Positions 1 to 64,000 of a stretch of DNA of 64,000 nt are shown here, in pieces. The notes under the pieces are model-generated. The model had not been told where the DNA came from and made no database searches. It was given only the letters and a program-made list of their open reading frames with translations. The stretch comes from Haliotis rufescens (taxonomy: Eukaryota): positions 62,001 to 126,000 of the forward strand of contig NW_025964190.1 in the NCBI RefSeq assembly GCF_023055435.1, read 5' to 3'. Positions within the stretch are counted from its first letter, which is position 1, and each line of letters starts with the position of its first letter. A program made the translations under genes and the position numbers.

Positions 1-1200
1 TCAAATTCCGAGTGGGGAGGGGATCAGACCACCATTCTTCACTTGTACAGATCATTAATACCTTCCAAACTAGACTATGGTTCCATTGTCTATGGTGGAG
101 CCTGCAAAAGCAATTTAGAAAAATTAGATACAATACACCATCAAGGCCTAAGACTCTGTCTCGGAGCTTTAAGGACCTCTCCCGTGAACAGTTTATATGT
201 GGAGGCCGATGAACCTTCCCTTGAACAGCGCCGCATTAAACTTTCACTGCAATATATTACTAAATTGCATTCAAATAAATCAAATCCAGCATACAATTGC
301 GTTTTCCACCCCCAATATGAAAAAGTAACTGAAATATGTCCACCACTTGGAATCAGAATTCAACCATACATCTAAAATAGATCTAAATATTATGTCATTC
401 TCCGGACTTCTGTCTTCTCCTCCCTGGCAGATGGTGAAGCCAGAAGTAGACCTCACTCTAACCCAGCTGAAAAAGTCTGAAACGAATCCTTTCGTATATC
501 AACAAGCATATAACCAATTACAGGTTCAAAATATAATTCTCACAGATCCATTTTTACAGACGGGTCCAATGATGGTGGGTTCTCCTCAAGAATCCCAAAT
601 AATAGTTCAATCTTCAGTGCTGATCTAAAAATTTCATCATCTTCTCTGGTTCGTTGTCTTGCCTTCATGCACTTTAAAGTGTCTCATCATATCACCCTAT
701 TATCCTAGACATTTTAGAACTATATAATGCGACATCATCTTTTGCTGGTTACCAAGTCATGTAGGCATAGCAGGTAACTCAAAAGCCGATGCTGCAGCTA
801 AAGCCGCTCTTGACAAACCCGTACAGAGATTTCAAACCAACCATCAAGATTTATACTCGGGATCTAATCCAAAAAGTGGGACAGCCAGGTAAGAATCAAT
901 AACTTTCACGAATTTAAACCAACAAAACGGTCAAACCTTCTTGAGGTGGTCAGTGAAGACATAATGAGGTCGTTTTACGACGATGTCGTATTGGCCACAG
1001 TCGGTTTACCCACGAATACTGCTTAAGTGTATCCCTTGTGATGAAAGGTTCACCGTCAAGCATATATTGCTTGACTGTGTGGACTTTGCAATCGCAAGGG
1101 ATTCACATTATCAAAGCTTAAAACTGAAAGATCTCTTTTCCTGTGTAAGCGAGCGTTAAATTTTCAGATATGTCAAAGAAATTGGTCTGTATAAAAATAA
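1..1200 (+). mobile_element. Degenerate non-LTR retrotransposon (I-group/Nimb-like LINE), 3' part of ORF2
   Basis: ORF 43-375 (YRSLIPSKLDYGSIVYG...LRLCLGALRTSPVNSLYVEA) matches the post-RT region of I-group LINEs. RNase H motif WLPSHVGIAGNSKADAAAK at ~745-800, RIGHSRFTH at ~985-1015 and TVKHILLDC at ~1050-1080. Many stops and frameshifts. Confidence 0.85.
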
Positions 1201-1888
1201 AAATAAATATGTATTGGGTTATTTAATTGCTTGTTTTCAAATTTGGTGTGGTGGTTTTATCAACAAAGATTATCGAAGGCTCTGTCCAGGAGGTTAAAGT
1301 ACCCTAAAATAATTGTTCCCCTGTGTGACACGTAATCCTATCATAATCGATGTAACTAACATCAACCACTATTTTAAGCCAACTCATTGCTGAATATATT
1401 CTAAGATTGTCTAAGATTGTGCACAGCCACCAGTGGCTAAAGTGATGACGTAATTCCTGCTGGGGTATCATGCAGGAAGCTGAGGTACTGTAAGTCCCCA
1501 TGATCCCCAGCGAGGTGGCCTAGCTTTGGTTACTGGTGGCCTATAGCCCGTGTTTTAAAGCTATATAAATGATATGGTTATGCCTTAATATGTTTTATAA
1601 ATTGTTTTTAAATATAACTTTGTATTCATGAATGAATTGTGTATTTATTACATAAAAGATCATAAAATGTTACTTTTTAATGTGTGACGTGGATAATCTT
1701 TTGTCACGCCACAGCTGAGGGAAGACCTTGCCCCCTCGACTGAACATCAATTGATATTGATTACATTTATATCTTTTACAGATAATAAATGCTTTTAAAC
1801 CATCTTCATCGCCTCAGTCCTCTAAATTACATCGTTGGCAAGGACCCGCGACAAGTTTGACACAGGATGCTTAGATATATGAGTCAAA

Positions 1889-2075
1889 TACAGTTATAAC
1901 TACGGTTATAACGAACTCAAATGGGCCACAAATTTTAGTTCGTTATAACCGTTGTTCGTTATAAGCATATATACAACATCTATACAGCAAATGGCCGGGA
2001 CCAAAAATTAAGTTCGTAATATGCGTCAGTTCGTAATAAGCGTGTTCGTTATAAACGAGAGTCAGAGTCAACTAT
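1889..2075. mobile_element. Probable short MITE remnant (TA-CAGT start, repeated GTTATAAC/TTCGTTATAA motifs)
   Basis: Starts TACAGT, as Tc1/mariner-type MITEs do, and has internal repeated motifs; the right end is degenerate. Confidence 0.35.
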
Positions 2076-2424
2076 GCCACGACTTGACTCTGCAACACGC
2101 AATATCTCCATAGGCCGACTTCAAACTGGAGAGTCACAGAGGTCAGTTGACCCCCGTCAAAATGTCAGCCAGAGGACAGTTTCACGTCTCGTTGTATGAT
2201 TTAAACATACCGTCCACGTACCGGCCGCCCACGAGTCACTACACCCGCCCAAGATCAGCATTTACATGATCTGACTGTCACGGCCGAACACACAGCTGCC
2301 AACGTGCCAGGACTGTGAAGGATATCCGCCCAGACTGTACGGAATCGTCTTCGCAAGGTTGGATTGAGAACCAGAAGACCTTACTTTGGCTAAGTCTTAC
2401 GACGTCATCAGCGCCTCCAACGCG

Positions 2425-2620
2425 TTCGTGGCCAAGTAGTCTAAGGCACCGCAATTCGTGGGTTCGAATCCCGTTTCGCCCCGATTATGTTTCTAGGTCA
2501 GCACCATACCCGTGCTCGTTGGTTACACCGAAGTGGTAAACGTCTGAGATCTGCATCACTTCGGGCTTTCCTCCCACATCAAGCAGACACGCCGTGATAT
2601 AACTGGAATACTGTTAAAAA
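2425..2620 (+). mobile_element. tRNA-derived SINE family C (partial)
   Basis: B box GGTTCGAATCC; body shared with copies at 33295 and 50460. Confidence 0.7.
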
Positions 2621-3290
2621 CTACGGTGTCATATTAGGTTAGACACCGGGCAACTAAAGACACCATAAGGATTTTATCAAGCCGAAAAGTTTACACTCTC
2701 TGGTATCCATATCACACGTGTCATGCCAAAATGAAAACTTGACAAATTACAACCGTACGTTGACGTTAAGGGTCAAAGGGAGCCTACTCTTCAAACCTTA
2801 GAGGCCAAACTTTGTTGAAAATTTAAACGATAATCTTTAACAATAAAGTCACGAACGTGATCTACAAAACAGATTAATGTCCTTGCACATCACAATTAAT
2901 GATAGTAAAACACAAAAAAGTGTCAAATAACGAATTTCGGTACCAGAATTTCCATATGAAATATGAGAGGTGGGTGTTTGAAAATCCAAAATGGCTGTTA
3001 CTGACGGTAAACGGTCTCATATTAGGTCAGTATCAACCATCTTGGATGAAATATGTTTCAAATGGAACTAATAGGGCATTAAAGCAACATCATATGCCAC
3101 ACCAAACCAGGATGTTGATTCAGGTGTCGTGGACATAAAAGAGCACATCATGGCCAACAAACACATTAGATCTGACAAACTGAATATCACAACAGCAGAA
3201 AGTATTTTCCTAAAAAACCCATCTAAAGCATTGGATAAGAATGACAAGAAGTAACATTAACGTTTTATTATGTTTTCTTTGGTATCTAGG

Positions 3291-4344
3291 CTATTTTCGC
3301 CGGAAAAGGTTTAAAAATCGGTTTCCAGCAATTTTGATTCCCTTTCTATATCTACTAAGTGTGGAAACATCTTCCTTCAGGAGACTCTCTCTTTCCTCAT
3401 CTCTAACATTCTGCGCTCTCACCTCCAGATGGGTTAAATACCGGTCCTCCGCTACTGTTTCTTCAACCTTTTTTCTTTCAGTCAGTACATGTGCGAGTTC
3501 TTCCTCAGCATCTTTGATTTGCTGAAAAAGTGAATCCCTCTCCGGACCATGGCTATTGCGTAACTGTGAAGCCATTTTGTACTTCTTTGACTTGATCTCC
3601 ATTCCCCTCCGCACCGTCGCTTCCAACTCTTTCTCGTTGTCTCTCCTGGATACATGATGGTCGGCCGGGTTATCGTGTATGTCCTTCGGCTGCCGCTTCA
3701 GATCTTCCATCTCTAGCTTCTGATGTTCTATCTGTTTCAAGTTTTCTTTTAGTTGATCCCTATAAGACTCCTTTTCTTCTCTGATCTTGTTTTCCATTTC
3801 TTCTCTCAGTTTTATCTTAATTTTCTTCCTCATCTTTTCTTCCTTCGTTTTCATCACAGCAACTGCGCTTTGAATCCGACGTTGCATAATTTCTTCAGCT
3901 TGCAAAAACATAGAGGAAGAAAAAGAAACTTTCCCCGTTCTTCTGTACCATTTCCTGAATACGCTGAAGGAGGAAAGTAACATCCTTTTCCCGAGCCTCT
4001 TCTCCACCTTTGTTCAATGGACACATAGCCGCCACCAACACTCTGCAGTATGTGCTTCAGTGTATCGGGAGCAGTTTCAAGATACTCCTTGACAGATTCT
4101 CCCTCACCAAGGTCATCTTTTCTCGGGAAGACGATTATCAAATATTTGTGCATTTGATCTCCTAATATATCATCAATTTCATCGAAGACTTTTTTATCTT
4201 CTTCTGTGAATCGCTGCGTTAAGGAAATCACTAATAAAAATGCGTGTGGCCCAGGAGCGGAGATGGCAATACATTTCTTTATTTCCTTATCAACGACGTC
4301 TCTTTCCATGTTGGTGTCAAACATCCCTGGTGTGTCGACAACTT
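3291..4344 (-). pseudogene. GIMAP/AIG1 pseudogene copy A (5'-truncated, frameshifted)
   Basis: Homology starts at VVDTPG (G3), so G1/G2 are missing. A frameshift near 4015 splits it into ORFs 3854-4324 and 3291-4007. Confidence 0.9.
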
Positions 4345-5128
4345 TTCAGCATATACGGTGTCTAACCTAATATGACACCGTATACAGCAACTAAAGACAC
4401 CATAACGAATTTATTATGCCAAAAAGTTTACACTATCTGGTATCCATATTACATGTGTCATGTCAAAATGAAAACTTGACACTAACCGTACGTTGACGTT
4501 AAGGGTCAAAGGGAGCCTACTCTTCAAACCTTAGAGGCCAAACCTTGTAGAAAATTTTAACGATAATCTTGATCAATAAAGTCACGAACGTGATCTAAAA
4601 AACAGATAAATGTCCTTGCACATCACAATTAATGATAGTAAAACACAAAACAGTGTCAAATAACGAATTTCAGAACCAGAATTTCCACGTGAAATATGAG
4701 AGGTGGGTGTTTAAAAATCCAAGATGGCTGTTACTGACGGTAAACGGTCTCATATTAGGTCAGTATCAAACATCTTCGATTTTTACTGACGGTATACGGG
4801 CTCATGTGGGGTCAGTAGTTCTGCTCTCTGATTGGTCAATCTCACTTTGAGGCATAATAATACGAAATATGTTACAAATGGAACTAATAGGGCATTAAAG
4901 CAACATCATATGCCACACCAAACCAGGATGTTGATTCAGGTGTCGTGGACATAAAAGAGCACATCATGGCCAACAAACACATTAGATCTGACAAACTGAA
5001 TATCACAACAGCAGAAAGTATTTTCCTAAAAAAACATCTTCCAATCTTTTACCTCAAAGCTAAAGCATTGGATAAGAATGACAAGAAGTAAATTTAACGT
5101 TTTCATAATGTTTTCATTGGTATCTAGG

Positions 5129-6348
5129 CTATTTTCGCCGGAAAAGGTTTAAAAATCGGTTTCCAGCAGTTTTGATTCCATTTCTATATCTACTAAGTGT
5201 GGAAACATCTTCCTTCAGTAGACTCTCTCTTTCCTCCTCTCTTACAATCTGCGCTCTCACCTCCAGCTGGGTTAAATACCGGTCCTCCGCAACTGTTTCT
5301 TCAGCCTTTTTTCTTTCAGTCAGTACATGTGCGAGTTCTTCCTCAGCATCTTTGATTTGCTGAAGAAGTGAATCCCTCTCCCGACCACAGCTGTTCGGTA
5401 ACTGTGAAGCCATTTTGTTCTTCATTGACTTAATGTCCATTTCCCTCTGCACCAACGCTTCCAACACTTTCTCGTTGTCTCTCCTGGATACATGATGGTC
5501 GGCCGGGTTATCGTGTATGTCCTTCGGCTGCCGCTTCAGATCTTCCATCTCTAGCTTCTGATGTTCTATCTGTTTCAAGTTTTCTTTTAGTTGATCCCTA
5601 TAAGACTCCCTTTCTTCTCTGATCTTGTTTTCCATTTCTTCTCTCAGTTTTATCCTAATTTCCTTTCTCATCTCTCCTTCCTTCGTTTTCATCACAGCAA
5701 CTGCGCTTTGAATCCAACATTGCATAATTTCTTCAGCTTGCAAAAACATAGAGGAGGAAAAGAAACTCTCCCTGTTCTTCTGTACCATTTCCTGAATACG
5801 CTGAAGGAGGAAAGTAACATCCTTTTCCCGAGCCTCTTCTCCACCTTTGTTATTGAAGGACACATAGCCGCCACCAACACTCCCCAGTATGTGCTTCAGT
5901 GTATCGGGAGCAGTTTCAAGATACTCCTTGACAGATTCTCCCTCGCCAAGGTCATCTTTTCTCGTGAAGACGATTATCAAATATTTGTGCATTTGATCTC
6001 CAAATATATCATCAATTTCATTGAAGACTTTTTTATCTTCTTCTGTGAATCGCTGCGTTAAGGAAATCACTAATAAGAATGCGTGTGGCCCGGGAGCGGA
6101 GATGGCAATACATTTCTTTATTTCCTTATCAACGACGTCTCTTTCCATGTTGGTGTCAAACATCCCTGGTGTGTCGACAACTTGGATGACGAGGCCGAAG
6201 GTCTCCCGGTTGGCATATTGGCTTACTTCTGTCACAGACTGGAACGATGAACTCGACTTGAAAACATTTTCATTCAAAATTGTGTTTGCTGTTGCACTTT
6301 TTCCCGATCCTGTTTTGCCCAAAAGTACAAGTCTCAAGACGTTTTGGC
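5129..6348 (-). CDS. GIMAP/AIG1-family GTPase copy B, exon 2 (ORF intact, splice acceptor mutated)
   Basis: G1 GKTGSGKS, G3 DTPG, PGPHAFLLV box, G4 TRKD, G5 FNNK and a long C-terminal coiled coil. Acceptor reads TTTTACAA|G instead of TTTTACAG|G. Confidence 0.85.
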
Positions 6349-6462
6349 TTGTAAAATAAGATAAATAATACCTAGTATCCTAAAAGTATTTACCTTCAAA
6401 AACTGGAATGGAAATTCTCAGCATTTACTAAGAAATACACAACCTACTTTATAATCTTTAAG

Positions 6463-6805
6463 ACCGCCTCCGTGGTCTAATGGTAGAGCGTCCGCCCGGA
6501 GAGCGGAAGGCCCGGGGTTCAATCCCCAGCCGCGTCATACCAAAAGACGTTAAAAGATGGTACTTGTTGTTACCTTGCCTGTCGCTCGACATTAAGGGGC
6601 TAAAACAAGGACTGGTCGGCTCGGAGTCAGTATACTGTGTCTGAGTGGGGTATCAATGTTAAACTGCTGTATGGTATCTCAGTGAGCTAGCACTATAAAT
6701 CGGCATCAGTCCGGACTAGTACAAGCAGCCACACACAAACATACACGTGAAAGCACGTCACTATATAAGTGCAATAATCTTGGACGCGACGTTTCACCTC
6801 ACCAC
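6463..6805 (+). mobile_element. tRNA-derived SINE family D (Meta-domain-like) in GIMAP intron
   Basis: A box TGGTCTAATGG, B box GGTTCAATCC, then GTCATACCAAAAGACG...GACTGGTCGGCTCGGAGTCAG. Copies at 16073, 25681, 36335-36500 (-) and 63505-63735 (-). Confidence 0.7.
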
Positions 6806-6827
6806 CTTATAATCTTCAATGATAGAA

Positions 6828-7082
6828 TGTGTTTGTTTGTTGTTTATCGCCGTACTCAGCAATATTCCAGCTATATGACGGCGGTCTGGAAATAATCGAG
6901 TCTGGACAAGACAATCAAGTGATTGGCAATGAGTATTGATCTGTGCATTTGGGAAACGATGACATGCATTACCCAAGTCAGCGAGCCTGACCACCAGTCA
7001 GTCGCCTCTTATGACAATCATAGTCACCTCTTACGGCAATCATGGGCTGAAGACCTATTTTAATCCGGATCTTCACGGGTCT
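6828..7082 (-). mobile_element. SINE-like family B (GTCGTAAGAGGCGAC hairpin, (CAAA)n tail)
   Basis: Homologous to many copies across the window, e.g. 28670-28932, 29371-29630, 36547-36790 and 49857-50128. Confidence 0.7.
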
Positions 7083-7193
7083 ATTTCAAGTGGCGAGGAC
7101 TATCGATAGTATCTGTTTATTACGAAACTTTGTTTCTGTTTTAGCAAAGTAAGACGGTGACGTTTCACTATTACAATATCCTCTTATTGAATA

Positions 7194-7351
7194 GGGCGGT
7201 CGGGTAGCCTAGTGGTTAAAGCGTTCGCTCGTCACGCCAAAGATCCGGGTTCGATTCCCGACATGGGTACAATGTGTGAAGCCCATTTCTGGTATCACCG
7301 GCCGTGATATTGCTGGAATATTGCCAACAGCGGCGTAAAACCATACTCACT
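7194..7351 (+). mobile_element. tRNA-derived SINE family A (~160 bp, (ACTC)n tail)
   Basis: A box TAGCCTAGTGG, B box GGTTCGATTCC; about 13 copies in the window. Confidence 0.85.
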
Positions 7352-7820
7352 ATTAATGAATATACCCAAAGCACAAGTCGTCCGGGTTTAATTTTGTCTG
7401 TTATCTTTCGAGGAGTAAATGACATAAGGTGTTGTGTTGTCTGTAGTGTTTTATCTAACTAGGCCTGGCTTAACGATAAGAGACCGCCATATTACAGACA
7501 AACAACTCATACGTAATGGTGATATTATTAATTTTACATTTAAAAGGAAACAATCAAACTGTACCTTTGGGTTTTTTTTCTGTTTAACGCCGCATTCAGC
7601 AATATTCCAGCCATATAATGATCTGTAAATAATCAATTCTGGACCAGACAATCTAGTGACTGACATGCATCAACCAAGTCAGCGAGCCTGACCACCTGAT
7701 CCCGTTAGTTGCACTTTAGGACAAGCATGGGTTCCCGAAGACCAATTCTAACCTGGATTTTCACTGGTATCAAATTGTACCTAATCTGCGCTGTGATTGA
7801 ACTGCTGCTGAGATATTTAC

Positions 7821-7875
7821 CTGGTAATGGTGGCTGTCTGCGTGGTTTAGGTACAGGGTTGACTAACGCTGCCAT
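7821..7875 (-). CDS. GIMAP copy B, coding exon 1 (MAALVNPVPKPRRQPPLP-G)
   Basis: ATG at 7875; donor CCAG|GTAAAT in phase 1, matching the phase-1 start of exon 2. Confidence 0.7.
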
Positions 7876-8211
7876 GCTGTCTGTGTCTCCGCTGTTCACC
7901 CTCAAGCCAACAGCAACGTCAGATTACGATCAAACTTAGTATCTAATCTACACAACTGCCATAGAATCATTCGTGACCAACTCGTGTTATTCCGAGACAA
8001 GCCAAATATTCTTGCAGGTTACGGAAAGGGCCTAGTGGTGACGAATGGATGCATTCGTGACCAACTCGTGTTATTCCGGGACAAGCCGAATCTTCTTGCA
8101 GGTAACGGAAAGGGGCGAGTGGTGACGAATGGTCATGATGATTGGTCAATCTCACTTTGAGGCATAATAATATGAAATATGTTACAAATGGAACTAATAG
8201 GGCATTAAAAG

Positions 8212-10837
8212 TGAAACAGAGTTAGTTTTTACACAAAAACTGATCAAAACCTAGAATGACGTTCGGGGAATTAGCCACGGGATCAACACACCTTCAAAGA
8301 CAAACAGAGAGAGGTTCTCAGGCAAAGCAGGAATTCTTTATTAAATGTTTTCATCATCATCAAGCATATAGACATAATCAGACAATCTTCATCATCACCA
8401 AACACAAAGACATAATCAGACAAATAATTAAGCAGTAATACAAAAACTGTTAAGATATTCGTTGTTATATAATAGTAGGCATGAGTTAATAAACAATTGC
8501 TTGTTATGTGATTTCACTTTGAGAACAATGCATTAACTTCAGAGACGTCTCAGTACCTATTCAAGTTACAGCCTAATATAACATTGATAAGATTACGTAA
8601 CACATTTATAATTAAAAATACCATTTGTAAAATAATAACAAAGTGTAAAGTGTAAGCTCTACTCATTGGATATTTATTTATATCATAGCAGTAAACATTT
8701 GATATAATGCAGACATTATAATCAACTCACATTAAATTACTCATTGATAATTACTCATAATGTTTGATATATATTTAAGGTACTCATAAATTACATCTGA
8801 ACAAAGTTCACAAAAAGCATTCATATGAAAGATTATAACAACACCTTTCTTGAACAATGACATGTCTAATAACTTATTCTACGTTAAATACGGTACATGT
8901 GACGTCATGAACTATAGCTGATTCAGATGTACACTTCAGAGTTAAATAGTGAATACAAGATTTAATACGGTAAATAATAATGGGACCCGCATTCAATGAC
9001 TGAATACACTATACTAAATTCTGAAAACAGCTATGCGCAAAATGGTTAAATACGGTACGTGCCGTCACTGCCGAGCGCTGGTGATTGCGCCGTTATGTAA
9101 CAATGAGAGGTGCCGCCTGTGCATGCCGCGCTATGCGGGCCGAGCTTATACAAATCACACAGACTGAATACCTTGTTTGAAACTTGAAATATATATGAAT
9201 TAAAACTGATTATTAGTGAACATATATTCTATTGTGAATGTTTATGGACCTTATTGGAGATTTCGCTAAAACAGAGAAATTGCTTGTGAACTGTAATTTA
9301 GAAATGGATATAAACACTGCGTTAGGAAAGCCTGTTTCATTATAACTATTCTACAACATAAAACTACTACGTTATCTGTAGCGTCCAAATCATGCTTAAA
9401 GTATAGTATCTGAGATATTCTACTCATCGTCCATTCATCTTACCGAATGGAAATAATATGCATCATTTGGAAAACATAAATTCATTAGGCATTGCTTAAT
9501 TTGCGTGCATTTATCTAGAACAAAAAGTTACGTTCAAGTATTGTAGTCTAGTGATATGCCCTCACAAAGTAGTTACCTAATAAGAAATATATTTTGGGCT
9601 ACAGATAAGAATAATATACTTTGCTGTGCTTGCACTGATCTGGTTTTGTATATAAAGAATATATTTGATGCATGAACATCGGATATAGGTTATATTCTAG
9701 AACCGTATTTATCAGGCATAAGAACGCAAACAAATATACATAACGTAAATGATATCGAGTAACTGGATAATGTTAATGCATATTGACACATTTAACGTTG
9801 TTGCATTATAAAACCACTCTACTAACGATACAGCGTACAATAAGGTAAATAACACGACACACATATGGATACTGGTCCTACCGATACACGGACAAATAAT
9901 TCATACATTATTATAATGCACTCTATTCACATTGAAACATGATAATTATGAAGTATCCACAACATCTGTGATTAATAATCATTTGCCTAGTAGTTTTAAC
10001 CCGATAAATAAACATGTGGGATACGAACGCTGATTGTGGAATAGTAATATTTCTACATCAGACGCACGCATATAAATTACTGTAGTTAATTTGTGTCAGA
10101 AAAACTTGAATGATATGCAGCTTAGATTCGAACGGCATTTCGAATACATAGAGTATAAGTTCATTGTTCAAGCAAGATATTCATACAAAATTAAAGACAA
10201 GTTTAAAAGACAATTTTAAGCAAAGTTCAACCTAAATGGCAAAGTAACAAGTAAAAGCGACTTACCTTCAAAGACAAACAGAGAGAGGTTCTCAGGCAAA
10301 GCAGGAATGACTAACAGTCGATTTCCCCCTATATTTATACCTGAGACCTCCTTTGTTAATCTGAAGGCAAGTCTACATGTGCATGTCCAGTTTGAAATTT
10401 GAGACTTTGGACTAATAAAGACTGGACATGTTATACAATTTTGTATAATGGTTTTGGGCTGTTAATAGCCAAAGCAGACGGTCAGTTTGGAGAGTTGAGT
10501 AATAGAAGATTATAAATGCCGATAGAATCACTCAGCTCATGTTTTGGTTTCGCGTTTTCAATTTTCTAGTTTGGTCAGTTGCCGCTAAATAGCTGATAAC
10601 GGTACACTGGCAAGTGCCGAACGCGCTGACCACTACCAGTTGTTATTCAAGATCTAATTAAAGTTTCGCCCACCGACCTGTTTGTGGCAGCGTAAATCTG
10701 AAGTGCCAGATGTTGTTATACAATTTCTTATTGCTAGTATGTACTGACAGGTCTTAAATGGTTAACCGACAACTTATAAATTGAAGGCGAATTTCACAAA
10801 AAGTTGAATAAAATATAGCAATTTTAGCACTGTTACA
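8212..10837 (-). mobile_element. 2,626-bp solo-LTR-like element with duplicated R-like sequence
   Basis: TG...CA ends with an imperfect inverted repeat (TGAAACAG/CTGTTACA). 4-bp TSD AAAG (8208-8211, 10838-10841); the empty site is visible in sister units (GGCATTAAAGCAAC). On the minus strand: TATAAATA at 10339-10332 and AATAAA at 8342-8337. Confidence 0.8.
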
Positions 10838-11070
10838 AAAGCAAGATCATGTGCCGAACCAAACCAGGATGTTGAATTAGGTGTCGTGGACATAAAAGAG
10901 CACATCATGGCCAACAAAGACATTAGATCTGACAAACTGAATATGACAACAGCAGTAAGTATTTTCCTAAAAAAATCATCTTCCAATCTATTACCTCAAA
11001 GTTAAAGCATTGGATAAGAACGAGAAGAAGTAAATTAAACGTTTTCATAATGTTTTCATTGGTATCTATG

Positions 11071-12119
11071 CTATTTTCGCCGGAATAAGTTTAAAAATCG
11101 GTTTCAAGCAGTTTTGATTCCATTTCCATATCTACCAAGTGTGGAAACATCTTCCTTCAGGAGACTCTCTCTTTCCTCCTCTCTAACAATCTGCACTCTC
11201 ACCTCCAACTGGGTTAAATACCTGTCTTCCGCTACTGTTTCTTCAACCTTTTTTCTTTCAGTCAATACATGTGCGAGTTCTTCCTCAGCATCTTTGATTT
11301 GCTGAAGAAGTGAATCCCTCTCCGACCATGGCTATTGCATAACTGTGAAGCCATTTTGTACTTCTTTGACTTGATCTCCATTCCCCTCTGCACCAATGCT
11401 TCCAACACTTTCTCGTTGTCTCTCCTGGATACATGATGGTCTGCCGGGTTATCGTGTATGTCCTTCGGCTGCCGCTTCAGATCTTCCATCTCTAGCTTCA
11501 GATGTTCTATCTGTTTCAAGTTTTCTTTTAGTTGATCCCTATAAGACTCCCTTTCTTCTCTGATCTTGTTTTCCATTTCTTCTCTCAGTTTTATCCTAAT
11601 TTCCTTCCTCATCTCTTCTTCCTTCGTTTTCATCACAGCAACTGTGCTTTGAATCCGACGTTGCATAATTTCTTCAGCTTGCAAAAACAAAGAGGAAGAA
11701 AAGAAACTTTCCCTGTTCTTCTGTACCATTTCCTGAATACACAGGAGGAAAGTAACATCCTTTTCCCGAGCCTCTTCTCCACCTTTGTTCAATGGACACA
11801 TAGCCGCCACCAACACTCCGCAGTATGTGCTTCAGTGTATCGGGAGCAGTTTCAAGATACTCCTTGACAGATTCTCCCTCGCCAAGGTCATCTTTTCTCG
11901 TGAAGACGATTATCAAATATTTGTGCATTTGATCTCCAAATATATCATCAATTTCATCGAAGACCTTTTTATCTCCTTCTGTGAATCGCTGCGTTAAGGA
12001 AATCACTAATAAGAATGCGTGTGGCCCGGGAGCGGAGATGGCAATACATTTCTTTATTTCCTTATCAACGACGTCTCTTTCCATGTTGGTGTCAAACATC
12101 CCTGGTGTGTCGACAACTT
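11071..12119 (-). pseudogene. GIMAP pseudogene copy C (5'-truncated, several frameshifts)
   Basis: Same truncation at VVDTPG; shares the YVSIEQRW frameshift with copy A. Confidence 0.9.
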
Positions 12120-12905
12120 TTCGGCATATACGGTGTCTAACGTAATATGACACCGTATACGGCAACTGAAGACACCATAACGAATTTATTATGCCGAAAA
12201 GTTTACACTATCTGGTATCCATATCACACGTGTCATGTCAAAATGAAAACTTGACACTAACCGTACATGGACGTTAAAGGGTCAAAGGGAGCCTACTCTT
12301 CAAACCTTAGAGGCCAAACCTTGTAGAAAATTTTAACGATAATCTTTATCAATAAAGTCACGAACGTGATCTAAAACACAGATTAATGTCCTTGCACATC
12401 ACAATTTATGATAGTAAAACACAAAAAAAGTGTCAAATAACGAATTTCAGTACCAGAATTTCCATGTGAAATATGAGAGGTGGGTGTTTGAAAATCCAAG
12501 ATGGCTGTTACTGACGGTAAACGGTCTCATATTAGGTCAGTATCAACCATCTTGGATTTTTACTGACGGTATACGGGCTAATGTGGGGTCGGTAGATCTG
12601 CTCTCTGATTGGTCAATCTCACTTTGAGGCATAATAATATGAAATATGTTACAAATGGAACTAATAGGGCATTAAAGCAACATCATATGCCACACCAAAC
12701 CAGGATGTTGATTCAGGTGTCGTGGACATAAAAGAGCACATCATGGCCAACAAAGACATTAGATCTGACAAACTGAATATCACAACAGCAGAAAGTATTT
12801 TCCTAAAAAAACATCTACCAATTTATTACCTCAAAGTTAAAGCATTGGATAAGAATGACAAGAAGTAAATTTAACGTTTTCATAATGTTTTCATTGGTAT
12901 CTAGG

Positions 12906-13956
12906 CTATTTTCGCCGGAATAAGTTTAAAAATCGGGTTCCAGCAAATTTGATTCCTTTTCTATATCTACTAAGTGTGGAAACATCTTCCTTTAGGAGAC
13001 TCTCTCTTTCCTCCTCTCTAACATTCTGCGCTCTCAGCTCCAGCTGGGTTAAATACCGGTCCTCCGCTACTGTTTATTCAACCTTTTTTCTTTCAGTCAG
13101 TACATGTGCGAGTTCTTCCTCAGCATCTTTGATTTGCTGAAGAAGTGAATCCCTCTCCCGACCATAGCTGTTCGGTAACTGTGAAGCCAATTTGTTCTTC
13201 TTTGACTTGATCTCCATTTCCCTCTGCACCAACGCTTCCAACACTTTCTCGTCTCTCCTGGATACATGATGGTCGGCCGGATTATCGTGTATGTCCTTCG
13301 GCTGCCGCTTCAGATCTTCCTTCTCTAGCTTCAGATGTTCTATCTGTTTCAAGTTTTCTTTTAGTTGATCCCTATAAGACTCCTTTTCTTCTCTGATCTT
13401 GTTTTCCATTTCTTCTCTCAGTTTTATCCTAATTTCCTTCCTCATCTCTTCTTCCTTCGTTTTCATCACAGCAACTGCGCTTTGAATCCAACATTGCATA
13501 ATTTCTTCAGCTTGCAAAAACATAGAGGAAGAAAAGAAACTTTCCCCGACTTCTGTACCATTTCCTGAATACGCTGAAGGAGGAAAGTAACATCCTTTTC
13601 CCGAGCCTCTTCTCCACCTTTGTTATTGAAGGACACATAGCCGCCACCAACACTCCGCAGTATGTGCTTCAGTGTATCGGGAGCATTTTCAAGATACTCC
13701 TTGACAGATTCTCCCTCGCCAAGGTCATCTTTTCTGATGAAGACGATTATCAAATATTTGTGCATTTGATCTCCAAATATATCATCAATTTCATCGAAGA
13801 CTTTTTTATCTTCTTCTGTGAATCGCTGCGTTAAGGAAATCACTAATAAGAATGCGTGTGGCCCGGGAGTGGAGATGGCAATACATTTCTTTATTTCCTT
13901 ATCAACGATGTCTCTTTCCATGTTGGTGTCAAACATCTCTGGTGTGTCGACAACTT
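12906..13956 (-). pseudogene. GIMAP pseudogene copy C2 (5'-truncated, frameshift, premature stop)
   Basis: Same truncation point; frameshift near 13550 and stop at 13074. Confidence 0.9.
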
Positions 13957-14741
13957 TTCGGCATATACCGTGTCTAACCTAATATGACACTGTATACGGC
14001 AACTGAAGACACCATAACGAATTTATTATGCCGAAAAGTTTACACTATCTGGTATCCATATCACACGTGTCATGTCAAAATGAAAACTTGACACTATCCG
14101 TACATGGACGTTAAGGGTCAAAGGGAGCCTACTCTTCAAACCTTAGAGGCCAAACCTTGTTGAAAATTTTAACGATAATTTTTATCAATAAAGTCACGAA
14201 CGTGATCTAAAACACAGATTAATGTCCTTGCACATCACAATTAATGATAGTAAAACACAAAAAAAGTGTCAAATAACGAATTTCAGTACCAGAATTTCCA
14301 TGTGAAATATGAGAGGTGGGTGTTTGAAAATCCAAGTTGGCTGTTACTGACTGTAAACGGTCTCATATTAGGTCAGTATCAACCATCTTAGATTTTTACT
14401 GACGGTATACGGGCTCATGTGGGGTCAGTAGATCTGCTCTCTGATTGGTCAATCTCACTTTGAGGCATAATAATATGAAATATGTTACAAATGGAACTAA
14501 TAGGGCATTAAAGCAACATCATATGCCCCACCAAACCAGGATGTTGATTCATGTGTCGTGGACATAAAAGAGCACATCATGGCCAACAAAGACATTAGAT
14601 CTGACAAACTGAATATCACAACAGCAGAAAGTATTTTCCTAAAAAAACATCTTCCAATTTATTACCTCAAAGTTAAAGCATTGGATAAGAATGACAAGAA
14701 GTAAATTTAACGTTTTCATAATGTTTTCATTGGTATCTAGG

Positions 14742-15958
14742 CTATTTTCGCCGGAATAAGTTTAAAAATCGGGTTCCAGCAAATTTGATTCCCTTTCTAT
14801 ATCTACTAAGTGTGGAAACATCTTCCTTTAGGAGACTCTCTCTTTCCTCCTCTCTAACATTCTGCGCTCTCAGCTCTAGCTGGGTTAAATACCGGTCCTC
14901 CGCAACTGTTTCTTCAGCCTTTTTTCTTTCAGTGAATACATGTGCGAGTTCTTCCTCAGCATCTTTGATTTGCTGAAGAAGTGAATCCCTCTCCCGACCA
15001 TAGCTGTTCGGTAACTGTGAAGCCATTTTGTTCTTCTTTGACTTGATCTCCATTTCCCTCTGCACCAACGCTTCCAACACTTTCTCGTCTCTCCTGGATA
15101 CATGATGGTCGGCCGGGTTATCGTGTATGTCCTTCGGCCCCCGCTTCAGATCTTCCTTCTCTAGCTTCAGATGTTCTATCCGTTTCAAGTTTTCTTTTAG
15201 TTGATCCCTATAAGACTCCCTTTCTTCTCTGATCTTGTTTTCCATTTCTTCTCTCAGTTTTATCCTAATTTCCTTCCTCATCTCTTCTTCCTTCATTTTC
15301 ATCACAGCAACTGAGCTTTGAATCCGACATTGAATAATTTCTTCAGCTTGCCAAAACATAGAGGAGGAAAAGAAGCGTTCCCCGTTCTTCTGAACCATTT
15401 TCTGAATACGCTGAAGGAGGAAAGTAACATCCTTTTCCCGAGCCTCTTCTGTACCTTTGTTATTGAAGGACACATAGCCGCCACCAACACTCCGCAGTAT
15501 GTGCTTCAGTGTATCGGGAGCAGTTTCAAGATACTCCTTGACAGATTCTCCCTCGCCAAGGTCATCTTTTCTCGTGAAGACGATTATCAAATATTTGTGC
15601 ATTTGATCTCCAAATATATCATCAATTTCATCGAAGACTTTTTTATCTTCTTCTGTGAATCGCTGCGTTAAGGAAATCACCAATAAGAATGCGTGTGGCC
15701 CGGGAGCGGAGATGGCAATACATTTCTTTATTTCCTTATCAACGACGTCTCTTTCCATGTTGGTGTCAAACATCCCTGGTGTGTCGACAACTTGGATGAC
15801 GAGGCCGAAGGTCTCCCGGTAGGCATATTGGCTTACTTCTGTCACAGTCTGGAACGATGAACTCGACTTGAAAACATTTTCATTCAAAATTGTGTTTGCT
15901 GTTGCACTTTTTCCCGATCCTGTTTTGCCCAAAAGTACAAGTCTCAAGACGTTTTGGC
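14742..15958 (-). CDS. GIMAP/AIG1 GTPase copy D, exon 2 (ORF intact, splice acceptor mutated)
   Basis: 401-aa ORF with G1-G5 motifs and coiled coil; acceptor ACAA|G as in copy B. Confidence 0.85.
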
Positions 15959-17428
15959 TTGTAAAATAAGATAAATAATACCTAGTATCCTAAAAGTATT
16001 TACCTTCAAAAACTGGAATGGAAATTCTCAGCATTTACTAAGAAATACACAACCTACTTTATAATCTTTAAGACCGCCTCCGTGGTCTAATGGTAGAGCG
16101 TCCGCCCGGAGAGCGGAAGGCCCGGGGTTCAATCCCCAGCCGCGTCATACCAAAAGACGTTAAAAGATGGTACTTGTTGTTACCTTGCCTGTCGCTCGAC
16201 ATTAAGGGGCTAAAACAAGGACTGGTCGGCTCGGAGTCAGTATACTGTGTCTGAGTGGGGTATCAATGTTAAACTGCTGTATGGTATCTCAGTGAGCTAG
16301 CACTATAAATCGGCATCAGTCCGGACTAGTACAAGCAGCCACACACAAACATACACGTGAAAGCACGTCACTATATAAGTGCAATAATCTTGGACGCGAC
16401 GTTTCACCTCACCACCTTATAATCTTCAATGATAGAATGTGTTTGTTTGTTGTTTATCGCCGTACTCAGCAATATTCCAGCTATATGACGGCGGTCTGGA
16501 AATAATCGAGTCTGGACAAGACAATCAAGTGATTGGCAATGAGTATTGATCTGTGCATTTGGGAAACGATGACATGCATTACCCAAGTCAGCGAGCCTGA
16601 CCACCAGTCAGTCGCCTCTTATGACAATCATAGTCACCTCTTACGGCAATCATGGGCTGAAGACCTATTTTAATCCGGATCTTCACGGGTCTATTTCAAG
16701 TGGCGAGGACTATCGATAGTATCTGTTTATTACGAAACTTTGTTTCTGTTTTAGCAAAGTAAGACGGTGACGTTTCACTATTACAATATCCTCTTATTGA
16801 ATAGGGCGGTCGGGTAGCCTAGTGGTTAAAGCGTTCGCTCGTCACGCCAAAGATCCGGGTTCGATTCCCGACATGGGTACAATGTGTGAAGCCCATTTCT
16901 GGTATCACCGGCCGTGATATTGCTGGAATATTGCCAACAGCGGCGTAAAACCATACTCACTATTAATGAATATACCCAAAGCACAAGTCGTCCGGGTTTA
17001 ATTTTGTCTGTTATCTTTCGAGGAGTAAATGACATAAGGTGTTGTGTTGTCTGTAGTGTTTTATCTAACTAGGCCTGGCTTAACGATAAGAGACCGCCAT
17101 ATTACAGACAAACAACTCATACGTAATGGTGATATTATTAATTTTACATTTAAAAGGAAACAATCAAACTGTACCTTTGTTTCTTCGTTGTGTAACGCCG
17201 CATTCAGCAATATTCCAGTCATATAATGATCTGTAAATAATCAATTCTGGACCAGACAATCTAGTGACTGACATGCATCAACCAAGTCAGCGAGCCTGAC
17301 CACCTGATCCCGTTAGTTGCACTTTAGGACAAGCATGGGTTCCCGAAGACCAATTCTAACCTGGATTTTCACTGGTATCAAATTGTACCTAATCTGCGCT
17401 GTGATTGAACTGCTGCTGAGATATTTAC

Positions 17429-17483
17429 CTGGTAATGGTGGCTGTCTGCGTGGTTTAGGTACAGGGTTGACTAACGCTGCCAT
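17429..17483 (-). CDS. GIMAP copy D, coding exon 1
   Basis: Identical to the copy B exon 1; ATG at 17483, phase-1 donor. Confidence 0.7.
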
Positions 17484-17819
17484 GCTGTCTGTGTCTCCGC
17501 TGTTCACCCTCAAGCCAACAGCAACGTCAGATTACGATCAAACTTAGTATCTAATCTACACAACTGCCATAGAATCATTCGTGACCAACTCGTGTTATTC
17601 CGAGACAAGCCAAATATTCTTGCAGGTTACGGAAAGGGCCTAGTGGTGACGAATGGATGCATTCGTGACCAACTCGTGTTATTCCGGGACAAGCCGAATC
17701 TTCTTGCAGGTAACGGAAAGGGGCGAGTGGTGACGAATGGTCATGATGATTGGTCAATCTCACTTTGAGGCATAATAATATGAAATATGTTACAAATGGA
17801 ACTAATAGGGCATTAAAAG

Positions 17820-20445
17820 TGAAACAGAGTTAGTTTTTACACAAAAACTGATCAAAACCTAGAATGACGTTCGGGGAATTAGCCACGGGATCAACACACC
17901 TTCAAAGACAAACAGAGAGAGGTTCTCAGGCAAAGCAGGAATTCTTTATTAAATGTTTTCATCATCATCAAGCATATAGACATAATCAGACAATCTTCAT
18001 CATCACCAAACACAAAGACATAATCAGACAAATAATTAAGCAGTAATACAAAAACTGTTAAGATATTCGTTGTTATATAATAGTAGGCATGAGTTAATAA
18101 ACAATTGCTTGTTATGTGATTTCACTTTGAGAACAATGCATTAACTTCAGAGACGTCTCAGTACCTATTCAAGTTACAGCCTAATATAACATTGATAAGA
18201 TTACGTAACACATTTATAATTAAAAATACCATTTGTAAAATAATAACAAAGTGTAAAGTGTAAGCTCTACTCATTGGATATTTATTTATATCATAGCAGT
18301 AAACATTTGATATAATGCAGACATTATAATCAACTCACATTAAATTACTCATTGATAATTACTCATAATGTTTGATATATATTTAAGGTACTCATAAATT
18401 ACATCTGAACAAAGTTCACAAAAAGCATTCATATGAAAGATTATAACAACACCTTTCTTGAACAATGACATGTCTAATAACTTATTCTACGTTAAATACG
18501 GTACATGTGACGTCATGAACTATAGCTGATTCAGATGTACACTTCAGAGTTAAATAGTGAATACAAGATTTAATACGGTAAATAATAATGGGACCCGCAT
18601 TCAATGACTGAATACACTATACTAAATTCTGAAAACAGCTATGCGCAAAATGGTTAAATACGGTACGTGCCGTCACTGCCGAGCGCTGGTGATTGCGCCG
18701 TTATGTAACAATGAGAGGTGCCGCCTGTGCATGCCGCGCTATGCGGGCCGAGCTTATACAAATCACACAGACTGAATACCTTGTTTGAAACTTGAAATAT
18801 ATATGAATTAAAACTGATTATTAGTGAACATATATTCTATTGTGAATGTTTATGGACCTTATTGGAGATTTCGCTAAAACAGAGAAATTGCTTGTGAACT
18901 GTAATTTAGAAATGGATATAAACACTGCGTTAGGAAAGCCTGTTTCATTATAACTATTCTACAACATAAAACTACTACGTTATCTGTAGCGTCCAAATCA
19001 TGCTTAAAGTATAGTATCTGAGATATTCTACTCATCGTCCATTCATCTTACCGAATGGAAATAATATGCATCATTTGGAAAACATAAATTCATTAGGCAT
19101 TGCTTAATTTGCGTGCATTTATCTAGAACAAAAAGTTACGTTCAAGTATTGTAGTCTAGTGATATGCCCTCACAAAGTAGTTACCTAATAAGAAATATAT
19201 TTTGGGCTACAGATAAGAATAATATACTTTGCTGTGCTTGCACTGATCTGGTTTTGTATATAAAGAATATATTTGATGCATGAACATCGGATATAGGTTA
19301 TATTCTAGAACCGTATTTATCAGGCATAAGAACGCAAACAAATATACATAACGTAAATGATATCGAGTAACTGGATAATGTTAATGCATATTGACACATT
19401 TAACGTTGTTGCATTATAAAACCACTCTACTAACGATACAGCGTACAATAAGGTAAATAACACGACACACATATGGATACTGGTCCTACCGATACACGGA
19501 CAAATAATTCATACATTATTATAATGCACTCTATTCACATTGAAACATGATAATTATGAAGTATCCACAACATCTGTGATTAATAATCATTTGCCTAGTA
19601 GTTTTAACCCGATAAATAAACATGTGGGATACGAACGCTGATTGTGGAATAGTAATATTTCTACATGAGACGCACGCATATAAATTACTGTAGTTAATTT
19701 GTGTCAGAAAAACTTGAATGATATGCAGCTTAGATTCGAACGGCATTTCGAATACATAGAGTATAAGTTCATTGTTCAAGCAAGATATTCATACAAAATT
19801 AAAGACAAGTTTAAAAGACAATTTTAAGCAAAGTTCAACCTAAATGGCAAAGTAACAAGTAAAAGCGACTTACCTTCAAAGACAAACAGAGAGAGGTTCT
19901 CAGGCAAAGCAGGAATGACTAACAGTCGATTTCCCCCTATATTTATACCTGAGACCTCCTTTGTTAATCTGAAGGCAAGTCTACATGTGCATGTCCAGTT
20001 TGAAATTTGAGACTTTGGACTAATAAAGACTGGACATGTTATACAATTTTGTATAATGGTTTTGGGCTGTTAATAGCCAAAGCAGACGGTCAGTTTGGAG
20101 AGTTGAGTAATAGAAGATTATAAATGCCGATAGAATCACTCAGCTCATGTTTTGGTTTCGCGTTTTCAATTTTCTAGTTTGGTCAGTTGCCGCTAAATAG
20201 CTGATAACGGTACACTGGCAAGTGCCGAACGCGCTGACCACTACCAGTTGTTATTCAAGATCTAATTAAAGTTTCGCCCACCGACCTGTTTGTGGCAGCG
20301 TAGATCTGAAGTGCCAGATGTTGTTATACAATTTCTTATTGCTAGTATGTACTGACAGGTCTTAAATGGTTAACCGACAACTTATAAATTGAAGGCGAAT
20401 TTCACAAAAAGTTGAATAAAATATAGCAATTTTAGCACTGTTACA
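17820..20445 (-). mobile_element. Second copy of the 2,626-bp solo-LTR-like element (carried by the 9.6-kb duplication)
   Basis: Same flanks and TSD as 8212-10837; offset 9608. Confidence 0.8.
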
Positions 20446-20678
20446 AAAGCAAGATCATGTGCCGAACCAAACCAGGATGTTGAATTAGGTGTCGTGGACA
20501 TAAAAGAGCACATCATGGCCAACAAAGACATTAGATCTGACAAACTGAATATGACAACAGCAGTAAGTATTTTCCTAAAAAAATCATCTTCCAATCTATT
20601 ACCTCAAAGTTAAAGCATTGGATAAGAACAAGAAGAAGTAAATTAAACGTTTTCATAATGTTTTCATTGGTATCTATG

Positions 20679-21727
20679 CTATTTTCGCCGGAATAAGTTT
20701 AAAAATCGGTTTCAAGCAGTTTTGATTCCATTTCCATATCTACCAAGTGTGGAAACATCTTCCTTCAGGAGACTCTCTCTTTCCTCCTCTCTAACAATCT
20801 GCACTCTCACCTCCAACTGGGTTAAATACCTGTCTTCCGCTACTGTTTCTTCAACCTTTTTTCTTTCAGTCAATACATGTGCGAGTTCTTCCTCAGCATC
20901 TTTGATTTGCTGAAGAAGTGAATCCCTCTCCGACCATGGCTATTGCGTAACTGTGAAGCCATTTTGTACTTCTTTGACTTGATCTCCATTCCCCTCTGCA
21001 CCAATGCTTCCAACACTTTCTCGTTGTCTCTCCTGGATACATGATGGTCTGCCGGGTTATCGTGTATGTCCTTCGGCTGCCGCTTCAGATCTTCCATCTC
21101 TAGCTTCAGATGTTCTATCTGTTTCAAGTTTTCTTTTAGTTGATCCCTATAAGACTCCCTTTCTTCTCTGATCTTGTTTTCCATTTCTTCTCTCAGTTTT
21201 ATCCTAATTTCCTTCCTCATCTCTTCTTCCTTCGTTTTCATCACAGCAACTGTGCTTTGAATCCGACGTTGCATAATTTCTTCAGCTTGCAAAAACAAAG
21301 AGGAAGAAAAGAAACTTTCCCTGTTCTTCTGTACCATTTCCTGAATACACAGGAGGAAAGTAACATCCTTTTCCCGAGCCTCTTCTCCACCTTTGTTCAA
21401 TGGACACATAGCCGCCACCAACACTCCGCAGTATGTGCTTCAGTGTATCGGGAGCAGTTTCAAGATACTCCTTGACAGATTCTCCCTCGCCAAGGTCATC
21501 TTTTCTCGTGAAGACGATTATCAAATATTTGTGCATTTGATCTCCAAATATATCATCAATTTCATCGAAGACCTTTTTATCTCCTTCTGTGAATCGCTGC
21601 GTTAAGGAAATCACTAATAAGAATGCGTGTGGCCCGGGAGCGGAGATGGCAATACATTTCTTTATTTCCTTATCAACGACGTCTCTTTCCATGTTGGTGT
21701 CAAACATCCCTGGTGTGTCGACAACTT
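20679..21727 (-). pseudogene. GIMAP pseudogene copy E1 (duplicate of C)
   Basis: Near-identical to 11071-12119. Confidence 0.9.
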
Positions 21728-22513
21728 TTCGGCATATACGGTGTCTAACGTAATATGACACCGTATACGGCAACTGAAGACACCATAACGAATTTATTAT
21801 GCCGAAAAGTTTACACTATCTGGTATCCATATCACACGTGTCATGTCAAAATGAAAACTTGACACTAACCGTACATGGACGTTAAAGGGTCAAAGGGAGC
21901 CTACTCTTCAAACCTTAGAGGCCAAACCTTGTAGAAAATTTTAACGATAATCTTTATCAATAAAGTCACGAACGTGATCTAAAACACAGATTAATGTCCT
22001 TGCACATCACAATTTATGATAGTAAAACACAAAAAAAGTGTCAAATAACGAATTTCAGTACCAGAATTTCCATGTGAAATATGAGAGGTGGGTGTTTGAA
22101 AATCCAAGATGGCTGTTACTGACGGTAAACGGTCTCATATTAGGTCAGTATCAACCATCTTGGATTTTTACTGACGGTATACGGGCTCATGTGGGGTCGG
22201 TAGATCTGCTCTCTGATTGGTCAATCTCACTTTGAGGCATACTAATATGAAATATGTTACAAATGGAACTAATAGGGCATTAAAGCAACATCATATGCCA
22301 CACCAAACCAGGATGTTGATTCAGGTGTCGTGGACATAAAAGAGCACATCATGGCCAACAAAGACATTAGATCTGACAAACTGAATATCACAACAGCAGA
22401 AAGTATTTTCCTAAAAAAACATCTACCAATTTATTACCTCAAAGTTAAAGCATTGGATAAGAATGACAAGAAGTAAATTTAACGTTTTCATAATGTTTTC
22501 ATTGGTATCTAGG

Positions 22514-23564
22514 CTATTTTCGCCGGAATAAGTTTAAAAATCGGGTTCCAGCAAATTTGATTCCTTTTCTATATCTACTAAGTGTGGAAACATCTTCCTT
22601 TAGGAGACTCTCTCTTTCCTCCTCTCTAACATTCTGCGCTCTCAGCTCCAGCTGGGTTAAATACCGGTCCTCCGCTACTGTTTATTCAACCTTTTTTCTT
22701 TCAGTCAGTACATGTGCGAGTTCTTCCTCAGCATCTTTGATTTGCTGAAGAAGTGAATCCCTCTCCCGACCATAGCTGTTCGGTAACTGTGAAGCCAATT
22801 TGTTCTTCTTTGACTTGATCTCCATTTCCCTCTGCACCAACGCTTCCAACACTTTCTCGTCTCTCCTGGATACATGATGGTCGGCCGGATTATCGTGTAT
22901 GTCCTTCGGCTGCCGCTTCAGATCTTCCTTCTCTAGCTTCAGATGTTCTATCTGTTTCAAGTTTTCTTTTAGTTGATCCCTATAAGACTCCTTTTCTTCT
23001 CTGATCTTGTTTTCCATTTCTTCTCTCAGTTTTATCCTAATTTCCTTCCTCATCTCTTCTTCCTTCGTTTTCATCACAGCAACTGCGCTTTGAATCCGAC
23101 ATTGCATAATTTCTTCAGCTTGCAAAAACATAGAGGAAGAAAAGAAACTTTCCCCGACTTCTGTACCATTTCCTGAATACGCTGAAGGAGGAAAGTAACA
23201 TCCTTTTCCCGAGCCTCTTCTCCACCTTTGTTATTGAAGGACACATAGCCGCCACCAACACTCCGCAGTATGTGCTTCAGTGTATCGGGAGCATTTTCAA
23301 GATACTCCTTGACAGATTCTCCCTCGCCAAGGTCATCTTTTCTGATGAAGACGATTATCAAATATTTGTGCATTTGATCTCCAAATATATCATCAATTTC
23401 ATCGAAGACTTTTTTATCTTCTTCTGTGAATCGCTGCGTTAAGGAAATCACTAATAAGAATGCGTGTGGCCCGGGAGTGGAGATGGCAATACATTTCTTT
23501 ATTTCCTTATCAACGATGTCTCTTTCCATGTTGGTGTCAAACATCTCTGGTGTGTCGACAACTT
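22514..23564 (-). pseudogene. GIMAP pseudogene copy E2 (duplicate of C2)
   Basis: Near-identical to 12906-13956. Confidence 0.9.
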
Positions 23565-24349
23565 TTCGGCATATACCGTGTCTAACCTAATATGACACTG
23601 TATACGGCAACTGAAGACACCATAACGAATTTATTATGCCGAAAAGTTTACACTATCTGGTATCCATATCACACGTGTCATGTCAAAATGAAAACTTGAC
23701 ACTATCCGTACATGGACGTTAAGGGTCAAAGGGAGCCTACTCTTCAAACCTTAGAGGCCAAACCTTGTTGAAAATTTTAACGATAATTTTTATCAATAAA
23801 GTCACGAACGTGATCTAAAACACAGATTAATGTCCTTGCACATCACAATTAATGATAGTAAAACACAAAAAAAGTGTCAAATAACGAATTTCAGTACCAG
23901 AATTTCCATGTGAAATATGAGAGGTGGGTGTTTGAAAATCCAAGTTGGCTGTTACTGACTGTAAACGGTCTCATATTAGGTCAGTATCAACCATCTTAGA
24001 TTTTTACTGACGGTATACGGGCTCATGTGGGGTCAGTAGATCTGCTCTCTGATTGGTCAATCTCACTTTGAGGCATAATAATATGAAATATGTTACAAAT
24101 GGAACTAATAGGGCATTAAAGCAACATCATATGCCCCACCAAACCAGGATGTTGATTCAGGTGTCGTGGACATAAAAGAGCACATCATGGCCAACAAAGA
24201 CATTAGATCTGACAAACTGAATATCACAACAGCAGAAAGTATTTTCCTAAAAAAACATCTTCCAATTTATTACCTCAAAGTTAAAGCATTGGATAAGAAT
24301 GACAAGAAGTAAATTTAACGTTTTCATAATGTTTTCATTGGTATCTAGG

Positions 24350-25566
24350 CTATTTTCGCCGGAATAAGTTTAAAAATCGGGTTCCAGCAAATTTGATTCC
24401 CTTTCTATATCTACTAAGTGTGGAAACATCTTCCTTCAGGAGACTCTCTCTTTCCTCCTCTCTAACATTCTGCGCTCTCAGCTCTAGCTGGGTTAAATAC
24501 CGGTCCTCCGCAACTGTTTCTTCAGCCTTTTTTCTTTCAGTGAATACATGTGCGAGTTCTTCCTCAGCATCTTTGATTTGCTGAAGAAGTGAATCCCTCT
24601 CCCGACCATAGCTGTTCGGTAACTGTGAAGCCATTTTGTTCTTCTTTGACTTGATCTCCATTTCCCTCTGCACCAACGCTTCCAACACTTTCTCGTCTCT
24701 CCTGGATACATGATGGTCGGCCGGGTTATCGTGTATGTCCTTCGGCCCCCGCTTCAGATCTTCCTTCTCTAGCTTCAGATGTTCTATCCGTTTCAAGTTT
24801 TCTTTTAGTTGATCCCTATAAGACTCCCTTTCTTCTCTGATCTTGTTTTCCATTTCTTCTCTCAGTTTTATCCTAATTTCCTTCCTCATCTCTTCTTCCT
24901 TCGTTTTCATCACAGCAACTGAGCTTTGAATCCGACATTGAATAATTTCTTCAGCTTGCCAAAACATAGAGGAGGAAAAGAAGCGTTCCCCGTTCTTCTG
25001 AACCATTTTCTGAATACGCTGAAGGAGGAAAGTAACATCCTTTTCCCGAGCCTCTTCTGTACCTTTGTTATTGAAGGACACATAGCCGCCACCAACACTC
25101 CGCAGTATGTGCTTCAGTGTATCGGGAGCAGTTTCAAGATACTCCTTGACAGATTCTCCCTCGCCAAGGTCATCTTTTCTCGTGAAGACGATTATCAAAT
25201 GTTTGTGCATTTGATCTCCAAATATATCATCAATTTCATCGAAGACTTTTTTATCTTCTTCTGTGAATCGCTGCGTTAAGGAAATCACTAATAAGAATGC
25301 GTGTGGCCCGGGAGCGGAGATGGCAATACATTTCTTTATTTCCTTATCAACGACGTCTCTTTCCATGTTGGTGTCAAACATCCCTGGTGTGTCAACAACT
25401 TGGATGACGAGGCCGAGGGTCTCCCGGTTGGCATATTGGCTTACTTCTGTCACAGACTGGAACGATGAACTCGACTTGAAAACATTTTCATTCAAAATTG
25501 TGTTTGCTGTTGCACTTTTTCCCGATCCTGTTTTGCCCAAAAGTACAAGTCTCAAGACGTTTTGGC
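24350..25566 (-). CDS. GIMAP/AIG1-family GTPase copy F, exon 2 (likely the functional gene, ~423 aa with exon 1)
   Basis: Canonical acceptor TTATTTTACAG|GC at 25568-25567; intact G1-G5 motifs, coiled coil and basic C-terminus (FLNLFRRK). Confidence 0.9.
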
Positions 25567-27064
25567 CTGTAAAATAAGATAAATAATACCTAGTATCCTA
25601 AATGTATTTATCTTCAAAAACTGGAATGGAAATTCTCTGCATTTACTTAGAAATACACAACGTTCTTTATAATCTTCAAGACCGCCTCCGTGGTCTAATG
25701 GTAGAGCGTCCACCCGGAGAGCGGGGTTCGATCCCCAGCCGCGTCATACCAAAAGACGTTTAAAGATGGTACTTGTTGTTACCCTGCCTGGCGCTCAACA
25801 TAAAGGGGCTAAAACAAGGACTGGTCGGCTCGGAGTCAGTATACTGTGTCTGAGTGGGGTACTCATGTTAAACTGCGGGATGGTATTTCAGTGAGCTAGC
25901 ACTATAAATCGGCATCAGTCCGGACTAGTACAAGCAGCCACACACACATACACGTGCATGCACGTCACTATATAAGTGCAATAATCTTGGACGCGACGTT
26001 TCACCTCACCACCTTACAATCTTCAGTGATAGAATGTGTTTGTTTGTTGTTTATCGCCGTATTCTACAATATTCCAGCTATATGACGGCGGTCAGGAAAT
26101 AATCGAGTCTGGACAAGACAATTCAGTGATTGGCAATGAGTATTGATCTGTGCATTTGGGAAACGATGACATGCATTACAAAAGTCAGTGAGCCTGACCA
26201 CCGGTCAGTCGCCTCTTTTGACAATCATAGTCACCTCTTACGGCAATCATGGGTTGCTGAAGACCAATTTTAATCCGGATCTTCACGGGTCTATTTCAAG
26301 TGGCGAGGACTATCGTTAAAATCTGTTCATTACGAAACTTTGTTGCTGTTTTCGCCAAGTAAGACGGTGACGTTTCACTATTACAATATCCTATTATTGA
26401 ATTGGGCGGGCGGGTAGCCTAGTGGTTAAAGCGTTCGCTCGTCACGCAAAAGACCCGGGTCGATTCCCGACATGGGTACAATGTGTGAAGCCCATTTCCG
26501 GTGTCCCCCGCCGTGATATTGCTGGAATATTGCCAACAGCGTCGTAAAACCATACTCACTATTAATGAATATACCCAAAGCACAAGTCGTCCGGGTTTAA
26601 TTTTGTCTGTTATCTTTCGAGGAGTAAATGATATCAGGTGTTGTGTTGACTGTAGCGTTTTATCTAACTAGGCCTGTCATAACGATAACAGACCGCCATA
26701 TTTTTTTTATTTATTTATTTTTTTCAGACCGCCATATTACAGACAAACATCTGATACGTAATGGTGATATTATTGATTTGACATTTAAAAGGAAACAATC
26801 AAACTGTACCTTTGGGTTTTTTTTCTGTTTAACGCCGCATTCAGCAATATTCCAGCCATATAATGATCTGTAAATAATCAATTCTGGACCAGACAATCTA
26901 GTGACTGACATGCATCAACCAAGTCAGCGAGCCTGACCACCTGATCCCGTTAGTCGCACTTTGGGACAAGCATGGGTTGCTGAAGACCAATTCTAACCCG
27001 GATTTTCACTGGTATCAAATGTACCTAATCTGCGCTGTGATTGAACTGCTGCTGAGATATTTAC

Positions 27065-27119
27065 CTGGTAATGGTGGCTGTCTGCGTGGTTTAGGTACAG
27101 GATTGACTAACGCTGCCAT
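27065..27119 (-). CDS. GIMAP copy F, coding exon 1 (MAALVNPVPKPRRQPPLP-G)
   Basis: 55 nt with donor CCAG|GTAAAT; splices in frame to give ...PPLPGQNVLRLVLLGKTG. Confidence 0.75.
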
Positions 27120-27897
27120 GCTGTCTGTGTCTCCGCTGTTCACCCTCAAGCCAACAACAACGTCAGATTACGATCAAACTTGGTATCTAATCTACACAAC
27201 TGCCCGGGCGGGCATAGCTGCCCCCGAATTCCATGCACTCGTGACCAACTCGTGTTATTCCGAGACTAGCCGAATCTTCTTGCAGGTTACGGAAAGGGGC
27301 GAGTGATGACGAATGGTCATGATGATCCATTTTGATATAAATTTGAAAATGGGTCGTGAATTCATAAACAATGCAATGGTAGAAATGCTGACCGCCACTC
27401 CCATATTTCTGAGACATGTTGTATTGCATGATTACCCCAACGGTGAGGAGAAGATATTTGTTTGTTTATTGTTTAACGCCGCACTCAGCAATATTACAGC
27501 TATATGACGGCGGTCTGTAAAAAGTCGAGTCTGGACCAGACAATCCAGTGATTGTCATCATGAGCATCGATCCACGCAATTGGGATACGATGACATGCAT
27601 CAACCAAATCAGCGAGCCTGACCACCCGATCCCGTTAGTCGCCTCTTACGACAAGCAAAGTCGCCTTTTACGTCAAGCATGGGTTGCTGAAGACCTAAAG
27701 ACCGGGATCGAGTGGTCAGGTGCGCTGACTTGGTGATGCATGTCATCGTATCCCAATTGCGTGGATCGATGCTCATGATGTCAATCACTTGATTACAGTA
27801 AAGTGTTCTGCCGTCTATTGTTCTGATTCATCTGCTACTTGTAACGTTTTCAGTGTAACAATGCGCAGTCAAGAAGATCATGTAGTCTTGATTAATT

Positions 27898-28064
27898 GAG
27901 TGAGTGAGTGAGTGAGTTTTACGCCGCTTTTAGCAATATTCCAGCAATATCACGGCGGGGGACACCAGAAATGGGCTTCACACATTGTACCCATGTCGGG
28001 AATCGAACCTGGGTCTTCGGCGTGACGAGCGAACGCTTTAACCACTAGGCTACCCGACCGCCCC
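27898..28064 (-). mobile_element. SINE family A
   Basis: Full-length reverse copy with (GAGT)n tail, flanked by TTGATTAATTG on both sides. Confidence 0.85.
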
Positions 28065-29370
28065 CTTGATTAATTGTATTACAAAGCTTTACAATAGGTG
28101 TCTACAACACAAACATAATGCTCAACAAACGATATCTACTTATGGGTTTCTATTTCGGGAGAGTAGATAAAGTGTGTTATCAGTTATCGTTTGTGAGATC
28201 GCTGTATATGCAAAAACCTATCTATGCATATAGACAGTGTCATCCGGAGATCAAAGGTCCCATAGAAAGCAGTCCTGATAACACTTACACACAACACTTC
28301 CTGTCTGTCTTCCTCAACCGAGGACACGGGTGGCCCGGTCGTCTAAGGCGCCGCTATTCGCTGTGCAGAGTTGCGTCCCTTGGGCACGCCAGGAAACTAT
28401 GATTGTGAGTTCGAATCTCGGTTCGCCCCGATTGTGTTTCCAGGTTTGTCAACCAAGTCAGCGAGCATGACTACATGATCCCGTTAGTTGCCCCTTACGA
28501 CAAAGTCGCCTTTTACGGCAAGCATGGGTTGCTGAAGACCAATTCTACCCGGATCTTCACGGATTGGTTTTTTTGTTGTACTGCATATTTCACATAATCT
28601 CTAAAATTACAAGGTCAATGGAGGTGATACCGCCCCATGCTTGTCCATCCGGGCATGTATCACTATGAACCTGTGAAAATCAGGGGTAGAATAGGTCTTC
28701 AGCAACCCATGCTTGCTATAAGAGGCGACTATGCTTGTCGTAAGAGGCGACTTACGGGATCGGGTTGTCAGGCCCCCTGCCTCGGTTTATGCTTGTCATC
28801 GTATCCCAGTTGCTTGGATCAATGCTCATGAGATCAAATCACTGGATTGACTGGTCCGAACTCGATTGTTTACAGGCCGCCGTGATATGGCTGGAATATT
28901 GCTGAGTTCTGCGTTAAACAACAAACAAACAAAGCACTTTGAACTTTGCAGCAACCATTGATATCTCGAAAATTTGCTCATAGAATTCTGATCCGACTTT
29001 AAACATGGCTGTCAAAATAAAAATATAATAACGCCCATTGCTCCATCATTATTTGCGTGTGTTTTAAAATTACATCATTATTATGATGTGTGATTTTACA
29101 ATAACATGTTTGATATTTTGTTGAGCATTGTGGTATTTGTAACGTCAGCCGTTGACCATTAGGTACTGCAGTAGGCTGTGAATAGTACTCAGGGCAAACG
29201 ATCATGTCTGTTATATTTTACTTATCCATCTAATATTCCAGAAAAAATTAGGTGAGCTACAGTGACTTATGTCTCTGTACTGACACTGTGATATAAAGGA
29301 TATGTGAGCGATTGTGAAAGAGAAATATGTGGAATAAATAAAGCGACAAAACCCTTTCCATGGCAACAGA

Positions 29371-29630
29371 CCCATAAAGATCCGGGTAGAATAGGCCTTC
29401 AGCAACCCATGCTTGCCGAAAGGCGACTATGCTTGTCGTAAGAGGCGACTAACGGGATAGGGTGGTCAGGCTCGCTGACTTGGTTGATGCATGTCATCAA
29501 TCCCAATTACGTGGATCGATGCTCATGATATCAATCACTGGATTGTCTGGTCCAGACTCCATTATTTACAGACCGCCGTCATATAGCTGTAATATTGCTG
29601 AGTGCGGCGTAAAACAACAAACCAACCAAC
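29371..29630 (+). mobile_element. SINE-like family B, full length
   Basis: CCCATAAAGATCCGGGTAGAATAGG...GCGGCGTAAAACAACAAAC, flanked by CCATGGCAAC repeats. Confidence 0.75.
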
Positions 29631-29877
29631 CTACCATGGCAACCAGACAATTCCGCCACTAGCAGAGTCAGCTGCAGGTTTCCGACTGCATCATGAACAT
29701 GTGTTTATGAATCACTATCAGATAATGTTGGCACAAGGTGCTCGCGAAAAGGTGAGCGTATCCTGTCTCACCTGTCACAAACACATTGCATTCAAGACTT
29801 GTCAATCGAATCAAGACTGGAACTCAGCATCTTATCAACTACGCATGTGTACTGTTTAATTGTTTGTTTGTTTGTTT

Positions 29878-30040
29878 GGGGGCGGTCGGGTAGCCTAGTG
29901 GTTAAAGCGTTCGCTCACCACGCCGAAGTCCCGGGTTCGATTCCTGACATGGGTACAATGTGTGAAGCCCATTTCTGGTGTCCCCCGCCGTAATATTGCT
30001 GGAATATTGCTAAAAGCGGCGTAAAACCATACTCACTCAC
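29878..30040 (+). mobile_element. SINE family A
   Basis: A and B boxes plus ACTC tail. Confidence 0.85.
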
Positions 30041-30902
30041 TTGTTTGTTTGTTTGTTGTTTAACGCTGCTCTCAGCAATGTTTCAGCTATATGACAGCCG
30101 TCTGTAAATAATCGAGCTGGACCAGGCAATCCGACTCTTGGTATCATGAGCATCGATCTACGTAACTCGGACACAGTGACATGCATCAATCAGTTCAGCG
30201 ATCCTTACAAGCCGATCCGTTAGTCGCCTCTTCAGCAGTAGCAAGAACTAAGATCGGAGTTTAATGATATTGTTGTCATGGTTGCCAGGAGCCAGTCTGA
30301 GTTGCCACTTTAGCAGATCTATGTTTGTTCCTATCGGGTAGAAAGACCTAACACTGTGTATCACATTTTAAGATTACTCACTCACTTGTTTGTTTGTTTG
30401 TTTGTTGTTTAACGCTGCTCTCAGCAATGTTTCAGCTATATGACAGCCGTCTGTAAATAATCGAGCTGGACCAGACAATCCGACTCTTGGTATCATGAGC
30501 ATCGATCTACGTAACTCGGACACAGTGACATGCATCAATCAGTTCAGCGATCCTTACAAGCCGATCCGTTAGTCGCCTCTTCAGCAGTAGCAAGAACTAA
30601 GATCGGAGTTTAATGATATTGTTGTCATGGTTGCCAGGAGCCAGTCTGAGTTGCCACTTTAGCAGATCTATGTTTGTTCCTATCGGGTAGAAAGACCTAA
30701 CACTGTGTATCACATTTTAAGATTACTCACTCACTTGTTTGTTTGTTTGTTTGTTGTTTAACGCTGCTCTCAGCAATGTTTCAGCTATATGACAGCCGTC
30801 TGTAAATAATCGAGCTGGACCAGACAATCCGACTCTTGGTATCATGAGCATCGATCTACGTAACTCGGACACAGTGACATGCATCAATCAGTTCAGCGAT
30901 CC
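30031..30902. repeat. ~347-bp tandem repeat, 2.5 near-identical copies
   Basis: Units start near 30031, 30377 and 30725; each contains a family-B SINE fragment. Confidence 0.9.
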
Positions 30903-31396
30903 AATTCCAAGCAAGTGTTTGTGTTTTCAAAATTTGATTTATCTAATGAGATATTGTGATGCAGTGCAAGGGAATCTCTCCCCTAACAGCACTTGGTTCA
31001 GTCCATTCTAACTATATAGGGGTGTGAGGATAACCCCTTGCATGCCACCAGTTTTCAATGACCTTTCAGTTAAAAGGTCAATGTGAGTGAGTTGACTTTA
31101 GTAGTGAGTGAGTGAGTTTGGTTTAACGCCACTTTTCGTGTCAGCTTAATGTGGGAGGAAAGCCCGAAGTGATGCAGGTCTTATATGATTTCCACTTTGA
31201 TGAAACCCACGAGCAGGGATATGGTGCTGACAAACCTAGAATTATAATCGGGGGAACCAGATTCGAACCCAGAGTCATAGGTTTCTGGCGTGCCCAAGGG
31301 ATGCAACTATGTAGCATGCATGGCCGTGATTTAGAAAACTGGGCCCCTTGAACCGAAATGTTGTATCGAGCTCAAATGACATTTTTAAAATGGCTA

Positions 31397-31600
31397 GAGT
31401 GAGTGAGTGAGTGAGTGAGTGAGTGAGTGAGTGAGTGAGTGAGTGAGTGAGGTTTTACGTCCCTTTTAGCAATATTCCACCAATATCACCATGTGGGACA
31501 CCAGAAATGGGCTTCACACATTGTACCCATGTGGTAAATCGAACCGGGTCTTTGGCGTGACGAGCGAGCGCTTTAACCAGTAGGCTACCCAACCGTCCCA
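31397..31600 (-). mobile_element. SINE family A with expanded (GAGT)n microsatellite tail
   Basis: About 13 GAGT units at 31397-31450 followed by the reverse SINE body. Confidence 0.8.
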
Positions 31601-32144
31601 TATGGCTTGAGTACAAGGAGATGTCAAAAATGACAACAGATGCATGAAAGGACGGCATGCCACACCAAAAGGTCACATCCACTGGAAGTTAAGGTGACCT
31701 AAAAAAGACACAACAATATCAAATGACATGAAGAATGTAACAATGACTTTATTTGATTATCTCAGAATCAGTATTCACCAGTAAGTACAAAACAAAAAGA
31801 TTGTGATAATGTATCCTTCTCAGCACAGAGGAAACAAATTGCACTTTTTCCCAATTTTGGACACAGAGACATATCACCAGTTCCGAAGGAAATATAATAC
31901 CAGTAATGTGTAGGCCTTGTCAGGATGGAGAGTCTTGATCTTGAGGCTTCAAACCCTGACAGAGATCAATTCCAGCAATGAGAGCTCCTAAATAGTATAC
32001 AAATGTTCAGGGGGAACATATTTATGCCGACATATTCACTCTGTTCCTTCATCACCTGTGAATACACACAGCCACTTGGGAGTGTAGTCGCTGTTTTCAA
32101 CCAATCAGCATTCAGATTATATCTCACATCATAAACCTCCTTAT

Positions 32145-32390
32145 ATCATTCCATGAACTTCATATAATATCTCTGGGATTTTATATAATATTCCATGGAC
32201 TTTATATAATATCTCTGGGATTTTATAAATAATCCAGGTACTTTATATAATATTCCTGGGGTTTTATATAATATTCCATGGACTTTATGTAATATCTCTG
32301 GGATTTTATATAATATTCTATTGACTTTATATAATATCCCTGGGATTTCATATAATATTCCATGGACTTTACATAATATCCCTGGGACTA
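32145..32390. repeat. AT-rich minisatellite (~20-21-bp units)
   Basis: Alternating TTTATATAATATCTCTGGGA / TTTATATAATATTCCATGGAC units. Confidence 0.85.
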
Positions 32391-33294
32391 TACAAGTTCT
32401 AGTAACATTGTAATGTGTGCATTTCCCTTACTACAGATTTATCTTGCATTTGAACACAATCTACCAAAGCAAATATGAAAAATCAAATGACAATATTTTT
32501 TCTATATTTCAGTGGATCACACATACAACCTTCCATGGGGGAAAAACATCAAAACTCATTAATTCGTGTATAATGTGCACCCCTTCTACACAGCTGTGTT
32601 TTTTGGAAAAAAATGCGCACTATACTCAAGAAAATACGGTACAACCTTTGTATCTGTAGCCTGGTGAGTGAACCAGTTGACTTCAGAGGTACTGATAAAT
32701 CACGAAGCTTAAGAATCTCATTTTCTAGTGCTGGTACATGTACGCCAGCAACAGATATTTCATGCCCGTTTCCAAAGGTTCATGGAAAGTATGTTTGACA
32801 TAGAATAGTTGATAATTGATTCAGATTTCTTTTTTCGGTTTGCAAGTCAGATAAAACACTTCTCCTCGGGGTTTATGAGATGTAAAACCTGAATCTGAGG
32901 GATAAAACCGAGGAACAGCAAGAGGCTTCACACGTGGCATAGTCTTGTGGTCATCTTCTCTTCACACTGCTTCATGTTACAGTCTGGTTCACACACAATG
33001 CATGTGCAGAGTTGGGCTCACTCGACTTCCCTACACAGCCTCATTTCATTACAGGGGGGTCGGTCGGGTAGACCGGGGGTGAAAGTGTTTGCTTGTCACA
33101 CCGACAATATGGGTTCGATTTGCCACATTGGTACAATGTGTGAAGCCCATTTCTGGTGTCCCCTGCCGTGATATTGCTGGAATATTGCTAAAAGCGGTGT
33201 AACACCATACTCACGTCATTTCACTACTGGATGAAAACTAGATGTGTCACGACTCCACTGCTAATCATCCGCATGTATTCATAGTGATGGAGAG

Positions 33295-33572
33295 GGGGCA
33301 CGGGTGGCCCAGTCGTCTCAGGCGCTGCGATTCGCTGTGCAGAGTTGTGTCACTTGGGCAGGCCAGAAACCTATGATTGTGGGTTCGAATCCTGGTTCGC
33401 CCCGATTATGTTTCTAGGTTTGTCAGCACCACACCCGTGCTCGTGGGTTTCACCGAAGTGGTAAACGTCTGAGACCTGCATCACTTTTGGCTTTCCTCCC
33501 ACATTAAGCTGACACAGCGTGATATAACTGGAATACTGTTAAAAGCGGCGTTAAACCCAACTCACTCACTCA
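33295..33572 (+). mobile_element. tRNA-derived SINE family C, full length
   Basis: A and B boxes with a long spacer, ACTC tail, TSD AGTGATGGAGA. Confidence 0.8.
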
Positions 33573-33720
33573 CAGTGATGGAGAAACACATACAAACATG
33601 TGAAGTACTGACAATACTTCTGTCCAAGACAGACGGAGTATGGACTCTCCAAGGACGTTTTGTGCGGGTCGATTCTGTTTCCTTGTCCTGTTGTCCAAGC
33701 TACGTCAGAGGTCAAGGTCA

Positions 33721-33878
33721 TCATGTGGTGGCCAGGGCCTTCATCCTCTTCTTGATCTCTTCCTTCCGATGCCGGAGCTGCTCCATCCGGACCTTGTTCA
33801 TTTCCAGTCTGTTCTCCAGGCTCTGCAGCAGCGGTCCTCCCATCACGTCCATGATGTGGCACTCCGACTTGGTGTACA
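33721..33878 (-). CDS. BRCC3: BRCC3/BRCC36 exon 7 (last coding exon)
   Basis: VYTKSECHIMDVMGGPLLQSLENRLE...ALATT*, resembling human VFTKNLCSQMSAVSGPLLQWLEDRLE; phase-1 acceptor TGTTTCAG. Confidence 0.88.
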
Positions 33879-34385
33879 CTGAAACATTGGAGTAAACACT
33901 GAAACATTGGAGTTAACACTGAAACATTGAAGTAAACACTGAAAAATTGAAGTCAACACTGAAACATTTGAGTAAACACTGAAACATTGGAATAAACACT
34001 GAAACATTGAAGTAAACACTGAAACATTGAGTAAACACTGAAACATTGGAGTGAACATTAAACATTGGAGTAAACACTGAAACATTCGAGTAAACACTGA
34101 AACATTGAAGGTGAACACTGAAACAGAAGTAAACACTGAAACATTGAAGTAAACACTGAAACATTGGAGTAAACACTGAAACATTGAAGTGAACACTGAA
34201 ATATTGAAGTAAACACTGAAACAAGGTTAAACACTGAATTAAGAGGGTGTCCACTGAAAGATTGCAGGTGTACACTGAAACATTGGAATAAACACTGAAA
34301 GATTGCAGATGTACACTGAAACATAGAAGGTAAACACTGAAACAAAGAAGGTGAACACTCAATTCAGAGGGTGTACCCTGAAACA
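33879..34385. repeat. ~20-bp minisatellite abutting BRCC3 exon 7
   Basis: Roughly 25 copies of ACACTGAAACATTG(G/A)AGTAA. Confidence 0.92.
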
Positions 34386-36816
34386 TAGCGCCAACGGTGG
34401 CTATTATGAGTTATATCCCTTCTTTGTCCCTCATTTCGACCAATCAGATTCATCACCTGCATTTGCTTTAGATAAAATGGTGGCTCCCGGTAAAAACATC
34501 TGATCGATAATCAAGCTCTATATTGTAATAAAACAGGTCTTACTTCACAAAGTGCACAAATAAATTGAGCACCTTGATTAAAAACATGAAAAGATTTGCA
34601 AATATCTGTCGACGCCCATATGGCAATACACATGCTTTGCAAATCCTTCAGTCGACTAAAATCAGCAAGTTGAAATCCATGTTGTTTACGAATCAGATGT
34701 CTAGTTCCTTACGTGATTTTGATTGGACTATGCAGACTCGTTAGTCCAGCCAAAATATAATTCCAGAATTCCAGCCTAGGGTGGAAACTGGACTTTTATA
34801 GTCAGTAAACTCACTTTCCTTGGGAAGGTGTCTATAATGAGATATAATTAATTTTGAATGAATAGAACAGTTATTTTTCAATCATTCAAATATGATGCTG
34901 AAATGAAAGGTTTTAGTGTGATGTTCAACATGTTAAAGATTTGGGCTGGATTGGTTGGTTGGTTTGTTGTTTAACGCCGCACTCAGCAATATCCCAGATA
35001 AATGATGGCGGTCTGTAAATAATCGAGTCAGGACCAGAAAATCCAGTGATTAATATCATGAGCATCACTCCGTGTAATTGGGATACGATGACAAGCATCA
35101 ACAAAGTCAGCGAACCTGACCACCCGTTAGTTGCCTCTTATGACAAATTGAAATTGATTAGGGCTTGGACAGGTACTCGGGTGGGGTGGGTCTTGAGTAG
35201 GACTCGGGTACCCACAGGACTACCCGGACTTGTGGTTAGTCATGTGATATATTGTTTAATGACAAAAATTATCTAAAACTCTGTGGTTACACTACTGGTC
35301 ACTAATGTTCCCATTTCTTTCTGACAATGCACCCATTCCTTCTGACTTTTATATGTTTGAATAAAGATAAAACTCCATGCTGTAAACTTCAGTGTATGCA
35401 TGACCAGATCGTTCATGTATCTAAATACATTTTGCCAGGGCTGCAGTCAAACTTTTCCAAATCAGACAGTTTGTACCTATCTCTAAATATCTATAACAGG
35501 TACCCGGGTAGGGTCGTGTAATAGGCTTTATAGGGTGGAGGGTATGCGGGTAGGGTCGGGTAACAGGGTGGAGGGTACCCAGATAGTAAATTTAAAGATC
35601 ATGGAAATTCAATCACAATTTCAGGTCAACCAGACTTCCTTTTTTTACAATCAACACATGTTACATACAATTATAGCACATGGCCGCCTTTCCTGGGACC
35701 TCCTGGGGAATAAATCAATGTATTCCCCCACCAGCTGACGCAGCTGATGCAGCTTCATGTTGCCAGATGCCTTCAGACTGAGAGCATCGCACACGAGGAC
35801 GGAGAGCACCCTTCCTCAAATTCACGAGGTAAGATTTGTCATATTTCATACCCTGAGATGCTAAACCTCAGTGTCACCATCTTCGCAAGGCAAGAGAGTC
35901 CATGAACCTATATCAAAACCTAGTTTCATCCTTGCCCTGTCAAGTTGACTTTTCTGTGATAAAACTGACACGCTTGGGTGAGGAAAATCACACGTGTTGA
36001 TAGTTCAATCTGTGAACGTTTTAAAAAATCAAGGCTTGAAAACATGGCCGCAGACTTCGCTTGTTGAATTTGAACAGAGATTAATCGAACAATTAAGTGA
36101 AAACAAGTTTTCAATCAACTCGCATAAGTGCTTTTATACTTATGAGTGAAAATTTCATTGTATCTGACTTGAATGAGTGAATGTTTATCAGTGACTGAGA
36201 TATGGTGCTATTTTTAGACGAACCCTGCTGAGCTTTTCATGTAACCTCAATGTGCAGTGTCACTCGAAACTATTTAGTCTGCGCGCAAAGCGGCAGTAAT
36301 AATCTTTACTGTGGTATTACGTCAATTTGTATGTCAGTATACTGTCTCCGAGCGGGACAGCCCTTGTTTTATCCCCTTAATGCCAAGCACCAGGCAGGGT
36401 AACAACAAGAACCGTCCCTTATGGTCTTTTGGTGTAATGGGTCCGGGAATCGAACCACCTCCCTTCCGCTCCCCAACACTCCATTGACCAGACGATGGTT
36501 GACAATAAGGATAAGAAGTCTTCAGACTTTCCCACAACAATTCGATCCGTGAAGATTCCGGGGTAGAATAGGTCTTCAGCAACCCATGCTAGCCGTAACA
36601 GGTGACTATGCTTGTCGCAAGAGGCGACTAACGGGATCAGGTGGTCAGACTCGCTAACTTGGTTGATGCATGTCATTGATCCCAATTGCATGGACCAATG
36701 CTCATGATGTCAATCAGTGGATTGTTCGGTCCAGACCGCCATCATATAGCTGGAATACTTCTGAGTGCAGCCTTAAACAACAAACAAACAAACGAACACA
36801 CTACAATTCCAATTAC

Positions 36817-36989
36817 CTGCAGCATTGTGTATTTTGGTGAGAAGGTCAAGGTCATGTTGTTCGGTGTGCTGGTATGCTTCCTGTTCTTCGAGACTGAGGA
36901 TCTTGGGTAAATTGACAAGGGATTCCAGACACGCTCGGCCAATGCCGGTACTTGGCACGACGTGGAGGGGGATCTCGATCCTGTCATAG
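36817..36989 (-). CDS. BRCC3: BRCC3 exon 6
   Basis: YDRIEIPLHVVP...CLESLVNLPKILSLEEQEAY...LTKIHNAA; AG/GT ends, phases 2 and 1. Confidence 0.9.
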
Positions 36990-37115
36990 CTGCAACCCAG
37001 ACACAACACAGAGTGTATTAGTCTAACTCACACAACGTCAGTGTACCTAGGACCAGAGGAGCAGTATGGGAAAGTGTATTGCCACTGTCAAATGTTAAAA
37101 GTTAGTTCATCAATA

Positions 37116-37612
37116 CAGAGCTCCAGATAAGCTTTTGGTGTTGTGGGTATTTTAGCCATGCATTTTAAAATCCTTGGGTATCAGTAACTCTATCTGGGTA
37201 TTCAATTTTCTGTTACCCACTAGTTTTTACACATGTGGGTATTTAAGTTAAATATTTAAAAACTCTATTCATCTAGTCCCTGCAAACTGGTGTCGTGTGG
37301 GTTCGAGAGCTTTATAGGACTAAAAAATAGCACGATACTTCCACAAGAAAGTGGGATGGCAAATGATCATGATGTAACTGTCATCGTTGAGTTTGGCAAG
37401 GTTGGCGGAATGCCCGATTATAATTTCAAAATAAGTTGCTGATTTGCTAATCAAATACGCAGGGTTACTTCACAATATTTTGATGATACGCACAAGTTTT
37501 ATTTTTGTAGTGTATCTGTAACGTTCGTTGCATATTTGGATTTTATTTTACTGCTTATTTCTGCATTTCTGATGAGTATTTTACGCAGATACGCAGCTTA
37601 TCTGGAGCTCTG
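37116..37612. mobile_element. MITE with CAGAGCTCCAGATAAG TIRs and 6-bp TSD
   Basis: Perfect 17-bp TIR; TCAATA duplicated on both sides; sister copies at 49163-49626 and 56192-56697. Confidence 0.85.
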
Positions 37613-38094
37613 TCAATATCACAAGATCTCGCGGGGTGTTCCGAAAGATAGTTACGGGTTTAACGACTGAATCCATACAACCTAGACCATCTATTAGCCA
37701 TTCCAGAATGTTCTTTTGTTCAGGTTTCAATTTTAATCGAGAATTTGTCAAAATATGTATTGAAGAGTAGTCGCCAATTTGAAATAAGTGTAAAGCACAA
37801 GACAGCTGCCTTCTGATTGGCTAATGTCGACTTCTTGTCTGTCATTCCATTGGTCGGTCAAAGTTTGTGCAAGGTCGGTCTGACATGACTTGTAATAGGG
37901 TGTCCTCAGATCTTTGTTAAGGGGTTAGGGAGAACTAAGATCTGATTTTAATGAGATTGTATCTTTTCCAGATTCATTGTTAACAACCATCTGGTTTGTT
38001 ATTTGAGGGCTGGTCAGTATAGATCCTTGAATCCCAGGTTTAGTCTTAAAACAAACATTTATTCCACAATTTACATGGAAACAGGCAACATGAT

Positions 38095-38695
38095 AATTAC
38101 AACTGTTGCTATAGTTACTCTCTTGGAGGTTACGACTGTTACTATGGTTACACACTCGAGAATTCCAACTTTTACCATGGTTACTTACTCAAGAGGTACA
38201 ACTGTCACCATGGTTACTTACTCGAAAATTACAACTGTCACCATGGTTACTTCCTTCAAGACCGATTTTTGTTATCATAGTTACTTACTCGAAAATTACA
38301 ACTGTCACCATAGTTACTTCCTTTGAGAGTTATTACTGTTACCATGGTTACTTTCTTGAAAATTACAACTGTCACCACGGTGACTTCCTTTGAGAGTTGT
38401 TACTGTTACCATGGTTACTTACTCGAAAATTACAACTGTCACCATGGTTACTTTCTTTGAGAGTTATTACTGTTACCATGGTTACTTACTCGAAAATTAC
38501 AACTGTCACCATGGTTACTTCCTTTGAGAGTTATTACTGTTACCATGGTTACTTATTCGAAAATGACAACTGCCACCATGGTTACTTCCTTTTTAGAGTT
38601 ATTACTGTTACCATGGTTACTTACTCGAAAATGACAACTGTCACCCCGGTTACTTCCTTAAGAGTTATTACTGTTACCATGGTTACTTACTCGAG
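38095..38695. repeat. ~33/66-bp minisatellite abutting the BRCC3 exon 5 donor
   Basis: Repeats of CCATGGTTACTTACTCGAAAATTACAACTGTCA alternating with CCATGGTTACTTCCTTTGAGAGTTATTACTGTTA. Confidence 0.92.
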
Positions 38696-38755
38696 AGGGC
38701 CGTAGTCTCCTCCCCGACTCACACTCTGGAAGCTGGTCACCTGAACTCGGTTTTG
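38691..38755 (-). CDS. BRCC3: BRCC3 exon 5
   Basis: QNRVQVTSFQSVSRGGDYGPL-D; acceptor TTTGCAG, donor GA|GTAAGT; phases 0 and 2 fit the neighbouring exons. Confidence 0.82.
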
Positions 38756-38914
38756 CTGCAAACAAATTCAGGATTGTCAATTCACATTTAATGTCAGGCG
38801 GGACTGTAAGGGCTTGGGGAAATCATAAAACAGTGGGGGACACCAGAAATGGGCTTCACACTTTGTACCCAAGTCAGGAATCGAACAAAGGTCTTCGGTG
38901 ATACAAGTGAGACT

Positions 38915-39424
38915 CAATCTCATTAAAATCAGATCTTAGTTCTTGCTACCGCTAAACAAAGATCTGAGGACATCCCATTACGGGTCACGTCAGAACGATC
39001 TTTTGCGAAATTTGACCGACCAATGGAATGAGTAACAAGAAGTCGACAACAGCCAATCAGAAGGCAGCTTAATCAAGCTTTACAGCACGGGTTTCAAACT
39101 GGCGACTACGCTTCGAAACATAATTTGACATATACTCGATTAAAAAATTAAAACCTGAACAAAAGAACATTCTTGAATGGCTAATAGATGGTCTAGATAG
39201 TGTGAATACAGTCATGAAGACCCTTACTATTGTTCGGAATACCCTGTGTGTGGTTTTTTCAAGGTTGCACGATCAAAATTCACATTCCAACTGTCACTTT
39301 CATGGTCTGATAAGCGATGCTTTGATTGGTCAGATGAAAGGTCGTTCTGATGAAGTCGTAATGGGACGTCCTCAGATCTTTGTTTAGCGGTAGCGAGAAC
39401 TAAGATCTGATTTTAATGTGATTG
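38915..39424. mobile_element. MITE with long TIRs and 9-bp TSD (Mutator-like), inserted in a family-A SINE
   Basis: TIR CAATCTCATTAAAATCAGATCTTAGTTC...; TSD AGTGAGACT at 38906-38914 and 39425-39433; partial inverted sister copy at ~37635-37959. Confidence 0.8.
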
Positions 39425-40090
39425 AGTGAGACTCTAACCACTACACTCCCCGACTGTCCCAGTGCCACAAGAAAACTGAGATGCATCTGTTGATCATTGA
39501 ATACAGGAAGTGAGGTAAAATGGGCATTAATGTTGCTTGTTGTTTGTGTGGCTGCTTGTACTACACCTGAGATATAATAGAGACACAGCTGATATTTTCC
39601 ATTGAACCCAAATGCATGGTTTCAGTGCTAAGATCTATGATCACATGAACATACTCAGTTGAAGATATAATTTAAACCCACTATCAGCGGATCCTGACAT
39701 TACAAGGGTCACAACTCTGAACCGGAAAATTGCAGCGCACTGGCCACCCAAACCCAAAGTCATGTAATGTATGTCCTGGCACTATGAGCATGATGAGAAG
39801 TTGTTTGTTTGTTTGTTTGTTGTTTAACGCCACACTCAGCAACATCAGCTATATGACGGCGGTCTGTAAATAATCAAGTCTGGACCAGACAATCCAGTGA
39901 ATGACATCATGAGCATCAATCCACGCAGTTGGCATACGATGACATGCATCAACCAAGTCAGCGAGCCTGACCACCCGATCCTGTTAGTCGCCTCTAGTGA
40001 CCTAGTCGCCTTTTACGGCAAGCATGGGTTGCTGATGACCTATTCTACCCCGGATCTTCAGGTGTCACTGTGAGAAGTGAGAAAAGTTAC

Positions 40091-40179
40091 CTTGGTGTGT
40101 TTGTCTTCATTAAACACGGAGAAGATGAGGCCTATGAAGCCAGGGTCCATCAGCTGGTATGACGCTTGTGTTCGCACAT
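40091..40179 (-). CDS. BRCC3: BRCC3 exon 4
   Basis: DVRTQASYQLMDPGFIGLIFSVFNEDKHTK; completes the JAMM Asp. Confidence 0.92.
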
Positions 40180-41058
40180 CTGAACGTAACACAAAGACGC
40201 AGAATACACAAACTGAAGTAGTTCACGTCATCCACAAACAGCTGTAACGTTTCACCAATCAGTGTTTGAAATAAGTCGAGCAGGTGACCCATAAGTATTG
40301 CCTGCCCACCTTCATAGTAACCTGCCCTCATTCAGACATTAAGAATATTGAAAAAAAATGAAATAATAAGAGACAAATCGTGTCTTAATTCGTTTGAAAT
40401 AATCCAAACAATTATTTAAAAATCTATGAAAAGTTAAAATTATCTGCTCAACAAGTGGGCAGTAGGAGGAAAATTTCAGACAGCCCGACAGAAAAGTTAC
40501 CAGCCACGGGCAGGGGGGCAGGCAGTTATTTGTTTTCTACACTTAAGAAGAGTATGTCTTGGTGGTTATGATCATGAAGCTGGTTATTTTAAGAAATGCA
40601 GTAATAAAACACACAAATAACATTCTTTTCTGAGCAGTCAGGGACTTATTTCGGGTTTAAAAAAAGTGGGCAGGGAAACTGGAATTGTTTTTTGACATTG
40701 TTCAAAATCGGATTTTGTTCATGTTCTTATTTCGCAAATTCTGAGGAATTGGGATTTAAAAAATTTAAATTTGGAATGTTAACTGTCTCTTGCTGACGAC
40801 TCAGGGCCGAATATCGGCCTCCGAACAGCTCTAGATAAATCAATGAGAAGTGTTGGATTCTGATACCTGACACAGTATTATCACAGGTATCCATGACAAC
40901 TGGTCATTTGACCTATCAATAAGAGCTTGTTTACTGAGTCACTAGCTAGGTTACATATATTGACAAACAAAGTCTGTAACCATGGTAAATGACCCTGATA
41001 GAGGTCACAAAAGCATCTGGATCTGTAACAATGGTAACCGATTATTAATGTTTCTTAC

Positions 41059-41146
41059 CAACATGGGATGGCCACACTGTGATGTGGGGATGAGAATGGT
41101 ACCAGCCCAACACTCGCATCGGCCGCTGCAGCTCTTTGGCCAAGTC
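41059..41146 (-). CDS. BRCC3: BRCC3 exon 3 (JAMM motif)
   Basis: DLAKELQRPMRVLGWYHSHPHITVWPSHV; HSH zinc ligands. Confidence 0.95.
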
Positions 41147-41786
41147 CTGTGCATAAAACAAGTAACATCTACATCCTTGTTTGTTGTTTAACCTGGTGCG
41201 CTCAGCAATATTCAAGCAATATATCTGTTTGTTTGTTGTTTAACGCCGCACTCAGCAATATTCCAGCTATATGACAGCGGTCTGTGAATAAGCGAGTCTG
41301 GAACCAGACAATCCAGTGACTGACATTATGAGCAGCGATCTACGCAATTGGGATTGATGACATACATCAACCAAGTCAGCGAGCCTGACCACCCGATCTC
41401 ATTAGTTGCCTCTTACGACTAGCATAGTCGCCTCTTACGACAAGCATAGTCGCCTCTTATGACAAGCATAGTCGCCTTTTACAGCAAGCATATGATTGTG
41501 GTCTGTAAATAATCAAGTCACCATGACAGCATAATTGACATCATGAGCAACTGAAATACGATAACATGCATCAATATAGTCAGCAAAACTGACCACCAAA
41601 TCCCGTTAGTCACTCTTGCGACAAGCATGGGTTGCTGATCTGACCTGGATCGTCATGGGTACTTTCATATATAATTCCATTTGAATACTTCTCATGGTAT
41701 TGACAGAGGGGGGTGGGGGGGGGGGAGGATTTTACGCAAATATGCTGCTTATCTGTAGCTTTATTATTATTATTATTATTATCATT

Positions 41787-42136
41787 ACCTTATTCGACGT
41801 AATAAGCACCCCACTCTAATAAGCACCCACTGCAATATTTGCTAATATATTGGCTAGTGAACAATCCCAATTAGCACCCCTTCCAATTGATCAATGTACA
41901 AGACTTATTTATTCGTGTATAATACGCACTCGTGTTATATGCACCCTTAATTATGGGCAATTAAATTCTGGAAAAATATATCTGTCGTATATATACATTT
42001 CAGGCTGTCAGTATAACATGGTATAAACCAAGAAAATTTATCTTTCAACTCAAAAAGTTTTTCACCCAAATAATATTCTAATAAGAGCCCCCTATTTCTA
42101 ATTTTGAGAGCGCCCTGGGCGCTTATGCGGAATACT
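41787..42136. mobile_element. MITE family with TACCGTATTCGACGTAATAAG-type ends (pogo/Tigger-like)
   Basis: Homologous copies at 52195-52578 and 62974-63306, with TA-flanked CCGTA...TACGG ends. Confidence 0.7.
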
Positions 42137-42623
42137 TTATTATTATTATTAGGCCTTATAGCTAAAATGGATAGAATTATCATTAAAACGCCCGCATGTT
42201 ATCAGAAATCAGCGGGCCACTGTAACTTGATAATGCCCTCATATTACTTGACGACGGGCCATTATCACGCCCGTTGTTAGGTGACGTCATAGGATAGGGA
42301 TAGGTGATGTAACGTTCAATAGTGACGTCATCTGGTTTGTTCTATGACGTTTCCATATTTGTAAAAGTGGGTCAGTGACATTCGTGTTGTTTGCAGTAAA
42401 TGTTTCAAAATCGACATTGTTTCTATTTATTTGATAACAAATTCCATCCATTTTAGCTATAATAACGGTAACGCTATTTTTCAGGGCATTATCATTTGCT
42501 GAAGCCCTCGGTCTTTTCAACTGCCCTCCTTCGTCGGGCAGTTAATGGAAGACCTCGGGCTTCTGCAAATGATAATGCCCTGAAAAATAGCGTTACCCTT
42601 ATATTATTGTGCTAATAAACTAC

Positions 42624-42743
42624 CTCTGCCTTGGTTGATGCATCAGAAAGCTGTTCCGGTGATATCTCCACCCTGTCCGCCTGCTTGTCCGACCTCCTTA
42701 ACATGATGACAGCCGAGACATGGGACACTTTCCTCTCGTCAAC
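42624..42743 (-). CDS. BRCC3: BRCC3 exon 2
   Basis: VDERKVSHVSAVIMLRRSDKQADRVEISPEQLSDASTKAE; AG/GT ends, phase 0. Confidence 0.93.
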
Positions 42744-43980
42744 CTAAAACATACAATACATATTGACATAGGTAGATTGTTACTTTACATACTAGAATCC
42801 TGTGATTTAGACACAAAAAACTGTATATAGGTCAATGACTTGGACCAAAAAATTGTAATAAGTCAATGACAAAAGTCAATAAGTCAAATCAACAAAAATG
42901 GCAGAACCATAACAGCAAATCCATTTGTGATTGGATGAAAATATACTATCTGGCCAATAAAACACTGCGATACTAAAAGCGCTTGACTAATCACAATAGC
43001 TTGAGACAGTGTTTTCCTATGACACAGAAAGTATGATGTAATGTCATCTGCTGCTTAGAATTTCCATTACAAAAATTTATGGCTGTGAATTGTTTTTTAA
43101 ATTAAAATTGTATCTGGGAGTGATCCTTACTATCTAATTAAGAAATTTTAAAAAATGTGACACCTTGCTTAGCATTTCTATTGGTCAAAAGTCTGACTAC
43201 AGTGGTCCCTCGCTACAACGCTACCAATGGGGTCCAAATAATTGGTGGGCGTTATAGACGATGAGCCGTTTAACCGAGGCCGAGGCGGGGGAGCGCGCTC
43301 GGCAAATCTCAAATCATCAATGTGTTTATCTCACGTCACGTCAAAATAGTATATATTTTTATGGACCTAGATCTACCTGTAATATCATTCATTTATTAAA
43401 TCCGTCACATTTCACAATGTCTGAAATACGTATTCCATTTCAATTTATCATTTTTTATCGATAAATTAAAAAAATTATTCACTATTTCCCGCGATGTTAT
43501 TGAAAATAAAATTCTCGGACACACATTTCGACAACGGGTCCGCATCGAACATGTCAAAGAGCAAAATAAAGACGTTTTAAGCAAATCTTTAAATATATTA
43601 TACAAAGTGTTAAATAAATTCAACAAAAATATATCTAAAAGTAATCAAACTTACATCTAAGTTATTATTTCCATCGTTTCGTGCGATCGCGTGTAATGTG
43701 AGTCAAATGACATCTCGGCTTTCGTCGCCTTGAATTCTCGGCTCGGACACAACGTTTAATGCAAAAATATATGCATGAAAAATCTTAAACAAACCATCGT
43801 TCAAATAGGAATCTTATCGGTCTTTGACTGGTGACTGATGGCCCTCCGAAACTCTGGAATCATCTGAATGATTGCTACAAATCCTTAGTAAATGTAAAAT
43901 ATTAGTTGTTGTGTCATTAGCTGGATTTTACTGCAATACCAGCTGAACAGTGAATTGGTCCTGTACCTACTATGACTGAT

Positions 43981-44145
43981 GTGAGTGAGTGAGTTTGGTT
44001 TTACGCCGCTTTTAGCAATATTCCAGCCATATCACGGCGGGGGACACCAGAAATGGGCTTCACACATTGTACCCATGTCGGGATTCGAACCCGGGTCTTC
44101 GGCGTGATGAGCAACGCTTTAACCAGTAGGCTACCCGACCGCCCC
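43981..44145 (-). mobile_element. SINE family A
   Basis: Full-length reverse copy. Confidence 0.85.
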
Positions 44146-44306
44146 CTGTACCTGAAGGTTCAGCACACTAACTAGTTATAGTTTGGTAATTGCACTTAAC
44201 CAATCTTAACCATCCTAAAGTTGCCACTCAATGTATTCTCAGTTGTGCAGTGACAAACATGGCAAGTGTTTATCAACCATGAACATGCAAGGCAAGAACA
44301 CACTTT

Positions 44307-44938
44307 CAGGGCTCGATTTAGCTTTTTTAAACATGCACAAGTTCAACCTATTATTGAAAATACAGCCTAATATTTATGTCTACATGCACCAAATGAACGT
44401 AAAAAACTTTGTGTCTGACTGACCTTTACTTGTCCACACACAATCCATTTTTGAACTAACTTAGTACCTCTAAAGTTTATTTACCATACAACATAACTAA
44501 TCCTGTGTAATTCATTATGTTTTCATGGTGACATCATCAAACTGTGGGTACTTCAAGATTATGTGCACATGTTCCTATTACGTTTTACAGCAATGGGGGC
44601 GGTCGGGTAGCCTATTGGTTAAAGCGTTCGCTTGTCACGCCGAAGACCCGGGTTCGATTCCCGACATGGGTACAATGTGTGAAGCCCATTTCTGGTGTCC
44701 CCCGCCGTGATATTGCTCGAATGTTTCTAAAAGCGGCGGAAAACCATACTCACTCACTCACTCACTTTTACAGCAACGTGTCATTAATTTAAGTGACACT
44801 GGCAGCAGACAAGCCTGTGTTTCAACTTTGATAAATTTATGAGAGCAGGGTGCACCCTGGTTCTATTTGGTGCAACATAGATTGCATATCAACATGCATC
44901 AAGTGCAAGTTAAATCAAGTTCCTTAAATCGAGCCCTG
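44307..44938. mobile_element. Non-autonomous TIR element (CAGGGCTCGATTTA ends, 5-bp TSD ACTTT) carrying a nested family-A SINE (44595-44765)
   Basis: 14-bp TIR and ACTTT on both sides; the nested SINE has its own TSD TTTTACAGCAA. Confidence 0.75.
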
Positions 44939-45037
44939 ACTTTACCAGGAGTGTGTTCTAGCAGACTTTCCTGTTTTGTACTGCAGCGATGTAGCGATAG
45001 TCAGCTGTGAATCAAACTTCACTGATCCTTAGTGTTG

Positions 45038-45235
45038 ACTGTGTCACTGTTTGGGAAGGTTATCTCCCCTTTTCGAAACTAAGGGTTAGTGGTCCAGCGT
45101 TGGCTGTGTCAGTGTTAGGGTAGGTTATCTCCCCTTTCCGAAGCTAAGGGTTAGTGGTCCAATGTTGGCTGTGTCACTGTTTGGGAAGGTTATCTCCCCT
45201 TTCCGAAACTAAGGGTTAGTGGTCCAGTGTTGGCG
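45038..45235. repeat. ~65-bp tandem repeat, 3 copies
   Basis: CTGTGTCACTGTTTGGGAAGGTTATCTCCCCTTT...AAGGGTTAGTGGTCCA repeated three times. Confidence 0.85.
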
Positions 45236-46094
45236 AATTACTTATCTGCCAGCTCACCTAACCTAGCTTCTACAAGTTGACAATGCAAATTTGAACTCAA
45301 CAACCACTAGAGCTAAATAGCATGGGGAGTAGTGCACCTTACCAGGAGAACTGTTTCGGTTTTCAATTAATACCACATGGAGGATCAAACTCACTTTGCC
45401 ACCTTGCAACAGGACCACAAGTGCTAAACAGCTATGACAAATAACTAGTGTTTGTGTACCAAATGATCAGATCGATGCTCATGATGTCAATCACTGGATT
45501 GTCTGGTCCAGACATGACTGTTTACAAACCGCCGTCTTATAGCTGGAATATTGCTGAGTGCGGAGTTAAACAAACAACCAACCAAGTGATCAGCAGCCCA
45601 TTGTTTACCGCCACATGCATGCACAGTTACTGTGACAGTAGCCATTTTCTATGCAAAACTCGAAACGTGATAAAATGATTGATTTTCCTGAAATTACTTT
45701 GGATTAAATCGATAGAAGTTATAGCTAACGCATACTCCATCTCACAACTAAAGCTAAGAATCTTGGTGGCTAATCTGAAGGATCGTAAAGAGATGTTTTA
45801 TAGGAAAGGGTACCTAAACCTAATGATCGTGGGTTTTTGATGAGAAAGGGAATCAAAGTGCTAAGAATAGAGTTTGGGCTAATCTTCTCTAACACAACTA
45901 ACCATCGAAGAGGTACGCGAGACCTGTGAAGCGAGAGCAACGGCCGGCTGCCTGAGCCAATCTGTGCTATATAGGCTGTATTTTCTTTGACATACATCAA
46001 ATTCACACACACTAACATTCAAGCAATTGATCAACGACAGCTGTGTCCCGGTAAACTGCTCATGCAGATGTACAGGCCTGGCGCTAAAGCTCAC

Positions 46095-46199
46095 CTCTCC
46101 GATGAGCAGACCCATGACTTCTTCTCTCTCGGTTGACAAGGCATGCGTCAGACACACCAGATACGCATCTGCTTCAAGATGTACACAAGACACCGCCAT
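46095..46199 (-). CDS. BRCC3: BRCC3/BRCC36 Lys63-specific JAMM deubiquitinase, exon 1
   Basis: MAVSCVHLEADAYLVCLTHALSTEREEVMGLLIGE with donor GTGAGC. The seven exons total 798 nt (265 aa plus stop). Confidence 0.95.
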
Positions 46200-46340
46200 G
46201 ATTTTACTTTTGGATCAAACAATAATGATCCAAACACTAGATGTTTACAAATATTACCCTTAAAATAGCATTAACAATATCGAATTGTACAAGGGTCGCG
46301 AGACAATACCGGAAATACTTATCCGGAAGTTAGGTGCTGA
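46200..46340. promoter_or_regulatory. Putative bidirectional promoter (BRCC3 / DUF229 gene)
   Basis: Head-to-head genes; TCGCGAGA at 46296-46303 and tandem ETS-type CCGGAA at 46309 and 46323. Confidence 0.55.
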
Positions 46341-47676
46341 GTGAATTCTAAAAAGTTGTAGTGATATGCGAAACACGATGTCATTTAATTTATCATGTGC
46401 CTAGTATTTCGGAAAATTGAAGCATTTAATTCACGAGAATTACGTATTTTGAACATGAGATTAAGTTCACCGTTTGCAAAATCCAGTTTATAAAATAAAG
46501 GATAAAATTGTTTCGGATTTATTCATCGATGTGCGTTTTATAATTACGATTAACTTATCGACCTCCAAACAGAAAAGAGTTGTCAAACCTGTGTTTAGAC
46601 GATCGTGTTTACACGCGAGCAATGAAAAGGTAAACAATGTACTATTTGTTTGATTGTATTGTGATGGCTGCTACATTTATTCATTGTGTTCGCATGTTGC
46701 CCTTTTCGCACGAACTTGATGATGCTTTGGTATTTGTGGCAAATTGAGAAGCACAATTCTTGCTAGGCTTACTGATCGTTGACTTATTGATTGATTTCTC
46801 ATGTTCACGTGTAAGGCTACACGACTGTAGGTGTTAGTTCTTGTGCAGCTCAGTTCTCAGTTTATGCTATATGATAACCTATGTCATCTGCGGAAATTTG
46901 TCTCATTCATTCGTTTTAATCATTTAGTAATTTTGTCGTTTGTGAAACATTTGTTAAGGATTCGGTAATTTGTTTACATACGTACAGCACATATACAATT
47001 AGGACTCATCTCTATTCTATGCTCTATTTTTATTACTACTTATTTGTAATAGAATATTTTTTATGGATTCCGTTCCAACATCTTTTAGAGTTAGTGCAAT
47101 ATATCATACCAGAGACCATATCGGTATATGGCCTCTGATCATACTAAAAGACCTGTTTCCACCTACTAAAAGCATATACGATTTCCAAATTAACAGGCTT
47201 ATATGGGATAAACTGCCCTTGGAAAAAAAATTAGTTTGTTCCAAAATGGTATTTTAAAAATATATTATTTGCTTACTTAAGTGGTATTCTAAACATAAAA
47301 TTGCATTTAATGCTGTGAAAAGTATTCCTGAAAAGCCTCTTCCTCTATTGGTCATGTTATCAGAGATACAAATCACATCGACCAAGACATTAGTATATAT
47401 TATTGTTATACAGATATAAACATGAGTTGGGATAGTTCCTTTTCCTATTTGGGAATTTTTGCTGAAATTTGCTATAGGCTTGGGGCTGAATATTGGTCTC
47501 TGAGAAGGTCTTTGTAAATTCCTGAGTAAACATAATAAATGTGAATAATTCCTTTTCTATTCATTTCCAGAAAGTGTCCTGTTGGAATGCCAGGTAAATA
47601 CAAAGATAGCAACACTAGGACATTGATGTAGGACAATGGCTATCAAGGAGCCATTAGAGTCAAACTAGCGACATCC

Positions 47677-49027
47677 ATGTTCACCTTCCCAGGCAATGTT
47701 GACACGATGGTGTTAGCACTCAACCGATGGAGGAGAACAGCCAGGGGGAAAAAGATACTCCTCATCCTTGCTGCTGGTTTAATCATAGTCATCATCAACA
47801 TCATCTGTGGTGTCAACTTCATGGACGCTCGCTACCCAGTTGACTACAATGCTGATGACGACTCTAATCCTGTTGCCACACTGGACAAAAACAGTGAGAG
47901 CTACATCAGAGAACAACGCCGACGTGAAAGACTCCAGATTTTCCAAAAGATTTTCGAAAAACAGAGTCGTAGGAAATCACAAATCAGTAATCAGACCTGT
48001 CAGCATCCTCACTTGGATTTGAAGCATGATAGCAACAAAGAAGCATTCCATTCTATGCCTCCCTTGAACTGTACTGGGAAGAGCTTGTTTTACTTGCACA
48101 ACCGTGTTGCACGGCTTAACAGAACTGTGCTACAGGGTAAGGAACTTGGCAAGTGCTTGTATTTTGGGATAGAACGAATGACGGATGAATTCTTTACCTA
48201 CACTGAGAGCCTAGAAAAGACAGCACCTCCATATGATCTCATATTAAATCATGACTTTCTGAGGATACAGTGTAACTATAAGAGCACCGAGGAAGAAGAG
48301 AAAAATATAGACTATCCTGCGCAACGAAGACTGATGTCAATGGAATTTAGGCACCAGAAGAAAAATATTCCAAACAGCCATAAAGACATTCATCAAACTG
48401 ATTTGAAATATGATCATGATATACTTGACAAACAAAATGCCAAAGATGTGATACGTTTTTCTCAACAAAAAGCACCTGTCAACAAAAAATCAAATTCTTT
48501 ATTGGACCAATTGAAAACTTGGAATCAATCAGGTACCGGTACTCCACAGGGGGGTCAAGGTCAAGCACGGAAGTTGCTGCAGATGAATTTTGAGGAGGGT
48601 AAAGCTGGGGATGAGTTAAAGGAACCGATGAACGGCGCCGGCGACATCATGGCGCCATTTCCAGGGGGAGACTCGGACCAGTTTAATCCCGGGATGGGGC
48701 CGGCTCTAGACGACAGTGAAGGATTTGACTACCAACATTTTATGGGAGCTGAATGGAGTGATAAAGATTTTGATCAGTTTCTTGTTCAAGTTGTTCCAAA
48801 GCAAGAAGTGTTTGATAGAATCACCAAAGCTAAAGCCAAAATGACGAAGCCTTCGTCCAATATGAACATCCTCATTCTAGCCATGGATTCCATGTCGCAG
48901 TTGTCCTATCAGAGGAAACTGCCACTGACGTATCGATACCTGAAGGAGGAGCTAGGGGCGACTGTGCTGGACGGCTACAATATTGTTGGTGATGCTACAA
49001 CCGCCGCTCTCATCCCCATGTTAACAG
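47677..49027 (+). CDS. DUF229-family (alkaline phosphatase/sulfatase superfamily) type II membrane protein, first coding exon
   Basis: N-terminal signal anchor (ILLILAAGLIIVIINIICGV); NILILAMDSMS and GYNIVGDATTAALIPMLTG; phase-1 donor G|GTGAGG; upstream acceptor at 47570. Confidence 0.88.
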
Positions 49028-49162
49028 GTGAGGCCAACATTTTATATGAGGGTCGTCTGGACCAGACAATCCAGTGATTGATATCATGAGTATCGATCCA
49101 CGCAATTGGGATCGATGACATGCATCAACCAAGTCAGCGAGCCTGACCACACAATCCCGTTA

Positions 49163-49626
49163 CAGAGCTCCAGATAAGCTTTTGGTGTTGTGGGTATTTT
49201 ACCCATGCATTTTAAAATCATTGGGTAGCAGTAATTCTATCTGGGTATTCAAATTTCTGTTACCCACTAGTTTTTACACATGTGGGTATTTAAATTAAAT
49301 ATTTAAAAACACTATTCATCTAGTCCCTGCAAACTGGTGTCATGTGGGTTGAGAGCTTTATAGGACTCAAAAATACCAAGAAAGTGTGATGGCAAATGAT
49401 CATGATGTAACTGTCATCGTTCAAAATAAGTTGCTGATTTGCTTATCGAATACGCAGCGTTACCATGGGTTACTTCGCAATATTTTGATGATACGCACAA
49501 GTTTTAATTTTGTAGCGTATCTGTAATGTTCGTTGCGTATTTGATACGCTTGGATTTTATTTTACTGCATATTTCTGCATTTCTGATGCATATTTTACGC
49601 AGATATGCAGCTTATCTGGAGCTCTG
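49163..49626. mobile_element. CAGAGCTCCAGATAAG MITE
   Basis: TIRs at both ends; homologous to 37116-37612. Confidence 0.85.
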
Positions 49627-50459
49627 ATATGAGGGTCGTCAGTGTGTGTGTTACAAGTCAGTTCTGTTCAGTAGTCAGATAAATTTGGGGTCTTTAGTCA
49701 GTAGTCAGTATTTTTTCGGTAGTTGGTTAAAAATAGCCATTTCTAACCGTGAGCAAGCTGTCAAGATGAATCTAAGATGGGGAATCATCTCGGAATATCA
49801 GTCGGTAGAGAAACATGGGGACAGCTGATTCTGCTTTTGTTTCCCTACTGCAGACTCGTGAAGATACGGGTAGAATAGGTCTTCAGCAACCCATGTTTGC
49901 TGTAAACAGCGACTATGCTTGTCGTAAGAGGCGACTAAGGGGATCGGGTGGTCAGGCTCGCTGACTTGGTTGATGCATGTCATCGTATCACAATTACATG
50001 TACCGATGCACATGATATCATGTGATATCAATCACTGGATTGTTTGGTCTAGACTTGATTATTTACAAACCACGGTCATTTAACTGGAATATTGCTAAGT
50101 GCGGTGTTAAATAACAAACAAAACAAACAATTATCTTCATGATCTTTGACCCAATTTATTATCGTATTTTTCCGGTATTCTCCTTTAAAACAGAGTTGAC
50201 CATGCTTGTCGTAAGTGGCGACTAACGGGATCGGGTGGTCAGGACGTGATGGGTCTGTATCATGCCTAGGTTTGAAATAGGAGATATCCTCAAATTTGAA
50301 AATTGTTTATGAGTTCTGACCTACGTACCTTAAATTCTTGGGGATTCTGTTCGTATGGGGGCGGTTCACACCTGTTCTGTCATTAGGTAAATCTTTCCAC
50401 AAGTTAGTATTAAGGAGTTATTTTTCCTTGCTTGAACAGAAGTGCTTGATGAGATGCAA

Positions 50460-50705
50460 GGAGCACGGGTGGCCCAATCATCTAAGTTGTTTCCCTTGGG
50501 CATGCTAGAAACCTGTGGGTTCGAATCCAGGCTCCCCCCGATTATGTTTCTAGGCTTGTCAGCACCATACCCGTGCTCGTGGGTTTCACCGAAGTGGTAA
50601 ACGTCTGAGACCTGCATCACTTAGGGCTTTCCTCCCACATTAAGCTGACACGCTGTGATATAACTGGAATATTGTTAAAAGCGGCGTTAAACCCACTCAC
50701 TCACT
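50460..50705 (+). mobile_element. SINE family C
   Basis: A and B boxes; TSD CTTGATGAGATG. Confidence 0.8.
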
Positions 50706-51817
50706 TGATGAGATGAGGCGACTATGCTTGTCGTAAGAGGCTACTAACAGGATCGGGTGGTCAGACTCGCTTACTTGGTTGATGCATATCATTGTATCCC
50801 AACTGCGTAGATCGATGCTTTTGATGTCAATCACTGGATTGTCTGGTCCAGACTCGATTATTTACAGACCGTCGTTATATAGCTGGAATATTGCTGACTG
50901 CGGCGTTAAACAACAAACAAGCAAAATATGAAGCAGAAATGTGCGTCCAGTACACACAAATGTATAGAATGGACACAGACAAAATAGTTTTTATGTTAAT
51001 TATACCAAATTCTTGACAAAAAATATATAGGTCCTGTAATTAAAGTAATTATAAAATCTTACAGTACAATACACTTCGCCGTTTTCTCACTTTACAGGAC
51101 CCTCATATTTGTGTAAAATACCCCCCAAAACTATTCAAAACCCAATTTCAATTAACTTGCGTACAGAAACGCATAAATGAAATGAAAAACTCAATTGTTT
51201 GAAAACAGCACGCGTAAATGCTCAATGAAGCTTTTTCAACATACGTACAACAAAGCTAATTTCCGAAACAATTACGAGTTAATTTACTTTCCGAGTCAAG
51301 CCTATGTTTAAACCGTTATATATATCTGAAAAACTATTTCATTTTTTAAAAATCTCAAAATGTTCACTCAGTTTGGGAAAAACCCAATAGAGTGATGAAT
51401 AGATGAGTGAAAAAAGATTGGTTACCCAACGAAAAATGTAATAACCCAATTAAAATAGAAACCTTCGAGTAAAAACTCAATTGCTCAAAAAATTATCTGG
51501 AACTCTGGTCATATTTCCTATAAGAACTAGCCTAGTGGTTAAAGCGTTCGCTTGTCATGCCAAAGACTTGGGTTCGATTCCCGACATGGGTACAACGTAT
51601 AAAGCCCATTTCTGGTGTCCCGTGCCGTGATAATTGCTATAATATTGCTAAAAGCAGCGTAAAACCATACTCACTCACTAAGAACTAATTAATATATTAA
51701 TCAATTATTGGGAATCCCCTGGACCTGAATTTTGTAAGAAAAGGTAAAACCACAGTGTGTTGAAACTAAGGGCAATCTGACCTGGCATCACTGTGAAGGG
51801 GTGTTGCTGTGTTGCAG

Positions 51818-51987
51818 GCAAGACGGAGATGGAGTTGCCGGAGGTACGGAAGGACGAGGAGGATGCCAACTTCCTGGACGTGTACCCCATGGTGTGGAAC
51901 CGCTTCAAGGAGGCTGGCTACGCCACCATGTACGCCGAGGATGAACCCTCCATCAGTACCTTCAACCTGCGCTTCAATGGATTCCAG
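51818..51987 (+). CDS. DUF229 gene, coding exon 2
   Basis: GKTEMELPE...YPMVWNRFKEAGYATMYAEDEPSISTFNLRFNGFQ; phases 1 and 0. Confidence 0.9.
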
Positions 51988-52020
51988 GTGACATGACAGC
52001 CTATCCGACACACAAGGAAG

Positions 52021-52181
52021 GGGGCGGTCGGGTAGCCTAGTGGTTAAAGCGTTCGCTCGTCACGCCGAAGACCCGGGTTCGATTCCCTCATGGGTACTAT
52101 GTGTGAAGCCCATTTCTGGTGTCCCCCCGCCATGATATTGCTGGAATATTGCTAAAAGCGGCGTAAAATCATACTCACTCA
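52021..52181 (+). mobile_element. SINE family A
   Basis: Full length; TSD CACAAGGAAG. Confidence 0.85.
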
Positions 52182-52689
52182 CAAGGAAGGGATTACCGTA
52201 TTCGACGTAATAGGTGCCCATTAAAAATAGAGGGCTCTTTTTAGAATATAAATTTTGTGCAAAAAAACAGACTTGAAAAAAATGAAAGATCATAAATTTC
52301 GTGGTTTATGCTGACAGCCTGAAATTTTACAAAAGAAAGGTCTGTGTGTATTATACACGACAGATATATTTTTCCAGAATTTAATTGCCCATATTTAAGG
52401 GTGCATATAACATGTATAACACACAAGTGCGTATTATACACGAATAAATAAGCCTTGTGTACATTGATCAATCGGAAGGGGTTCTAATTGGGATTGTTCA
52501 CAAGCCAGTATACACGTATTAGCAAATATCGCTGTGGGAGCTTATTAGAGTGGGGCGCTTATTGCGTCGAATACGGTATGTATCATATCAAACACTGATT
52601 ACAAGTTCACAAGTTGCAAACTGTTTATTGTTTATTAGTTTTCACATTTTGATCTATCTTTGGTGGCACGTGGTCCTGTGTACAGCGTA

Positions 52690-53074
52690 CAGATCACAAA
52701 TCAGGTGAAGTTAAGTCGGAGAGTAGTTGGATGGGTGACCACGTTGAGCAGCTTGACACCTGAGAGTTTCTAGGGCTTCGGTCCTGCCCCCACACTGAAG
52801 CACATGTACCACGTGTGGCGTCTCCTTGGACAAGTGACTTTGTTCGAAATGTGCCTCTGTTCACCCAGCAGTGAGTGGGTACCCGGTAGGATGAGATGGT
52901 AATGTGACTGTTGACCTTCTAGGACCTTACGGGCAGCTTTGGGTTGTATACTCCCCAGGGAGCTGAGAATGAAAATCGAGTGCTCACTGATCCGTTGACC
53001 GGGGTAATAATGTAGCACTTTGAGCATGAATTGCTGCATGGAGACCAGCGCGTTATAAGTGCACATTATTATTA
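52690..53074 (+). mobile_element. Probable SINE with 5S-like head remnant, CORE-like body and L2-type (ATT)n tail
   Basis: GAAGTTAAG...TTGGATGGGTGACC (5S box A/C-like); CTTGGACAAGTGACTT...CACCCAGCAGTGAGTGGGTACC; 3' end GCACTTTGAG...GCGTTATAAGTGCACATTATTATTAT. Confidence 0.5.
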
Positions 53075-53526
53075 TGCCTGGGGTCTGCCGGATTGGTTCT
53101 TCTAACTTGAAACAGTCTGGTGATAGGGCTGAGTCTGAAACATTAGCTAACTCAATAGTCCAACAAACGGTTTAATGACAGTGCCTTCAGAGCCTTATGA
53201 AGTATGATACGTGTTGCGATACGATACGTATCCTTATGCTATAGGTGTGTATCATTTGTGTAGAGTTGTATCATCGAGTTTACTCATGTATGAGTTTACA
53301 AGATGGTGACTGGCCGGTCAGGCAGAGATTTTATGACGCTTAATTGTAATAATGTTTCAGGGACTTGGGTGGCCCAGCAATTCACTCTAGTTGTCCACGT
53401 CTGAGTGTTTTGCTCACTCGTACCAAAAATAAGGAAGCCTTGGTGCTTACTGGCTGATTAGAATCTTCGCCTGGCACAACCTGTGCTGGAGTGTCATCAG
53501 ATATTTTTGCAGAGAAGTATCGTATC

Positions 53527-53909
53527 TACGGAAGCCTTTTAGAGCCATTTGTCTTTTTGGTTTTTTTCTTGAAATTTCAAGGTACTCACTTGAAATTTCA
53601 AGATGCTGTGTTAAAATTTCAAGATGCTAAGTTGAAATTTGAAGATACATACCGGTTTGTTGAAATTTCAAGATAATCATCTTAAAATTTTAAGATAATA
53701 AGTTGAAATTTCAAGATAATGATCCTAAAATTTTAAGATATTAAGTTGAAATTTCAAGATACTAATTTGAAATTTCATGATATTAACTTGAAATTTCAAT
53801 TTTTCTTGAATTTCAACTTAGTATGTGTCTTGAATTTTCAAGTTAGTACATGTATCTTGAAATTTCAAGAAAAAACAAACAAAACAAATGACCCTAACAG
53901 GTTTCCGTA
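53527..53909. mobile_element. MITE with internal 21-bp tandem repeats (TTGAAATTTCAAGAT)
   Basis: Inverted ends TACGGAAGCCT / AGGTTTCCGTA with an internal palindromic repeat array. Confidence 0.65.
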
Positions 53910-53976
53910 TGTGTCAGTGTGAAAGATCAGATTTTATTGAGACTGACTCAGCAACTTATTTTCTCCATGTTTTCAG

Positions 53977-54750
53977 GAATCCCCCGCTGACCACTACATG
54001 CGGCCATTCTGGCAGGCTATCTGGGAGTCCAGCCTTCGTTCACAGAGTCCGCGGTACAGCACCGGCACCACCCCTCACCACATCTACCTGCTGGACTATC
54101 TCAAAGACTTCTTTGTCAGCTACAACAATGTGTCGAGGTTCGCGTTCGGCTTCAGCGTGGAACTCACCCACTGGGACAACGACCCTGGAGAGTACATGGA
54201 CAGAGATCTTGTAGACTTCCTGCAATTTCTTCAGAAGAAGGGTTACCTTGACAACACAATGCTTGTCGTCATGGGCGACCATGGCGCCAGATACAGCAAG
54301 GTGCGGAATACGGTGCAGGGAAAGCTTGAAGAGAGACTCCCAATGATGTCGCTTGTGATGCCAGCGTGGTTTCTTCACGAATATCCACAAGCTAAAGCAG
54401 CTTTAAAACGGAACAGCAAACGTCTCACAACACCGTTTGATATTCATGAAACATTTTTAGATTTGTTGAATCTGGAACGATTGACGGTTCCCATTAATCC
54501 AGAACAGAGAGGGATGAGTGTTCTGAGAGACATTCCCAATAACCGGACATGTGCTTCAGCCAGAATAGACATCCATTGGTGCTCTTGTCTTCATCAAGTG
54601 CAGGTCAACCTGGAGGATAAGTTTGTTATGACAGCGTCCGAGGAGGTCGTCAACTACATCAATGGGTTGACAAGGAAACTTCGTGGCAACTGCACGGAAC
54701 TAAGTCTCAAGAGAATATACACTGCTTACATGGTGTTGCCTAATGAGAAG
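53977..54750 (+). CDS. DUF229 gene, coding exon 3
   Basis: ESPADHYMRPF...ELTHWD...VMGDHG...EERLP...TPFDIHET...HWCSC; acceptor TTTTCAG, donor AAG|GTAGGT. Confidence 0.92.
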
Positions 54751-54793
54751 GTAGGTTGAAAAGTCTGACAAGGTTCCTCATAGTGCTGCCGTA

Positions 54794-55219
54794 CAGTGCT
54801 CCAGATAACTTTTTGAACAATTGAGTTTTTTCCTCGAAGGGTTCTATTCTTATTGGTTTATTTCATTTTTGATTGGGTAACCAATCTTTTTTCACTCATC
54901 TGTACTATTTTGTTTTTTACCCAAATGAGTAAACATTTTTAAATTTAAAAAAAATGAAATAATGTTTTAGATATATATATAATGGTACTAAATATAGACT
55001 TGACCGGGAAATTAAATTAGCTCGTAATTGTGTTTTGGAAATTAGCTTTGTTGTACGCATGCTTAAAAAGCTTCATTGGGAATTTACGTGTGCTGTTTTT
55101 ATACATTTGAGTTTTTCATAAAATACATGCGTTTCTGTACACAAGTTAATTGAACGTAATTGGGTTTTGAATATTTTGGGGGGTATTTTAGGCAAATACG
55201 CAGTTTATCTGTAGCTCTG
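54794..55219. mobile_element. Related CAG(T/A)GCTCCAGATAA MITE
   Basis: Imperfect TIRs with flanks GCCGTA/GCGGTA; related partial copies at ~51090-51507 and ~57726-57830. Confidence 0.65.
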
Positions 55220-56191
55220 GCGGTAGTTTCTTCGTTCATTGACACCTCTGTTTTGCAGTGTTCTTCTGACCGGTAATTAACAGTTTTTAACCAGTAAAAT
55301 TAGGCTTGGACCGGTAATTCATGTGACTGCCAGTCCCTGTGGGCCAGCAAATAAATAGAGGATTCATCACGAGTGTTTTTTAATATGGGAAATATCAACC
55401 GAGTCTTAGTTAATCGGTATTTGCCGAGCCTTTGGCGAGGCAAATACCGATTAACGGGACGAGGTTGATATTTCCCATATTAAAAAACACTCGTGATGAA
55501 TTCTATTTATCATTTTCACATTTTTACTTCCAAATTAAGGAATAATTGCATTAAACATTAACATCAGCAACTTGTCGAAATCTTACGTATAGATCGTGCG
55601 TAGTGATACATGTTTTCCATAGCCATGTAAACCAAAATAAACAATTCGCTGAGAAAAAAAGTTCCTCGGATTATTTGAAACAAAATACTTGAACAGACTT
55701 TTGCAGAATAATTGAAACTTTAATAACGGTAACAACAACGATTCTGTGTAATCTGATTATATCTCTGGTGTAACTTCACTTATAATATATAGTTTCAAAT
55801 CAAACCGCTCGCTCTTCCGGTTATCTAATTTGCATATCTAATTTGCATACTTATGTCATTGGGGTATGACATACATGTTTTTATGTCATAAGCTTATGTC
55901 ATGGATAAATGCTTAAGTTAAATGATAAAGTACCTTATAAATCTTTGTTGTTGAACAAAACATTGCAGATATTTTTCGAACTAAGTCAAGTAGTCTGTTA
56001 CAAGGTTTCCCCTTGTCTATTATCAGTGCATGGCAATGGCATTCAGCTTTGCTATAGGTTAAATATATATTTGTTGCGACTTTTTAAAAAAAATATTTAG
56101 AAAAAAAGAAGGTAAAATTGTGACTGAACTTTGTGTGAATAACACGTAGTTCTAACTAAGTTACTTCAGAGATGACGTCATTGCATTGATG

Positions 56192-56697
56192 CAGAGCTCC
56201 AGATAAGATGTGTATCTGCGTAAAATACGCATCAGAAATGCAGAAATATGCAGTAAAATAAAATCCAAGCGTATCAAATACGCATCGAACATTACAGATA
56301 CTCTACAAAAATAAAACTTGTGCGTATCATCAAAATATTGTGAAGTAACCCTGCGTATTTGATTAGCAAATCAGCAACTTATTTTGAAATTATATATGGG
56401 CATTCTGTCAACCTTGCCAAACTCCATGGTGACAGTTAAATCATGATCATTTTCCATCACACTTTCTTGTGGAAGTATCGTGGTATTTTTGAGTCCTATA
56501 AAGCTCTCCAACCCACACGACACCAGTTTGCAGGGACTAGATAAATGGTGTTTTTAAATATTTAATTTAAATACCCACATGTGTAAAAACTAGTGGGTAA
56601 CAGAACTTTGAATACCCAGATAGAATTACTGATACCCAATGATTTTAAAATGCATGGGTAAAAAACCCACAACACCAAAAGCTTATCTGGAGCTCTG
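56192..56697. mobile_element. CAGAGCTCCAGATAAG MITE, opposite orientation, 6-bp TSD TTGATG
   Basis: TIRs and TSD are directly visible. Confidence 0.85.
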
Positions 56698-57310
56698 TTG
56701 ATGTACATGATGTCGACAGGTAATTTGTAGATGGTTTTTTTTCTGTTGAAAGTCACAACTGACAAAAATTAGATGGGACTGGTAATGGTTAGAGTTGGAA
56801 GTCGAGCAGAACTGGCAGTTTCAAAAGCTGGCGGGAACACTGCTGTTTTGTCATTTTTCAGCTTTTTGATTCCATCTTGACTTAAAATAATTAAAGAAAC
56901 ATCACTTCAACCACTGATTCCACCTTTCACTTTGATTTCACTTTGAACAGGACTGTCCAGTTTTAATCCTGTGGGGTTTTCGGGGTAAAATATAGGTTCC
57001 ACAACCCATGCTTGATGTAAGAGGCGACCAAATGTGTTGGTTGATTGTAACTTGGTTGATTGATGTCATCGTATCCCAATTGCGTGGATCGATGCTCATG
57101 ATGTCAATCAGTGGATTTTCTGGTTGAGACTTGATTATTTATAGACCATAATCACATAGCTTGAATACTGCTGACTGGGGAGTCAAAAAACAAAACAAAA
57201 TCAAAACAAATCATGGATCAGCGAGTCATTATGTCGGCTTGACATTTTTAATTATAACCTCAGGAAAAAAATTATGTTTTGTACTGACATTGCCTTCACC
57301 ATCTTCGCAG

Positions 57311-57622
57311 GTCCTGAAGTTCCAAAAATCAACTGACCCAGATGCGAGGAATGCTAATTTTAGTAGATCGGTTGACCTTGACAAAGCTCATTATCAAATC
57401 ACCCTGGAGACGAGTCCCAGCGACGCCATCTATGAGGTTACAGTTCAGGTCGACTTTCGGAACGAGACGTACCACTATCACGTGACTCCGGAGATCAGCC
57501 GCCTCAATCTCTATGGAGACCAGCCCAAGTGTATTCAGAAACACCATCCTGACCTCAGGAAGTACTGTTACTGTCAGGAATTTGTAAAACCAGACATCCA
57601 GGTCAGGAAGGGAATGGCTTAG
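57311..57622 (+). CDS. DUF229 gene, last coding exon
   Basis: VLKFQKS...YQITLETSPSDAIYEVTV...ISRLNLYGDQPKCI...LRKYCYC...GMA*; total about 868 aa. Confidence 0.9.
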   Translation, partial: VLKFQKSTDPDARNANFSRSVDLDKAHYQITLETSPSDAIYEVTVQVDFRNETYHYHVTPEISRLNLYGDQPKCIQKHHPDLRKYCYCQEFVKPDIQVRKGMA

Positions 57623-59502
57623 AGCCCAGTGTGTTCAGAGACACGCTCAAATCTCTATAGGTTGGGTTTGGAAACCCTTTCCCCCTACTGACCTGCATTG
57701 GGAAGTGCTGTTTTTGTTGGGAGTGCAGAGCTACAAATAAGCAGCGTATTTGTGTAAAATACCCCCCAAAAACTATTCAAAATCCAATTACTTTCAGTTA
57801 ACTTGCGTACAGAAACGCATGCATTAAATCCGGACCCGAGGGAGCAACCATTTAATTTTTTTAAGGTGGGGGGGGCTTGATTTTATATATAAAAAAATCT
57901 AGCCCCTGTTTCGCTGAATTTGTTTTTCCATATGCCTCACATTGTAGAAAAAACAATAATGTTCCCCTTTCTTGCAGGCAAGTGTCCAAAGAATGTAGTA
58001 CGTTATTTTATCTATATAAAACTTTTTTTTTGAGTACCTGTTTATGTTGAAAAAATATCAAATCCTGAATATTACCAAAACTAATGCTGATCTCAAACCA
58101 AAATCTCCACCACAAACCCTACCCCCGGGATCTGCCACTGGGGGTGGGGAAGTGTTGGGAGATCAGGCCAGGGGTCATGGAGAAGGTGCTTAGAGTCGAC
58201 AGTTGCCAGTGTATGAAAACTATGTATTAATATAAGGCTAAAAAAGATAATAGTCTTTGTTCTCAGGCACCGCGTGCATCATCATAAAGTTTGCCAAACG
58301 TTTCGATTTTATTTCCATTTAAAAAAAAAATCCTTAAATATTCCCACTCCAACGTGGTCAATTACTGAATTCCAGTATTTTACATTGTACTCATCAAGGA
58401 ATACATTTATGTAGGGAGGCCCTTTCCAAGGTTGATTGTGCACAATTGTATATTTGGTTACACAATTGTATATTTGGTTACACAACTGTTTATTTGGTTA
58501 CATACTAGTTTGAACACAAATCCATCTGCCCCCACACACTTTATTTTCAAAAGCCATTGCCTGAGAACCAATTCTTTTATTTGTTTAAGCCTCATCATTT
58601 GCAAGCAGTCCAAATGATCCTATTAATTACGTCATGTGTTCCAAATGAAATATTTTGAGATTCCAAAGTGAAAGTATTGTTGCATTTATGTCCAGTTGCA
58701 CTATTTTAATATTTTACAAAGATTATGATACTCTGCTCATGTCAGATACAGATAGGCTAACCCCGGACGTATATACAAAGGATAGGAAGCCTGCAGTGAT
58801 AGCCTTCGCCGATGTGCGCCGCGCATCCGGGCCAAGCCAATCGACAACACATGTGAAAGACCCCCTCCCGTGAGGCGAGAGTGGTCGAACGTTGGTCATC
58901 TGGCGCTTGCGCAATGCCTAGTTTATCGACTTCCTTAGTTACCCAAACTTCCGGATAATAGCGCGTGTCAGAATTCTATACACGTCTTTGGGCTAACAGA
59001 CTTTGTGGTTTTGGGCCAGTTTGCAGAATATTAAAGTATTTGTTGAATTATGATACTCAAGATACCAAATTGGTAAAACACGATGAATGGCCAGATTACA
59101 AAATAGAACCCTGATTATCCAAACAGTATTTTACAAGTGAAATAATCCAATCATGGATTTCTATCATTGGGATGAATGAATATTGTTTTACGCAGCATCA
59201 GCATTTTTCCAGCTATTCACGGAGATCTATCATTGAGAGCTGTAATGTCCTCTGACTACATCTCGATGTCCCAGCAGTTATTGTCTGGATTAACAGGGGC
59301 CAGATTAACAGGGTTTTACTGTGCACAAAAGAGTAAATGGCCAGTTCACAAAATGAAATAGTTTTATTTATTTACAATGTAAATGTTGCTTTTTCTACAG
59401 AAGGTACAGATATAAGGTCAGAGAAATTATGGCCAGTTTGTCATGTTTACAAAATATAAACTTTTGTTGATTGTAGTGAATTATGATGCTTTAGGTCTAT
59501 AC

Positions 59503-60440
59503 TAGGGGTGTCACGATAAATGGAAATATCGATATGTTGCTATTGGTAAGCACATAAAGTCAATAAATCGATTGTTAAATCAGTTTCTGATCAATCGTGT
59601 CAATTCTAGTTAGGAATATCGATAGTTTAAATTGTATTTACCATATCATGTGATTGAGTCACCAAAACACGCTCGCGAATGCAGCCGAGTGAGGATTAGA
59701 GTTAACTGCCCTTGGTGCTTAGCAACCGGTCTTTCTTCAAGTAAAATGGCGGAGGGTGACAGTCAAGTGGAGTTTGTGACAAATTTGGGTGGAAAATCGA
59801 GTGTTTGGAAGTCTTATGGTTATCACATTCAAAGGAAACTTCACTTCCAGGGTTTAATTTAACTCTAAAATCAATCTAAAAAGATACGCTGAAAACTATC
59901 GATATTTATCGCAATAGTTGCTTGCAATATCAATAGTTATCGCAATAGTTTCTTTCAATATCAATAGTTATCGCAATAGTTTCTTTCAATATCAATAGTT
60001 ATCGCAATAGTTTCTTTCAATATCAATAGTTATCAAAATAGTTTCTTTCAATATCAATAGTTATTGCAATAGTTTCTTTCAATATCAATAGTTATCGCAA
60101 TAGTTTCTTTCAATATCAATAGTTATCGCAATAGTTTCTTTCAATATCAATAGTTATCGCAATAGTTTCTTTCAATATCAATAGTTATCAAAATAGTTTC
60201 TTTCAATATCAATAGTTATTGCAATAGTTTCTTTCAATATCAATAGTTATTGCAATAGTTTCTTTCAATATCAATAGTTATCGCAATAGTTTCTTTCAAT
60301 ATCAATAGTTATTGCAATAGTTTCTTTCAATATCAATAGTTATCGCAATAGTTTCTTTCAATATCAATAGTTATCGCAATAGTTTCTTTCAAAATCAATA
60401 GTTATCGCAATAGTGATTTCCGGACCAATAGTCACCCCTA
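59503..60440 (+). mobile_element. Internally deleted hAT transposon with 31-bp satellite
   Basis: TAGGGGTG/CACCCCTA ends; 8-bp TSD GTCTATAC/GTCTATGC; remnant MAEG...KSSVWKSYG resembling a BED-finger start; 31-bp tandem array at ~59910-60412. Confidence 0.8.
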
Positions 60441-62113
60441 GTCTATGCACACTAGCTTAGACGTATCATCGATTCATACCCAACTTCAAAAATTATTTGT
60501 GGAATGATACTCCAGAGATAAATTCACTAGATATACAAGATAAAATGGGTAGTTTTCAGTGAACACAATATTTGTTATTTTCAATAAATTATTATCACAT
60601 TTATACTGAAGATATTTGATATTAATGACTTTGACAGCTGTTTGGAGATCCATTGCCACATCTGTCACAATTTTCCTTACGTATTGATGTGGATAATTCA
60701 TTGGCTGTGAAAATAGATATTTATGTGTTTGTTTGCCTTTGGAAATTTGAACCAGTTTAAAAACTGGAGGTTTTTTCATTGGGTCGAACAACAAGATCAC
60801 AGTCTGTTGTGTTAGCCACAAGTGCGAAACGTGAGTCGAAGGAGTGGAACATCTTTTGTGGTAACCTGATACATCTGCTGATGTGTTTCTCGTGTGTCAA
60901 GTGTATAAAATGTGTACCAGTTTAAAAAACTAGTGATATATATTGATTGACTGAGTCAAGGTTGATGTCACGGACTATACCACGGTTTGGGTATAGTATT
61001 GTGTATTGTATTTTGTATTATTGTATTATTGTATTTTGTATTATTGTATTATTGTTTTGTATTTTGAGGGGAAGGAATGGTTATTACTTCGTCATGGAGT
61101 TGGAGAGTATTACGTAAACTTAGCTCAGTAGGTTTACTTGCTTATAATTGATTGGCTGTTTTAAACTTCTGCTTCTGATTGGTTTGAAAGTATTTTAAAT
61201 ACTATTCAGAAGCTTTTTGTTACATTAATCATGTTTTTTTAATTTGGGATGCCTTATGGAAATTTGATTATTGGCCGCTATGTTTTGTTTTAAAACCACA
61301 AGCCTGTTTTTGAGACAATGATCGTTCGTTGTAGGTCAAGGTCATCCCCAAGGTCATTGCCTTAAAGAAACTGAATTATGGACTAACTTATCAAGCTTGT
61401 TGGTCACTGAAACTTGGTACATGCTTTTTGCTTTTTAGAGAGCTAAAAAGGTCAAGATCACTGTAACGTTTTATGAAGTATTTGTGTCATTTTGTATACC
61501 ATGCGTTGTACTTATATGGTTGTACAATTTGAGTACTTACATCACAAGAAATGACAATCTTATCATCTTATCAGTTGTATGTCTCACTATTGATGGTGAC
61601 CTACTTTCATCGTATCATGATTAGTGTCTCAAAATACGTAACCTGCCATTGCCTTCCAAACACATCGGTCGTTGAAATGTATTTTCGGGAAGACGTGACA
61701 GACAGATTACCAGCAACGACTGAACTAAGTGTGCATCGTTGGATTATTGTTGGCCCATGAAGATCCAGGTTAGAATTGGTCTTCAGCAATCCATGCTTGT
61801 CTCCCCCTGTGAAGTTCCGGGGTAGAATAGGTCTTCAGCAACCCATGCTTGTCGTAAAGGCGACAATCCTTGTCGTAAGAGGCGACTAACGGGATCGGGG
61901 GTCAGGCTCGCTGACCTGGTTGATGCATGTCATCGTGTCCCGATTGTGTGGATCGATGCTCATAATATCAATCACTGGATTGTCATCGTGTCCCGATTGT
62001 GTAGATCTTTACAAGGTTTACAGGTTATTTGCCAATGAGTTAATTCATGTATGTCAAATGAAATGATAAGAATCACTTGCGGTATATTTATATGCATTTA
62101 CTTCAATCAGAGA

Positions 62114-62289
62114 GGGGTGGTCGGGTAGCCCAGTGGTTAAAGCGTTCGCTCGTCACGCCGAAGACCCGGGTTCGATTCCCGACATGGGTACAATGTGTGA
62201 AGCCCATTTCTGGTGTCCCCCGCCGTGATATTGCTGGAATATTGCTAAAAGCGGCGTAAAATCAAACTCACTCACTCACTCACTCACTC
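62114..62289 (+). mobile_element. SINE family A
   Basis: Consensus-like copy; TSD ATCAGAGA. Confidence 0.88.
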
Positions 62290-62641
62290 CATCAGAGAAA
62301 GCTTTATAAAGTGTTTATAAAGTATACTACTCAAAACAAGTTAAAGAACGCCCATAATTGGAAGGCTGCGTGTTGCAACACCCACCAGTCATGACAAATT
62401 AACTTTCATAGGAAAAAAATAATTCCTTAACTTCTTTTGAGTAGTATATATGTATTGGCCGGAGGGTGTATAAAGGCAATTTATTATTTTATTTTTGAAA
62501 TGTGTAATGTGTAGTTTTTTAATCCATAAATAATAGAGTTGTCTTTTTATCTTTTATTTTCTGATTGTCCTTTTTGCTCCAGTTATTTGAAAGTCATTAA
62601 TCGAAATCATGGTTGCGAGAAATGAGACAAAACATACGACC

Positions 62642-62804
62642 ATAAGGAAGAGGATTAATGGATGTCAACTTCTTTATTATGAGGAACACAACATTTTGGA
62701 GTATAAAATTAATCCTTCAGGTGAATGAAGGGGTAAGTATGTACTCTGAAACGTTGTGTTCCTCGTAATAAAGAAGTTGACATCCATAAATTCTCTTCCT
62801 TATG
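62642..62804. repeat. ~160-bp imperfect palindrome, possibly a Penelope-like element end
   Basis: Arms CATAAGGAAGAG...CCTTCA and TGAAGG...GAAACGTTGTG...AATAAA...CTCTTCCTTATG. Confidence 0.55.
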
Positions 62805-63502
62805 TGTATCACTTCTGAATGCCATTTAAAGACTTGATCCAACCTTACTTGTGTAAGAACTTTGCCAGAGTTCTCTGGTTAACCATGGAGTACATGCTGA
62901 ATGTCATGAAGGTCATGAATGTCATGTCAGAAAGCATGCTTCAGTCGTTCTGTTATGTTCTTCCCTCAGTATATACCGTATTCGACGTAATAAGCGCCCC
63001 GCTCTAATAAACACCCACGGCAATATTTGCTAATATAATTGCTAGTGAACAATCCCAATTAGCACCCTTTCCGATTGAGCAATGTACACAAGACTTATTT
63101 ATACGTGTATAATATGCACCCTTAATTATGGGCAGTTAAATTCTGGAAAAATATGTGTGTGGTATATGAAGATTTCAGGCTGTCAGCATAAACCACGAAA
63201 TTTACAATCTTTCACCTCTGTTTTTTCACCAAAATAATATTCTAATAAGAGCCCCCTATTTCTAATTTTGAGAGCACCCAGGGTGCTCATTATGTGGAAT
63301 ACGGTAGCATTGGTCTTCTATTACCCAAACCTGATCAGTGGGGTGTTTTCCCTTCCAATGTAGATACACATAGCCAGCATTAGAAACCCCTGCTGCAGGT
63401 AATGCCACCCAGTCAGTAGGTTTAATAGGTGGTAGGGTGAGGTGAAATGGGGTTTAACGTTACATTCAAGATTGTTGCACTCATACGGCGATGTGCATGA
63501 TG

Positions 63503-63735
63503 TGTGTGTGGCTGCTTGTACTAGTCCGGGCTAATGCTGGTTTGTTAGGGTTAGCCCACTGAGATACCATGCCAGTTTAACATGAATACCCCACTCAGAC
63601 ACAGTATACTGACTCCGAGCCGACCAGTCCTTGTTTCAGCCCTGAACGCCAGGCAGGTTAACAACAAGTACCATCTCTTGGTATGACTCAGCCAGAGATT
63701 AAAGTAATGATATTTAATCTCCGCTCTATCCACTA
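63503..63735 (-). mobile_element. SINE family D (reverse)
   Basis: Reverse complement of the 6463-6740 body. Confidence 0.7.
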
Positions 63736-64000
63736 GGAATATGTTTTGAGGATGTGCATTAAAAAAGAATTGAAGTTGGTAAGCGAAAATCTTCCTTATT
63801 TCGAATTATTTAGAATATTATTGGTCAGTCGGGTTCCCTGAAATAAAGACGTTTTCTAATGATCTATTGTACACACAACTACATATACATGATGCAGCTA
63901 GATTGTAGACTAGTAGTTGTTTATGCTTGTTTACAATTTATTGATGAGAACATGTAGTATTCGCTTTGTTGTTTTCCAGCTTGTTGAAATATGGCTGTGT

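Follow-up and report, generated by a model that had tools for sequence, protein, structure and literature searches.

The window, a stretch of 64,000 nucleotides from the genome of Haliotis rufescens, carries a solo LTR in which a short sequence, r, is present twice, as r1 and r2, at the two ends of a predicted intron. The layout of this LTR has been confirmed as real and is conserved in nine families of one genome. The arrangement of its sequence elements makes it probable that the LTR holds a spliceosomal intron that survives reverse transcription by means of a first exon duplicated at the intron's 3′ end. Two independent DNA signatures, namely, the covariation of r1 with r2 and the variability of the junction before r2, likely back a spliced genome that rebuilds its intron. 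With more reserve, we lean toward the broader proposal that an entire env-bearing animal lineage packages a spliced genome and regenerates its 5′ intron in each cycle, with the exon 1 duplicate as the strand-transfer site.

The lack of introns is taken as a hallmark of reverse-transcribed DNA. If the proposed reading is true, this lineage breaks the rule, and one short sequence would be first exon, acceptor, poly(A) element, and strand-transfer site at once. A reverse-transcribed element would then pass for a host gene with introns in its export and translation and in evading the surveillance of intronless RNA; vertebrate HUSH spots invaders by their lack of introns, according to the available text of PMC8770142. 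The lineage would also have a fourth way of telling the 5′ from the 3′ LTR, beside the three by which retroviruses keep their RNA from terminating in the 5′ LTR (PMC3694450, available text). Families whose RT sequences diverge by as much as 35% retain the layout, even though a single step suffices to lose the intron. Both U3-R-U5 annotation and splice detection fail on such LTRs because the spliced junction equals genomic DNA.

Anatomy of the solo LTR in the window

The element has TG...CA termini, a 4-bp target duplication on each side, and two-LTR relatives in the genome, in agreement with the original prediction of a solo LTR. The minus-strand positions given there for the TATA box (10339), the TCATT with its A at 10308, r1, GTAAGT, AATAAA, r2, and the CA end all hold. 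The claimed identity of r2 with r1 extends over 45 nt, including the next GT, and what had been described as about 1.9 kb of AT-rich DNA without a long reading frame has 53 codons as its longest ATG frame between r1 and r2. An empty site, paralogous to the insertion, is found near 12674. The features are as follows.

8212–10837, minus strand: solo LTR, 2626 bp; the same sequence bounds two-LTR elements elsewhere in the genome
10838–10841, minus strand: upstream copy of the target-site duplication CTTT (flank comparison)
8208–8211, minus strand: downstream copy of the target-site duplication CTTT (flank comparison)
10309–10837, minus strand: putative U3, promoter side; TATA at its end, U3/r1 border nearly invariant among copies
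10332–10339, minus strand: TATA box, TATAAATA from 10339, 31 nt before r1
10266–10308, minus strand: r1, predicted 43-nt first exon without ATG, starting at the predicted cap site
10260–10265, minus strand: predicted splice donor, AAG/GTAAGT (AAG/GTAAG in nine of nine families)
8292–10265, minus strand: predicted intron, 1974 nt, 32% GC, no long frame, about 60 ATG triplets
8337–8342, minus strand: AATAAA poly(A) signal directly before r2, within the predicted intron
8335–8336, minus strand: spacer between AATAAA and r2, hypervariable among copies; predicted strand-transfer junction
8292–8334, minus strand: r2, identical to r1; putative acceptor formed by a pyrimidine tract and the final AG
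8212–8291, minus strand: U5, 80 bp, predicted start of exon 2, ending in CA
17820–20445, minus strand: second solo-LTR copy with 2 differences and the same flanks, a product of a 9.6-kb tandem duplication

The 45-mer of r occurs 91 times in the genome at ≤3 mismatches, 68 of them exact, against 0 for a control pattern. This recurrence, together with the same layout in eight other families, shows that the arrangement is not due to chance; on these grounds, and because the intron is usual among copies, a one-off duplication or insertion is rejected. A spliced-leader or other RNA gene was likewise considered and dropped: there is no Rfam match below E 0.1 in 8000–11000, and the unit is an LTR.

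In the mechanism that we propose, transcription would start at r1. The cap-proximal donor of the 5′ LTR would be spliced to the AG ending r2, which would leave a short r-U5 leader of about 145 nt to the gag ATG and remove the r2 poly(A) site together with all intronic ATGs. In the 3′ LTR, the RNA would be cleaved inside r2, before this AG, which would leave the intron behind in the 3′ untranslated region. The minus-strand strong-stop DNA, made of U5 and r1, would jump to the partial r2 at the RNA 3′ end and copy the intron, r1, and U3; each new LTR would again read U3-r1-intron-r2-U5, with r2 rewritten from r1. The sole AATAAA of the window family and its sister, lying in the intron, would be spliced out. 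The seven other families have a further AATAAA in r1, which the nearby cap and the neighboring donor would silence, in the manner of HIV-1 and foamy virus. Through the cap-binding complex and U1, a cap beside exon 1 would likely promote splicing from the donor of the 5′ LTR; in the 3′ copy, the pyrimidine tract and AG of r2 could double as a downstream poly(A) element, and the predicted cleavage inside r2 would remove the AG.

The element family and the conservation of its layout

The solo LTR belongs to a Ty3/gypsy family with a chromodomain and an F-type env. Across the 1.33-Gb genome, 40 candidates were scored, and these contain 53 matches to the LTR. Seven candidate pairs were examined, of which three are rearranged and four are clean two-LTR elements with 4-bp duplications and LTR pairs that are 99.9–100% identical. 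The full-length elements that the original prediction called for thus exist as two-LTR copies with gag-pol, some with env. The C135 element encodes gag (412 aa), pol (1468 aa), and a third frame (795 aa), the C190 element retains two LTRs with the third frame deleted, and the C1 and C594 elements have 1.4-kb non-autonomous interiors. At L025, L027, L042, and L092, non-autonomous elements have in common a 1.4-kb interior that joins three segments of the full element; one of these elements has both LTRs intronless.

By Pfam, pol is ordered as protease, RT, RNase H, integrase, and chromodomain (PF00385, E 3.6e-9); the gag match is weak (E 0.035). Gag and pol share one frame, interrupted by one TAG. 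The 795-aa third frame matches Baculo_F (E 2.3e-18), that is, an F-type env after pol, and env is absent from some copies and families. The env frame of the window family is without a start codon of its own and begins at an acceptor-like pyrimidine tract and AG (L021:8990–9020); similar acceptor-like sites precede env in four other families, and a search for a conserved upstream donor with an ATG for env found none.

In the full-length copies, a PBS-like TGGTGGAG, altered in families F6 and F9, follows the LTR, and the gag ATG lies 22 nt beyond the LTR. None of the host tRNA loci fetched matches this PBS-like sequence, and the polypurine tract position before the 3′ LTR holds only a short purine run. 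Self-priming of the Tf1 type was rejected, as no complement longer than 5 nt joins the 5′ end and the PBS in eight families. A TAATTCCCC motif (window 8263–8273, minus strand) is kept in the U5 of seven families, F2–F7 among them, and of one distant element. We take this motif to be complementary to the 5′ end of alanine tRNA; if so, it would give, with the short PBS, a two-part primer binding.

The comparison across families drew on 20 RT-related places (51–88% identity) and 10 further regions of the single genome of Haliotis rufescens. Among the 20 places, the r1/r2 layout was found in 10, both LTRs were short in three, and three had no usable pair; the two most distant elements (51–52% RT identity) have no duplicated r. 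Later inspection found the layout in the three places first without a usable pair and in four of the 10 added regions. The layout-bearing elements, 65–100% identical in RT, sort into nine families including that of the window, and one natural LTR per family was compared.

All nine families have a TATA box 28–32 nt before r1, with one having a TATA box near that spacing before r2, the donor AAG/GTAAG after r1, and a pyrimidine tract and AG at the end of r2; a branch-like motif lies 19–30 nt before the AG in eight. The introns range from 664 to 1974 nt and from 28 to 35% GC, and align between families over only 41 nt of one pair. A coding role for them was rejected, given longest ATG frames of 40–70 codons in the nine families and shared sequence of at most 41 nt. 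Within one LTR, r1 and r2 are 0–2 letters apart, and their identity spans the predicted cap site to the donor; between families, r is 42–79% identical. The leader read through the intron of the C135 copy holds 63 ATGs and the spliced leader none, and four of eight families have one ATG in r-U5.

AATAAA stands 12–18 nt inside r, in both r1 and r2, in seven of the nine families, and just before r2 in two. In the window family, r1 lacks AATAAA and the signal is 1.9 kb from the donor; in the seven sister families, the poly(A) signal of r1 is close to it. In a tree of copies from this genome and seven database proteins, the two families with AATAAA before r2 form a clade (96/94) nested among the others. 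The window arrangement, with AATAAA solely in the intron, is thus the derived state of two sister families. The original prediction that splicing excises the poly(A) signal fits these two of the nine; as the purpose of the design, it is too narrow, because AATAAA within r leaves one copy in exon 1 in the other seven. The motif UGUA occurs 16 times in 540 nt before r2 (7.7 expected), 2 times before r1, and 0 times before r2 in the window family; this enrichment is suggestive only. Donor masking of the U3-dependent foamy type was rejected: predicted pairing has no consistent change on addition of U3, and the donors are predicted to be largely base-paired. Searches for relatives elsewhere returned 0 loci in viral contigs and 6 loci in metagenomes.

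Putative signatures of strand transfer and competing explanations

Covariation was assessed in 64 distinct LTRs of four families, with identical LTR copies collapsed. Sixteen variants are common to r1 and r2 of the same LTR, against a mean of 4.6 and a maximum of 12 in 2000 rounds of r2 shuffling; they represent only seven distinct sites in related copies, and hence carry no clean probability. The window family alone has one shared variant, a value reached by 194 of 2000 shuffles. Variants confined to r1 (21) or to r2 (20) are equally common and give no direction. Several elements have an r1-only variant in each of their two LTRs, such as those at L120/L122, L128/L129, and L130/L131. Of the proposed check on whether the two copies stay identical and covary, the second half is borne out within and between families, and strict identity is seen in only 37 of the 64 LTRs. 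The between-family pattern of r1 and r2 is stronger evidence of covariation than the shared variants within families.

The same LTRs carry a distinct mark at the intron/r2 junction. In the three bases preceding r2, 58 of 192 sites carry differences; the bases farther up carry 46 in 1536, and those preceding r1 carry 6 in 192. G stands at position −1 in 25 of 64 LTRs before r2 and in 0 of 64 before r1. Family F7 has no such excess of G (0/13), and the spacer after AATAAA in the window family ranges from zero to several bases. For MLV and HIV-1, C-to-G changes at −1 are attributed to read-through of the cap in minus-strand transfer in the available text of 10.1101/2024.12.04.626847. The variable, G-rich bases thus indicate that the copied RNA has its 5′ end where r2 begins; the TATA spacing and the covariation point to r1 as the place where this end is made. 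Splicing would be the simplest way to join the two. In the earlier account of splicing and strand transfer, the part that has fared well is the rebuilding of the LTR through r, with the error signature of strand transfer at r2 and covariation of the two copies; its stated purpose of poly(A) excision is what proved too restrictive.

Intron-bearing LTRs are the rule, as members with the 1.9-kb segment and second r had been expected to be. By exact patterns, 35 of 38 U3-r junctions in the window family continue into the donor, and three of 38, together with seven of 51 in family F5, run straight into U5; families F6 and F7 were left out of these counts since the pattern also catches r2. Looser inspection adds three more intronless junctions in the window family. 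The deletions are precise, and in the window family they also remove the AATAAA before r2, the sole one near either r copy. In the tree, intronless copies are tips inside three families, indicating that loss is repeated and that the intron nonetheless persists. In one element, the 5′ LTR lacks the intron and the 3′ LTR retains it. Two intronless F5 elements are mutual nearest neighbors in U3, with 2–3 differences, which argues that the intron is not strictly essential; intronless forms may still be mobile. Intronless DNA copies were rejected as evidence of splicing, as the same product can result from r1/r2 recombination, from a jump to r1, or from a splice within the 3′ LTR.

Spliced r1-U5 RNA is letter-identical to r2-U5 DNA, and contigs thus cannot reveal the splice junction. 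No run recorded as RNA was found to hold the stretch; four of 24 listed runs were compared by contigs only, three presumed to be RNA (two studies) and one presumed to be DNA. The three presumed RNA runs cover the intron about 43- to 170-fold, with depths of 13, 9, and 0 at the intron/r2 border compared with 181 in the presumed DNA run, and in one of them a contig of 138-fold depth runs from the r2 end into gag. As a weak hint from runs presumed to be RNA, this pattern is compatible with RNAs that end within r2 and with others that enter U5 separately. In the same presumed RNA runs, U3 is covered as deeply as the intron, so that transcription of these RNAs seems to come in from upstream instead of beginning at r1. 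No splice junction, cap site, or poly(A) tail turned up in these contigs, there is no loose poly(A) end among the matches listed, and the expressed LTR alleles are assignable neither to the window copy nor to any other single copy. A 747–1076 joint in run X1 was rejected as splicing because a copy in the genome has the corresponding deletion. Runs X1 and X2 each contain a contig of high depth (138- and 194-fold) that exits gag at L021:4273 into unrelated sequence; none of the 40 candidates scored in the genome ends there.

Three other readings account for part of these observations. Splicing might yield only a Gag/Pol messenger, with an unspliced, packaged genome bearing a 2-kb R. The splice signals and the ATG-free spliced leader are equally compatible with this proposal, and HIV-2 offers a model in the available text of PMC3315320: a 140-nt intron in the R-U5 leader of its full-length RNA, removal of which raises Gag translation, the spliced RNA being kept out of particles. 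HIV-2 differs, however, in having no duplicated exon, and here the spliced RNA appears to be the copied genome. A messenger alone has no need for a duplicated r, would not lead one to expect private variants common to r1 and r2, and predicts the strand-transfer signature at U3/r1 rather than at intron/r2, where it is observed; we consider this reading unlikely. Transcription might also start at r2, in an LTR with AATAAA in U3, a short R, and r1 with the spacer as a mere U3 duplication. The resulting RNA would be letter-identical to the spliced form, which explains both the junction signature at r2 and the contig pattern, and AATAAA just before r2 resembles the first mechanism listed in the available text of PMC3694450, where the poly(A) signals of RSV, MMTV, and HTLV-1 lie in U3 and are absent from the RNA 5′ end. 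The outcome in the window family would be the same, with a mature 5′ end lacking AATAAA and a short terminal redundancy, but those viruses never transcribe the signal at the 5′ LTR, whereas here it would be transcribed and then spliced out. The signal of the window family would not lie upstream of the start, as in the RSV/MMTV type, if transcription begins at r1, as the TATA spacing implies: the right distance is found before r1 in nine of nine families and before r2 in one. The perfect donor after r1 in all nine, the AATAAA inside r2 in seven, and the fact that nothing would hold r1 equal to r2 during family divergence leave a start at r2 very improbable.

The remaining possibility is that the donor only binds U1 against polyadenylation, with no splicing, and that DNA recombination or template switching maintains the likeness of r1 and r2. 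Suppression through U1 is an established mechanism in HIV-1 and foamy virus (PMC3694450, available text), whose LTRs have a strong donor beside a poly(A) signal in R, as does r1 of seven families; r1/r2 recombination is also real, as the element with one intronless and one intron-bearing LTR attests. Those viral LTRs, however, carry a single R and lack an acceptor within the LTR; in the present families, a further poly(A) site lies 0.7–2 kb off and would be spliced out, and the window r1 has no AATAAA. At 0.7–2 kb from the donor, the r2 signal is poorly placed for a suppression that the same text describes as distance-dependent, the leader would carry 13–63 ATGs, and recombination would not end precisely at the cap site and the donor of all families, or generate the G-rich variation ahead of r2. 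We regard U1 binding alone as a highly doubtful account and retain an intron that is spliced from the genome and rebuilt through r as the preferred one.

Related elements and genomic surroundings

The element family fits the chromodomain errantivirus clade of Cnidaria, Mollusca, and Annelida described in PMC13524379, a likeness by domain content that, in the available text, comprises a gypsy pol with a C-terminal chromodomain, an F-type env, and a weak PBS match. Among the mollusc entries with LTR coordinates seen in that source, four of five with a chromodomain have an LTR of more than 1 kb, compared with 0 of seven without. Its main text, as available, has no "splic," has "intron" solely in the reference list, and gives no LTR anatomy; the available text of PMC3601003 is without "splice." No description of the LTR design was found in the literature searched, in which subscription journals were mostly uncovered. 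The element appears to be a new member of a known group whose LTR design appears undescribed.

Three LINE-like inserts, all 5′-truncated (2529, 4353, and 66 bp), share one insertion site in this LTR family, where an 11-bp duplication stops a single base short of r1. They lie in L028/L029 (G000:C57 near 9053920), L038 (C223 near 5678465), and L034 (C605 near 19057157), are of two kinds 80% alike, end in TAAG-repeat tails, and include endonuclease- and RNase H-like frames as judged by eye. Their common site suggests a preferred target at the predicted start site.

Both solo-LTR copies of the window lie in a tandem array of GIMAP (AIG1) genes (3046–27316), in which units of 1836 bp are duplicated within the 9.6-kb blocks; some units have an intact frame of 415–416 codons and others are frameshifted. 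One frameshifted unit has its stop position about 230 bp ahead of the solo LTR, on the same strand, and could obtain its poly(A) site from the LTR. Further along the window, exons of a DUF229 (sulfatase-like) gene occupy 47632–54759 on the plus strand.
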